The notes: a model not told the origin generated them from the letters alone. Positions 1 through 64,000 are shown, numbered from the stretch's first letter. The stretch: DNA of 64,000 nt from Tetramitus jugosus (GCA_937625935.1 OW569367.1:186001-250000); one strand, 5' to 3'. Numbers and translations: made by a program.

Positions 1-1302
1 TCTGACATAGGAGAGCAATTGTTCCACGAGCTCATACAGTTCGTGCCAGCTCTTTTCCAGCAGGATCTGCAACCTGGGAGAGAGCTGCTTCAGCACATAA
101 ATGCTGAGGAGAAGACCATGGAAATAGATTGCTGTTGTGAGATACATCAGGTTGTTAATGATCTCCTTTGGTATGTTGGCAAAACTAATCGTTCTCAAAT
201 AGAGTGTTATGAGTCTATAGTACATGTCTGGGTTTCTCTTGCGCAAGTGTGTGATCAGACCCAAGATATACAACAGTGTCCGCTCTCGGATATCTGATAT
301 TGCACTCAATTGCGAGAGTCTTTGTTTCAGAAATATATCTAGCAACAGAGAATAGTAAAGTACAAATGGTTTGACTTGGTGTTGGAACGCCTTGTGCAGT
401 CGTGCAGAAGCGACAAGTGCAGCCAACGAAAGAGCAGTGAACACCTTTAGAGAGATCTCAACACTGTTCAACACCAGTGTCATATAAAATGGTACAATCG
501 GTAAACTTCTCATCTTTGAAGCAATCAACTGTGATCGGTCCACTGCCTTAAAAGTTCCACTGTACAAATCTTCCTCCTCGGTCTCATTGTTGCCTCTTGT
601 TTTAGTGTCATCTTCGCCCTCTGACCGTTGAGAGGAAAAGAACGACGCCAAACTCAATAAGCTCTTCACCCAGTCCATTGCTATCGTTACCATACCATGG
701 CTATTTACATTCTTCTGTTTTTTCGCTTCTCCCTGCTTGCCACTCTTTTTCTCGTTACTTCCTTGTTCCTCTTCTTCCTGTTCGCTCTCATCTTGCTCCT
801 CCAAAATCATATAGATATCAATCATCGTATGAAAAATGCGTCGCAATATCTCTCGGATACGAAATCGTTTGACTCTTCGATGCAATTCCTTCAAGTGTGA
901 TGTCATGGCAATGGAATCTTCACTTGTGGGATCACTTAGCTTTTGAATCATATTGTGTTGTGCAAATGATCCAATAAACCGATGACTATCAGGAATGGTT
1001 CTATGCTGCCTCAACACCATATCATCGCTCTCATCGCTCCAAATCATCATGTTTTCATGGTTCTTCCTCGTGTTCTTGTCATGAGTTTGTCGTACTCGTT
1101 GTGAGGATACACTACCTGATGGGGTCGACACTGAACACGAAGAAGCAGAGAGCAGAGATTGTGATGATCCTGCCGTCGTCTGATGTCGAATGTTCAGATG
1201 ACCCATGAGGATGAGACACCTCCTGTGAGAGTTCTCCTGTGAGGAAGAAAAACAACATGACGGCATTCGTCTCTTCTTCTCTTCCAGATCTGCATGATAC
1301 AT
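1..1302 (-). CDS. Hypothetical protein, 3' end runs off the window (absent from the ORF track)
   Basis: Manual translation gives an unbroken frame from ATG at 1302 (MYHADLEEKRR...) to position 1, with an acidic patch and hydrophobic helices. No family recognised. Confidence 0.75.
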   Translation of the reverse strand, partial: MYHADLEEKKRRMPSCCFSSSQENSHRRCLILMGHLNIRHQTTAGSSQSLLSASSCSVSTPSGSVSSQRVRQTHDKNTRKNHENMMIWSDESDDMVLRQHRTIPDSHRFIGSFAQHNMIQKLSDPTSEDSIAMTSHLKELHRRVKRFRIREILRRIFHTMIDIYMILEEQDESEQEEEEQGSNEKKSGKQGEAKKQKNVNSHGMVTIAMDWVKSLLSLASFFSSQRSEGEDDTKTRGNNETEEEDLYSGTFKAVDRSQLIASKMRSLPIVPFYMTLVLNSVEISLKVFTALSLAALVASARLHKAFQHQVKPFVLYYSLLLDIFLKQRLSQLSAISDIRERTLLYILGLITHLRKRNPDMYYRLITLYLRTISFANIPKEIINNLMYLTTAIYFHGLLLSIYVLKQLSPRLQILLEKSWHELYELVEQLLSYVR

Positions 1303-1379
1303 GATGATTGATTTTGTTGTTTTTGTTTTTCGGATTTTTTATTTCCAAAATAATAATTTAGTTGTGTGCTCGTTTGTAT

Positions 1380-2513
1380 TTACAAATCCTTGAATTTGGC
1401 AAGTTCAGTTTTGCTTGGAATGTAGTAGTAGTTACTGGAGAGGCACTTTGAGAACTTCATCACATAGTCACTATGTCCATCCTCGGTCTTTCCAACCATT
1501 CTGTCAAGCATTCGATCAAAATGAGTGACATTGTTGGAATAAGCAATGAACAGAAGACCACTGTCTCCACCTACACTGCCATATGGCATACTCTGTCTAA
1601 CGATTGGTATTCTCTTGAAACCTTCGTCTCTCATACGACGAACATGGGAGGTAAGTGGCATCTCCTTCTCTGACAACTCTTCACTCCAGTCCTTCTTTCT
1701 TCCGATCCAACCCTCTTGTTCTCTCTGTCCTATATTCTTCAATCCCTGAAGATCGTGTTGCCAAACTTGGTGGATGAGGAAACTGCCACCAGTTTGAGGA
1801 ATAACTGCTGCTTCGACTCTTTCTTCCTTTGTGGTTGGATTCTCGGTTCCATCGATGAAACCAGACAAGTCTCTTCCATCTCTGAATTGCCATCCATATC
1901 TATCTTCTATTTTAACAATTGCTTCCTGTGGCAATGCATTGACAAATGCTTGCACCACTTCATAGCATTGAGATCTCGAGTCTGCCTTGACATGAAGAAC
2001 GAGATCAGTGCCTGCATCAGGCATAGATCCAAACTTGCCAACTCGTTTCTCATATGGACCCGTTCCCTTTGGCTCTTGTAAGTTGTACTGTGATGCAATT
2101 TGCTTCCAAAGACGTGTGTCAAATCCAACTGATGCCATCACAACTGGCAATGAATACTCGTCATCCTCGTCCTCTTTTCTATCTTCGCCAGCAATTTTTT
2201 TTGCAATAACCTCCAATTCAGCTGCAGTCTTCAGGACTCGTCTCAGAGTTTCAGCATCGTGTTTCAAGTGAATGGTTGCGACAACACATTGAGGATGATT
2301 TCCTGTCCAAACAGTTGGCTGCACCTTGTCCAGTAGTTTCTGGTCCAACACAGGCTCCTCGGCAAAGAACACTTGATCACTTGTTTTGTTCTGACGATTG
2401 AATAGCTTGGAGTTGCTATGATTGAGTGCTACATAGGCGCCAGATGCGACTGTGAGGGTAGCAGCAGAGTAGGATAAAAACTTGATTCCTCTGGGGTTGA
2501 ATAATCTGTTCAT
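1380..2513 (-). CDS. Dye-decolorizing (DyP-type) heme peroxidase, YfeX-like, with probable mitochondrial presequence and membrane anchor
   Basis: DLSGFIDGTENP (GxxDG motif), SHVRR (proximal His), IVRQSMPYG and GLLFIAY. The basic N-terminus MNRLFNPRGIKF is followed by a hydrophobic stretch. Confidence 0.9.
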   Translation of the reverse strand: MNRLFNPRGIKFLSYSAATLTVASGAYVALNHSNSKLFNRQNKTSDQVFFAEEPVLDQKLLDKVQPTVWTGNHPQCVVATIHLKHDAETLRRVLKTAAELEVIAKKIAGEDRKEDEDDEYSLPVVMASVGFDTRLWKQIASQYNLQEPKGTGPYEKRVGKFGSMPDAGTDLVLHVKADSRSQCYEVVQAFVNALPQEAIVKIEDRYGWQFRDGRDLSGFIDGTENPTTKEERVEAAVIPQTGGSFLIHQVWQHDLQGLKNIGQREQEGWIGRKKDWSEELSEKEMPLTSHVRRMRDEGFKRIPIVRQSMPYGSVGGDSGLLFIAYSNNVTHFDRMLDRMVGKTEDGHSDYVMKFSKCLSSNYYYIPSKTELAKFKDL

Positions 2514-2809
2514 TCTTGTTGTTGTGATGTGCTTTGTTGCTTGGATTTCTTTCTTTGTTCTCGCAGATCTTCTTTTTATCTCTTGTTATCCCCGGTTGTC
2601 TAGTCCGCTTGCGCACTTATAAATAAGCTTTTTGACTGATTGCGCAGAAAAGTGCATTCGGAATAAATCATTCGGACATTTGTAAGTTTTTTAGGCGCCA
2701 AAGAATTTCTCCTTTCTCCCAATCCAACTGCTCTGAAGATTCGAATCATACGAGAGAAAGCATGAATATCGGACAACAATCGTGATATCTCTATCAAAAA
2801 CAAATCGTC

Positions 2810-5200
2810 ATGAAGAGATCGTCATCACCATCGTGGATGGGCACTGTGCCCATCATTGTTTACAAAATTCTCGACGCCTACATTTACATGTGCATTGAAT
2901 ATGTGAAAACGTTTCTGCGTGAATGTGTGTTATTGTTGGGTCAATTGGTCCATCTCTTGACCAACATTCTTCTTCACGTGATTCACAAACCTGGTCACTA
3001 TGATGAGAATGTGAGCTACAAACCAAAGCACTTGCCCATTGTGATCACAACAACAACACCGACGAGTTCGACTGCCGTTGGTGTTGCATCGACAAGTGCG
3101 AGTGCAAACACACCGAAAACAACAACAGCATCTCCCATGAGTCATGATGCCAATCATCAACACACGAGTAGTAACAGCAGTCCGATATCTCCCGTCATGC
3201 AAAGAATTCGCTCATTGAGTCAGCTATCGTCTTCTCTCATGAGTCGCAGTTCAAGTTGTTTGAATCTGGGTATGATGAGCTCACCATTCACAAGGAGTCA
3301 ATGCATTAATACTAATACTGATAATAATAACAATAATACGTCTGCGGTGAACAAAAATCAAACATTGTCCATTCGGACAAGAGGAACACACTGTCGACAA
3401 ATCAGTGCACCGACAGTGTTGAACGAGTTTTCAGAGACAACATCAAATAATGGTTTATCACCATCTACCTTCAGGAGGGAAACAACAAAAGATCGATTCA
3501 ATCAAATTTTGGAGCAAGCCGTCTCAATGTCAATGGATAATGACTCGTTGCAGAACACGCAAGAACAGGAATCAGGAGGAGAAACAAATAAGATTAAAAT
3601 TACGATAGATGACTCAAATATAGCGACGGCCGTTGAGGAGGCCTCAGAGAGTAATGAAAGCGATTTCATTGAGAATGAAAGTGACAATTTTGATGAGGAG
3701 GACAATGACGATGATAGTATCTCGATTGATACCTCGGAAAACTCACCGACGATACTGGTTCGATTATTTCGACTATTCCTTTCGATTGTCATGTGGTTCT
3801 CAATGCTGGTTTGGTATATTCCTTCATTGTTTGTTCCCTCGCGTAATCACTCATTTGTGTCTAATGATCGAGTGTATTCACATGAGAAGAAATCTACAGG
3901 ATTGTTGGAGGATTTCTTCATTGCTACGCTGGACTTTACGGACGCAATTGCATGTGCACTGCGATTGCTTATTCGATTTCAGTATGGAAAATGTTGGGAG
4001 CAGATAAAGTATGCATTCGGTTTGTTCCGGCCTGCCTCCTTTATCAGCACTGAGGGCATTGATGATCGGAGCGTGGGTCAGGTCATTATTGATGAAGGAT
4101 TTCCTCATGCTTCATATCCATGTGAAACACAAGATGGATACATTCTCCAGCTCGATCGTATCCCAAATAAGAAGGCTCGTAAGGCAGTGTACTTTCAACA
4201 TGGCATCTTAGACTCTGGATTTGCTTGGGTGGGAAACGGTGTCACTCATTCATTAGCTTTGCGAGCATACGATATGAAGGATGTAGATGTCTACTTGGGC
4301 AATTTCAGAGGATATGGACTCTCTGCTTATCATTTAAAAACCACCGAGGCCTTCAAGAAGAAGGATTATTGGGACTATAGCTTTAACGAGCATGCTTTTT
4401 ATGATGTACGGGCATTTATCGAGACCATTAAATCAATCAAGAAGCAAGAGCTCGGAGATGAAGATTTTAGTATAACTGTTGTGGCTCATTCAATGGGTGC
4501 AGGAACAGTTCTCGCTTACTTGACTCACTCCAAACTGAGCAATCAACCCCACCATCTCTCAAAGGCCATACTGCTTGCTCCAGCGGGCAATCACAACAAA
4601 ATCCCAAGAATATTGAACATTTTATCAAGAGGAGTGCCCTTGGCGAAGCTATTTCTATCTTACTTTGGATTTACGACGAGAACAAACAAGATCCTAGTGG
4701 CAAAACTTGTTCAAGATTTGAACAACCATCCTGCTCTTCGATCTCTGCTCGCTGTGCTTGTTTCCAAATTTATCATCGGTGGACAATCAAGCAACTCTCC
4801 ATTCCAATATGTTCATAATTTAGTCTACCATATATTCCAGGGCACATCAGTCAATGTTGTTCAACACTTTATTCAGATGGTTCGCACAGGCAGATTCCAA
4901 GCATACGACTATGGTAACTCAAAAGAAAATATGAGACATTATGGACAACCAAAGCCCTGGGTATTTCTGGATCACTATCACCAAATAGACCCAATGATTC
5001 CAGTTCATATTGTGTATGGGGATGACGACAAAGTGATACCAAGCGATAATGTCCTTAAACATGCAAGAGAGCTCCTCAAATCTCACGATCCTGACAAAGT
5101 GCGAATCAAAAAATTCACAAACTGTGGCCACTTGGAACTAACATTCGGGTGTGATGTAAGAATTATCAACTATGTTCTGAATTCCATTGGAGGAAACTAG
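2810..5200 (+). CDS. Acid/gastric-type alpha/beta-hydrolase lipase with long low-complexity N-terminus
   Basis: TQDGYILQLDRI, FQHGILDSG, DVYLGNFRG, YWDYSFNEHAFYD, AHSMG nucleophile elbow, GDDDKV and C-terminal GHLE. Confidence 0.88.
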   Translation: MKRSSSPSWMGTVPIIVYKILDAYIYMCIEYVKTFLRECVLLLGQLVHLLTNILLHVIHKPGHYDENVSYKPKHLPIVITTTTPTSSTAVGVASTSASANTPKTTTASPMSHDANHQHTSSNSSPISPVMQRIRSLSQLSSSLMSRSSSCLNLGMMSSPFTRSQCINTNTDNNNNNTSAVNKNQTLSIRTRGTHCRQISAPTVLNEFSETTSNNGLSPSTFRRETTKDRFNQILEQAVSMSMDNDSLQNTQEQESGGETNKIKITIDDSNIATAVEEASESNESDFIENESDNFDEEDNDDDSISIDTSENSPTILVRLFRLFLSIVMWFSMLVWYIPSLFVPSRNHSFVSNDRVYSHEKKSTGLLEDFFIATLDFTDAIACALRLLIRFQYGKCWEQIKYAFGLFRPASFISTEGIDDRSVGQVIIDEGFPHASYPCETQDGYILQLDRIPNKKARKAVYFQHGILDSGFAWVGNGVTHSLALRAYDMKDVDVYLGNFRGYGLSAYHLKTTEAFKKKDYWDYSFNEHAFYDVRAFIETIKSIKKQELGDEDFSITVVAHSMGAGTVLAYLTHSKLSNQPHHLSKAILLAPAGNHNKIPRILNILSRGVPLAKLFLSYFGFTTRTNKILVAKLVQDLNNHPALRSLLAVLVSKFIIGGQSSNSPFQYVHNLVYHIFQGTSVNVVQHFIQMVRTGRFQAYDYGNSKENMRHYGQPKPWVFLDHYHQIDPMIPVHIVYGDDDKVIPSDNVLKHARELLKSHDPDKVRIKKFTNCGHLELTFGCDVRIINYVLNSIGGN

Positions 5201-5431
5201 TTAACATTCAAGTGTACAAACCAAATACAAGCCCCTATTTATTCTTGATTGTATTTATTTCTCCGATATTTGTTTCACACAGTGAACCTTCAACAAGTTT
5301 CTTGTGTGTTGCACACTCTCCGTTTCTTGCTTCTGAAAAAATGCGTTTTCTGTGCTCGCCAATCCCCGACATTCAAAAATCAATCCAACACAACAACAAC
5401 AACAACGACAACAACAAAACTTTAACACAAT

Positions 5432-6115
5432 ATGAGGATTAATGAATGTTACATGTGCGGGTGTCCAGTCTACCCCGGACATGGCTCCACTTTTGTCAGA
5501 AATGACTCAAAGGTACCTACCTACTCATCCTTTTTTTACTTTTACTTTGTTTTTTTTTGATACACATGTGAGAAGAACCAACACATGCTAACGTGCTCAT
5601 CTCTTTCTCTACTATTACTATAGATTTTTAGGTATTGCTCCAAAAAGTGTAGAAATCTGTTCAGAAAGAAGGTCAATCCAAGAAGACTGAAATGGAGCAA
5701 GCACTTTAGACGTGCACACGGCAGAGAACTCAACATTGACTCTACCTTTGACTTTGAGAAGCAAAGAAACACTCCAATCAAATACGACAGAGAGCTATAT
5801 TCTGCCACTATCCATGCCATGAAACGAGTGTCTGAAATTCAACAACATAGACAACGTGAATTCTACTTTAAGAGAATGACTGTAAGCTTGAAGAATAGAA
5901 AGATGATGATTAGAAGAAACTTGAAGAAGAATTTGGATTTGGTTGTCGCGCCTGTTGCAAAGGACAGAGCTGCCATCGAAGCAAGATTGGAAGCTGCAGC
6001 AATGGAGAATGTCGATGGACAAAAGATACAGAACCAAACTGCCTCTGTTACGTCAAAGAAGAGAAGAAAGAGCAATGGAGATTCCATGGAGGATGTCACT
6101 GTCGATTCGAATTAA
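5432..6115 (+). CDS. RLP24: Ribosome biogenesis protein RLP24 (L24e family); exons 5432-5512 and 5624-6115
   Basis: Spliced translation [27 protein letters not shown]|IFRYCSKKC...[12 protein letters not shown]...[24 protein letters not shown] intron 5513-5623 with a gctaac branch site. Confidence 0.92.
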
Positions 6116-6285
6116 ATCACCACATTTTTTTACAAATCCATTTTACGAAGCGAACGTTTGCTTTTGTGTGTTGCCTTCTTGTTGCTACAGCATTGCTTTT
6201 TCATTCAAAAAAATGAACAATTGCCAGCAGTGTGTCTTGTCAGAAGACGTAAAAAAACCCTTCAAAATTGCTAGATGAATGATGA

Positions 6286-6664
6286 TTAGTTGCCGTTGGT
6301 GTTGTCAGTGCTTGCAGCAATTGTTGCTGGTGCAGGACCACATGGCTCAATCATTTTCTCAATAAAGTTGTATCTGGTGCGAGCAATGGTTTCATTCTCA
6401 GCAATTGCAAACAAACAAAGTGTTGGATAGTGGCCAATGTAGGACGCATAGCTATCTCTGTGTTGATTCACTGCCCATTCGCTACAATCATACAAAGATG
6501 AAAAAAGAGGTGCCGTTAGTCATGTGTAAAACAAACAGATTACAAATGTGCGAATGATAGTCAACATACAATTTTGAAAGATCAGCATGACCAGTACCCA
6601 CATATTTCGCTTGCAAGTGCTCCACTTGACTATTGATATTGTGTCTCTCGGTTGATGATGACAT
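6286..6664 (-). CDS. SF3B5: Splicing factor 3B subunit 5 (one intron)
   Basis: NINSQVEHLQAKYVGTGHAD plus EWAVNQHRDSYASYIGH...PCGP, split across two ORFs by an intron. Confidence 0.93.
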
Positions 6665-6823
6665 TTTTTCTTCGAGCAAAAAGTGGATGTGTGAGAGGAG
6701 TTTTTATGATGAAGGATCAATTGTCCGGTTGAATTTGTTGTCGGCCGACCGTTCATTCCTCCTTTGGATATTTACTTGTACAGTGTCGTTACATGTCCAA
6801 CAACAGTATAACAAATCAGAGGA

Positions 6824-8365
6824 ATGAGCTCGAGTAGTAATAGATCTTTGTCGATAGATGTGAGCTGTGAGGAACCTGTTGTCAAGAGACGGGTGAGCTT
6901 GAGAACACAAGCGTTGATGTGCCACAACAGACTCCAGGTTGAAATGTCTCCGAAGACAGACAAGAACATTGATATTGAAAATATAACAGAGGAAGAGATT
7001 GAGGCAGTGGTCATTGATCAGCTATTGACGCTCCGTCGAGGTCGTTTCATCACAGATATGAACAATAAGCAGATATATTCTTTGGCACAGCACATCATTG
7101 AGAACAGGAAGGATGAAATGCGAACGCTCGGTTCGACAATAGATGACTCATCGATGGAGACAATCATCATCAACGACGATAGTTTGATTGAGAATGGCGA
7201 ATTTGAATCAATAAGAAAATCTGAATACAATGTTATTCTTATTCATTCAATCATAAAGAACGAACTCCGAAAGAGGGCTTATCGATCACCAATTAAGAAT
7301 CACCTTAAGATGCTTCCAGAAAAATTCAAGTTGAGTGCAGGGGCTGATGAGCCAATGGTTCTTTCTGAACAATCCATCAACTATAAGGCTTCAAAGTTCT
7401 CAATCACCTTCAACAACTCAAAGTGGTGTACTGTTGATTGTTGCTCAACTAGTGGGGAAAGAAATAACATGGAGGACAGGTCTGTTGCTTTAGATGATCT
7501 AACTTCGATATTTGGTTTTGAACTGAAAGATACCCACCATGATGAATCTAACTTGACCTTCTTCGGAATATACGACGGACATGGTGGAAACACTTCTTCA
7601 GAGTACGCCAGAACTCATTTACATGCATATTTTATGCGCTCACTGCAACAGAGTATCAGAACAGAAACCTTTTTGGATTTTGAAGATCAAGTACTACTTG
7701 TGAAACAAGCTCTCGCTAGCTCCTTTTCAGAAACAGATAATCAATTTCTCTCTCTAGCGGAAGAGCTAGATTTGAGTTGTGGAACAACGGCTCTTGTAGC
7801 ATTGTTACTAGATCCTTCTATCAACCACAGCAAAAGCTCAGTTCAAGTCCGAAAGCTCATCGTGGCCAATGCCGGGGACTCCCAATGTGTTGTGAGTGTA
7901 CAGGGTAGTGCGATACCAATTAATAGAATACATAGACCAGATGAACCTTCAGAAAAGATTCGTATACAAGAGGCAGGCGGTAAAGTTTTCCACTGGTACG
8001 GTCAAGCGAGAGTCAATGGAATACTGGGTGTTAGCAGAGCTATTGGTGATCGGAAATACAAAGATTTAATAATCAACACACCAGATATTTACGAGTTCGA
8101 CTTGGAGGAGGGACTGAGCGAGTTTGTGATTATGGCTTCTGATGGCTTGTGGGATGTAGTGACACCTCAGGAAGCTGTAGATTTTGTTCATGACAAACGA
8201 AAAGGATCAGAACAGATTATTACCAGTCGAGAACTAGCAAAGAAATTAGTCGATTTAGCGATGCAAAGGAATAGCAAAGACAATGTGTCAGTCATTCTTC
8301 TAATGTTCAAACCGTTCTTACTTGAGCTCTCTGAAGAAGTCCTGAGTAGTCCATTCTTAGAATAA
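6824..8365 (+). CDS. Protein phosphatase 2C (PPM family)
   Basis: RNNMED, FFGIYDGHGG, GTTA, VANAGDS, LGVSRAIGD, ASDGLWDV and SKDNVSV. Confidence 0.93.
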   Translation: MSSSSNRSLSIDVSCEEPVVKRRVSLRTQALMCHNRLQVEMSPKTDKNIDIENITEEEIEAVVIDQLLTLRRGRFITDMNNKQIYSLAQHIIENRKDEMRTLGSTIDDSSMETIIINDDSLIENGEFESIRKSEYNVILIHSIIKNELRKRAYRSPIKNHLKMLPEKFKLSAGADEPMVLSEQSINYKASKFSITFNNSKWCTVDCCSTSGERNNMEDRSVALDDLTSIFGFELKDTHHDESNLTFFGIYDGHGGNTSSEYARTHLHAYFMRSLQQSIRTETFLDFEDQVLLVKQALASSFSETDNQFLSLAEELDLSCGTTALVALLLDPSINHSKSSVQVRKLIVANAGDSQCVVSVQGSAIPINRIHRPDEPSEKIRIQEAGGKVFHWYGQARVNGILGVSRAIGDRKYKDLIINTPDIYEFDLEEGLSEFVIMASDGLWDVVTPQEAVDFVHDKRKGSEQIITSRELAKKLVDLAMQRNSKDNVSVILLMFKPFLLELSEEVLSSPFLE

Positions 8366-8406
8366 AACTCAAAAAGTGTTCCACAATTTTCTTCCCGCCA
8401 TTCAAA

Positions 8407-9723
8407 ATGCATTCAAAAAGAAGACCTCCTCAGGTGACCCAAAAGCATTTTGACTATAGCTGTCTCGAGGAAATCGAAAGTATTGGACTGGCTGAACACT
8501 TGGCACTCGAGAGAAAAAGGAATGATGAGAAACAGAGGGAAAAGCAACGAGAAAAGATGATGAATGCACGAACAGATGAGTCATCGATGCCAGTCGTCCC
8601 ATTTCTCATGGGAAGAACAATGATCAATGTAATTGAGAGAACAGACAACTCCACTGGTAGTAGCAAGTCAAGCGGTGAACACTTCTCTATTCTCTCTTAT
8701 AACATGTTGTGTCAAATGTATGCCAAGAGAAGGAATTTTCCAGGTATTGATCCGAGTTTTCTCGATTGGAAGTTTAGAAGACATTTGTTGTGGGCAGAGT
8801 TTATGTGCTACGGTGCTGATGTGATATGTTTGCAGGAAATGGATCGATATGAAGAGCATTGGCGCAAACAATTTACAAAAATGCGGTACAGCTCAGTGTA
8901 TAAGAGAAGAACGAGGAGCAAGAGTGATGGATGTGCCGTGTTTTGGCGCGATTCAGTGTTCTCTCTTGTAGAGAGTGACTCTGTGGAGTTTAATGATTTG
9001 GCTGTGTTCAGCAATATGAACAGGGTGGATGAGCAGAGAGCAACAGACAACGTGGCAATTATGGTTGTTTTGAGGCATAAAGCTACTAATCGATTGCTAA
9101 TTGTAGTTAATGTTCATTTGTTTTGGGATCCTAGTTTCCCTGAGATTAAGTTGGAACAATGCTTTTATTTATTACAAAAGTTGCATGAGTACCGATACTC
9201 GATTCAGAACAAACTTATGATCGATGGAGAGGAGATTCCATTTGTTTTATGTGGAGATTTTAACAGTCTGCCTGACTCAGAGGTGTATGAGTTGTTATCC
9301 AAGGGAGACTCTAGCATTGAAAGAACAGAAATTAAGATGAAGGGCTCCCTACGACACATATCAGCATTCCCAGGAATGGCTAAGAAACAAGATGAAGCAA
9401 GCGATTACTGTTGCCCATTCACGAGTAAACGTGTCAAAGTGGATGAATCACCATACAGAGAAAGGATTCACTTTCAACATGATTTAAGAATGCGGAGTGC
9501 GTACTCACTGGCAGATGATACGGGAAAAGAGCCTCCATTTACAAACTACACTGAAAATTTTGTAGGTTGTCTCGATTACATCTGGGTGAGTGATCAATTG
9601 GACACAGACTCTGTATTGCAACTTATTAACGAACAAGATGCTTTGCAGTACGGCTCTCTCCCATCTAAAACCTACCCCTCTGACCACGTATCACTCTTCA
9701 TTAAAGTGACAATCAAGGAATAA
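8407..9723 (+). CDS. CCR4/Angel/nocturnin-family EEP nuclease/phosphatase
   Basis: LSYNML, DVICLQE, DGCAVF, NVHLFWDP, CGDFNS, EPPFTNYT, LDYIW and PSDH. Confidence 0.9.
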   Translation: MHSKRRPPQVTQKHFDYSCLEEIESIGLAEHLALERKRNDEKQREKQREKMMNARTDESSMPVVPFLMGRTMINVIERTDNSTGSSKSSGEHFSILSYNMLCQMYAKRRNFPGIDPSFLDWKFRRHLLWAEFMCYGADVICLQEMDRYEEHWRKQFTKMRYSSVYKRRTRSKSDGCAVFWRDSVFSLVESDSVEFNDLAVFSNMNRVDEQRATDNVAIMVVLRHKATNRLLIVVNVHLFWDPSFPEIKLEQCFYLLQKLHEYRYSIQNKLMIDGEEIPFVLCGDFNSLPDSEVYELLSKGDSSIERTEIKMKGSLRHISAFPGMAKKQDEASDYCCPFTSKRVKVDESPYRERIHFQHDLRMRSAYSLADDTGKEPPFTNYTENFVGCLDYIWVSDQLDTDSVLQLINEQDALQYGSLPSKTYPSDHVSLFIKVTIKE

Positions 9724-9985
9724 AGCTTAGTCCTTCGTCAAACATCAAACCAAGCTTCCACTTGATTTCATTCGGATCTGAATACAGATCGGTGCCGCAC
9801 ACGGAAGATTTTGTATTGCTGTGGATTTTCGCGCCTTTGTGAGCACGTGTCCAGCAGCGTCACACGGGGCAGCTGGAGGTTTCCAAACGACCAAGGAAAT
9901 TTTTCTTCCTGGAGACTCCCTCAAATCAAACACCACAACACAATAGAAAACACAAACACACACTTGCTGAAAAACAGTCGCCATC

Positions 9986-11500
9986 ATGTCATCCGTCGTC
10001 CCAAAGCTCGTTGGTAATGTATCCCTCTCAGAGGCTGATCCTGAATTGTACAAGATGATCGAACACGAGAAGAGAAGACAATTCAGAGGATTGGAACTCA
10101 TTGCTTCAGAAGTATGTCATCTCTTTTCACACGACGAGTTTTTTTCACACGACTTGTTTTTTGTCAGTTGTTGTTAACACACACAATCTTTTTCTTCTGA
10201 TGATGATGATGATGATGATGGTGCTTTTTTACATGCATAGAACTTTACGAGTCAAGCCGTTTTTGAGTGCTTGGGCAGTTGTTTGACCAACAAGTACAGT
10301 GAAGGTCTCGTAGGTGCTAGATACTATGGTGGTAATGAAGTCATTGATCAAATTGAACAATTGTGCAAGGATCGTTGTTTGAATGCCTTCCGTTTGAACA
10401 AGGACGAATGGGACGTCAACGTTCAACCATACTCTGGTAGTGTTGCCAATTTTGCTGCTTATACTGGTATGTTGAAGCCTCATGACAGAATTATGGGTCT
10501 CGATTTGCCAAGTGGTGGTCACTTGTCTCACGGTTACTACACTGCAAAGAAGAAGATTTCTGCCACTAGCATCTTCTTTGAGTCCTTCCCATACAAGGTC
10601 AACAGTGAAGGTTTCATTGATTATGATGAGATGGAGAAGATTGCACTCGTGTACAAGCCTGCTTTGATCATTGCTGGTGCTAGTGCCTATCCAAGAGATT
10701 GGGACTATGCCAGAATGAGAAAGATTGCCAATGCTTGTGGTGCTCTTTTGATGTGTGATATGGCTCATTACAGTGGTTTGGTTGCTGCACAGGAGCACGC
10801 TGATCCATTCGAGTTTTGTGATGTTGTCACCACGACTACTCACAAGTCATTGAGAGGTCCAAGAGCCGGTCTCATCTTCTCCACCAAGAAGAACAAGTTG
10901 AATGAAGCAATTGACTTTGCAGTGTTCCCTGGTTGCCAAGGTGGCCCACACAACAACCAAATTGCTGCTATCGCTACTCAAATGCGTCAAGTCGCCACTC
11001 CAGAATTCAAGGTGTACATTCAACAAGTCAAGAAGAACATTAAGGCACTCGCCAACTCACTTGTTAACAATGGATACTCATTGGCAACTGGTGGTACTGA
11101 CAATCATTTGATTTTGTGGAATTTGCGCCCTCAAAAGATTACTGGCTCAAAGATGGAAAAGTTTTTCGATGTTGTTCACATTACTGTGAACAAGAATTCT
11201 ATTGCTGGTGATCAAAGCGCCCTTTCACCAAACGGAATTCGTATTGGTGCACCTGCCATGACATCCAGAGGATTGGAGGAGGCTGATTTCGAGCAAATTG
11301 GTCAATTCTTGCACAGAGGTGTTCAAATTGCTCTCAGACTTCAAGCTCAAGCAGTATCTCCAAAGTTGGTAGACTTTTTGGACTTATTGGCAGAAGACAA
11401 GTTGGATGATGAGACCAAGCAATTGAGAGCTGATGTCGAGCAATTCTCAACCAAGTTTGGCATTCCAGGCTTTGATGCAGAGGCAATCCACGACGAATAA
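9986..11500 (+). CDS. SHMT: Serine hydroxymethyltransferase (intron 10112-10240)
   Basis: LELIASE|[36 protein letters not shown] and FPGCQGGPH. No obvious presequence, so probably cytosolic. Confidence 0.96.
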
Positions 11501-11712
11501 ACAATTCTTCGAGTTAGTAAGTAGTTCTCATTTATGGGTTATTCGTGTTACCAATCATATCCCACGATTGATGTAATTCATAAATATACAATCCATTCCA
11601 TCGTTTGAGCAGGTTGACCGTTTGTTTACAGAATGCAGAAAGCAACATAAATAAAATTACCATTAGGTTGTCCTCTCAAATTTCTTGAACATTGACATGC
11701 ATGTCAAGTCTT

Positions 11713-13602
11713 CTATGGACCAGTTTCTTGTTGTCCATGTCCTGCTTCACCATCCATGTTGTCGTCTTGAGCTCTTGAAGTCTCGCTCGACACCTTGTCA
11801 CTATTCACAACATTTTCGTTGGAACTAATGCCAACCTCGTTCGTTGTTGACATTGCAACAGAACTCTGATGCTGTGTTGATGTTGTTGCCTGTGTTTCAG
11901 GCTCTGCACTCTGATCATTTGAGGATGAATCTGCTTGAAGTGCATTCTTGAAGGCCTTATTTAGTGTATCGATTGCATCTCTCTCCAGATTCTTTGTGTC
12001 TTCCTCTTGATGGTTAACCAAGTACCAGAGAGATCTCTTTCGTTGCTCTATTAAAACACAAATGAACAAACACAAACACAGAAATACAATAATCAATGTT
12101 AGCTCCAATAGTTTTGTGGCTCCTATTGCTCTCATTTTCAACATACCAATCGTTAGTTGTTGGTAGGGCCACTAAAGAAAGAAAATGTTAGTTATTGTAT
12201 TCAATAAATACAAGTTAGTTCCAAATAATAAAAATGACTTACTCTTCCCATACCGAGATCATAAAACCGTCTAAGCAAGGATCATCATTCGTTTAGTATT
12301 GAGTGAGTATTCACAAGAGAAAATTGAATCATATAAATAAGAACAAATCATGATAAAATACCTTTTCAGTGTTGATAAGCTGCATTGATATTGTATAAAT
12401 TTGTTTGTGAGAAGCTCGTCATTAGCACACATAAACTTGAACACAAAGAACTAAAATAATGATTGTACGTACGATACGCCAAGTAGGCGAGCAGCAAGTG
12501 GCTGAGGTGCATTGAAATATCGCGCCATTTCCTTGTAGGTCAACTCAATTTTTTTCCCCGCTTTGAATACATTTCCCGCGTTTAAGTTGGTCACAGAGTT
12601 TGGTGTTCTTACACTCAAAGGTGTAGCTGGTGTGTTAGGAGTAAGAGAGCTACTGTTGCATGTATGATTGTTATTGTCTTGATTACTGCTATTGTTATTG
12701 TTGTTCGTTGTGTGTTCATTGCTTCCTCCGTCATTGCAAGAGGTTTTTTCGCTTTGTTGACTAGAGCTACTACTGCTTGTTGTGGATGTCGATGACGAAG
12801 AAGAAGACATGACTGATGATGATAATGACGCAGCACTATGATTCACTGAATGAAAGTAGGAACCAGCTGTGATCGAATGACCACCAGGTGGTACTTGCAA
12901 TTGTCGTGTCCGTTGTTGTTGTTGTTGTTGTTGTGATTCGTCTCGATAGTCATGCCCGTGAGCAATTGATGATGATGATGATGATGATGATACAGAAGAA
13001 GAGGTGGCTACTCCTTGATGGTATGCCTGCTGTTGCTGTTGCTGCTGCTGTTGTTGTGACTGTTGCTGCTTTTTGTACTGATAGGTCGTAATATCCTCCA
13101 TTGTATACAATTGCTGCTGCGGTTGTTGCTGTTGTGGTAGCTGCTGTTGTTGCTGCTGTGATTGTGGCTTACTGTCCCCCGAAGTACTTCGTCGTTTTTG
13201 CTTTTGAGAGGAGGAATCATGATGGTGATGAAACTGGTACTGACGAAACTTTTGCTGCTGTTGTTGTTGCTGCAATGGTGGTGGTGGTTGTTGTTGTGTG
13301 TGATGTGAGCTGCGTTGTTGTTGATGCTGCTGTTGATGCTGTTGTTGATTGCTGGACGGTACGACTTGCAAATTATGATTGTTGGATCGGTGATGGTACG
13401 GTGCAGAAGTGTTGCTGTTGTTCGTACGTGATGATGATGATGATTTACCATCCCCTCTGTTGCTGTTGTTGCTATGGTGATTACCCTCATCACTGTTACT
13501 CTGATTGTGACTCGTACGATCACGACCGTTATTGATGGATGGTGTCTCACCGACGATTGGGGTGATGGTGGGACTGGTGGTATGTGTCCCTTCTTTGCTC
13601 AT
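11713..13602 (-). CDS. RWP-RK domain transcription factor; exons 13602-12473, 12379-12362, 12270-12243, 12171-12147, 12047-11713
   Basis: Spliced domain reads ELTYKEMARYFNAPQPLAARLLGVS-LSTLKR-RFYDLGMGR-WPYQQLTIE-QRKR. All junctions are GT..AG and in frame. N-terminus is polyQ/S/N. Confidence 0.85.
12960..13345. repeat. Coding trinucleotide microsatellites (CAA/CAG, TCA) giving polyQ and polyS tracts
   Basis: Visible (tgt/tgc)n and (gat)n runs inside the RWP-RK first exon. Confidence 0.8.
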
Positions 13603-14154
13603 GGGAAGTACGATCAATGAAATCCAAGGTGCGTGATAAATGAAGCGCAGCACAAGTGGATGGATCGTGTGAAAGAAAGCAGTTATTATTGTTTGCTGCT
13701 GGTGGGAGGCTTTGTTTGTCAAGTGGGAGTAAGGTTGTTGTTTTTGTAAACCCCTTGGTCTCTTGGGGCCTATTGTGAATATCTCGTCGTGGCAAGGAGG
13801 GCCGCCAAGCTTGATAACACAAAATGATGTACGAGGGTGGTTTGTTTGTTTTGAAAAGGAAGGACGGACTAGTAGACAGCTTGCGACATCAAGGCGAGCC
13901 GCGAATGTACTCTCTGGTGTTTGGTATACCCAAAAAAAACGGACATTTTATTTGGAAGATAACTCCAAATGAGACAGATGGAAAGTTTCCAGTACTGGAG
14001 CTCATAATGTGATTCACAGTGGATGAATCAATGGATTCATTAGGTTGAAAACAACGAGCTTCAAAGAGATGATATCACCACTGCAGGATAAATACCCATA
14101 TAGCAATGTAAACTTGCGTTAGCCGACATCGAAAGATGAGTTTCGGAGTTTTTT

Positions 14155-14162
14155 TTTGGCGC
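14155..14162 (+). promoter_or_regulatory. E2F-like site TTTGGCGC upstream of RPA1
   Basis: Exact TTTSSCGC consensus about 140 bp before the RPA1 ATG. Confidence 0.5.
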
Positions 14163-14301
14163 CAGATTTTGAGGAACGTTTCTTCAACTTTTTCTGGGAA
14201 AAAAAAAATAACGGAACCGCGACAAAACTTTCGAACAGAAAGCACACAAGCGATTTAACGGCAACAAAAAAGAAACAACAACAATCATACAATCGATAGG
14301 A

Positions 14302-16128
14302 ATGTCTCTCACAGCAAACTCAATTCGCCAATTACAGGATCAACACAAGGATGGCTATGAGCCAATCGTACAAATTGTGGAAGCAAAAGACTCTCAAACA
14401 CTCAGAGTGAAATGTTTGATCAGTGATGGCAAAGAAGCATGCCAGTGCGTCATCAACAAGGACCAGAATGCACCCGTCAAAGAATTTTATTGTATTAGAG
14501 TTTTGGACTCTATTCCCAATAGACTAGCAGGAAGACCTACTCCATTGTTGACAATTCTGAGATATGTAGTTGTTGACACGAACCAAAAGGCAGTGATTGG
14601 AACTCCCACTATTCAAGGTGCCAAGTCCTCTTCTCCTAACCAACAATCACCACCTCAACAGCAACAACAACAAAACCAATACAACAACAATGCCCCAAGA
14701 CAACAACAGTACAGAGCAGGCAATCCAAGGTCAGCGCCACAAGAAGCCTCCATCAATATTAGTGATGCTATGCCAATCTCTGATTTGAACCCATACTCAA
14801 ACAAGTGGGTCATCAAGGCTCGTGTCACCTCCAAGGGACAACTCAAAGAATGGAAGAATAAGACAACAGGTAAAGGTGGTGAGTTATTTTCTGTTGATTT
14901 GCTAGATAATCACAAGGGAGAGATTAGAGCAACTGCATATAACAGCACAGCCAAGAAGTTTTATGATTTGATGCAAGAAGGTTGTGTTTACTACATCAGC
15001 AATGGTAAATTGAAGCACGCAAACAAGAAATTCTCCACATTGAACAACGATTATGAAATTACCTTGGAGGAAAGTTCTGTTGTCCAGCCTGCTGACTCGG
15101 ATGACTCTATTCCAGTGGGCAATTTTAACTTTTGCACTATTGAGGAGATTCAACAAAGGGGTGCTAATGAACTTGTTGATATAACAGCGATTGTTGATGA
15201 CCCAGGTAATGTTGAAAACTTTAGAACCAAGAAAGGAAATGAAACTACCAAGAGACTTGTGAAGCTTGTTGATGGTGAGGGTACAACAATGAGAAGCATT
15301 GACTTGACACTGTGGGGCACTCATGCCGACAGTTGCAACTGGCAAAGAGGTGATTGTGTGTGTGTCAAGGGTGTTCGTACTTCTGACTTCCATGGTGTTA
15401 CATTGAACTCTCTTTTCTCCAGTCAATTTATTGTTAATTCCAACGAATTGGATACAAGCATTGCCCTGCAACAATGGTACAATGACCTCATTCAAACTGG
15501 TGCATCTGTCAACCTTGTTCAAGTGTCTAACCAACAATCGAACCAAAACAAGGCATATAGACCAGTCAACTATCTGACTGATATTACAAAGTACGACTTG
15601 GGTGTTCGTCCAGATGGCAAGCCTGATTTTATTCTCGTCAAGGGTACCGTTTCATTCATCAAGGACACTCCTCTATTCTATCCAGCTTGCCCTAATGAGA
15701 ATTGCAAGGGCAAAAAGGTTGAAAAGGATGAGTACGGAAATGATGGTGGTCAATGGTCTTGCTCCAAGTGTCATCAAAAGTATGACAGCCCAACCTACAG
15801 ATACATTGTCAGCATGAAGATTTCAGATATTACCGGAGAACAGTGGGTTACTGCTTTTAATGATTCTGCTGGTGTAATTTTCAGTGGATGCGATGCCAAT
15901 GAATTGGAAGAATTGAAGAACACAGACATGGAGAGTTTCCAACATATTATTCAGGAAGCATTGTTCAAGCAGTACACGATGAAGCTCAGAATTAGCGAGG
16001 AGACAAGACAGGATTCAAGCGATGGAGGTCCAGCAACCAGAATTAAGGTGCAACTGAGCCAAGCTTATCCAATCAGTTATGTTAGTGAATCCAAGCGTTT
16101 GCTCAATTTGATCAGCAAGGTTGCTTAA
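14302..16128 (+). CDS. RPA1: Replication protein A 70 kDa subunit
   Basis: PISDLNPYSNKWVIKARVTSK, GEIRATAY, LTLWG, C4 zinc finger YPAC..C..KKV..CSKC and ISDITGEQWVTAF. Confidence 0.95.
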   Translation: MSLTANSIRQLQDQHKDGYEPIVQIVEAKDSQTLRVKCLISDGKEACQCVINKDQNAPVKEFYCIRVLDSIPNRLAGRPTPLLTILRYVVVDTNQKAVIGTPTIQGAKSSSPNQQSPPQQQQQQNQYNNNAPRQQQYRAGNPRSAPQEASINISDAMPISDLNPYSNKWVIKARVTSKGQLKEWKNKTTGKGGELFSVDLLDNHKGEIRATAYNSTAKKFYDLMQEGCVYYISNGKLKHANKKFSTLNNDYEITLEESSVVQPADSDDSIPVGNFNFCTIEEIQQRGANELVDITAIVDDPGNVENFRTKKGNETTKRLVKLVDGEGTTMRSIDLTLWGTHADSCNWQRGDCVCVKGVRTSDFHGVTLNSLFSSQFIVNSNELDTSIALQQWYNDLIQTGASVNLVQVSNQQSNQNKAYRPVNYLTDITKYDLGVRPDGKPDFILVKGTVSFIKDTPLFYPACPNENCKGKKVEKDEYGNDGGQWSCSKCHQKYDSPTYRYIVSMKISDITGEQWVTAFNDSAGVIFSGCDANELEELKNTDMESFQHIIQEALFKQYTMKLRISEETRQDSSDGGPATRIKVQLSQAYPISYVSESKRLLNLISKVA

Positions 16129-16385
16129 GTGTCAAGCATGTTGAACTTCATTCATGTACAAAAACGAAATAAACTGTCATTATTATTTATGCTCGCTTCA
16201 AAATTTGTAGACAACTCACTCACAGACTGACAGTTTGTGTGAATCCTCCCGCCAATTTCCTATCGGGCGGAAATTTCGTTGTAAAGGTCGACTAGGCATT
16301 CTTCAAGCAAAACGACAAGCAAATCAATCAATACATCTTTTCATCACACACAACACAGGAAAGCTGATCACGCACCATCAAAAAC

Positions 16386-18239
16386 ATGTCACTCAACTTT
16401 AAAAGAAATAGAATTGATGAACTCCTAAAGGAGGGAACAAAGCACATCCAAGGTGTCGATGATGCTGTCCTAAGAAATTTGGAAGCTGTTGGAAGTTTGG
16501 CTGATATAACACGAACATCAATGGGTCCAAATGGTACGTCAATCAGTCTTGTTGCTTATTATTATCATATTATTTAATTGATCACATGACTCACACAAAC
16601 AATGCTTTATTTGACACCAACAACAACAGGAATGAACAAAATGGTTGTGAATCATCTTGGCAAGCTTTTCGTTACCCATGACTCTGCTACTATTATGAAG
16701 GAATTGGAAGTGATTCATCCTGCTGCTAAGATTGTAGTGTTAGCTTCTGAGGCTCAAGAACAAGAAGTTGGTGACGGTACCAATCTCGTCTTGAGTTTGG
16801 CTGGCGAATTTTTGCGTCAAGCAGAACAATTGTTGAAGATGGGTCTCCACACGAGCGACATTATCACTGGTTACAACTTGGCTGGTCAAAAAGCTTTGGA
16901 ACTTTTGAATGGTAACGTAGTCATTTTAGGATGATGGTGATGCATTCTTGTTTTTTTGTTGAAATGGAACACAATCACACTCACACACACGCTTTTTTCT
17001 GTCCATTTCTTTGTAGAGTTGGCTGTTGAACAAGTGTCTGACTTGAGAAACAAGGACTCTGTTGCTAGAGCTATGAAGGCTGCCATCTCTTCCAAGTTGT
17101 TTGGATATGAAGATTTGTTGGCTGATTTGATTGCTCAAGCCTGTATCGCTGTTTGTCCAAAGAGTTCATTGAGTTTTAATGTAGATAATATTAGAGTTGC
17201 TAAGATTCCTGGAGGCACATTGTCCGACACATTCATTTTGAATGGTTTTGCTTTGACCAGAGACACCCACGGTACTGTCAAGCACATTAAGGGCGCAAAG
17301 GTTGCTGTCTATGGTTGCTCTATCGATGTTTCCTCCACTGAGACAAAGTCTACTGTTTTGATCAAGAATGCTGACGACTTGTTGAATTATAACGTTTCTG
17401 AAGAGAAGGCTATTGAGACTGAAATCAAATCTATTCATGATTCTGGAGTCAATGTTGTTGTCTCTCAAGGAGGATTTGGAGAAATGGCATTGCATTTCTT
17501 TGAAAGATATGGCATTATGGCTATCAAGTGTCCATCCAAGTTTGAGGTCAGAAGACTTTGCAAGGCTATTGGTGCTACCGCTCTTGTTAACGTGCGTGCT
17601 CCAATTGCAGAAGAAGTTGGTCAATGTGAAACTGTTGACGTTAGAGAAATTGGTGATACCAAGGTTGTTTTGTTCAAGCAATATGAAGATGATGACCATG
17701 CTGGTATTGCAACTATTGTTGTTCGTGGTGCCACCAAGAACGTTATGGATGAAGTTGAAAGAGCTGTTGATGATGGTGTCAATGTTTTCAAGAACTTGAC
17801 AAAGGATCCTCGACTTGTGGCTGGTGCTGGTGCTATGGAAGTTGAACTGTCCAGAAAGTTGATCGCCATTGCTGATGAGACTCCAGGACTTGAGCAATAC
17901 GCTATCCGCAAATACGCTGAAAGTTTCCTCGTTGTTCCAAAGACATTGGCTGAAAGCTCTGGCTTCTCTGCAACTGATGCAGTCTCTAACTTGAATGCTG
18001 CTCATCAAGAAGGAAAGACCAACTTTGGTATTGATATCGACTCTGTAGAAGGTTGTGATGCTGTCGAAAGCAGCATTCTCGACGTTTGGGCAACAAAGTT
18101 CTGGGCAATCAAGCTCTCAACTGATGCTGCATTGACCGTGTTGAGCGTAGATCAAATTATTATGGCCAGACCAGCTGGTGGACCAAAGCCTCCAAAGAAG
18201 ACTGGAGACTGGGATGACCAAGGTGAAACTGTGTATTAA
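16386..18239 (+). CDS. CCT8: Chaperonin CCT/TRiC subunit theta (two introns)
   Basis: TSMGPNGMNKMVVNHLGKLFVT, EVGDGTN, FNVDNIRVAKIPGG, VDDGVN and C-terminal DQIIMARPAGGPK. Confidence 0.95.
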
Positions 18240-18287
18240 ATAAACTTCTTAAAATTGACATCTGTATTATTCGCTTTATGTAGTTTG

Positions 18288-19090
18288 TTAGATGAGTACG
18301 TGACCAGAGTCCTGAAGCTCCACATTTGGCAACACAATGTCAACCAACGACGGATCAATATCAGATATATCCGATGTATTCGTCGTCCCCACATTCAAAT
18401 CAATCTGTTGTTGATCATTGTGCTGTTGTTGTCCTGTCGAGAGTTCATGATGGTTGTTTTGTTCTTCGCCTCCATTCAGGTTTCTGGCCAGTGTAGAGTT
18501 CACAATTCTCAACAACTCCACTGTTTCTTCCTCTGCGTATCGAGAGATGCAATTGTCAATCAACAAGTGAACTTCGACCAGTGTTTTCGGAGAACAGTTG
18601 ATGAACTGAATTTTTTCACCCAATGTCAATCCAAAGTGCTCCACTCGCATCAAAAACTCTCTAATATCTTCCTCTGTTTGACACTTTAATCTCGGATACT
18701 GTTTGCAATACATGTGCAAGTTGTTTTCCACAGTGACGAGTTCTTGTGGGAATTCGATACGATCCTTGTGTCTCTGTCTTCTCGACAACCTTTTATTTTC
18801 TCTGATTTGACCCATTCGCTCATTAAAGTGCTTATGAATCACTTTTCGTACTTCATGGTTGGTTAACGGGGTACCATTGACTTCCAATCTATATAAATTT
18901 TGTTCAATGTGCACATGTATGTGTAGGTGTAGGTGTAGGTGCATGCATTTTGTCACACAAAATCAATCATTGATGGTCGTGATAACCATGGCAAAATTGA
19001 TTTCAAAAAAAACGTTCATTCTGTTAGCATATTCCATGTGATCACACAAACACACACGTGAGTGATATTCCATCAATCATACATTTCCAT
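18288..19090 (-). CDS. RPC9: RNA polymerase III subunit RPC9 (C17/CRCP); 8-nt first exon 19090-19083, exon 2 18888-18288
   Basis: Spliced start MEILEVNGTPLTNHEV and HRDC-like LTLGEKIQFIN..P.TLVEVHLLIDNC..R. Confidence 0.8.
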
Positions 19091-19210
19091 TCTTTTTGTC
19101 TTTTGCTCCTCCTTTTTTTTGTTGTTGCTTGTTTGAACTGGCGGTTCAATTGCACAGACGAACCATAATTTTCTTCATCAAAAACTCCTACTCAATAAAA
19201 ACAATCAAAC

Positions 19211-20341
19211 ATGTTGACACAAACAACAGTAACAACAACCGGTAACAATGACCCACGAGTCATTTTATTTTACAAGTACGTGACCATCCATGACCCCCAA
19301 TCCATTGCTCAATGGCAGACACAACTGTGCACAAGCTTAAAGCTAACAGGAAAGATCATTTTGGCATCAGAGGGCATCAATGCTACATTGGCAGGTGATG
19401 ATCGGTCCTCTACCGATGCTTATATACAAGCCATGAAATCTCACGAGTTATTCTGTGATGTTGACTTTAAGGAGTCACCAGGTAGAGGTACCATTGATTT
19501 TGAAGAAAATGGACTTTCGGTGCGAGTGTGTGACGAGATTATCACAACGAGATTTACAAGTGATTTGGAGCAGGTGAGAAGTGCACCTTGTGGCACTCAT
19601 TTGTCACCAGAGGACTTTCATGATGCACTGGTGCGTGAACGATTGGTGTTGACTGAAGATACTAGTGATGCAGGAGCAGTCGTGAATAATGATGTCGATG
19701 GTGGCGGTGCATGCTTGTTGGATGTGAGAAATTTTTACGAGTCAAGAATTGGAAAGTTTGAGAATGCAATTTGTCCTCCGATTCGAGCGTTTAGTCAATT
19801 TGGAGAGTATGTGGATCAAAATTTGGAACAGTTCAAGAATAAGAGAGTGTACATGTATTGTACGGGTGGAATTCGGTGCGAGAGAGCGAGTGCTTACATG
19901 AGGTACAAGGGCATTGAACAAGTGTATCAATTGAAGGGTGGAATTCACAGATATATAGAACAGTTTCCAGAGGGGAAATTCAGAGGAAAGAACTATGTGT
20001 TTGATGAGAGAGGATTCATAAAGTCGAATGATGATGTGATTGCAACGTGTGATGTCTGTAAGGTGACTCCACATGATATTTATCGCTTTTGTTCGAGTGA
20101 GGGATGCCGAACCATTGTCATTGCATGTGACGATTGCTTGGAGAAAAATGAAGGAAAAGCTTACTGCTGTCCAGATTGTGAACAATACGGATGGAAGTAT
20201 ATGAAGGTGCTCAAGCAGAAGGAACATGAAGAACGTATGGAGAAAATGAGGGCATTGAGTCAAGAGAAAAAGAAACAAAGAAAAGCAAACAAGTCCTGCA
20301 ATGCAACAGGCACGATAGGGAAAGTATCAGTTTCATCTTAA
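19211..20341 (+). CDS. TSTD2: TSTD2/TrhO(YceA)-like rhodanese-domain protein
   Basis: ILFYKYV, EGINAT, LLDVRNFYESRIGKF, YCTGGIRCE, LKGGIHRY, GKNYVFDER and a Cys-rich tail. Confidence 0.88.
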   Translation: MLTQTTVTTTGNNDPRVILFYKYVTIHDPQSIAQWQTQLCTSLKLTGKIILASEGINATLAGDDRSSTDAYIQAMKSHELFCDVDFKESPGRGTIDFEENGLSVRVCDEIITTRFTSDLEQVRSAPCGTHLSPEDFHDALVRERLVLTEDTSDAGAVVNNDVDGGGACLLDVRNFYESRIGKFENAICPPIRAFSQFGEYVDQNLEQFKNKRVYMYCTGGIRCERASAYMRYKGIEQVYQLKGGIHRYIEQFPEGKFRGKNYVFDERGFIKSNDDVIATCDVCKVTPHDIYRFCSSEGCRTIVIACDDCLEKNEGKAYCCPDCEQYGWKYMKVLKQKEHEERMEKMRALSQEKKKQRKANKSCNATGTIGKVSVSS

Positions 20342-20365
20342 TCTTACAATAAATAATTATGCCGT

Positions 20366-23285
20366 TTATTTCTCCCACAGAGAAATTACATTTTCAAAAT
20401 TGGGTTGCTGTAATCGCTTGAGCATCTCGAGTGCTGATTTGTCATCTGGTTTTAAGTTCAAGAGACGGTGGAGGGATTCCATTGCCTCGGTTAACAAGCC
20501 TCCTTCTATGTACAGTTTAACTTGGTTTTGGAGTTTGCATATTGCTCGTTGTTCGAGGGAGGATTCATTAGCCATGCAAACCGCCTCATAAATATCCACT
20601 GGAGTTAAAGTTAAGGTTAGAGTTGAATTGTGATACGGAGGAAATACATAAACTGTACTTACAAGGTTGTTTTTTCCCTTTGAGACATACTCTCGAGATC
20701 CATCTACTTAAGATACAATCTTTCACTAGCTCTCTGGTTAGGGGACCTATAAGAACACTAGTGTCATATCTCTCATTGGCATAGGTAAGTCTCGAGGCAA
20801 CATTTACACCGTCACCCACGGCAGTGTAACTCACACGGTTTTGGCATCCAATATTCCCAACGAGACACTCTGACGTGTTTACTCCGATGTTCAACCTTAG
20901 TTGAGGGTATCCCAGCGCTATCCATTTCCTGTTCATTGCAATCAATGAGTTTTGTATCTTCACTGCGGCTCTCACTGCCTTGACCGCATGTTGAGGTACT
21001 GTTATCGGAGCATTGAATAGAGCCATTACTGTGTCTCCCATCTATTGGTTAAATATTGATGAGTAGGTGTTGTTTAATGAAAATAGTGAGAGGGGTGTAC
21101 ATACGAATTTATCAATCATTCCCTGCTCGCTGGATATAGCGTCAGTCAAATCATCCAGTAATATTTGTAAAATTTTCACAATGTTTTCAGGAGAGTTGGA
21201 ATTACAAATCTCTGAAAAGTGGGATATTCGAATAAACATGACAGATATATCTCTATCCTTGACTCCCAACTTTGCAATCTTCTTCTGAATGACCAGTGCT
21301 CGTACAATATCAGCAGGAACATAACTCTCAAAGTTGACTAAAGAATGAAACATTCGTCTCATATCCTTCCACATAAACTCTATTTCATACAAGCCACAGC
21401 TCAATGAATGAAGTTTTAAATTATTAAACTTCATGTTCGTAACTTTCCGAAGTTTCTGGGATATTACTAGTAGAGGTCTTGTGACAATCAAGCCCATAAT
21501 AACAGACAATATGATTATACCACTCATTGCTGGTAGTGATACAATAAGGGCTATTCGTTGTGCTTTGTTCACAGACTCTCTAATCTCAGACCGGAGTGAT
21601 ACAGTTATCATAAACCAGTTGAGATTACTGTCGGGATCAAATCGACTCATCGCAACAATCCAAACGTGATCTACGGAGTCTCGAAACAAGAATTGATCAC
21701 TTCCATTCATATCCAACTTTGATCCAAACTTTTGTGATATGTGTCGAGATGTTTCCTTAATAATAGAGTCTGAATGATTTGTTGCTTTTAACATGGTTCC
21801 ATTTCCAGTCACTGATCCCGAGCTTGAGGCAATGAGAAAGTACGATGCATCGATTACATAGATTCGGGTTGCATGTTCTGTAGTAACAATTGTACTGGAC
21901 AATCCATCTAATGACAGAGTCACCGATGCAACACCAAGGATGTTACTCGAATTGTCATACTGATGATAGGTCATCGCGCCAGTAATAGCCAAAAAAGTAG
22001 GATACGTTTTGGTTAGATAGACTTCTGACCATGTGATACGAGGACTATTTTCCTTGGCATCAATGTACCACTGCCGTTTTGTTGGATAATAATCTTGCAT
22101 TTGAGATATCATTTTACCTGGTCCGGATATACTTGAATTAAATTCGAAGAAAGTGAGGGTTCCATCTCCATCACTTACTGATTGCGTGAAATTTGTTTCA
22201 AACGTACCTCCATTCCAAGGATTTGAAAAGTCATAGTATTGAGACCGAATCTGCGTCGTATACACTCCAACGTAATTGTCCTGTTCATCGGCCATCGAAA
22301 CAATGCTGAATGGAGAATTCTTCAAGAAGCTGTACAATAGGGCAGTCTGTCTCTCTTTGCTCCAATGACCTTCCGGATCTGATATGTTTAGTCCGAACCT
22401 ATCCGAGAATATCAGTTCTTTTGCCATGACATTCAAATTACGCGGACCCAGTGCCATAGCTTCACGAACACAGCCCCGTATCCGTCTCAGAAGAAAGTAT
22501 CGATTGAACGATACAATTTCATCGACAGCCTTCCTTGTTGCATAGTAATTGACTATCCAAACTCCTCCGCCCACGAATAGAGCCACTAGTACGGAACATA
22601 GAACAAAGAGACCAAAAATGGACCATAGGAAACGCAAAGGATACAGCATCTTCATGCAAAATGTTCTCTTTTTCTTTTTCTTTTCCCATTCGATCGAGTA
22701 TAGTCTCTTCCTTCTCGCGATAGCTGTTTGCTCCTGTTCAAGTTGTTGCTTCTCTTGCTGTCCAAAACATCGACTCATTCGCTTCCGCTTCATTTCATTG
22801 ACTGGAGGTTGAATTTCTGTTTCGTTGTGTAGGTTATTCTTCCCGTGGTTGTATACATTATGATTGTGTCCCTTGATATTGTTCGGATAGCTCTCGTTTT
22901 CATTATTAACAATATACTTCATCTCATACGCTGCGCCATTCGCTGAAGAAGAAGGAAGAGGTAAAGAGTATGAGAAGTGAAAAGAGCTCACGTCTTCTTC
23001 TTCCGAATCCTTGCATGGAAGAATGAAGCTGAGGCGATGCGAGTTGAATCGGTCATTCAATTCACGCGTGCGTTGTTGATCACTAGGACTGTCCACAGTA
23101 TTGTTATCATTTTCATTGTTGTCATTGGTTGGACTTTGGCGACGGTTAACTTCAACTTCATCATCCATCGAGTTATCATCAGCTTCATGGACAAAGGAAG
23201 CGACGTTTATGGATGAAGACTCATCACTATCGTCTCGGCATGACAACGATGGAGAGGAATTCTCTGTTCCAGGTGGTGTTGTCAT
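20366..23285 (-). CDS. Receptor-type class III adenylate/guanylate cyclase (TM-CACHE-TM-HAMP-like-cyclase); introns 21042-21104 and 20599-20662
   Basis: YYPTKRQWY...WSEVY (CACHE) between two TM helices, then IDKF|MGDTVMALF, LNIGVN, VGNIG, YTAVGDGVNVASRL and LKGK. Confidence 0.88.
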
Positions 23286-23752
23286 GATTGTTGATCATGC
23301 GGTTATGTGTGAACTAGTTGTGTTTTTTGAGCATCACTGTCCTTTACATGATGAGTGTATTTTGGGCAAAGTCGGGATTCAGATGTATTCACCCGAGATC
23401 ACGCACTTGGGACAAATGGAGTTCTTGTCAGATTATGGGAGTTCCTAGTTCCTCCTGAGCTAATCACATGTTCAATTTGGTTTGGTTCAGAGTGAAAAAT
23501 GTTCGCCCTTTAACTAAACCGTGCACTCTGAGAAGTGGCGTGCATGTTTGTGATAGAGGAGAATCATGGTATGTCATGACTGTGGGTGGTGAATGTGGTC
23601 CTATCTGCACAAGCAACAAAATTGATCATGAGGTGTTATGCAATTATCTATTGAAATGATGGCTGTCGCGGTTCAAGAACAAAAATCTAACAGCGCACTC
23701 CTATTGTGGGACAACATCAAAAATTTATTTGCATTCCGATAATTATCGGACC

Positions 23753-25969
23753 CTAATGCAATCCCAACAAGTCGTCCAACTTACGACTTATCCGATCGCT
23801 GGGTATGGTGAGTCGAGTCTCAGGTGCTGGTGACTGTGGTGTTCGAGAGTCAGACTTGTTCAATTTGTCATATGGCCGCTTCCAGAAGAATCGATGCCCT
23901 TCAACAAAATATTGATTCGCATACCATACATTGGCCTCAACTTCACTCACAGTTTGATTATCTTCTGCATTTCTTCTTATTATTTTCGATGCTCTTAGAT
24001 CACAATCCTTTACAAATACAGTTCCTTGCATCGCAAAACTTTTCACCTTTGTTCTCTTGAAACACAATTTGTTCATTTGCTTTTCAGCGTTGCTCTTTGG
24101 TGTGAGATGATACAAGTCAAACTTGGACTGTTTCACATTCCAACCCATCAATAGCAAGTCAAAATTACCGTTTCCATCCCTCAAGTCAGTATTCTCCACA
24201 CGACAAATGTTAAATTGCGACATTCCTTCGTAGAGACGCAATTCTGATACTTCTACACCACCATTCAAGTGACAACCACCGTCCTGAGGTATTCTACAAC
24301 TCCATCCGACGACTCTTCGATCTCCCTCGTTGACCCAGAATCTCACGTGCCAATAGGAACCGTCATCGCATGTTACGTTTTGCAACTGATACACTGGAGC
24401 TACATCACTGTACGGATGAACGACCTGTATCAATGTCGCCACTCGAACCACATACAATGCGTTAAACACCTGATCAGAGTCAGAATCGGGATCAAAGAAT
24501 GGATTTGCGTACTTTGCATCATTCAAATTCCAAATACGGACGAATCCGTCAGCGCCACACGTGGCCAACAAGTACTTTTTGACAGAGGAACCAATCACAG
24601 AAATGGAGTGAATCCTTCCTCTGTGATGCGAATTCCTGTGATTGAAGCACTTCCATATCATGCTCACACTCAACTCTTTTGCTTGTTGCGCCGAGGTACT
24701 GCTGGTTCCACTACTGACGCCGCTACTGCTGATGCTGCTTGCGCTGTTACCAATATTTGTTCCACTGCTAATGTTCAAACTGCTTGCACTACTAATGTGA
24801 ATACCAGTGTTATTATTGCTCGACGATGCTCCACTGTTTGCTGCACTAGTTGACGTTGCTGTCACAGTTCCTCCACTCATTGCAGTAGTCGAACCACTCG
24901 TGGCAGTAGCAGCAGAAGAAGTCGAAGTATTCATGTTCGTTGACATTGTTGTGCTTGTTGTCGTTGTCACTGCTGTATCACTCGCGTTCAACGTGTGATT
25001 CTTCAAATGAACACCATTGCTTGCATCTCTCGCCACTTCCAACACTTTGCACCTACCAGTGTTACTACCCAAAAAAATCAGTTTGCCCAATTTTTGTGCA
25101 CATGTAATACTGTCGCCCATATCTGACAAATAAATTGATTTTAGTCGATTCAATTTCACTGTATGAGACCGTGAAGGTACTGATGTTGCTGCTACTGACG
25201 ATGAAGATGACGACGTAGCAGCAAATGGCAAAGATGATGAGGTTGTTTGATGCGCAAGTGTCGGAGAATGATGACTCGATGAGGATGATGATGAAAAGAA
25301 GGCATCATTTTGTGATGTTGATAACGGTGGTGGTGGTGGTGGTGAATGTGATGATAGGGAAGCTAGAGAATGACCTTGATCCACAATCTCCCACAGTGTC
25401 ACTGTGCAGTCATTGGTGGTGATCATGAGCGAATTTCCATCGACAAACGTGCATGTTTGAAACTTGTTGGGCACTGGGATTTTGGTCAGTGCATTGTACA
25501 CGAGTGCATGAGAGGAATCTTCGCCCAAACTCGTTCCATTTTCAAATAGTTTGATCGCTGGAGGAGAAGATGATGATGATGATGATTGGGTGGATGATGA
25601 TGATGATGATGATGGTGGTGATGGTGATGGTGATGAAGGTTTGTGAATTTGTTGGTGATTGATGGGAATGGACCATTTGATGATACTTTGATCCATGGAG
25701 GCACTGTAAAAGACGTGATCAATGGGATCCATCTCTGACAACTTGTTCACGATATTAAAGTGTCTTTTTTTTGATTTTTCATGCATTGCTTTCAAATTCT
25801 TTGCAATTGTTTCTTGATTCTCACTCGCACTATTGTTGTTGTTGTAGTTGTTGTTGTTGTGATGGTCCGTTGTTGATTGATTGTTGTTGTGATGCTGATT
25901 GCGACGGGAGTGAATCATTGGGTCCAATAGTGTCAGGTCGTCTGTCGCTTCAGAGCTTGATTGAAACAT
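23753..25969 (-). CDS. Divergent WD40-repeat protein with Ser/Thr/Asn-rich inserts
   Basis: YSASMDQSIIKW, TTNDCTVTLW, LGSNTGRCKV and HRGRIHSI...LATCGADGFVRIWN. Confidence 0.65.
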   Translation of the reverse strand: MFQSSSEATDDLTLLDPMIHSRRNQHHNNNQSTTDHHNNNNYNNNNSASENQETIAKNLKAMHEKSKKRHFNIVNKLSEMDPIDHVFYSASMDQSIIKWSIPINHQQIHKPSSPSPSPPSSSSSSSTQSSSSSSSPPAIKLFENGTSLGEDSSHALVYNALTKIPVPNKFQTCTFVDGNSLMITTNDCTVTLWEIVDQGHSLASLSSHSPPPPPPLSTSQNDAFFSSSSSSSHHSPTLAHQTTSSSLPFAATSSSSSSVAATSVPSRSHTVKLNRLKSIYLSDMGDSITCAQKLGKLIFLGSNTGRCKVLEVARDASNGVHLKNHTLNASDTAVTTTTSTTMSTNMNTSTSSAATATSGSTTAMSGGTVTATSTSAANSGASSSNNNTGIHISSASSLNISSGTNIGNSASSISSSGVSSGTSSTSAQQAKELSVSMIWKCFNHRNSHHRGRIHSISVIGSSVKKYLLATCGADGFVRIWNLNDAKYANPFFDPDSDSDQVFNALYVVRVATLIQVVHPYSDVAPVYQLQNVTCDDGSYWHVRFWVNEGDRRVVGWSCRIPQDGGCHLNGGVEVSELRLYEGMSQFNICRVENTDLRDGNGNFDLLLMGWNVKQSKFDLYHLTPKSNAEKQMNKLCFKRTKVKSFAMQGTVFVKDCDLRASKIIRRNAEDNQTVSEVEANVWYANQYFVEGHRFFWKRPYDKLNKSDSRTPQSPAPETRLTIPSDRISRKLDDLLGLH

Positions 25970-26263
25970 TTTTGGTGTAAACGTTCGTGATAGGCAGGAA
26001 TCGTTATTTTTGAAAGTATCAAAACGAGTTGATGATGATTTGGTTTGGTTTCTTTCTGACAGCTCCAGATTTTTTTTGGTTGGGGCAGAGAAGTTTTTGT
26101 AAGTTCATGAGTCGGAGTGGTTGTCTTCGAACTGTCAGTACGGAAGTAACCACTTTTATGGACAACAAAGTTAACATGGTTGACTGAAAGAGCGAGATAT
26201 TTACAGGAATAGAGTCTTTACAGGGTTGGGTGAGTCAGAATCACTTAAGTTTTGCTTCTCCGT

Positions 26264-28894
26264 TCAATACCCATAGCTAGCTCCAATCTTTCTCTTGGCA
26301 ATTTTCTTTGAGACTCTTGGAATCTTTCTTCTCTTTTGAATTTTAGAATATGTGCAACTGGTGTAGGATCTGTCAAAGGTACCCTTTCGTGATATTGTGC
26401 TTCTTCTGATGTTATTACTCTCGACCACACTGGAGCTAGCGTAATTGATATTTTGAATCTGTGCACCAAACTCCAACCAGAGTGGAGCATTCTCTGTTTG
26501 TTGGGATGAAGCCATTGGTTCATGTCGAGTAATTGGGCTTTCAGGTGGTGGGACCTGAGGACTAGTACACGTAATCTCGCTCGTGTTTTGAGCGAGTTGT
26601 TCTACATTACAGGAGAACACTTCATGATTTGGAGCAATAGGAGACACTTCGAGTTCCATCTCTTGTTGAATGCTTTGTGGTACTTCTATCACCTGTGTTT
26701 CCATACAGTCTTCATGCTCTTGGATGTTTGTAATGATTTGTTCAAGTACCATTCTCTCAGGTTCGTCTAATCTTTGCACATTTTCTACTTCATTTGAGAT
26801 TGTTTCCATTGGCTCAACATTTTCAATCATTTCAACACTTGCAGTAGGTATCTCCTCTTGGATCACCTGCTCAGCCACAATAACCTGAGTTTCGTGGTCG
26901 TCACAGGCTAGCATCTCACTGGAAGCACCCATTGGTTGTTCCAGTGCTTGGACTGAGGTAAGCTTGATGCTTGCTTCCAATGGTTCTTCATGCACTTGAG
27001 TTTCTTCCTCATAGTCTGCAAATAACTCTCTTCTTAGAGAATGTTCTTTTGTGCTTGGATCGTCCATGTGAACTGTGTTTCTTGTAGGAGTGTAACTACA
27101 ATACTCTAGATGAAGTTCAACTTCATGTTGGGACTGTCTTCTAGAGGTTGTCTGGTTCACACCTTGTGGAGAGGATCCAATTCCGGACTCGAGTGAATCT
27201 ACTGGTTCTTCAGAGTCTTGCATAGAATCTAACTCAAGATCCATTTCTTCACTGTGTTTTTCTTTTGAGAAAGGTGTCTGAGTTCGTGAGATAGGTGCTG
27301 TGCTTGGAGAGCCAAACACAGTATTAAATGTGACAGTTTTTAGCCCAAGGAGCTCCTGTTTCGCTTTATCAGCAGACTGCTTCCGTTCTGAGCTTCTTGG
27401 AGTCACGAAACGATCAGGAATGTCATTCACTTCGCCGTCACTGAGATTAGAAACTACTGGAGTTGTAGGAGTCATTTCAGAAATATTTTCTTGTGGGGTT
27501 AAGTATGTTGGTGCTGGAGTAAAGATAGGAGCCTTGGTTGTCAGCAAGCGAGATGGTGTCTTCATTGGCGTTTTAGAGGTGTCCTGAGGATTTTCCATCA
27601 GTTCATCACTTGGATCGATGGCTTCTGGTTCCTCTTGTGAAGAAGCCATCTCGTTCGATTCATCTTGTTGTGATTGTGATGTTTCCTCAATAGAGTGTTG
27701 ATCGACAGTTGAGAGCGAAAAATTCATACCAGCAGTTACATTGTCCTGACTTGAGTCGTTTTGGTTGCCAAACATGTCGACATCTGCTTCGTCATCACAA
27801 AAGACAAGAGTCTTTTGTGGGTTACTAGCTCGTTGAGGTCGATTGTTCTCGTTTGGTGAAAAGAGAGAGCGAGAAGGAGAAAGCAGTGCTCTTTTCACAG
27901 TTGATTTAGGGGTTGTTCGCAGACGAATGCTCTCCTTCAATTTCTCTTTTTCTACCTTTCTTACTCTCTTGAATTTGCTATATGTATGGAATATTCTGGA
28001 ATTCATAAAGTAGATATCACAGGATAATGTTCCATCAGCATTTTCTTGGCTCTCTTCAATTCGACTTGCCATAAACTTTCTCAATCCCTCATTCAGAATG
28101 CTCTTAGGTTCAGCATGGAATTCAAACTCTGCCTTTTCGTAAATTTTAACAATTTCCTTATAATTTCCAACCAATTCTTCTGCTTGGGCCCTGCTTGTCC
28201 AGTAGTAGGCACTTCGAGATGCAGGAATAGAAAGATTTGACATGGAGAGCATACCTTGGAACAGCTCTCGAGCTTGCTGTATATCGCCCTCTCTTGCTTT
28301 ATCTAGAGCACATTGGATCAATAGGTTCAAATCCACGCTCTTTGCTTTTACACTTCTTTCTCTAACCTTTGTAGTCTTTGTGATTGACTTGTTATGAGGT
28401 GTTGGAGTGAACCGAATACTTGCCTGTCTCTTGGCAATAAAAGAAGCATCTCCGTTGAGTCTGGCTTGTCTCTCTTTCTCCCAATTGGCCAAGCTTTCAG
28501 ATCTTGACGAAGAAGAGCCAAACACAGAAATGTAGGACGAAGAGGAATCTCTTCTGCTTGGACTCCTCTGAGAAACTTCCTTGTTCGTGGTTGCTTGATC
28601 TGTTGTTGTTGGTCTTGGAGTAGAAGACATGGATTGACGGCTTTGGAATGGAGTCCGAGATATTGTTGGTGTACGGGTTACATGAGCGGATGAGTGACGT
28701 CTTTTGAGGTCAGATCCAGGAGTCTTTGGAGTCTTTGGCGTGTTTTGTATGTTTTGTTGCCTTTGTAGTTGAAATTGTTTCAATCGTTCTCTCATGGTGC
28801 TTGGTTGAGTAGTGGTTGGAGAGGCAGAAGTTCTCTGAGAACCTCCAACAGCTGAACCAGAAGGAGAGGTACGGAAGGGAGTGAATCGAAACAT
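26264..28894 (-). CDS. CKAP2-like protein (CKAP2_C helical domain; S/T-P-rich disordered regions). 3' end uncertain
   Basis: YYWTSRAQAEE...IVKIYEKA....AEP resembles the CKAP2_C motif. Many TP/SP sites. Confidence 0.5.
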   Translation of the reverse strand: MFRFTPFRTSPSGSAVGGSQRTSASPTTTQPSTMRERLKQFQLQRQQNIQNTPKTPKTPGSDLKRRHSSAHVTRTPTISRTPFQSRQSMSSTPRPTTTDQATTNKEVSQRSPSRRDSSSSYISVFGSSSSRSESLANWEKERQARLNGDASFIAKRQASIRFTPTPHNKSITKTTKVRERSVKAKSVDLNLLIQCALDKAREGDIQQARELFQGMLSMSNLSIPASRSAYYWTSRAQAEELVGNYKEIVKIYEKAEFEFHAEPKSILNEGLRKFMASRIEESQENADGTLSCDIYFMNSRIFHTYSKFKRVRKVEKEKLKESIRLRTTPKSTVKRALLSPSRSLFSPNENNRPQRASNPQKTLVFCDDEADVDMFGNQNDSSQDNVTAGMNFSLSTVDQHSIEETSQSQQDESNEMASSQEEPEAIDPSDELMENPQDTSKTPMKTPSRLLTTKAPIFTPAPTYLTPQENISEMTPTTPVVSNLSDGEVNDIPDRFVTPRSSERKQSADKAKQELLGLKTVTFNTVFGSPSTAPISRTQTPFSKEKHSEEMDLELDSMQDSEEPVDSLESGIGSSPQGVNQTTSRRQSQHEVELHLEYCSYTPTRNTVHMDDPSTKEHSLRRELFADYEEETQVHEEPLEASIKLTSVQALEQPMGASSEMLACDDHETQVIVAEQVIQEEIPTASVEMIENVEPMETISNEVENVQRLDEPERMVLEQIITNIQEHEDCMETQVIEVPQSIQQEMELEVSPIAPNHEVFSCNVEQLAQNTSEITCTSPQVPPPESPITRHEPMASSQQTENAPLWLEFGAQIQNINYASSSVVESNNIRRSTISRKGTFDRSYTSCTYSKIQKRRKIPRVSKKIAKRKIGASYGY

Positions 28895-29013
28895 GGCAAT
28901 ATTATGTTGTTTTGATCAAAACGCAAGAGAAGCTTTTTGTTTTGGTGAATGATTTTGTTTTTGGAGCTTTGGAATTGTTCGCAACTTTAATCTCTGAGAT
29001 CAACGACTCCTCG

Positions 29014-29024
29014 TTGGCGGGAAA
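29014..29024 (-). promoter_or_regulatory. E2F-like site TTTCCCGCCAA in the divergent CKAP2-like/AK6 promoter
   Basis: Plus strand ttggcgggaaa, with a second ttttcggcgggaa about 20 bp downstream. Confidence 0.45.
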
Positions 29025-29091
29025 CCGGGCAATATTTTCGGCGGGAAGCGGACAAAACAATACACAAAACCACACCAACACAACAACGAAA

Positions 29092-29664
29092 ATGGCACAA
29101 CAACAAACGAGCAAGGAATGGCGCAAAGTACCCAACATTCTCATCACTGGAACACCGGGCACAGGAAAAACTTGTCTGACTGAAAATTTGTTCAATGAGC
29201 TCTCATCAAAAAACATTGCCTATCAAGTGATCAATGTATCAGAAGCCGCAAAGACCAATGGTTTTGTCGAGTCGGAGAAGGACTCTGCGAGAGACACCTA
29301 TGTGTTAGATGAAGATCGACTACTTGATTGGATGGAAGATGAATTGGGTACTGACAATCGCAAGGGTTTCATTGTCGATTATCATGCAAGTGAGTTGTTC
29401 CCCGAGAGATGGTTCGATTTAGTGATTGTGATGCACGCTGACACGAATCTGTTGTATCAGAGACTTCAGAAGAGAGGATACTCTGAGTCCAAGATTCAAG
29501 AGAATGTCCAATGTGAAATTTTCAATATTTGTGAAGATGAGGCCAGAGGCAGCTATGACGAGAGTATCATTAAAGTTTATCAGAATAATACATTGGACGA
29601 CATGGAGCAAATTACGGATACCGTGGCCACAATGATTGCTCAAGCATTCGCTCAAAGACAATAA
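29092..29664 (+). CDS. AK6: Adenylate kinase 6 (FAP7/CINAP)
   Basis: PNILITGTPGTGKT, LDEDRLLD, VDYH..LFPERWFD and KIQENVQCEIF. Confidence 0.95.
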   Translation: MAQQQTSKEWRKVPNILITGTPGTGKTCLTENLFNELSSKNIAYQVINVSEAAKTNGFVESEKDSARDTYVLDEDRLLDWMEDELGTDNRKGFIVDYHASELFPERWFDLVIVMHADTNLLYQRLQKRGYSESKIQENVQCEIFNICEDEARGSYDESIIKVYQNNTLDDMEQITDTVATMIAQAFAQRQ

Positions 29665-29810
29665 ACATGTTTACAAAGTATAATTTTTACAATTTTTTTT
29701 TTCATTTTTGTACAGTGAGGTTAGGCAGCCACTAGTGTGCACCCAATGATGAGCACGTGGTCCTTGAAGTGCTTATGTATCAAATGTATATATATAGACA
29801 CACATATAAA

Positions 29811-30499
29811 TTACAGTTCAAAATCAGCCAAATCAGCATCAGAGGCCGAAGCATTAGACAAGGTTTCATCATCTTCTTCCTCCTCGTTAGCCTTCTCTTC
29901 CTCACCACCAAATTTCAAGTCCTCTTCCTTTGCATATCTCTGGCAATAATCTGTCACTTTTCGCTTAAATCTCTCTGGTTCCCTCATCATCAATGCAGCA
30001 GCCTCCCCATTCATTGGATCACTTGGATTCGGATAGGTCAACAACTGTGGCAAGAACACATCAAAAATATTGATCAAATCAAACATTGGTGACCAAGTCT
30101 GATTGATTACATCGAGACAGACGGAACCTGACATTTCATCCACATTCGGATGATAAATTGTGTTACAAAATCCAATCGAAGGTGACTTGTATGGATAGTT
30201 CTCTGGAATGGTGACACGAACTTTCCATGCACCTCCCTCATAGGGTGTATCTTTTGGTCCATGGAACTTTACAAAGAATTCTCTTGGATCATCTCCTTCC
30301 ATTACTACTTTGTAATCACTCATCATGCTAATAGTATGTATAGGTATAGTAGAATAGGATGCATCATAAATTAGAGTCAGCATGCTGTGTGGTATATATC
30401 AAGTCATGACTATTTGTTTTTGGGGTACACTTACAGTTTCATAAGGTCCATCTCTCTTCTCTTGGTGGGAGAGCTAATAAATCTGCCAGGTGATGCCAT
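29811..30499 (-). CDS. UBE2H: Ubiquitin-conjugating enzyme E2 H / UBC8 (intron 30328-30434)
   Basis: [14 protein letters not shown]|[37 protein letters not shown] and an acidic tail. Confidence 0.94.
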
Positions 30500-30790
30500 T
30501 GTTGGTGTAAAATTTTTTTAGCTTGTGTGTATATTGCTGAAGCTATAGGTTGTTGCTGTTGTTGTTGACAGGGAATCAGTCAGTTGTTATTGTTGCTATT
30601 GTTGTGTGTGTTGGTTCAAAAAGAAGCAGCTGCAGGAGTTTTTTGTTTGAATGAATTTCCCCGTGTGGCAGAATCTATTTTTATTCACTATTGTAAAGAA
30701 CTGAAGAAGAGAAATTTTCTCCTCTTCGAACCACGAAACAAAAAAACTGACGACTTTGATTATCTAAATCGATTGACAATAACGACATTA

Positions 30791-31981
30791 ATGATGAATC
30801 GTTCGAGAAACTCTAGTGCCCATAACGACTTGTTTGATGATCTAGGCAACACCACTGGAGGTGGTGGTGATGATTTGAGTTTTTTCAATTCCAACTTTGA
30901 GAGTGTTGCGATGCCACCCATCCACACCACTGATGCAGCACCACAGCAACCCTATTCTACAATGTACACAAACAGCAGCGCAACACATTCATTCTCACCA
31001 CAACCACCTAGTCAATCATCATCAAATCAATACATGGATGGAGGCAATCACATGAACAATAATAGTGGTGGTGGTGGATTCTGGAGCAATGCCAACTTGT
31101 TTGGTGGTGGTGGTGCAAATAATAGTGGAGGGAATCAATTTTTCAATCCGAATGCATTGGCTACTGACATTGTGTTTGGAATGGGAATGGATCAAATGAA
31201 TAAGATGCAACAGAGTACTGCATCGAGGTACTGGGCCTTTTTTGAGAATATGAAAGTGTATTTCAATGTGAACAATACCTATGTTCTCTACAAGTTATTG
31301 TCCATTTTGTTTCCGTTTGTTCGCAGGTGGAGTTCCTCTTCTTCTTCGAATAGTAGTGGTGGTAGTGGTGGTGTGGAGGATGCAACGGATCCTAATTTTG
31401 TTCGTGATTTGAAACAACCAGATCTCTATATTCCATGCATGTTTTTCATCACGTACATTTTGTTGGTGTGTGGTCTCATGGGCACCAAGAATCAATTTAC
31501 CCCAGAGTTGTTGACCAGTATAGCATCCACTGGTTTCATTATTTCATTGATTGAAATTGCGATTGTTAAGCTTGGATTTTATCTATTGTCGGCACCTAGT
31601 TCGGTCAGTATGTTGGACATGACTGCATTCAGTGGTTACAAGTACGTTGGTGTTGTATTGACCATTGTGTCGAGCGCATTGATTGGTTATTGGGCTTATT
31701 TGCCAGTGTGCATCGTTTCGAGTCTAATGATGTCCTTGTTCCTGATAAAGACACTGAGGAGAGTCTGTGTAACACAGGGAGAGTACAACATGAGGCTTCA
31801 ATTGGACAGTATGAGCTCTCAGAGAAGCATATTTATTATTAGTGTTGCCTTGCTTCAGATTCCCATCTTCTTGTTGTTGACCTATCGATACTCGAGAGAT
31901 GAGTACAGCTTGCTGTCCTGGATCATGCAACTGGGAAGTACCAATAAGAATCTCCCACCATCTTTCACAAACAAGCTCTAA
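30791..31981 (+). CDS. YIF1: YIF1 ER-Golgi membrane protein
   Basis: YFNVNNTYVLYKL..LFPF, PDLYIP.MFFITYIL, FTPE and AFSGYKYV. Confidence 0.9.
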   Translation: MMNRSRNSSAHNDLFDDLGNTTGGGGDDLSFFNSNFESVAMPPIHTTDAAPQQPYSTMYTNSSATHSFSPQPPSQSSSNQYMDGGNHMNNNSGGGGFWSNANLFGGGGANNSGGNQFFNPNALATDIVFGMGMDQMNKMQQSTASRYWAFFENMKVYFNVNNTYVLYKLLSILFPFVRRWSSSSSSNSSGGSGGVEDATDPNFVRDLKQPDLYIPCMFFITYILLVCGLMGTKNQFTPELLTSIASTGFIISLIEIAIVKLGFYLLSAPSSVSMLDMTAFSGYKYVGVVLTIVSSALIGYWAYLPVCIVSSLMMSLFLIKTLRRVCVTQGEYNMRLQLDSMSSQRSIFIISVALLQIPIFLLLTYRYSRDEYSLLSWIMQLGSTNKNLPPSFTNKL

Positions 31982-32095
31982 TCCACTGCTATAATAAATC
32001 AAAATTCATTTGTACATTGATCGCGCCTAAAACATTTTACCGTTAACCTGACAAACTAAGAACGTTCGCCAAGAGTCACTAATTATTGAAACAGA

Positions 32096-32780
32096 ATGAG
32101 TACCGAGAAGAAAGGTTCAAGCAGCGATGTAACCGAGGTAGCACTGAACAGTATCTTAAGAGAGCATTATCAGAAGGAGTTGTCTCACCATGTACTGAAT
32201 GAAACCTTTCAGGCACATCCAACGAAAAGTATGATTAATGTAGATGAGAAGTGAAGTGTTGCTCACGTTCTAACTGTTACCATACTTTAGTGTCTCATCT
32301 CGTGTCAGATAAACCCAATAGGAGAGGAAAGCGTTTCTTAGATAAAGATGAAGCTTTGTTAGAATCATTCGCCAAGACTCTCAACAAACAAGATTTGGTT
32401 CACGATAAGACATCAAGTTATCCAATGACAAGCATGAACGCTTCCCTATTGGCGGCTTCAGTCAGGGAACGAGAGAAGGACATGACAGCAAAGGACAAGG
32501 AGTTCCAGGAGTCAATCAAATACGCTTCTCTTCAACCGAAAGGCAGATATTCAAAACCAATGACTGCCGGTCAGGTATGTATTGCAGTCGTGATATGATA
32601 TAGCACCAAGGCTAAACTAACATTTCGCAACCATGAATCCAGGAATATGGATGGTTTGCTGGCGACTTAACTTCTCAATCCAGGTTCTATAAGCCCAAAG
32701 CATCTTGCGAAGAGACAAAGTATGCTGATGCTCTTATTCGCAGCTCCACGATTGGTAATACAAAAAAGGAGGCAAAATAA
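32096..32780 (+). CDS. FAM183/CFAP144-like ciliary protein (three exons)
   Basis: NSILREHYQKE...SDKP...QPKGRYSKPMTAGQ|EYGW...SCEETKYA, assembled across GT..AG introns. Confidence 0.7.
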
Positions 32781-32809
32781 ACTTGTAAAATAGATAAATA
32801 AAAGAAGTG

Positions 32810-33871
32810 TTATTCCTCGGGTGCTTTCTTCTTTGGAGAGAAGAATGAAGTGATGCTCTTCATTTTCGATGTGTCCACCTTTTTCAAGCTCGCTAACGAT
32901 CGAGATTCTGTTGCCTTCTTCTTGGCAGGCTTTTCATCCTCCTCAGTTCTCTTTCGTTTTAGAGCAGTAGATGACGATTGACTGACATCAGATTGTGAAT
33001 GAGAAGAAACTGTGGCAAAGCTCAGATCTGCTGGTTTGGGATACAAATATTCAGAGACATCTAGCTTCTCAGCCAACAATTTCATCCATTTGAGTGAAAT
33101 GTTATCAGATAGGACCTTTAACGACTGAACAATGGCCTGTCGCTTCAATTGCTCCTCGGAAACATTTTGTTCACTGGGTTTCTTTAACGATTTTCTAAAT
33201 GTTTTCGTATTCGAATTCTGAGCCATAAAGTCACTATTGTTCATCAAAGCTTGAGCAACAATGTCCGACTTGATCTTTAACCACTTTAGTACTCGTTTCT
33301 CACTGATTCTATAAGCTTTATCACTCGTGCCAGGCAACTCTTTTGATTCACACAAGTTGTGCAAGCAATTAAACTTTCTCAAAAAAGGTCTCATCATATA
33401 AATGAGCTGTTCATTCGATTGAAAGCACTTGTCAATCAAATCATCTTCCTCACAAAACAGTCCAACAACTGGTTGTTGTTGTTGCTTTTCAATAGGAGAT
33501 GTAGTTTCTTCATCTTGATGATCCTGTCGCTTTTCATGTTCGCTCACACGATTGTTGGGATATTGAGCCTTCTCTAACAATGGCAACATGAGGAAAGAAA
33601 TGTCAAAGGGTGTGCAAACGTATAGCTCTCCACCTGATATAACTTGCTCGTGAGCATGGAACCATGAGCCATAGTTTCCCTTCTCGTTGTGGGCAGTTTG
33701 AATTTGAAGGAGTTCTGTTCTTGCACGGTTGACCAGAAATTTACATCCTTGAGAGGAGTACTTTGGATGGGGCAGAGTGATGATTTCTGTTTGGCTCCAT
33801 GAACCACCGATGCTCACATCAAACGCTTCATTGCTTTCCTGTTGAAGAATCAGTACCCGCTTCTTGTTCAT
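32810..33871 (-). CDS. RNASEH2B: Ribonuclease H2 subunit B
   Basis: LPHP, GSWF, GELYVCTPFD..FL.LP, YR.SE..VLKWL and the C-terminal PIP box MKSITSFF. Confidence 0.9.
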   Translation of the reverse strand: MNKKRVLILQQESNEAFDVSIGGSWSQTEIITLPHPKYSSQGCKFLVNRARTELLQIQTAHNEKGNYGSWFHAHEQVISGGELYVCTPFDISFLMLPLLEKAQYPNNRVSEHEKRQDHQDEETTSPIEKQQQQPVVGLFCEEDDLIDKCFQSNEQLIYMMRPFLRKFNCLHNLCESKELPGTSDKAYRISEKRVLKWLKIKSDIVAQALMNNSDFMAQNSNTKTFRKSLKKPSEQNVSEEQLKRQAIVQSLKVLSDNISLKWMKLLAEKLDVSEYLYPKPADLSFATVSSHSQSDVSQSSSTALKRKRTEEDEKPAKKKATESRSLASLKKVDTSKMKSITSFFSPKKKAPEE

Positions 33872-33883
33872 TGTTGGATTTTT

Positions 33884-33895
33884 TTTGGCGCGAAA
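33884..33895. promoter_or_regulatory. Overlapping double E2F-type site TTTGGCGCGAAA
   Basis: Reverse complement is TTTCGCGCCAAA. It lies about 13 bp upstream of the RNASEH2B ATG. Confidence 0.55.
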
Positions 33896-34159
33896 AAATC
33901 GGATATTTTTTAACGGCGATGATTACTGGGCTCGCGAAAGGCATTTACGGTTATCGATAGTTTGTCCTGCGAAAATTTATCCTGTTCCTTCTGCTAAATC
34001 CAGGTAAATAAAGGATAATAGGTCTATAGCGGGAGAATGATGGGATAAATGCGAGCTATTATCGCTTTCCCTTAGAGGAAACTCCCTAAGGCAGAAGGAT
34101 GTCGACTGCTAGAAATGGTGCAAGGTACTATCATAAAACCGTTGGATAGAGTCAAATAA

Positions 34160-37100
34160 TTGCTTGTATCCCAAGTATTGGAAGTAAAAACAAAGATGAA
34201 AAGCAAAGTATGCGAATTCTCCTCAGGAGATAAGGTTTGGTTGTACAACGATAATGATGATGTATTCTTGGGAGTGGTCGAAGAGAGGATTGCAGGCAAG
34301 AATATTAGGTACAGATTAAAAATCAACAAGAACCAGATATGGGTCGATAAGAAAGAACATTTAGTGGATGCCAACCACTACTATGATCAAGGTCAAATCA
34401 TAAGGCATCATAAATGTGAAGAGATAATAGAAAAGAACAAGGGTGGAGATGGACTAAGTGTATACAATAGCGCATTATTACCACATCAAGCTTTAACTTT
34501 GCCTGATGTCTTACTTCACTACTTTTTAGCTGTAAATACCATGAACTACCAAGGAAGAAAGACCTCCACCAAATGTTTTCTAGTCCCATTCAGCCACAAT
34601 TCCTTCCTCCTCAAGTGTCCTCAACTCCCCTTCAGAAAGATGGCAAGCTCCATTTTTTCTGAAAAGATGATAAACCTGACCCGAAATGGAGTTTCCAGGA
34701 GAATACAGTCCGGCATTGATCAAAGTTTAATCTTCCTGGGAGATAATACTAAGAAGACGAGTCAAACATTTCAACAATTTTCAATGATGTTTGTTCTTAG
34801 AGACAACCTAAACTACTTGTCAGTGACCAGGGTGGAACAAATTAAGTCTTGCATCGATGCATCCTTCAACATTATTGGTCTCTTTGGAAGTAAACTAGGA
34901 TTGAAAGACCCAGAGGAGCAACATGTGAAGATACTCACACTTCAATATGTTGGAAAGCAGATCAAAAGAATTCAACTACGAGTACGGGCGTTCGAGGCCC
35001 TTTCTTCCTCTCGATGTTCTCTAAGTGGAACATCGACGAAGCATTCTAATGTACCTTTTGAGATTTTCCATCATATAATCTCCAATCAACAACTTCTTCC
35101 CTTCTGCAACTTGTTTGATGGTATTAACAAGTATCAAGATTTCAAATCACTGCAGCTCCAATACAAGACGATACCTCACAACGAAATTCAAAGGTGGATG
35201 ACTTTGATGAGTATTGCAGAAGCTGATGCCAATGACATTTATAGGACTATATCAGCTTGTTTAATGATGCACAATCTGCATTATGACGAACAAGGACTGC
35301 TTAATATCGACCAAAATCTGAATTCATTGAACATAATCCAAGATCTTCTGAAGTTATCAACTTCCTCTCGGGAAATACTTTGCTCCGTTATGTCGGAACT
35401 GAACTCAAGGAATACGATGATCCAAATTCTGTACTCTGGTGTCCTGACATTCATAGTGGATACTGTGAACATATACCTCGATGAATTGATGCTCTATAAC
35501 ATCGAGGAGGCTTCAGTTAAATTGAACCTAATTCAAGTCCCCGATTGTGTTACCAACGATACAACTAGCTCAACTTGGCAAGGACACTTTTCGTCAGATT
35601 ATGTCGCTTCTGTGCGACAAGTAGCTCTTCAATACGAACACGAGCAGTTCATGAAAGAATGGCAAAGAAACGGAGTCGAAGCGCCGCCTCCTTTGAAACA
35701 CCTTCCTCATGTGGATCACTTTAGTGCCTTGTCAGAAATGGTGGATTTTGATGTATCTAGATTTGAGTCCACATCCTCTATAATTCAGGGAATAATATTT
35801 AGCTACCAAAACATGGAATCTCCCTCTACACTGATGAACAGGAACAGAGATGAATTTTCGCGGATTATTGGTGCATCACATCCAACAATCTTTCATTGTA
35901 TAGATCACGATTTTTGTACCACCAATGATCCTCACCCTAGTCAACCTCAATTCAATCGGTGTCTTAAACAACTAAGACGTACCGGCTTTGAAGACCTATT
36001 AATTCAATTTAGAGAATGGCCAGTTTTCATGATTGATAAGTTTTTATTAAGGAGTTTATTCCCTACTGGTCCAAATTCAATGGAAAATGAATCACCAGAA
36101 GCCCCTACAACCGAAGATGTTTCAATATCGGACATATTTGATCAAGTGGATGCTCCCTCAGCTTTTCTGGCAGGAATCAATAATGTCTATCTGAGTGCTA
36201 ATGTAATTCCTGAGTTGACCAATACTATGGAGTATGACTCGGAAGTGTTGGAGAAGGGAGTACGGTTTATCAACGAAAAATTCTCTCACTTTTGTAGTCC
36301 GTTTTCAGATGATGACAATCCTCATTTGTTAGTGGAGAATAGGACTCCCAACAAGCTTACTCCTACCGTCGATCTGGATGTCAAAGAAGATTTTCGTTCG
36401 GCCCTTGTATTTAAGTTGCTTCATCCATCGAAGTCCGTGATTCGCAGTGAAGATTTAGATTCTGAGTTTGATTTGTCTGATGATGAAGGTGATCAACCAC
36501 TGTTCGAGAACTATCGAACTAACACTTACAAACTAATTACGACAGAAAAACTTCAACGATGCAAGAATCAAATGAGAGATTGCATGATAGGAAACAATTT
36601 GTTTGATCAGTATCGAACAGAAGCTTGTGTGTCTGAAATTGATTACAATGAAGTTCAAGACATTGAGATCATAAAAGAGAAGTTTAATGAAAAGGAAATT
36701 GATCTCGCTCTTGATATGCAAGTAGTGGAGGATGGCTTGTTCTCAATGTAAGTCACTCTTAATATTTTTTTAACTTTAGATATCTAACCATTGAATTTTC
36801 TCAGAGAGTTGTCGCACTTGTTGAAGATTAAATTGATGTCCGTGCTGAAGTCCATAAAGAATGCCGAAATGATAACTGATGATGATGCTACTGACTTTAT
36901 CACGAAGTGTACTCTATTGATTGAAAAACTGATAGAAAGCCCAACAACATTTAGTCCCAAGGTGATCGCGCTCATAGGGGAGATTTCAAAAGCTCTTCTG
37001 ATACTGATTGAACCTAGTGAACTGTACTTCAACAAGCAGATGAAAGTGTTAATCACTAGATCTCGATGTTTGTATCTGTTCTTCGTGAACAAACTCTTTA

Positions 37101-38233
37101 ATGTGTTGCTAAAGCTATTTCGAGTGATAGTGGACACCTACAAGAAAGAGAGAGAAAACAATCAACCGACACTCCACCTTCTCCTGTATACAATAACCAC
37201 CATTATTGAATATTCTACGAACTTCAATGACGAAACAAGGAAATATTTCTGTGTACCTTATCAACACAGAAAAAGATTACTTGTGTGGACTTTGGTCGAG
37301 GCTTTTGGAGCAGTTTTGATCGCCATCCAAGTTCCCGGATTGAATACACCATTATTCCACTTCGTCATTGACAAGCTGCAGTCAGCTATTACAAGCTGCA
37401 TTTCTAGTCATGAATTGGAGTTGAAGCGAGATATAGTTCATCACCAAGGGTTCAAGAATAGGTCTCCTGCTCGAAAGTCAATCACCAAGTTCTTCTACAA
37501 TGTCATTGTTCAAGATGAAACCCTGTCTAAAAAGGAAAAAATTCACAATGAGAATGATGTCCTTTACTCTCGGATTATACAGATCACATGTTTGGCACTT
37601 AAATCAGAGACGAATGAATCGATTCTGGGATGTCTCAGAATGATAACGAAACTACTCTATATTTTCGAAAAACATCCAGATGTCCATCATGTGATCCGAG
37701 AGATGATATGTCAAATACCATTGAGATCATCAGAGTATGCTGTGTACTCACTATCTTTACTACAATCAATAGACAAGTTTATAGAGTTGACAGTCAGTGG
37801 AAGGAAACTTACTCCAATGAACTATGCCACCAATCACGAACTCACCCAAAATATTCAGAAGTTGATTGAGAAATTAGTGGGTAATGACAGAAGGCAAGTG
37901 TTCATTGCTCTGTTCAGACTGTGTAAATCCCACAAGGTTGTATTCCAGAGCGCCAACTCTGACATCATGCTCTTTAATAACAATCTAGTTCAAATACTGA
38001 GCACAGAAAAAGAAACATCAGGATTCATCGATCAACACTGCACATTGATCAAGTCCCTCCAAAAGGAAGAAGTCGAGGACAAGAAAGTTCAAGACTTGAA
38101 CTTTGATTCTCATTTGATTTTCAATTCTGTGCAGTTTGACGAAGAATCAGATCGGATAAGTGAACTGTCAGAGTTACCTAAAGATATGCAAGGGGAAGAT
38201 GAAGGAGATCTCCTTTCCATTGTGTGTTTGTAA
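34160..38233 (+). CDS. Myosin-head-like protein with degenerate motor motifs and helical C-terminus; intron 36748-36804; start uncertain
   Basis: Myosin landmarks appear in order: DQSLIFLG, FNIIGLFGSK, FEIFHHI, IYRTISACLMMHNL, LYSGVLTFIVDTVN, PTIFHCI, QLRRTG. A GTAAGT..CTAAC..CAG intron joins the 863-aa and 480-aa ORFs in frame. Confidence 0.7.
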
Positions 38234-38306
38234 ATTTTGTTTCGTAAACCGCGTCGAACTTTTTCGATCTTGAAATAAAAACAAGTCAAAAAAGCAAGTA
38301 CAAACA

Positions 38307-39360
38307 ATGGCATCAAATGACAGCAACAAAATGATTGTCTGGAACAATTCCAAAACAATGAATCTTCCCGATATTATGCACAAGAGTATTTTACACTCAC
38401 AATACTTTAAAGATTTGTAGTAAGTGTTCTCTTTTGATTGGTTGGTTTTTGTTTGATTTGCTGACCTGGTATGATCTTTGTTTGCGCGCCTTTTTTCAGC
38501 GAAATTACAGATTACAATGAAGCTGTCCAAGAAATTGTTTCTTCAGTCAATAACTTGTTGCCCACCAAAGGATTGTCGTCAAATCAACCCAGTGAGTCCA
38601 TTTGTCTCCTATACAAGCTGTTCACTCTCAAGTTGACCAGAAGACAGATCGAGGCAATGTTCGAACACAGAAATGTATTCGTCAAGGCACTAGGACTGTT
38701 GTATGTAAGATTTACTGTTTTACCAAAGGAGCAGTGGGAATTTTATCAAAATTTTGTTTGTTCTGAGCTCAAGATTGAATATATGCCCAAGCACGTGATT
38801 ACTCTCGGTGAGTTTGTGATTGGTATTGTACAAGAGCAAAGATTCCTCAAAACTGTCCTATTTCCAAGAATTCCAGGTCATATCTTGACAGAAATCAACT
38901 CACAAATCGATGCTGCATTGAGCAAGGTTCACAAGGGGGATAGATATGACCGACGAAGGTCATCTCCTGACAGAAGAAAGCGACAAAGGTCACGTTCGCC
39001 CGATCGCAGCTACAAGCGTGAAAGAAGTGACTATGAACATGGTCGTTCAAGAGCCAGAGAACGAACTCCATCACCTCCCAGGAGTCCACCGGAGAGCAGG
39101 TTTGGCTTCAAGCCTGTTGTGGATAAGTAAGTAGTTTCGATGTTTCAATGTGCTTTCCACTCAACAAACAATTGTCTAACACACCACACACACTCAGGTC
39201 TCAAGTATACAGTGACCTTCCACAAGTTGAGAATCCCTATGCGACAGAATCGTCCGTGCTACTGGGAGAGACAAGCAGAAGGCTCAATTATTCAACAACT
39301 GCCAAGAAAAAATCACACGACTGGCGCAAGATTTTAGCCGAAGAGGAAGTTGACGAATGA
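38307..39360 (+). CDS. PRPF38B: Pre-mRNA splicing factor 38B (introns; last exon tentative)
   Basis: WNNSKTMNL..I..SQYFKDL|YE, CLLYKLFTLKLTRRQ, ALGLLYVRF, FPRIP and an RS-rich tail. Confidence 0.85.
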
Positions 39361-39446
39361 AAGAATTGGGCATGGTTCGATTTTTTTGGTCATTTTTGAT
39401 GATTGATGATTGATAGGTTGTCAACCAGCTTTATTGGTATTCGGTC

Positions 39447-40868
39447 TTATTTGTATCGCTCATTCATTGTTCTTATCAACTCTGCGCTGTCCTTCTCTCC
39501 TCCCTTCTCATTCGTGTTGGCCATGTGGGTCTCTACACTCTTTACCAATGAATTGTAGTAGGATGTTCCACGATTGGAGCTCACTCGTTCCCATAACCAC
39601 GAAGGAACACCTCCAGTCACCCATCCCAATTCGTAGTATCTTGTTTTCGTATTTCCTTCATTCAATTGCTCAAAGATAGTACAGCCAAATCCTTGTTCTC
39701 TCACTGCTTTTGCCTTGAGTTTCAATTTTGATGTGTCCAAATCCACACTCTTTCTCACAACAATGTATCGCTTGCACTTTGTTCTCACGTTTGTTTCGCT
39801 TGTCAAGGTTGCTGAACCGACAAAATCACGGTCCGATAGCATGGGCACTCTGTATCGGTCATACACAAGAGTACAAGCATACTTGTTGATTTCATTGGAT
39901 GGCACATAACCAATGCTAGCTGATTCAACCAACATCTTATCATTTGCAAGTCTGTACTCTGTTGCCAATGCAGCTTGCATCACAATCTCCACAGGGGCAT
40001 TAATCAGTCCAATACTCTTCAAGAAACGTCCTGGAGCACTATACGTGGAGAATTTGAGCATTTTCTTGCTCGTGTACACTTCGTATTGTCCCTTCTTGTA
40101 CAGAGTCTTGTTCAAAGTGATGCCAGCAATGGTTGAATCCGATGACAATGTCCACTCTTTCAACACCTTGAACTCATCTTCTGAAATGTATGCCGAATTC
40201 TTGTCAAAGACAGACTCTAGGGATGAATCTTCATTGTCCGTGGAAGAACAACTATCCAAATCACTCTGTGTGTTGTTATTGTTGTTAAACGAGTTTTGTA
40301 GTTGCAGTGTAGGTGGTGTTTGTGGTGTCAGTGGTGTTGCTGCTCTATTGGGTGAATCCGTAATTAAATTATTCGAAGAACTACTGTTCCTGTTGTTGGT
40401 GTTGTTGTTGTTGTGATTGAGCTGCTCTTCCATGGGAGACATTGGTGAGAGAGGAGCACAGAGAAACATCATTTGAGATGCGTAGGCAGAGTTGATAAAC
40501 CTTGGCCACACATCTTCCTTGAGTTCCAACAAGACACCAGCACTGCACGAATCAAACAAATTTTTTGGACAGTGACTTCGTGAGCATTGTTCCGTAAATT
40601 GGTTCATGGTGGATGAGCGAGTGACTTGTGAGATGTTGAGCTCATGTCTCGCACATGGTTCAATGTATGTCTTGATCATTTCTTGAGCGGATTCAAAGCG
40701 ATTTGCATGCGATTTCATTCGCTCATACTGCTCGACAGCATCAATGAATGACAATGGGTCTTCATTGTGTGAGACAACGAGGTAGTTGCGAAAGATTTGT
40801 CTGCTTTCTTCATTGTCAATGACGTCTTCTAGTGTTAGGCCTTGCATCTTGTTCATATGTGTGTTCAT
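39447..40868 (-). CDS. RGS domain plus START-like domain protein
   Basis: RGS: FRNYL..SHNEDPLSF, YI.P.A.HELNIS, LFD, LKEDVWPRF. START-like: PMLSDRDFV, YIVVRKSV, KAVRE, KTRY..GGVPSWLW. Confidence 0.8.
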   Translation of the reverse strand: MNTHMNKMQGLTLEDVIDNEESRQIFRNYLVVSHNEDPLSFIDAVEQYERMKSHANRFESAQEMIKTYIEPCARHELNISQVTRSSTMNQFTEQCSRSHCPKNLFDSCSAGVLLELKEDVWPRFINSAYASQMMFLCAPLSPMSPMEEQLNHNNNNTNNRNSSSSNNLITDSPNRAATPLTPQTPPTLQLQNSFNNNNNTQSDLDSCSSTDNEDSSLESVFDKNSAYISEDEFKVLKEWTLSSDSTIAGITLNKTLYKKGQYEVYTSKKMLKFSTYSAPGRFLKSIGLINAPVEIVMQAALATEYRLANDKMLVESASIGYVPSNEINKYACTLVYDRYRVPMLSDRDFVGSATLTSETNVRTKCKRYIVVRKSVDLDTSKLKLKAKAVREQGFGCTIFEQLNEGNTKTRYYELGWVTGGVPSWLWERVSSNRGTSYYNSLVKSVETHMANTNEKGGEKDSAELIRTMNERYK

Positions 40869-41319
40869 AGGTATGTTGTTGTATGTACGTTTATGTTGGT
40901 GTCAGGAGTTTTGTTGTTAAATGTTGTTGTTTGTACAGTGAGGTGTGTTGGTTAGAGGTGGTGTTGATTCGTTTTGTTTTTTGTGTGCACGTAGACAGTT
41001 CGTTCGAGAAAGGTTGTGAGGATAGGACCTTTGCAAGGCTGATTAGGGGGTTGGGTGAATTGGACCCTAGCCACGGGTTACGATACTCGCGCAGGAGAGA
41101 ACTGTGTTGTCGTTTCACCATTCATCGCATGTTACTGAGATCTCCATTATACACGTCAAGTGTCAATCACCAAATGAGAAATCGGACAAACGAAATTGGG
41201 TCTTCAGAAATACGAATGCGAAGTCGGTGAAACAGAAATGGTGCACGAACACAAATTCGACTCGAACTACCGCTAAAAATTAGCTCCGCTACGGAAAAAA
41301 CAAGAAAAAAGCAAAAACA

Positions 41320-42375
41320 ATGTTTCTTGATCGCACATCAGAGCTTCGAACGCTCATACAAAACACTCTGGCAAAGGACAATGTGACGCTGCCATCACCC
41401 TCAGCAAAATCATCATCACCACACAGTATAGGATCAGCCTTTATTAATACAGCAACAGTCATCCGAAACGAAATTTATCACATTTCTTTCCTAGTCGGAG
41501 AAAATGCCAAACACTTTATGAGAACTTGGTCATCGAGTGATCCCAACAACTCTTCTCTATCATCATCTTTTATGCTCTACAACAATAATGATGATGACAA
41601 CAACAACATTGACGATGACTCAAATATCATGAGTTCAATCAACCTCGAATCACAACTCAAACAAGTTTCAGAGCACATTGCCGAGTTGGAAAGTGTGTTG
41701 ACCAATGCCGAAAAACAACAATCTTCCTCTCATGCCAATCATCAATTGGCTCATTATCGTGCCATTCTCATTACACTGTATCATTTGACTCAAACCGTTT
41801 CCAATCAATTCAAATATTTGCGCACATTGGAGGCACAGCGCATCTTGTACGCGAGAAAATTGTTTACAGAAGTTTGGGTGAACAAGGGCGAAAAGCCAAG
41901 TGCAAACGAACAAAAACAATTGTCGCAACTGCAGAATGAGGAACAAGTGAGAGAAGAGGAAGAACGAACAAACACGATTCAGGTTAATCATTTGTCCGAT
42001 CGTCAGATGCTATTGTTAAAGTCGGAGAATAATTGGTTGCAGGAGGAGATTGAACAGTGGTTGCAGGATGCTTTGGATGCGGAGAAGTCAGCAGTGGAGT
42101 TGGGTGAGTTGATTGCGTTGTTTGATCAAAAGGTTTCGGAGCAGGCGGAACAGATTGAGCTCTTGTACGAGAATGCAAAGAATTCGGAGGAGGCAATGAG
42201 TAATGCCAAGGACGAATTGGAGAAGGCGAAAAAGACGAGTCAGGGCAAGGGAGACTCATGGCTGTTGAATATGTTTGGTGGAAAGGTTTTGGCCAACTTG
42301 ATTCGCTATTTTGTATTTTATTTATTGATCGGAGCATCATTCTTTTTGCTCTTTTTGGATTTGATTAGTAAATAG
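41320..42375 (+). CDS. STX18: Syntaxin-18/Ufe1-like Qa-SNARE
   Basis: N-terminal DRTSEL, AHYRAILITL, LKSEN, SNARE helix F.QKVSEQAEQIE.L and C-terminal TM ending FLLFLD. Confidence 0.75.
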   Translation: MFLDRTSELRTLIQNTLAKDNVTLPSPSAKSSSPHSIGSAFINTATVIRNEIYHISFLVGENAKHFMRTWSSSDPNNSSLSSSFMLYNNNDDDNNNIDDDSNIMSSINLESQLKQVSEHIAELESVLTNAEKQQSSSHANHQLAHYRAILITLYHLTQTVSNQFKYLRTLEAQRILYARKLFTEVWVNKGEKPSANEQKQLSQLQNEEQVREEEERTNTIQVNHLSDRQMLLLKSENNWLQEEIEQWLQDALDAEKSAVELGELIALFDQKVSEQAEQIELLYENAKNSEEAMSNAKDELEKAKKTSQGKGDSWLLNMFGGKVLANLIRYFVFYLLIGASFFLLFLDLISK

Positions 42376-42496
42376 TGCTCATGTGTACATAATATAAGAA
42401 TGTCCAACGTTGTACAGAATCGGTGTTTTCGTCATGCGCTCAAGGATTTATTATTGATGGAGTGTTTATTGTCAACTGGTTGTGATTGATTGGTAG

Positions 42497-45400
42497 TTAG
42501 GGTGCAGCATTCTCTTCATCAAAGTCTTCATATTCATCCTCATTGTCATCCTCTTGTTCATTCCGCTCGTTCATCGAGTCGGATTCTAATACTTGAGTGG
42601 TTTCTGCATCACCATACTCAAATCCCAACCAGTGAGCAAATCCTGATGCTGTTAGCCGATTACCGATGGATGATATATGAACTTCTTCGTTCTGAAGTGT
42701 GGACAAACATTGGAGAATTTCTTGATCAGATATTCTCTCCCCCAATGTATTGAGTTTTTCCAAGAGCTGGTCTCTTCGAATCACTCCAGTGTTTGGCTCA
42801 GCTCCAAGTGTAATGAATGACTGTTCAATGTCTTGTGCCTCAATATCAAACAACGGTCTATGGTTCACATATATTTTGATGAATGTGTCAAAGTCGATGA
42901 AGATATCATCCATGTTGAGTAAGAGAGCTTTTCTCGGTTCATTGGCTTCGCTTGAGCCGTTCGGTGTTTCACCTACGATCATCTTGAGCTCATTAACCAT
43001 GTTGTAGATTTCCCAGTTAGAAGCATAGAAACCAATAGAGCGCATCAAGTTCGGTATTTGGTCCAGAGCAACAACTCCTGTGATCTTTCGTTCCTTGGTA
43101 GTTATCTCTCCCTGGCTCCGAATTTGAGCATAGTAGAACATGTGTTTGATCTCTTGGAAGAACTCTCCTTCCGAGCCTCCTTCAATCTGTTCAACAAACG
43201 AAGAAATATCGGTGGATGTCCGAGAAGCACTTTCGAGGTACTCTCCATTAATTTGCCATTGATTAACTGTGCAGTCAGATCCACCAGCAGTGAACATGAA
43301 TCTTCCATCCGAAGAAATTGCACAAGAACTAATCTCCCCAGAGTGAGCAATCAGTCCCATATACTTGTTTTGATCGCCATTCACTGGAGCATGGATCAGA
43401 CCAACTACTCGCTCATGCGTTGTGTATGCCAAATATTTGACTGATTTGGTATCTCCCCCTTCGTTCGTACCGGTGCTTGGAGGAACAATAAGTAGACGAT
43501 TCAGAGGACCTCCAAATGTTGGCCCTGTTTTTGTCTTTAAACATCTGGTTTCCCGATTAGCATCAGGCGTTAGGAACTCTGTAATTTTGTAGTGATTGTC
43601 AGCGAACAAGAGGGTATCAAATTCACCTGATTCATTGGTGTATCTCTCGGTTATATGGGGTCTGGCCCACAAAAATGAAGTAGGTATAGAGCTTTGGGCA
43701 ACAAGATGAACAGCTTTTAACTTTACACCTTCTGCGATACTGCTGTTCTCCAAGTCATACTCAATGAGTCGTCTATCCTCTCCCACCGACATTAACCGAG
43801 GTATATCGCCAAATGGAACAACTCCAAAGTCTAACCCTGATATAGGCTTCTTGTGCGATTTGAATCGACCAACATATATCCATTCAACTTCTTTGGAAGG
43901 ATTTTGGTCCTTGTTGTCCCATTTGAATATCCCTACAGCGTTATCACTATCTGAGAATCCAATGTACAATGAATCATGAGAGAATTTAAGATCTAGCATC
44001 GCAGCATGGGAAGGACGGAAATGTTGCAGCTCTTCTATTTGCTCGCCATCCAAGATCTTAACAACTCCATTTGTGCAACCAACGACAAGATATTCTCCTT
44101 TCGGGTCAAATGTCATTGTGGACACACTCAGGCTCGGCAGTTCGGTAATTTTAATCACTCGTTTGATGCTATAATCCCACAGGTGAATATGTCCAGAGGC
44201 TCCTGATATTACAAGATAGGGATGTTTAGGATGAGAAGCCAAAGCATGAATAGGCCCTTCCTGACCCAATACAACAAGCTCCCCTCGCAAATTCTTTTGC
44301 CTGTAATCATTGAATGCTTTTGATTCTGCTTTGATGATGAATGCTAAACCTGTAGATACTACAAAGTCTGGACAAGCGAACTCTTCTTGGTTATTTCGGG
44401 TCTTTTGTTTAGATGTTGAAGCGCTACCTGCATCACTTCTATCGAAATCGATGAGAGAATCTTCGTCAGAGACATAAATCCGATTGAAGGAAACGGACGT
44501 TATGGGACCTGCCATAAATTCTTCGAACCATGCTTCTAACCTTAATTGATGATCCAAGAACTTAACGTGCCCATCATCGCCACCAGTCACTATGTAGCCC
44601 TTGACACATGTGACAAAGTTGATAGAAGAATTTGGATGGATCTTCACAACCTTGAATGATTTCTTTTCGTATTCCACATCGGACATCTCATTCAATTTCT
44701 GCCATAGAATTACTTCTCCTTCTTTTGTGCCTGTAGCTGCTAAGCTCGTGTTTGGAACAAAGCAAGTCACTGTAAACTCCCCTACAGCCTGTCGGAAGTC
44801 TCGAGCAGTCACAGAGGGATTATAGTATACAAGTTCATCATCCTCCCAAGACCAGAAACTGATAATTCGAGCACCATTAGTTACTAAGATTCGAGAGTTT
44901 GAGTCATGAAATTTTACCCATGTTTGTGGTAACATTTGATTCACAGAATCCGATATTTCTGCAGCCTCAGTCATATCTTGAGGTTGTGCGTGAGTTGGAG
45001 TCGATGATTGTTGGCTCAATGGGACAATCATAGAATGAATGGGAGAGGAGTCCTCAGACGTCCATGCCCAAATTGACAAAGTTTGTTGTCCATATTCATC
45101 GGGTCGGCTTAGAGTGGAGATGTACATTGAGTCGTGGGAGATATCGACTGACTGGATACCAATCGAGTGAGGTTCAAACACAGTCTTAACAGGTATTCCC
45201 TTTACGCTATCCCAAACAACGAACATATTCTTCACGCCAACATCAGCCGTTACAATCCATCTCTTGTCTGTACTCACACAAGAACATGTAATGGGATGCA
45301 CATGTCCCTGCAGCAATGTCTGTTGCTTCATCTCAATCTTATATATTACACCGATATGTCCACTTACATAAAATATGTCCTTCCTTACTTCGTCACTCAA

Positions 45401-45610
45401 GTTGTGTACACCACCAACAATATCCTTGTTTATTCCAAACACCCACTCAAGCATCACAGCATTCTGAACATCGACAGCTTCTGGATTATCATGTAAATGA
45501 AACTTTGGAAATTGCTCTCCAGATGAACGAACAACATCGCTCGTTTCTAAGTCAACATTACTCATAACGTCATTCTCATTCGTTCCTTGACGATCATCAT
45601 CAGATTCCAT
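42497..45610 (-). CDS. CFAP251: Cilia- and flagella-associated protein 251 (WDR66)
   Basis: LEWVFGIN, QTLLQGH, PRLMSVGEDRRLIEYDL, GPTFGGP, GLIAHSG, IEGGSEGEFFQE...FYYAQIRSQG, F..IYVNHRP and an EF-hand-like tail. Confidence 0.92.
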   Translation of the reverse strand: MESDDDRQGTNENDVMSNVDLETSDVVRSSGEQFPKFHLHDNPEAVDVQNAVMLEWVFGINKDIVGGVHNLSDEVRKDIFYVSGHIGVIYKIEMKQQTLLQGHVHPITCSCVSTDKRWIVTADVGVKNMFVVWDSVKGIPVKTVFEPHSIGIQSVDISHDSMYISTLSRPDEYGQQTLSIWAWTSEDSSPIHSMIVPLSQQSSTPTHAQPQDMTEAAEISDSVNQMLPQTWVKFHDSNSRILVTNGARIISFWSWEDDELVYYNPSVTARDFRQAVGEFTVTCFVPNTSLAATGTKEGEVILWQKLNEMSDVEYEKKSFKVVKIHPNSSINFVTCVKGYIVTGGDDGHVKFLDHQLRLEAWFEEFMAGPITSVSFNRIYVSDEDSLIDFDRSDAGSASTSKQKTRNNQEEFACPDFVVSTGLAFIIKAESKAFNDYRQKNLRGELVVLGQEGPIHALASHPKHPYLVISGASGHIHLWDYSIKRVIKITELPSLSVSTMTFDPKGEYLVVGCTNGVVKILDGEQIEELQHFRPSHAAMLDLKFSHDSLYIGFSDSDNAVGIFKWDNKDQNPSKEVEWIYVGRFKSHKKPISGLDFGVVPFGDIPRLMSVGEDRRLIEYDLENSSIAEGVKLKAVHLVAQSSIPTSFLWARPHITERYTNESGEFDTLLFADNHYKITEFLTPDANRETRCLKTKTGPTFGGPLNRLLIVPPSTGTNEGGDTKSVKYLAYTTHERVVGLIHAPVNGDQNKYMGLIAHSGEISSCAISSDGRFMFTAGGSDCTVNQWQINGEYLESASRTSTDISSFVEQIEGGSEGEFFQEIKHMFYYAQIRSQGEITTKERKITGVVALDQIPNLMRSIGFYASNWEIYNMVNELKMIVGETPNGSSEANEPRKALLLNMDDIFIDFDTFIKIYVNHRPLFDIEAQDIEQSFITLGAEPNTGVIRRDQLLEKLNTLGERISDQEILQCLSTLQNEEVHISSIGNRLTASGFAHWLGFEYGDAETTQVLESDSMNERNEQEDDNEDEYEDFDEENAAP

Positions 45611-45767
45611 TTTACTCTGTGATGCAGTGTTTTGTAAATTTCCCACCCGCCCAACAAACTTACGACGCGGACAAACAATTCAACTCCGCCAAGCGGCAAA
45701 ACAAAAAACTGCATTCGAGCCTCTGAAGAGAAAACTGAACAAACCTAACAGCAATCGCAAAACAACA

Positions 45768-46274
45768 ATGGACGATCCAGACAAGTACGACAATCACCGG
45801 ATTCACAACGGAGAACAAATTCAAGACGCAGACGACAAATTCCTCCAAAAATTTCCACTCCAGAACATTACGGCCGACCACTTTGAACGCATTCCTTACA
45901 TTTCTCCTTCTGCTGACGCATTCCTTCATCAAACCGAGTTCCGAGTAGCCTCGCACATTGCCGATGTGAGATCCACGGTGAAGCTACACCAGTACGCAAT
46001 GGGATTTTCGGCTGTAACCATGGCTGTCATGTATCGAATGAAGAATCCGTTCGCAATGGGAATGTTGTTGCCAATATCGGCGATTGGAACGAGTTGGATG
46101 TATCATTGGTCGTTGGGTTATGGAAATATGTTGAGTCGAGTTGCAATTGAGACGCAAACAATTCTAAAGGAACGTGCTTACTATTTGACAGAGGGTGATA
46201 TTTTGGATATTGAGAAGCAGTTGCTTGTGGCTGAACAAGAAGATAAGGGAGAAGAAACAACAAAAGCACAATAA
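45768..46274 (+). CDS. PLGRKT/DUF2368-like small membrane protein
   Basis: Two hydrophobic segments around KNP..LLP, followed by Y..SLGYGNMLSRV..E.QTIL. Confidence 0.65.
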   Translation: MDDPDKYDNHRIHNGEQIQDADDKFLQKFPLQNITADHFERIPYISPSADAFLHQTEFRVASHIADVRSTVKLHQYAMGFSAVTMAVMYRMKNPFAMGMLLPISAIGTSWMYHWSLGYGNMLSRVAIETQTILKERAYYLTEGDILDIEKQLLVAEQEDKGEETTKAQ

Positions 46275-46370
46275 GAATATTAATTTTTGATGTATAAAAA
46301 CAAGAGAGAGGATAGGTTGTATAGCTATTTGTAGGGGTGGTTGTTGTGATTCTTTTTTTCCTTCCTGTTT

Positions 46371-47552
46371 TTATTCATGTGTTATCCGATAAGATTGTTT
46401 CTCGAGGCACTCCAATGCTTGATCCAACCGAGCAGACTCAATAATGCAGTAATCGGTCAAGAAGGTGCTGCAGTACAAGATGGGAATCGTTCCATCGAGG
46501 GCTCCAGCAAATCGTGCTGCAATTCCCGTTTCTTCAAATCCCAGAGCTCCCTCATCGATTCGCACAGCTTGCATCGTACATGGTTCATTGTTTTCTTGTT
46601 GATCCTGTCGCAACAAGACTTGAATTTCGTCGCTCGATAATGTCTCATCTCTCAGTATATCTTGAATCAACTCTGCTCTCGCAATCAACATGTGACAATC
46701 GCCAAACGATGTCAAGGACAGAAAAGCGCCCATATATTTTCGCTTGTAAAAGAACAACATGTCCAACAGCGTTCGATTGTGATATTGAAACGAGTGTGGC
46801 GTACAGAAGCGCAACGCCTGCAACACATTATTCTCCAAAACAGTCACATCCATTTGCAATTCTTCATTGAGTACAATCGATTTTGTTTCCTCTTTTTCCG
46901 CGGTAACCACTACAGGATTGCTTTTCTCTTCCACTTGACTTGTCGTCTTATTTTCTCCCTCCTCATTTTCCACATTATTCCCATCATCATTCTCTTCTTC
47001 TTCAGTTTGTTTCTTCTCATCATTCTCCTCTTCATTCTCCACTTCCTGTTCTTCCTGCTGCTGCTGCTGCTGTCTCTCCTTTTCCTCCATCTCCTCACTC
47101 AACCGAGTCAAACATTGCATTGCAAGATCAAACTTGTCTTCTTCGACGAGAATCAACTCCGAGTCATACAAGCTGACATACATGATTGATATGTCACTCT
47201 CAGACAAACAACTAGCCAATTGTTTCACAGTCGTAGCACCTCTAATACCCACTTTTGATGACAATGATGACGACAATTGACAACGAATGGCACGCCACAG
47301 TGTAGAGCACTCAACAAGAGAGGAATTTGTGTTGCCATTGGACCGTGCAAGTGCTTCATATTGATCGAGAACGTCCATGGATCGTTCATCCATGATCAAT
47401 GATACTTCTTCATCGGTTTCAGTGTAACAAATGAAACGATCATTGGGAGGAACGATGAATGCTCGTTCAATGATGACATAGAGGTATTTTAGAATGTCTG
47501 ATCGTTGGAAGGAGGAGATGTAGAGCTTGTGCTCCAGAGGATAAATGTGCAT
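46371..47552 (-). CDS. CASTOR/GATS-like tandem ACT-domain protein
   Basis: N-terminal LEHKLYISS, YTETDEEVSLIMDE, WRAI, DISIMYVS.Y..ELILV and LGFEETGIAA...YCSTFLTDYCII. Confidence 0.82.
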   Translation of the reverse strand: MHIYPLEHKLYISSFQRSDILKYLYVIIERAFIVPPNDRFICYTETDEEVSLIMDERSMDVLDQYEALARSNGNTNSSLVECSTLWRAIRCQLSSSLSSKVGIRGATTVKQLASCLSESDISIMYVSLYDSELILVEEDKFDLAMQCLTRLSEEMEEKERQQQQQQEEQEVENEEENDEKKQTEEEENDDGNNVENEEGENKTTSQVEEKSNPVVVTAEKEETKSIVLNEELQMDVTVLENNVLQALRFCTPHSFQYHNRTLLDMLFFYKRKYMGAFLSLTSFGDCHMLIARAELIQDILRDETLSSDEIQVLLRQDQQENNEPCTMQAVRIDEGALGFEETGIAARFAGALDGTIPILYCSTFLTDYCIIESARLDQALECLEKQSYRITHE

Positions 47553-47738
47553 TTGGTGGTTCGTGTGTGTTGCTGTTGTTGTTGTTTTGTTGTTAAAGCA
47601 GCTTTTTTTTCTTCTCTTATGGCGAAAAGCTGTGCTTTTTCAATGGATTGGGCGGGGAGAGCAAGTGATTGCAAAACTCCACTTGGGGGAAGAGCTGGTT
47701 CAGATATTGGAAGAGTTTGTTTTAATGTGGGATGAGCT

Positions 47739-49115
47739 TTAAAACTTGTTGGAATATACGACAATGAATGTGATGGCAGTTACCACTGCAATAGACTTGA
47801 CAATCTTGGATAGATCGGATCGAGTCAAGTTAAAGAAAACAACCTTGTTTTCTTCGTGGTGCTCACTCTCAGAGCTGGTGAACGACACGTTCAGACTGGA
47901 ATGGAACAGTGTAACATTGTACAAATAGATGCTCATTCCAATCAACAATGCAGCATAGATCCATAGCTTGTGCAATGTCATTCCAAGAACCAAAACTGCG
48001 AACAGAGTGCTGAGAATGGTTGCCGCAGCAATGCAGTACAAACGAACAATGTTATCTGCATATCTCATGATGGCAGATAACAATAGACCAGCAAAACTCT
48101 GATTCAACAGCACACAAATTGTCCAGAATGTGAATTGAATGAACCATTCTTGACTTTGTCCTGACGATGATGATGAACCACCACTGTAAATGAATTGAGC
48201 AATCATTCCAATGACATTGAACACAATTCCGTACAAGTACAATCTGAAGTTCTGAGCATGCAATGACTCATTCTTTTGCTTTTTGGCATAGAATTCAAAG
48301 GCAACACCTGCCAATGCACTAAACACTGCAGACACAATCATGAGTATCAAACCAAAGAAGGAAGCACCCAATGTCTCTGAATTCGCATCACCACCAGCAT
48401 TAGAGCTCTCCGTAGTCAACAAACAACCCAGAAACAGTAGCGTGATCGATGTCCAATGAACGGGAGTAAAGCTCTTTCTGAACACAATCCATGACAACAA
48501 TGTCGTAGTAATAATCTTCAAATTGGACAATGCTTGAAACGTTGCCGCATCCATATAATTCAACGCAATGAACGAAATTGGATTATTGATACCGTAGATG
48601 AGCGCCGGAGCTACCATGCCCCAATCAATCGGAAAAATTAAACTCCGAAGCAAAGCAACCATCCCGTCCTGTTGGGATGGTTTTATGTGATGATGCGAGT
48701 CAGCACCGTCGGGCAATGAATGTGAGGGATCGCGTACCTGTGAAACGTACAGTAATGAGAAGGAAACAACGAGTTTGATGACCTCTGATAGCATCACCAG
48801 TGCACTCGTATTGAACGGCAACTTTCCATCGTTTGAACGCTTGCACAACTCTGTGAGCACACCGTGCATCGAGTAGGCCACTGTTGCAACAACCACAAGA
48901 ATCATTGTTGAGGAAAAAGAAAGACCACCATTGTTATTACTAGTCGTGCTACCGCTTGGATGACTACTCTTTTCATGTGGTTGCTTGGTGATGAGATGTT
49001 GTTTCTGGGGGTGAACAACAGGAGAATTGGATTCGTCTTCGTCTGTGAGGGATATCTCTGCGTCCTCTTCACTGTGATTGTTACTATTGCTATTTTGGGG
49101 TGGTATAGGTGGCAT
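47739..49115 (-). CDS. SLC35A-family nucleotide-sugar transporter
   Basis: SEVIKL, APALIYGINN, MDAATFQALSNLKIITT, SALAGV.FE, QNFRLYLYG and AIMRYADNIVR. Confidence 0.9.
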   Translation of the reverse strand: MPPIPPQNSNSNNHSEEDAEISLTDEDESNSPVVHPQKQHLITKQPHEKSSHPSGSTTSNNNGGLSFSSTMILVVVATVAYSMHGVLTELCKRSNDGKLPFNTSALVMLSEVIKLVVSFSLLYVSQVRDPSHSLPDGADSHHHIKPSQQDGMVALLRSLIFPIDWGMVAPALIYGINNPISFIALNYMDAATFQALSNLKIITTTLLSWIVFRKSFTPVHWTSITLLFLGCLLTTESSNAGGDANSETLGASFFGLILMIVSAVFSALAGVAFEFYAKKQKNESLHAQNFRLYLYGIVFNVIGMIAQFIYSGGSSSSSGQSQEWFIQFTFWTICVLLNQSFAGLLLSAIMRYADNIVRLYCIAAATILSTLFAVLVLGMTLHKLWIYAALLIGMSIYLYNVTLFHSSLNVSFTSSESEHHEENKVVFFNLTRSDLSKIVKSIAVVTAITFIVVYSNKF

Positions 49116-49535
49116 GTTACTTGCTTGTGATTCTTGCAAAGTTGTGTGGTTTTGTTGTTCGGGAGAGTTTGGGATGGGAAACTTTTAAAAGGAGTGAAAC
49201 GGGATGCTGAGAAGATTTGGGCGAGTTTTATTTCCGTGAATCAGCGACCAGGAGTTATTGGCGGTAAGTGAACAGAGGTTTTTTGGAGCATGTCATCATG
49301 CCTTTTTGCATACGAAAAGATATCCAAGTCTAAAAAACGACTCTCAACTCTTCCACATGGAACCTATCTGGACCTGTGAATCGACAGATGCTTGCTCACT
49401 CGTAAATCTTCAACCAATGAACTCCGATGCAGAAAAAGCGGAGAAATTTGTCTGAAGAAAAGGAATCATCCAGAATTAGCGATAAAACCGAACAAGAGCC
49501 TGAACCACATAAAAAAACTTGTGAGAGACAAGAAA

Positions 49536-52500
49536 ATGAACAACGACTCCATGAAGAACATCTTCAAAAATGTCTCGGTCGTTCATTCATGTGACTTGGA
49601 TTACTATGTTATGCTCAAAATGTTCGTTTTTGCCCATTAGCTTTTTCAATGGAGTGTTTGTTTGAATGATGATTGAGTATGAACTGACACAAAATGTTTC
49701 TTGTCCATACAGAGGTGATCTGGAAGGGACGATTGAGGATGATAAAAATTTGGATGACATGTTTTGTCTCCATCAATGCATGAAGCAGAACTCTGACTCT
49801 GATCTCAAAAGAAGTGAAACATTGAGATATACAGTGATGAATTTGGTGAAAAATCCTCAATTGCCATCTCCACTCGTATCAAGGTATGTTGTTTGTTCTT
49901 GTCATTTGATATCATGTTGTGTATGTAGTGAAAATGCACTGACACGTTGCCCTACGACTGCCATTTACTTGTTAGTTCTCATGATGACATGTATGTAGAG
50001 TGTGGTTTGTACTTGAATGGCCAATTGTTGTGTCCTGTTCAGTACACAACATATAGCAAATCACAAAACAAGACACTGTGGAGAGAATGGATTGTGTTTC
50101 CTGTTCAATACAGAGATTTGACAGAGAATGCAAAGATTGCAATCACGATATGGGACATTTTTTCACCGAGAAAACCAAAGGTTGTTGGTGGATTTTGTTT
50201 CGATGTGTTTGATCAGAGAGTGAGTCATTTCCCTCGATACAGTGTAGACTATTTACTCAAAATGAGCAATCAAAAATTTAAAGTTTGGAGGAACCAGCGA
50301 CCAGATGTTTCAAACGACAGTGCAACGCCTGGTGAGATTGAGTGGCGCGCAGATGACTTGGATGATATTACAAGAATCGAGCAATTGGTCATAGAACATC
50401 ACAAGAAGGTTGGTGAGGAAGCCGCAGCGTCGAGGAGGAAAGAAAATCATGGTTTGGATCGTAGCGGTGGTGGTGCGAACGGAATTGGCGATTTCAGTCA
50501 AGGAAGATCAAAGATCAATGACGATAGATGGCTCGATCATTTATCGAATATCTCAATCAATAATCAGAAGAGAGAATTATCAGATCTGACGAGAGTGCAG
50601 AGAAAGAGTAGTGCTGGACTGTTTCTCAATGTTGAGTTGTTGAACTTTGAGTACCCTGTAATATATTTTGATGGACATGAGACGAGTAATCGCACCTCGG
50701 CATCAAAGAAACAACAGAAAGATGATACGAAAGAGCGTATGATGCAAACGATATGGTTGGCCGAGAAGACTACTGATTGGAAGATTATTGATCCGGAGAT
50801 GGGTAAGGACAACCCTGCTGCAGTGAAACATCTAAAGTTGACAATGCATTTATCAACGGGATTCTTGGATCGGGATTTAAGGCCAGAAGCCATGGAACAA
50901 AGAATGCTCATCTCTATTATCAACTCCACTCCACTTCAGGAGATTACCCCAGAAGAGAAGACAATTATTTGGAAGTATCGATACTGGTTGTTGAGTAAGA
51001 AGCGAGCACTTACAAAATTCCTTCGTTGTGTCGATTGGGCCGTGATCAAGGAGTCGAGAGAAGCATCTGATTTGATTGTACAATGGGCCGAAATTGATAT
51101 TGTGGATGCTCTTGAACTGTTGAGCAAGTTCTATCAAAATGTGGATATCGTTCGTAATCATGCCGTGCAAGTATTGAGGAGAGCTGACAATGAGCAAATC
51201 TTAAGTGTATTGTTGCAATTGGTTCAAGCACTCCGATACGAGAGGGATATGCGTACTTGTGCACTCACAACGTTTTTGCTTGATCGCTCGTTGGCCAGTT
51301 TCGAGATTGCCAACAATATTAATTGGTACTTAATAACAGAGAGTGAAGATCCACTATTTGGAGTTATATATGCAGCTGTACATAGGCGATTTATTGAACA
51401 CATTAAGAAACAATCGGAGCAGTCGAACACTCAATTCATATTCTTGGACCAAATCTTCAGGCAGCAAACGCTAGTCAAAAACCTGAAGAAACTATGTGGA
51501 GAACTCGACAAGTATTCTCGTGAGATTAAGATCAAAACTTTACGTCAAACTATATCTGATATTGAACAGGCAGATGCATCAAAGGTACCAGCCGCTTGGA
51601 GAGGAATATTAAAGAGCAGTAACGGTACAGATCAGAAGAGAGATTGCCTGCGGTTGCTAATCAATCCTAGTCTCGTTGTGAAGGGTATTAATGCTAATGA
51701 TGCTATTGTGTTCAAAAGTGCCACAAATCCTGTTAGATTGTCATTCCGAACGATGGACAATCAATTGTACAAAGTTATATTTAAGATTGGTGACGATCTT
51801 CGTCAAGATCAGCTCATTATTCAACTCATTACACTTATGGATAAATTATTGAAGAAGGATGGACTGGACTTGAAGCTCACACCATACAAAGTGCTTGCTT
51901 GTGGAAAGAATGAAGGATTTCTAGAGTTTGTCGATGGTAGTAAACCTTTCGAAGCAATTATTCAAAAGAGGAACATTCGAGCATGGCTCGAGAAAAAGAG
52001 CAAAGGAAATAAGCAAACATTTGACATTGCCTGTGACAATTTTGTTCGGAGTTGTGCTGGCTATTGTGTAATCACTTATATTCTTGGCATTGGAGATCGA
52101 CATTTGGAGAATCTTTTGCTGACCGCAGATGGTAAATTGTTCCATATTGATTTTGGATTTATACTGGGAAGAGATCCCAAGCATTTTGCTCCACCAATGA
52201 AGTTGTGCAAGGAAATGGTGGAAGGTATGGGAGGTCGTGAGAGTCCCGGATATACTAGGTTCCTCGAAATGTGTTGCACAGCATACAATATCATGCGCAA
52301 ACATTCTCATTGGATCCTCAACATGTTCATTCTGATGGTTGACGCAGGAATTAAGGATATCGATGAAGGTGTGAAGAACATAGAGCCAGAATCACAACCT
52401 ATGAATGCTACAGACACAGATTTCCTCATGACAAAGATGATGGAAGATGCCCGGAATAAGCTCGGTGATGCACGGCCAGAAAACTTCAAGAACATTATGA

Positions 52501-52643
52501 AGGTGCAAGAGAGACTGAAGCCAGAGCTGAGTGACGAAGAAGCAAACAGATTTATTCAAGAAGTGATCCTAGAAAGTGAACGTGCCTTGTTTGCTCCCAT
52601 TCACGATCTTACCCATCGCTGGGCCCAGTATTGGCGAAATTAG
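49536..52643 (+). CDS. VPS34: Class III phosphatidylinositol 3-kinase (two 5' introns)
   Basis: C2 domain WREWIVFPVQYRDL, ALTKFLRCVDW, LLQLVQALRYE, IFKIGDDLRQDQL, LGIGDRHLEN, HIDFGFILGRDPK and C-terminal HRWAQYWR. Confidence 0.97.
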
Positions 52644-52725
52644 TTGTAAAAATTGTACTTTGTTTATCCGCTGATCATCCCGCCAAATTATTCATCAAAA
52701 ATTCTTTCAGCTCCTGAAAACAAAA

Positions 52726-52986
52726 ATGTCAACGAGTAATGGAAAGATTGTTGGTCTAGTGTTTGTTGCGGGCCTGGCTGCTGCCGTGTTTGCTGTTTCC
52801 AAACCAGTGTAGTATGTGTTGATCAATAATGAATTGTTTTACTCATTGAGCATGTATGACCGACCATGTTCATTTTCTCACAACGACTCTGTACATTGCA
52901 GCTTCCCAAAGAAATCTGCACCAAAGAGAGAATTTGAAAAGAAGAACAAGGATCCTCAAGACTACAAGGACAAGGAGATATTGTAA
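52726..52986 (+). CDS. 56-aa single-pass membrane microprotein (exons 52726-52811 and 52902-52986)
   Basis: Translation MSTSNGKIVGLVFVAGLAAAVFAVSKPVYFPKKSAPKREFEKKNKDPQDYKDKEIL. GTATGT..TTGCAG intron, caaaaATG context and a TCCCGCCAAA motif upstream. Confidence 0.65.
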
Positions 52987-53088
52987 GAGTTAAATACAAT
53001 GAGAATTTCCCACTCACTTGCATCTCCCGTATTTGAACTGGAAACGTTAGCGTTGTTCGACGGCTTGTAATGATGCTCGGAACAAAGA

Positions 53089-54392
53089 TTATGGCAATAG
53101 AACTCTGCGACCTCGGTTTAAGACACTCATTTGCTTCTCTTTTTCTTCGCGTTCTAATGCCCAAGACTTTCTAGATGATTTGTTTAACTTTCCTGACCGA
53201 CCGAGAGATTTTGTGAGTGGTTTGTTAGGTGGTTGGATGATTGAAATTTCATCTCCTTCGTATTCGATTCGAAAAACAGTCTCTCCTAGTTCGGTGTTCG
53301 GTCCGATGGAACGATATGCATCTGCACTATTCAGAGATGTGTCAGATTGTGATTCATCTTCTCCATCTTCTTGGGTTGTAGTGTTCGTTATTGGTCTGCC
53401 TTCATCGTCCACAGGACAAGAGAACTTGCTGTTCCAGATACTGAGCGACTGACCAACTGAAATACGTTTCCGTTCGTTCTTGTAGAGCTTTTTGTATCTA
53501 TTCAGTTCATTTTGCATCATGTCCATACGATAGTAGAGAAGTTGAAGCGTTTTAGCATGATCTGCCTCTGGTGCAGAAAGGTTCATATCCGATTGCAATG
53601 GACCTGGTTTTGATGTACCTGGTCTAGAGTTGATCCTAGAGTGAGGTTGCGAGCTCGCAGGAGTTATATTCAAATGTTTCAGTGCAGTTAGCACCTCTGC
53701 CATACCCTCTCTTTCCATCGTGCGATCAAATTCTCGCTTTTGGGATTTGGCAGCTAACCAAGCCTGCTGGGCATTCTCTCGAACTCTCTCACTATATTCT
53801 CGATCTAATTCTTGCTTCCAGTTCTCCATCTCTGCAATCATATTCTCTGATTCTAACTGAGATAGTTGAGTCAGTCTCAATAGCTGTGCTGACATTGAGT
53901 TTATAGATGCTCGAAGTGCCTTATTCTCTTCAGCAAAGAATCTGAACACTCTCAGCTCCCCTTCTAATCTCTGGTTCTCACGATCCAAATGGGCATTTTT
54001 ATGTGTCAGCAACATATTCTCATTCTTTAACTCTTCGGTCATTACAAGGAACTCTGTCTGATTCCTGCTCTGTTCTTTGGCGGCAGAGTGTTCTAGTTCG
54101 GAAGTCTTCTTCACCAGTGCTGCGCTCTGTTCCTCTAAGGTTCGTATCAATGATACTTGCTGTACATTTCTTTCTCTTAGTCTAACATGGTCGTCACAAA
54201 GAAATTGATACCTAAATAGTGACAGTGTAAGTGATTCTGGAGCATCACCAAAGAACCAAAGTTGTTGTTTACTTGCTCTTTCACTAGTTCTTTGACTGTT
54301 TGAATCATTCTCTGAGATTGTGTACTACTAGAGTTCTGATCATACAAGGGTATGGGAACAGGAAGGCAAACATCCTCAGCATTCTCTCCCAT
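53089..54392 (-). CDS. Coiled-coil hypothetical protein (5' exon structure unresolved)
   Basis: 353-aa heptad-rich ORF plus a short upstream ORF. I could not fix an in-frame splice. Confidence 0.55.
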
Positions 54393-54496
54393 CTTTCTCT
54401 TCTTCTCCTACAACTCTTGATCGTTTAATTGTGGTCTCTATTTTGCCGCTTCCACCACAAAAAAAGTCATCTGAAAACAACCTGAAAAAAACAAAA

Positions 54497-55806
54497 ATGA
54501 TCAACACAACATCAAAGGAGAGCAGCATTGCCTACACATACCTATCAAAGATCCCAGATCTCATCAAAAATGAACAACTCGTTCTCCAATCTCAAACTGA
54601 AAATCATTTCAAGAAATTGATTGCTCTCAAGGAAGAACAAATCAAACAACAAAAGGAACTCGTTTTTTATCACGAAATTATTCTTGAGGTAGTCATCATT
54701 CACATGTTTTCCTTCTTGCTATCATTAGCTAACATGCATGTGATCATTTTTTTGTTTGTTAGTTTGTCAATGATTTTAAAAAGCTTTCGACCATGGTTAG
54801 CTCTCTGGGGAATGATCGTCATCATCGGACTGATCTGCGCGCAGAAATGCTACTCAAGATGAAAAATGAAATTTTTGTCATGGAACAGCGAATGAACAGT
54901 ATGAGAGAAGAGTCGGAGAATGAACAATTTGTTCGTTCCAACTTGTTTAACAGTATTCAAGGCAAGTGCAATTCGTTTTCTGAGAGATTGAGACAGTTGG
55001 TGGATGAGTACTTGTCAAATGAGATGAATGTTGATTCGTTGTTGACAAATGAGGCGGAATTTGAGTCGTCATGGGCGTTAGCGAATGATTATGGATTGAC
55101 AGAATCGTTTTTTGATCGGATATCATGTGAATTGGGTCATCGAATTGTTGCAATCGTTGATACAGTGTCATCCAACAAGTCTATCAATCAAAAGATGATT
55201 CCTGCTCGAATATTCACCTTTTTGAAACAATACATGAGCAAGTTGTTGGACAAGTATGTACAGAGAAGATGTAATGAAATCTTGGGAGAAGCCAGAGCTC
55301 AATTTTCATCTAATGACTGTCTGATGGAGACTCATACTATAATGGCACACGAAGACAACGTAGAAGGATCACTATTTTATTATCATCCATGTGAGATATC
55401 TTCTGCTGCCCAATGGGTTGTAACATATGTTGATGAACTGGTGAGTGAATCGATCAAGATGTCGTCAATGAAACAAACTCTAATTGATCAATCTGATCGA
55501 TACCTGCAATGCATCAAGACTTTATGCCGATTGTACAATGTACTCATACCTTCCAAGTACAGGAATCAAATCGTGCAGAATTCACACATTTGTCAAGTTC
55601 ATTTCAATGATTGCATGTACCTGTGTCAAATTCTAACGAAATACTCTGTCGCTTGCAACTTGCATTTCAAGAATGCCACGGATGATTCTTCCAACAGCAG
55701 TTTCATCGACTGTATTCGTGAGTTACGAGCCACGGGTGAACGAACATACCATCTGCTACCCCAATCAAAGAGAACCACATTATCTCCGTTCATAAACAGC
55801 TCCTAG
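54497..55806 (+). CDS. ZW10: ZW10/Dsl1-like protein, short and C-terminally truncated (one intron)
   Basis: RRCNEILGEAR, PCEISS, LYNVLIP, HFNDCMYL and SFIDCIRELR..G match the ZW10 middle/C domains. Confidence 0.7.
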
Positions 55807-55993
55807 CCTCCTGCTTGCCATTCTTGTTTTCTCCGATTGATAATAAAACTCCTCGCACAAATGGGATGAAAGGTGACCACCCGCGCATCTCCCCAATAAC
55901 AGACCTTCAATTTCACACCCCGAACAACGAACATCTCTCCCTTGAAAAAACCAAACACGTACCCTACTACTACCACTACCGTTCAATCACATC

Positions 55994-58693
55994 ATGGGCA
56001 GTGTATTGCCATTGGACTTTCGAAAGAAACACCATAAGGAGTGGTATCTCGCAAAAACGCTCTGTATTTTGCTCATTCTCGTAACTGTTGGTCTCTACTA
56101 TGCAAGTGATCAGTTTTTGGGTAGCTTTACTGGAAATTCATCATCTTTGATAGTTGGTGATGATGCTCTTGGTACGTTGACCTTGAACAATCATTATCAT
56201 ATCAGTGGTGAGCATAGCTTTGATACGATGGAAGCAATTGGAGCACTCGCAGATGTGCAAGGAGGTGATAATGGAACATTTCCTTTTGCAAACTTGACTT
56301 CTTGCGCACCGAAAACCATTCCTTATGTGTATCGTTGTCAATTTGTGAGAAAACACAGTGCATGCGGCGCAAATGTGTACATGAGGATTCAATATTGCAC
56401 GTTTAAGAAGAAATTGGAACCACTTTATTTTATTTTGGCGGTAAGTACCACAAAGTTGGTTGAGTTGTTGTTTGTTTCATTTGGTGAAAAAGCTCACATG
56501 TTTTTTTGGCTCATTTCTGTGTGCGTGTAGATTCTATGGTTGTTGCTCTTGTTTTACTTGTTGGGAGATACTGCTGAAGCATACTTTTCCTCTTCTCTTA
56601 TTAAAATCTCTGGTTATTTGAGATTGAGCCCGAATATCGCTGGTGTGACGTTGTTGGCACTAGGAAATGGTGCACCTGATTTGAGTGCGATCATTGTGGG
56701 TGTTTTGTCAGGTGATACGGATATCGGTGTTGGTGCACCCATTGGTGGTGGTGTTTTTGTTACGACAGGCATGTATTTTCTTTACGAGGAACTATGCTTC
56801 TATAGTTTGAAGTTCTCGCTGTTTTGAGTTGGAGACATGACTAACATGGTTGCACATTTGTTGTTTTGTTTGTTAATTTGTGATTTGTTGTGAAAACTGG
56901 ATGATAGTGGTGTTGGGAGCTGTTATTTTGTTTGCTGATGTGAAAGTGACTCGGAGACCATTCATTCGTGATGTTGTTTTCTATCTCTGCTCCGTTCTCT
57001 GGGTGTTTATATGGTTCTTAACAAACAAGGTTTATATTTGGCAGAGTATCTTGTGCCTTGTATTGTATTTGCTGTATGTGTTGACTGTGGTGTTTGGTAG
57101 AATGATCTATCAAAGACTCAAGGCACGAAGATTAAAGAAGCAAGCGGTGACTGAATTGGAGAAGGCAGAGCAGAAGAAGAGCAGAAGATTAATGAAAAAG
57201 GAAAGAAAACAACAGAAGCAACAAACTGAAAATGCTGACTTGAGTGTTGGATTGTTAGACAATGAAATCGAGCCGGATATACAATCCGAAACGAGCTTAG
57301 TATCTCTTGTGATTAACGAGAACGAGAATTTTGGTAAGGAGATTGATTCGGATAGTGATTCAGATGATGACTCTGAATCTGAAGAAGAGCATTGGGCTGG
57401 TGGACTGTGGCGGCGAAAACCCTCCTTTGTTCAATACGATAGACAATCAAGTGTTGATTTGAAAGACGAGACAACTACAGAAGTACCGGAAATCTCTGAG
57501 ACGCCAGATGAGAATTCGAAACCAAAATTGAATCCTGCAAAGTCGTTCTTTTATGGCCCAAAGATGGGTATTGTCCAGAGAGGTAATGATGACGAAGCAT
57601 TGGTGATCAAAGAATATTTTGATGAAGAGGGAGATGGTATGTGTTTTTATTTTGGTTGTCGGCCATGGAGTATGGCGCTTACATGCATGTTTCTTAATCA
57701 TAAACAGAGAAGAAAAACGAAGAGCTCACAGAAGTGAACGACGATTCCGATGACGAAGTAAAGGAAAATAAGGTGAAGAAATTCTTGGTTGATCTCATTG
57801 ATTCCACAGGTTGGTTCGACATGCCATGGTACGAGAAGATTACCTTTGTTCTCTTTGGTGCCATACTCGCCCTGTTGCGTAATTTGACGATTCCAAAGTC
57901 TGATGACGAAGAATGGAACAAGTACTTTGCTACTCTCATCCCTATCTTCGCTCCAGTTGCTATTTTAGTTGCAATCAACAAAGTTCATATCTTGATTGGC
58001 AAAGTTTTCCCATTAGCTGTGTTGTTGGCACTGATTGGCGCAGTCCTTGGAGTTTTAGTCTTTTTGTCAACAAGAAGATCCAAACCTCCTATTTATCACT
58101 TTGTATGTATTATATTGTTGGATGTACTGTTGTCGCCGTAAGTATTTTATTAACAACCCGTTGTCATTTAGTTGTTTGTCATTTTCGCTTTCGGTATGTC
58201 CATCGTTTGGATTTATATGGTTGCAAATCAACTACTTAGCTTGTTGGAAGCATTGGGAAATGCTTGGGGAATTGACAAATCAGTACTTGCCCTTACTGTT
58301 TTAAGTTGGGGAAATTCCATCGGAGACATGATTAGTGACATTGTGATTGCTAAGCAAGGATTTCCGTCCATGGCCGTTGGAGCATGCCTAGGAGCACCGA
58401 TGCTCAATTTGCTGCTTGGTCTTGGTGTTGCCATGACTTTCACACCGGAGCAGTTATCCAAGAGATGCTTCTCAATGGAAGCTGATGCACCGACTGCTGT
58501 AGCATTCTTATTCCTGTTGGTTTCTCTGCTTAGTACGCTTATTGTGATTCCACTCTCTCGATTTAGGGGCTACAAAGTATATGGTGTATATCTTATGCTT
58601 TTGTATGTTTGTTATCTAGTGTTGGCGGTAACAACTGCACTGAATCCGAAGTTGACCAAGGCCTTCAGTTGGAAACTGGGTCGTGGTTGTTGA
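55994..58693 (+). CDS. Cation/Ca2+ exchanger, CCX/NCLX (SLC8B1) family, multi-exon
   Basis: Alpha-1 repeat LSPNIAGVTLLALGNGAPD, RRPFIRDVVFY, alpha-2 repeat LTVLSWGNSIGD and GFPSMAVGAC.GAPMLN. Confidence 0.92.
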
Positions 58694-58696
58694 AAT

Positions 58697-58835
58697 TAAA
58701 AGTTTACAATTTCCAAGGATGTAGTTCGGTGAAATAAAACCCATAATAAAAAAATTATGATTTCCCGAGAAGACACCTTAACGCTCCTACATAATCGGGA
58801 CTTACATAGCAGCTTGATGGAGTGAGCCTTGGAGG
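58697..58835 (-). ncRNA. Putative Fanzor omegaRNA (scaffold plus flank-derived guide); boundaries approximate
   Basis: Stem UCCCGA/UCGGGA (58795-58800 with 58763-58768) and stem CAUAAU/AUUAUG (58754-58759 with 58742-58747). Loop AUGUAG (58787-58792) is complementary to CUACAU (58719-58724) at the element end, a pseudoknot. Position is immediately 3' of the Fanzor stop. Confidence 0.65.
58715..58731 (+). repeat. Terminal inverted repeat at the Fanzor 3' end: AAGGATGTAGTTCG(g)TG
   Basis: 14/14 (16/17 extended) reverse complement of 62256-62272. Confidence 0.8.
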
Positions 58836-60577
58836 TGTTCCACCATTTTGATTAATTCTTTTGCGACTCGGACGACAGAGACATTCAACGTTCCATTCCT
58901 GTCTATTCTCTTATGCTTGACTGGCTTCATGTGAGAATGGCAATGATGACATTTCTGACTTGTCATGAACTCGTCGATCATTTTCACTTTGAAGTGCTCA
59001 TTCAACTTTTTCAATAGCTTTCCTTTTGGTGTTGGAGCATGTCCTTTGTAACAATGACCAAAACCAGCATTGCCCATCCCAATTAACATGCTTCTTCCAT
59101 TTGCTCTCTTTCGAAAGTCATTCATAACATTGGCAATCGTCTTATCTCTCATTATATAGCTATCCCAATTCAGTCTCTTCACCTTTGGGGTGCAATAAAA
59201 ATTCAACAAATCATCCTCGACTTTCAATACAGAATTGATGTGTTCAAGGAACAGACCACTTGTTGGTACACCGGCCTGTTTGATTGAGTTTTGGAGTTCA
59301 TCCAAGTTCTTCTCATTCATTTCGTTCCATTCTGCTTTGTATTTCAACAATCGCTTGGAGTTTTTCGAATGGTGGGACAGATGTCTATATGTTTTGTTAG
59401 ACAACTCCCACTTCTTGCCATCTGAATCAACACAACTCACCAACGTAACAATACCCGGGTCAATCCCAACCAAATATTCAGCACCTTCGTTCATACTTGT
59501 TTCCTTCTTTCTCTTCTTTGCTTCTTTCTGGTCCTTGGATTCCTTTGCCTTATTGTTCTTGTGATTGCCAACGAGTTGATGTCTGAGAACAACAGAGGCC
59601 TGAATACCGTCAGTTCTGATTGAGTCGATTTGAATCTTCTTTGTTCCAACATTCAAACACTTGAGATTACACTTCAATTCAGTTGACTCCTCGCCCTTCT
59701 TTTGTCTTCCTTGTTTCTTCTGTTTAAGCATATCAACTAATTCCTTTGTGCCAATCTCCATACACCTGCACTTGAAATGAGACAAAGGAAGTAGTGCAAA
59801 CGATTTCATATTATTGTTGATCAGAAATTGTTGAACATGCCAGTAAAACTTCAGCATGTTATTGGTGTTGTTCTTCACAAATGATTCATCAATTATTTCA
59901 TCAGTTTTAGCATCAACAAGTGTTCGAACCTCTCGGATCAACACAGGAATCGTCTCTATCAACTCTTTTGGAGGCAATTTGATAAAATCGTGGACAGGAG
60001 TGCTAAATGTCAACCTTCTGATAATGTATTCAACAACCCTTCTTTGTTCTGACTTTGGAATAGATGAGTCACTGTGTAGTTGATTCATTCTGACCCTCAG
60101 ATACTTCCTCAGTCTTGGTTCCAATGTGAACTTGAGCATGTTGGAGATGTTGACATTGAGAGACCTGGCAACATAATTGATGGACGTGGCAAAACTCTGA
60201 TAAATCTTTCTGAGTTTGACTACTACATCGTCCATGTTGACAGACTCGTTGATGAGACTTAAGTTATTGTCTCTTGGTTTTGAATTGCGTCCAAACAACA
60301 CAGAACCTAATCTTTGAAGAAACACTTGATCTAATAAAGGGATTTGATAGTCAGACTCCAAGTGCCTCAAAACGAATATGTTTATAAATCTTGTGAGTCG
60401 AAGAGCAATCCTTGTAATCTCCAGAGCTTGAGTCTGTATGATTGGTAACAGAGTTGGATGATGCAACAACAGAGACTTCAGACCGACCTTGACCACGTAA
60501 TGTGATGAGTATTCATTCTTTTTGACAGTCTCTCTCTTTCTCTTTCTCTTGCCGTCCTTCGGCACGCCTCGTGGCAT
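58802..60577 (-). CDS. Fanzor1 (eukaryotic TnpB-derived RNA-guided RuvC nuclease), 591 aa from the ATG; C-terminus atypical
   Basis: NLS KRKRKR; Fanzor1-type VVKVGLKSLL, FALLP and SIRTDG motifs; RuvC-I VGIDPG; IGMGNAGF with rearranged RuvC-II IDEFMTS; CHHC zinc knuckle. Confidence 0.9.
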   Translation of the reverse strand: MPRGVPKDGKRKRKRETVKKNEYSSHYVVKVGLKSLLLHHPTLLPIIQTQALEITRIALRLTRFINIFVLRHLESDYQIPLLDQVFLQRLGSVLFGRNSKPRDNNLSLINESVNMDDVVVKLRKIYQSFATSINYVARSLNVNISNMLKFTLEPRLRKYLRVRMNQLHSDSSIPKSEQRRVVEYIIRRLTFSTPVHDFIKLPPKELIETIPVLIREVRTLVDAKTDEIIDESFVKNNTNNMLKFYWHVQQFLINNNMKSFALLPLSHFKCRCMEIGTKELVDMLKQKKQGRQKKGEESTELKCNLKCLNVGTKKIQIDSIRTDGIQASVVLRHQLVGNHKNNKAKESKDQKEAKKRKKETSMNEGAEYLVGIDPGIVTLVSCVDSDGKKWELSNKTYRHLSHHSKNSKRLLKYKAEWNEMNEKNLDELQNSIKQAGVPTSGLFLEHINSVLKVEDDLLNFYCTPKVKRLNWDSYIMRDKTIANVMNDFRKRANGRSMLIGMGNAGFGHCYKGHAPTPKGKLLKKLNEHFKVKMIDEFMTSQKCHHCHSHMKPVKHKRIDRNGTLNVSVVRVAKELIKMVEHLQGSLHQAAM

Positions 60578-60949
60578 AATGTTATTGTATTTGTTGTGTG
60601 GTGTATTTGTTGTGTGTTGTATTTGTTGTGTGAGTTGAATCAAACAGCGAAAAAGACAGCGCTTTTTAAACCGAGGAAGATGGCCGTTGCCGTTGTAAAG
60701 ACAGTCTCAACGGAAATTTTTACAACTGCACCAATTCCGCAGCTTAGAGGAAACTGATACAACATTTATTGTATTTTTTTATAATATATCCACCTATCTA
60801 TCCAATCTTGAACCAAACGAAAGACAACGAAAAACTTTCTCTCTGACACGACAACAACAACAACGAAAAACACAAGTCGCACAACGAACATCAACAACAA
60901 CAACAACAACCAAATCAATCAAAAAAGATGGAGAGTCGACAAGAGGTGT

Positions 60950-61597
60950 CTATTTGCAGTGTGCATTGTAGATTCTCTGAGCAAGTTTCAAGTAGGAGAA
61001 TACAAGCGGTACCAATGTGTATTGAATTCTCTTGACACCACCCTGACCAAAGTGCTTTCTGGCTGCGGCCAAAACTTTAAACAATTGATCAGTATCGCTA
61101 TTATCAAACAAATGAACCAATCTGGCAATCAAGTTCTGTTCTTCTTCGAAATCTTCGAGCAATGTTGCAGCTATTGGTGAGTCGTCAGAAGGTGAGAATG
61201 TTGTTTGGTCTTCCTCATCCTTCAACAGTGGACGAATCAAATCAAACAGTTTGTTCACTTGTTCAAATGTTGAAATCTTGTGTCCATTGTCAAGTGCGCA
61301 TCTCACAATGCTCAGTGCAATAAACTTTCTCTGTTCATATCCAAGAGAATGAATAATATCACCATACTTCTCCAACTTCAAAACTGTTAGCACATTGTTG
61401 TATGACTCGAGTGGCACCAACAACAATCGCTTCAACATCTCTACAATTTCATCTGAAGCAAGTGCAGTGCTATTCAATTGACTAGCAATGTTATTAATAA
61501 TCTTGTTGACATAGTCAGTGTTATCAGGATATGTTTGAAGAGCAAGTGTCATCAATGAGATCTGAATACTCAAGTTATCGGACAATTCAACACCTCT
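60950..61597 (-). pseudogene. VPS35: Internal fragment of VPS35 (retromer)
   Basis: SIQISLMTLALQTYPDNTDYVNKI, DFEEEQNLIARLVHL and ARKHFGQGGVKRIQYTLVPLVF. No room for the rest of the roughly 800-aa protein on either side. Confidence 0.85.
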
Positions 61598-61718
61598 CTA
61601 ATGGTATCAATAGGACAGAATTTGACAAACGTCAGAAAACTCATACTCATCATCAGGTCACCCGCATTCACGATGTCCTTCAGAGTGTTTGTTTTCTGTT
61701 TTTTGCAAGTTTTTTTTG

Positions 61719-62160
61719 ATGAAAAAAATACAAGGAAAAGGCGCCAAAAGAAGACATAACCAACACCAACAATTGGTAAAGTTTGGAGTCAAAAGAAAAG
61801 TAAGAATAACCGATATACATATTGATTTATTTGTGTATCTAGTTGGTTCGTTCCTTGGTGTAGAAGATGTGTTGAATTTGGTATTGACCTGTCGGGATTT
61901 TCGATCTTCGATAGTCAATAATCTATCAACAATAAGGTCTTATATGGACAATTTGTACTCATACTGTTTGGCCGTTTGCAGGTCAGGCTTACCGTGCAAA
62001 TTGCAAAGGAAATTTTTTGTGCCTGTTTTGATTGCTTGTTGAATCAACAAGTACTTGACCGCATCCTAAGCAGAACCATGAGGCAGTATTCATTATAATA
62101 CTCTTGGCTGAGACGGAACCACAGCCGGAACAGAACCATTGATGAGATGTGGCAACCATG
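61719..62160 (+). pseudogene. F-box-like gene fragment, broken reading frame
   Basis: ITDIHIDLFVYLVGSFLGVEDVLNLVLTCRDFR is an F-box pattern. The frame stops at 62042; a possible continuation in another frame has further stops. Confidence 0.5.
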
Positions 62161-62255
62161 ATCGTAAGCTTGTGTTTGTGATTGGGTGTCGTGCACCTGT
62201 TTTTTTGGGCAGTCTGGAAAATTTATAGGTAGAGTTCTATTTATACGTTGAGGTC

Positions 62256-62272
62256 CAACGAACTACATCCTT
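62256..62272 (-). repeat. Terminal inverted repeat at the element 5' end, overlapping a TTAA
   Basis: caaCGAACTACATCCTT followed by aa. Adjacent subterminal inverted repeat cgttg..caacg (62246-62260). Confidence 0.8.
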
Positions 62273-62397
62273 AAGAACAGAGCATCTATCGTGAATCTGG
62301 GATTTCTCATCACTAGGTGAGCATTCTTTCCCTGCTGGCCATAATTGGCCAGAATCAACATCTCCACTGACTTTGTGCCCAACAGTTCTTATACTTG

Positions 62398-64000
62398 TTA
62401 TGATAAATCGTTCTGGCTTCCTAAAATTTGGGGCAGCTCGAATTTCGACTTCCCATCATAACAAACTACACCTAGGTACACCACAGATTCGATCTCTCCA
62501 ATGGACTTGAAGTCAGCAGAGACTGTGATCTGAGGGTCTTTGGTCACTGGAAGTTGTTGAGTATAGTTTCTAATTGATTCAACCTTATTAAAAAGATATT
62601 ACAAAAACTCAATGGAGGTATGTCGTCCATTTACGATACTTGCACATTCTTCAGATTCACATTTTTCAAACTTAGCTCTTCCTTCCAATGGTAATCGTAC
62701 TGTTCCTTCCTCACCACTCCCAAGGCAAAACCAGTGTTTGCCTTGCTCTTTCTCTTCTGCTCTCTCTCCTCTCTAATATGATCATACAAATCGCTGAGGA
62801 GACGATTCTTGTCACTCAAAAAATCTTTAGCTTGGGTGTTTAGAGTTTTCATCTCTTTATGTGCCTTCCGTCTCACCCATCGAATGGTTCTATCTGTTTC
62901 CTCTCTGTTTCTTTCGTCATTCTCTAGAATCATTTTCTGTCTTAATAAACTTCGTTTAAACATCTCTACACTTCTCGGCTCTGCTTTCTTCATTTGTCTT
63001 ACTGTTCTTTCCGTACTTCCAAAGAAGAAAGCATTATTTACTCCCGTCTTAGGAAGAAGGTGTTGTGTGCCTGCTTTTGCTAGTTCTACGGGTGGTCGGT
63101 GAAAACGGCTCAATAATGGGCTCATGGTGTATGAATTCCAGAATCTATTGTCAATATTCATATCCTTCACCAAGGGAGTGCTCTTAGAATAGTGATATGT
63201 ATTATCCATGCTTGTTTTGACCCTCGCACGAACTGATGTTGGCTTTCTTTTGCGTGCGGATGGAGCCGTGGTCACTTTTCTGTCGATTAGCGAGAGCGTA
63301 CACTGACGACGTATCATATTGTGCACTGATTGAACACTATAACGAGGACTTTCGATTCTCTGTTGAGTTTCTAAATCCTCTCTAATCCCTTGAAAACTTA
63401 CTGCCGTTTCCCTCACTGCTGAAATCTCATGTTCTTCTTCTATTCTGCTCTTATGATCGGTACCTGCACCTCGAAACAAGTCGGAAAGAGCATGCTTTGA
63501 TGAATCATCTACTGTTTCAATCGATACTATATCGTTATCATCTGCTACGACTTCTGATATTTCTTCGTTTTCCTCTAAAATATCCTTGTGCTTTCGATCT
63601 TTTCGCTGATTATCCCAATGTTTTGGAAAATATTTTAGAATTCCTCTCTCTATCACATTCTTTCTTAACCGTATTCCTGTTAACATTTCAGATATCAATT
63701 CGTAGACTCTCATTTTAAAAGAGCTGGAACTAACTGCTTTAGATCCTGGAAAGTGATGCCTGAATCCCTTTACGATAGAATATGATATTGCATAGTGGTA
63801 ACAATCGAAGAACGCATCCCGATCATCCCTACTCATTTTCCAAAATAAACCTCGAATAGAGTTTGACATTTCATCTACCATTGATGTCAGTGAACTATCT
63901 GACATTGACTGTTGTTGAAAAAATGCACAAAACACGAACCAGAAACAGGTATTCAGTACAGTTCGAGATTCACAATTGTCAAAATACGACTTAAACTTTG
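62398..64000 (-). CDS. FAM227-like (FWWh domain) protein, 5' partial; tentative last exon 62583-62398
   Basis: The frame is open from the window edge: CFWFVFCAFFQ, RDAFFDCY, FRHHFPGS...FK...TG and TPLV. Possible GTATCG..AAG intron at 62584-62639. Confidence 0.65.

Follow-up and report, generated by a model that had tools for sequence, protein, structure and literature searches.

The element at positions 58717-62270 of the window, the 64-kb stretch of DNA analysed here, is a real member of a young multi-copy transposon family that inserts at TTAA. This copy is a non-autonomous transposon of 3,554 bp with terminal inverted repeats (TIRs) and no transposase inside, located between a CCX gene, which encodes a Na/Ca exchanger (PF01699) and has its stop at 58693, and a FAM227-like gene in convergent orientation whose ORF ends at 62631. 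Very probably, it represents a mosaic cut-and-paste transposon, mobilised in the Kolobok manner and carrying a Fanzor1 gene together with three captured pieces, the window copy being a passenger. An earlier note had proposed a non-autonomous TIR transposon combining a Fanzor1-type nuclease gene with captured host DNA and lacking a transposase, and this is supported by the copies found.

The starting observation was a 14-mer at 58715, beginning 21 nt past the CCX stop, with an exact reverse complement at 62259-62272, and both details are present as claimed. A single exact pair of this kind is weak proof, because 91 exact 14-bp inverted pairs exist in the window, mostly CAA repeats, about 20 of them being non-simple. 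However, when the 14-mer was searched against the genome, 20 exact matches were obtained versus none for its reversed control (the element region as a whole gave 94 matches), and both ends were found together at seven loci with unrelated flanks (C8, C11, C16, C23, C24, which is the window, C26 and C50). Since copies share both ends at these seven loci, the inverted pair corresponds to the true element ends, and a chance inverted repeat was rejected on the same counts. A right end internal to FAM227 was also rejected, given that the FAM227-like ORF ends at 62631 and homology among copies reaches 62270. Thus, none of the outcomes that the earlier note had set against its own proposal was found for the family, as the ends are shared, homology extends to 62270, and the right junction is present in an independent contig.

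The genome search that the earlier note had suggested allowed copies to be collected, the exact ends to be set and the target-site duplication to be recognised as TTAA. The TIR length of 14 bp had to be corrected in the process. TT precedes 19 of the 20 exact 14-mer matches, the window left end (CCAA) being the sole exception; therefore, the TIR is 12 bp long, starts with GG and lies inside a TTAA duplication, half of which is the additional AA. The TIR at the Fanzor 3′ end (58717-58728, forward strand) and its counterpart (62259-62270) are of this A type, as verified in genome copies. A second end type, B, starts with GGTGG, is also flanked by TTAA, and surrounds the same Fanzor with or without cargo. 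Across the 34 exact B ends and all but one of the 20 A ends, the duplication is a TTAA-specific 4-bp one, and the termini are GG..CC in both types. In the window copy, the duplication is intact on the predicted TAM side (62271-62274), as seen in the sequence and at the right junction in a contig of run X1 (62245-62731), and damaged on the guide side (58713-58716, CCAA instead of TTAA), where about 17 bp of flank are missing, in three pieces, relative to an element-free allele.

The nuclease gene occupies 58802-60577 on the reverse strand (ATG at 60577) and encodes 591 aa, with RuvC-I D373 and RuvC-II E536 kept. It is preceded by a region (60578-60757, reverse strand) common to all copies with or without cargo, corresponding to the 5′ UTR and likely the promoter. 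A 138-bp in-frame deletion at 58866/58867, equivalent to 46 codons present in sister copies, takes out the second zinc-finger Cys pair as well as the HNRD that contains the third catalytic Asp (RuvC-III), so that the complete RuvC triad, which in SpuFz1 is D383/E541/D606 (PMC11423790), and the complete zinc finger are absent. This copy is thus predicted to be nuclease-dead and, because half of the zinc finger and the third catalytic Asp are deleted, it would be unable to home on its own. When the Bao-Jurka Fanzor1 motif, D-X(125,275)-[TS][TS]-XX-C4 finger-X(5,50)-RD (PMC3627910), was tested, it was found in the intact sister L005 and failed in the window copy, which still has the RuvC-II Glu six residues ahead of the zinc finger (E536, then C543), a feature of both Fanzor1 and Fanzor2. 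Among PDB structures, SpuFz1 was the only real match of the window protein, and the family profile retrieved SpuFz1 (E 1e-23, positions 128-616) and GtFz1 (E 1e-3), with no Fanzor2 or TnpB chain at E<=1. The Fanzor1-type identity given in the earlier note is supported. Of two AlphaFold models built, both of low confidence (pLDDT 46 and 49), the Fanzor one was too poor for its fold search to return anything useful. Additionally, about 20 sister copies have full-length Fanzor frames, nearly all with a complete triad, and the family nuclease is under purifying selection, since dN/dS between Fanzor lineages with intact catalytic residues is 0.11-0.18.

On the Fanzor 3′ side, an omegaRNA scaffold is predicted at 58713-58820 (reverse strand), composed of hairpins and a closing stem in single-sequence folds. 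The terminal 108 nt give better folds than shuffled sequences do (z -2.5 to -3.0). In the predicted closing stem, a TTAAGG inside the scaffold (58781-58776) can pair with the TIR end and the duplication, as reported for Fanzor1 scaffolds (PMC10711439). The stem was predicted for single A and single B ends and was not recovered in an alignment fold. In the RNA run X12, the omegaRNA region has a modest depth of 30-60. Regarding the flanks, A or T precedes TTAA in 18 of 19 left flanks versus 14 of 27 right flanks (p 0.003), the lone left flank with C being that of the window copy. This bias fits a TAM longer than TTAA, which would spare the element's own CC-TTAA end, and fits a transposase preference equally well. 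The predicted TAM would accordingly consist of T-rich bases followed by TTAA, avoiding the CC-TTAA of the element.

Beyond the nuclease gene, the earlier note had counted about 1.6 kb of non-transposon sequence. Captured host-like DNA does account for about 1.25 kb of it (60779-62012), whereas 60578-60757 is the Fanzor upstream region and the approximately 260 bp at 62013-62270 are transposon DNA. The first captured piece is a host promoter/5′ UTR (60779-60931, forward strand, ATG at 60928), which matches a single locus, G000:C11:502404-502547, at 84% and points away from Fanzor, antisense to the second piece. The latter is a VPS35 fragment (60960-61634, reverse strand; PF03635, E 1.4e-44) comprising about 210 codons of one exon and about 37 bp of upstream intron, 98% identical to the host at G000:C22:83229-83909. 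Host DNA with parental loci elsewhere is consequently present inside the TIRs. The third piece is the start of an F-box-like gene with upstream DNA (61635-62012, forward strand; PF12937, weak, E 0.037), from which 18 bp at 61729, containing the start codons, are missing in the window copy, and a genome search found no separate host source for it. An RNA contig departs from the cargo at 61599, the DNA match to the host continuing to 61634, and the cargo reads an in-frame TAG just before the VPS35 exon, at the end of the approximately 37 bp absent from the RNA contig. The capture of a partial intron therefore points, indirectly, to capture at the DNA level. The cargo would have been taken up as genomic DNA, from parent loci known here by match coordinates alone, and a retrocopy origin was rejected because the intron end is kept beside the VPS35 exon.

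Comparison of the cargo between copies, also suggested in the earlier note, revealed the same VPS35 piece at about 20 element loci, amplified with the cargo to sites with distinct flanks, as well as copies with partial cargo (L011, L014 and L030) and cargo-free copies (L019-L023). Judging from a pN/pS of 1.08 in the VPS35 piece, the cargo is evolving neutrally; a selected VPS35 mini-protein was rejected on this ratio and on the lack of an in-frame ATG.

The copies are mosaic. Within the frames, sliding identity distinguished Fanzor cores whose DNA identity is about 100%, about 80% in two kinds, or about 60%, and despite these divergent cores the cargo and the last 300 bp of such frames are 98-100% identical. 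At least four Fanzor alleles, with 56-100% amino-acid identity, exist in the family; the trees of the Fanzor 5′ and 3′ halves conflict, A ends are paired with three Fanzor clades, and a different Fanzor is also found within A ends on C32. A and B copies diverge at an ATTATGG that both contain, some 30 bp short of the 3′ end, past which the A sequence runs exactly as in the end of the transposase element L048. From these comparisons, it is apparent that end types, Fanzor alleles and the cargo block reassort between copies. B is probably the older frame, since B ends are more diverse than A ends and are also present on the cargo-free relative L053 in another sample.

A history can be proposed in which a B-ended Fanzor element would have incorporated host DNA when the repair of a break switched templates, whereupon the resulting cargo block would later have acquired A ends via two switches, one of them at the ATTATGG near the 3′ end. 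Such an end swap could have been tolerated because both ends finish with CC-TTAA and may close the same omegaRNA stem. Following known Fanzor1/TnpB biology, intact copies would produce an omegaRNA that takes its guide from the flank beyond the 3′ TTAA, and would cut emptied or empty alleles, to which they would then be copied back by repair, the cargo travelling neutrally with the element. For the window copy, the suggestion of the earlier note that a homing nuclease could help to maintain and spread host fragments is not supported: the RuvC-III Asp is deleted and, because about 17 bp are lost beside the guide-side TIR, the guide no longer matches the element-free allele. Having lost both a catalytic Asp and a matching guide, this copy would be a passenger, and its damaged duplication may also hinder excision. 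At the family level, homing is no more than plausible, and the cargo itself bears no sign of selection.

The alternative that survives best accepts the family as described and assigns no homing role to Fanzor, so that mosaics, truncations and scars would stem from ordinary repair of the gaps that transposase excision leaves, and the flank bias would reflect a target preference of the transposase. In fact, Pack-TIRs are known to arise by gap-filling with template switching (PMC8277862), T stands before TTAA in both transposase elements whose left flank is visible, and bacterial TnpB/IscB are the only systems for which restorative homing is listed as demonstrated (PMC13565253). However, the low dN/dS across lineages with intact catalytic residues indicates a protein selected for something. 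Additionally, L027 (C48) has, 8 bp before its truncated edge, a repeat of TTAA and of the initial 9 nt of the target of its guide, a homing-type repeat seen in one of the seven 5′-truncated copies examined at the left edge (the other six lack it in the DNA examined) and compatible with a cut empty site that was only partly refilled. This alternative is thus considered unlikely, albeit with an appreciable chance.

A functional role for the cargo is a less favoured explanation. According to it, the captured promoter would drive abundant RNA antisense to VPS35, or convergent promoters would yield dsRNA, affecting the host gene or the silencing of the element. In the X12 metatranscriptome, contigs over 60950-62130 have a depth of 430-2500, against 0-6 in the Fanzor coding region and 2-7 in the flanking genes, whereas three DNA runs show even depth across the element with no contrast between cargo and nuclease; moreover, element-specific junctions occur among the deep contigs, and most long copies have the cargo. 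Nevertheless, X12 is one unstranded metatranscriptome represented by contigs only, the depth of which reflects expression poorly, and host VPS35 mRNA adds to part of the region. Considering also that the VPS35 frame shows no coding selection and that the cargo-free copies L019-L023 have spread as well, such a role seems quite improbable, and a cargo carried neutrally is preferred.

Concerning mobilisation, the right part of the window copy has a transposase ancestry. The stretch 62013-62100 (reverse strand) is the stub of a transposase 5′ end with a WFCxGC motif, its first 30 bp being common to B-type left ends, and 62099-62270 (reverse strand) is an A-type left end with the 12-bp TIR, two TATAAAT motifs and the first 20 transposase codons. 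Positions 62099-62274 match the left end of the transposase element L054 with 84% identity over 165 bp. This element was reached from an A-type end on C47 that closes a transposase-like C-terminus, whose homologs pointed to L054, a public contig in which TTAA-flanked A-type ends surround a 571+120-aa transposase frame with a frameshift. In total, matching ends were found on the transposase elements L048 and L054 (A) and L055 and L056 (B-like). The autonomous partner with the same TIR anticipated by the earlier note was therefore found as an element in a public assembly, but with a broken frame, and no intact transposase was found in the present assembly, which has only broken pieces on C1, C47 and C50. 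The P0011/L054 transposase carries D250, D334, D355-H358, H405/H410/C413/C418 and E532, all invariant across five homologs, the catalytic ones being assigned by motif. Homolog searches retrieved no named proteins.

Kolobok elements are recognised by a TTAA duplication, 5′-RR..YY-3′ termini and a DDE transposase that has C/DxxH and in which a zinc finger precedes the last E, the strict 4-bp TTAA plus RR..YY termini being the stated distinction from piggyBac (PMC9587614). Here, the TTAA duplication and GG..CC termini are accompanied by a DxxH and an H-H-C-C finger in a transposase with the same ends, and from this agreement we strongly infer that a DDE transposase of Kolobok type, recognising its ends, mobilises the window element in trans. 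It is very unlikely that the mobiliser is another TTAA-specific or DxxH-clade transposase, such as piggyBac, Sola3 or an unnamed MuDR/IS256-like lineage: Pfam does name the transposase family ‘Mutator-like’ (PF20700), and the best fold match of a low-confidence model is ISCth4 of the IS256 family (Z 7.5), but Kolobok is characterised by a DxxH and, between it and the final E, an H-H-C-C finger, an arrangement absent in MuDR, P and hAT, and piggyBac was rejected because the termini are GG, while piggyBac has termini other than RR..YY. A PF20700 profile search of the genome gave no match, with an equally silent control. In a metagenome scan, no element combining a transposase with a Fanzor was found.

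The insertion site is polymorphic and heterozygous in run X1, where the right junction (depth 17.5) occurs alongside an element-free allele (26.3). The empty CCX-FAM227 site sought by the earlier note was thereby recovered in two runs, as X5 contains two alleles free of the element, and in one of these the TTAA target is intact (moderate evidence, as its short side has 21 letters); a joint in X5 runs from 58709 to 62269 with 18 letters between. It is very unlikely that the copy is really intact and that errors of assembly or polishing in a heterozygous repeat created the CCAA junction and the 138-bp deletion, for although the listed contigs include neither the window left junction nor the deletion and the site is heterozygous in X1, a clean in-frame 138-bp loss is atypical of polishing error, and other copies have distinct deletions in the same Fanzor region, L016 with the same left break point.

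Among known systems, Spu-1/SpuFz1 of Spizellomyces punctatus (PMC10432273) also has a Fanzor1 between TIRs, no transposase and many near-identical copies, together with nuclease-less ‘ghost’ copies, related elements with different inverted repeats and conserved bases outside the left end only, this one-sided CA being likened to the one-sided A/T flank bias; SpuFz1 is, moreover, the best PDB match of the present Fanzor. Spu-1 differs in its 30-nt inverted repeats, in contrast to the TTAA duplication and 12-bp GG..CC TIRs described here, where a matching transposase element is identifiable, host-gene cargo is multi-copy, and several divergent nuclease alleles recombine in one frame. GtFz1 of Guillardia theta (PMC11423790) is likewise a Fanzor1, a weak profile match with a TAM involving TTAA, but its locus seems to lack inverted repeats and transposase (PMC10432273), whereas TTAA is a real duplication here. 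With Kolobok (PMC9587614), the family shares the duplication, the termini and a partner transposase with DxxH and then a zinc finger; Kolobok is known from Naegleria and other protists, and KolobokP/E/D/H carry accessory nucleases or helicases (PMC9587614). As in Pack-MULEs/Pack-TIRs (PMC8277862), genomic fragments from more than one host locus lie within TIRs in multiple, often transcribed copies with the parental locus elsewhere; unlike them, an RNA-guided nuclease gene and guide scaffold are aboard, in a protist host and with Kolobok-type ends. Kolobok is not listed among Fanzor carriers in a 2026 review (PMC13565253), and the main texts of PMC3627910, PMC10530073 and PMC10711439 do not use the word. 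The parts are known and the combination is new, a Fanzor1 being joined with Kolobok-type ends, Pack-type cargo and modular exchange.

These findings add Kolobok-type elements to the known Fanzor carriers and show a nuclease cassette changing ends while retaining its guide scaffold. For the question of what Fanzors do in their natural hosts, the family provides both intact and dead copies, guides that can be read, sites that are polymorphic and heterozygous, a TAM prediction and a partner transposase that can be identified; because intact sister copies exist, the natural role of the Fanzor cutter becomes testable, the value of the window copy being mainly that of a dead control and of its cargo. 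A bolder and rather doubtful reading is that Fanzor1 cuts emptied sites, that repair from ectopic sisters drives the swapping of ends, alleles and cargo, and that the cargo yields abundant RNA antisense to VPS35, an essential host gene. If true, the family would provide the first natural example of Fanzor homing in a eukaryote, borne by a carrier superfamily missing from earlier lists and serving as an engine of gene shuffling.

The cargo, made up of captured pieces of host genes, was found to vary among the copies of this TTAA-inserting, Fanzor1-carrying transposon family. A 133-bp tandem duplication within the cargo (window 61595-61727) was observed in copies L009, L010, L011, L012, L013 and L015, is common to copies with A-type ends and copies with B-type ends, and was also found in the RNA run (X12, a metatranscriptome). 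Additionally, the B-ended copies L015 (27-1100), L017 and L012 carry further host pieces upstream, which are matched by single loci on contigs C21 and C13.

In L006 (G000:C2:615330-619372, G000 being the T. jugosus assembly), which has no left TIR, the 3′ TSD and nine flanking bases are repeated within the copy's own cargo region. L053, a cargo-free B-ended Fanzor element from another sample, presents TCAA instead of TTAA on its left side (L053:395-398). As for the window insertion site, at least four alleles of the intergenic region between the convergent CCX and FAM227-like genes were seen in sequencing-run contigs, and a segment of about 125 bp (window 62269-62404), with the TTAA target inside it, is missing from some alleles and is bordered by a 10-bp direct repeat in an allele from run X5.

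At C4:597.9k, C8:461.4k, C35:56.4k and C52:269.7k, G000 holds short derivatives of the family in which the omegaRNA end is retained but little Fanzor sequence is left; these resemble the Spu-1 'ghost' loci. TIR matches with no Fanzor nearby were observed at C10:247203, C24:126318, C25:365143, C15:15258 and C52:91097; no transposase match was found near them, except at C52:91097, where a short C-terminal piece of a transposase lies close by.

A second, divergent Fanzor is found within A-type TIRs at L045 (G000:C32:2808-4989), with its C-terminal half intact, its own omegaRNA-like end and an internal TTAAGG as in the window family. At two metagenome loci, L051:2375-4556 and L052:1725-3897, the Fanzors are relatives of the window family's at about 61% identity and have a 3′ end that is conserved, yet different from that of the window family, and at which neither TTAA nor TIR was found. 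The Fanzor clade of the window family thus also travels on another carrier.
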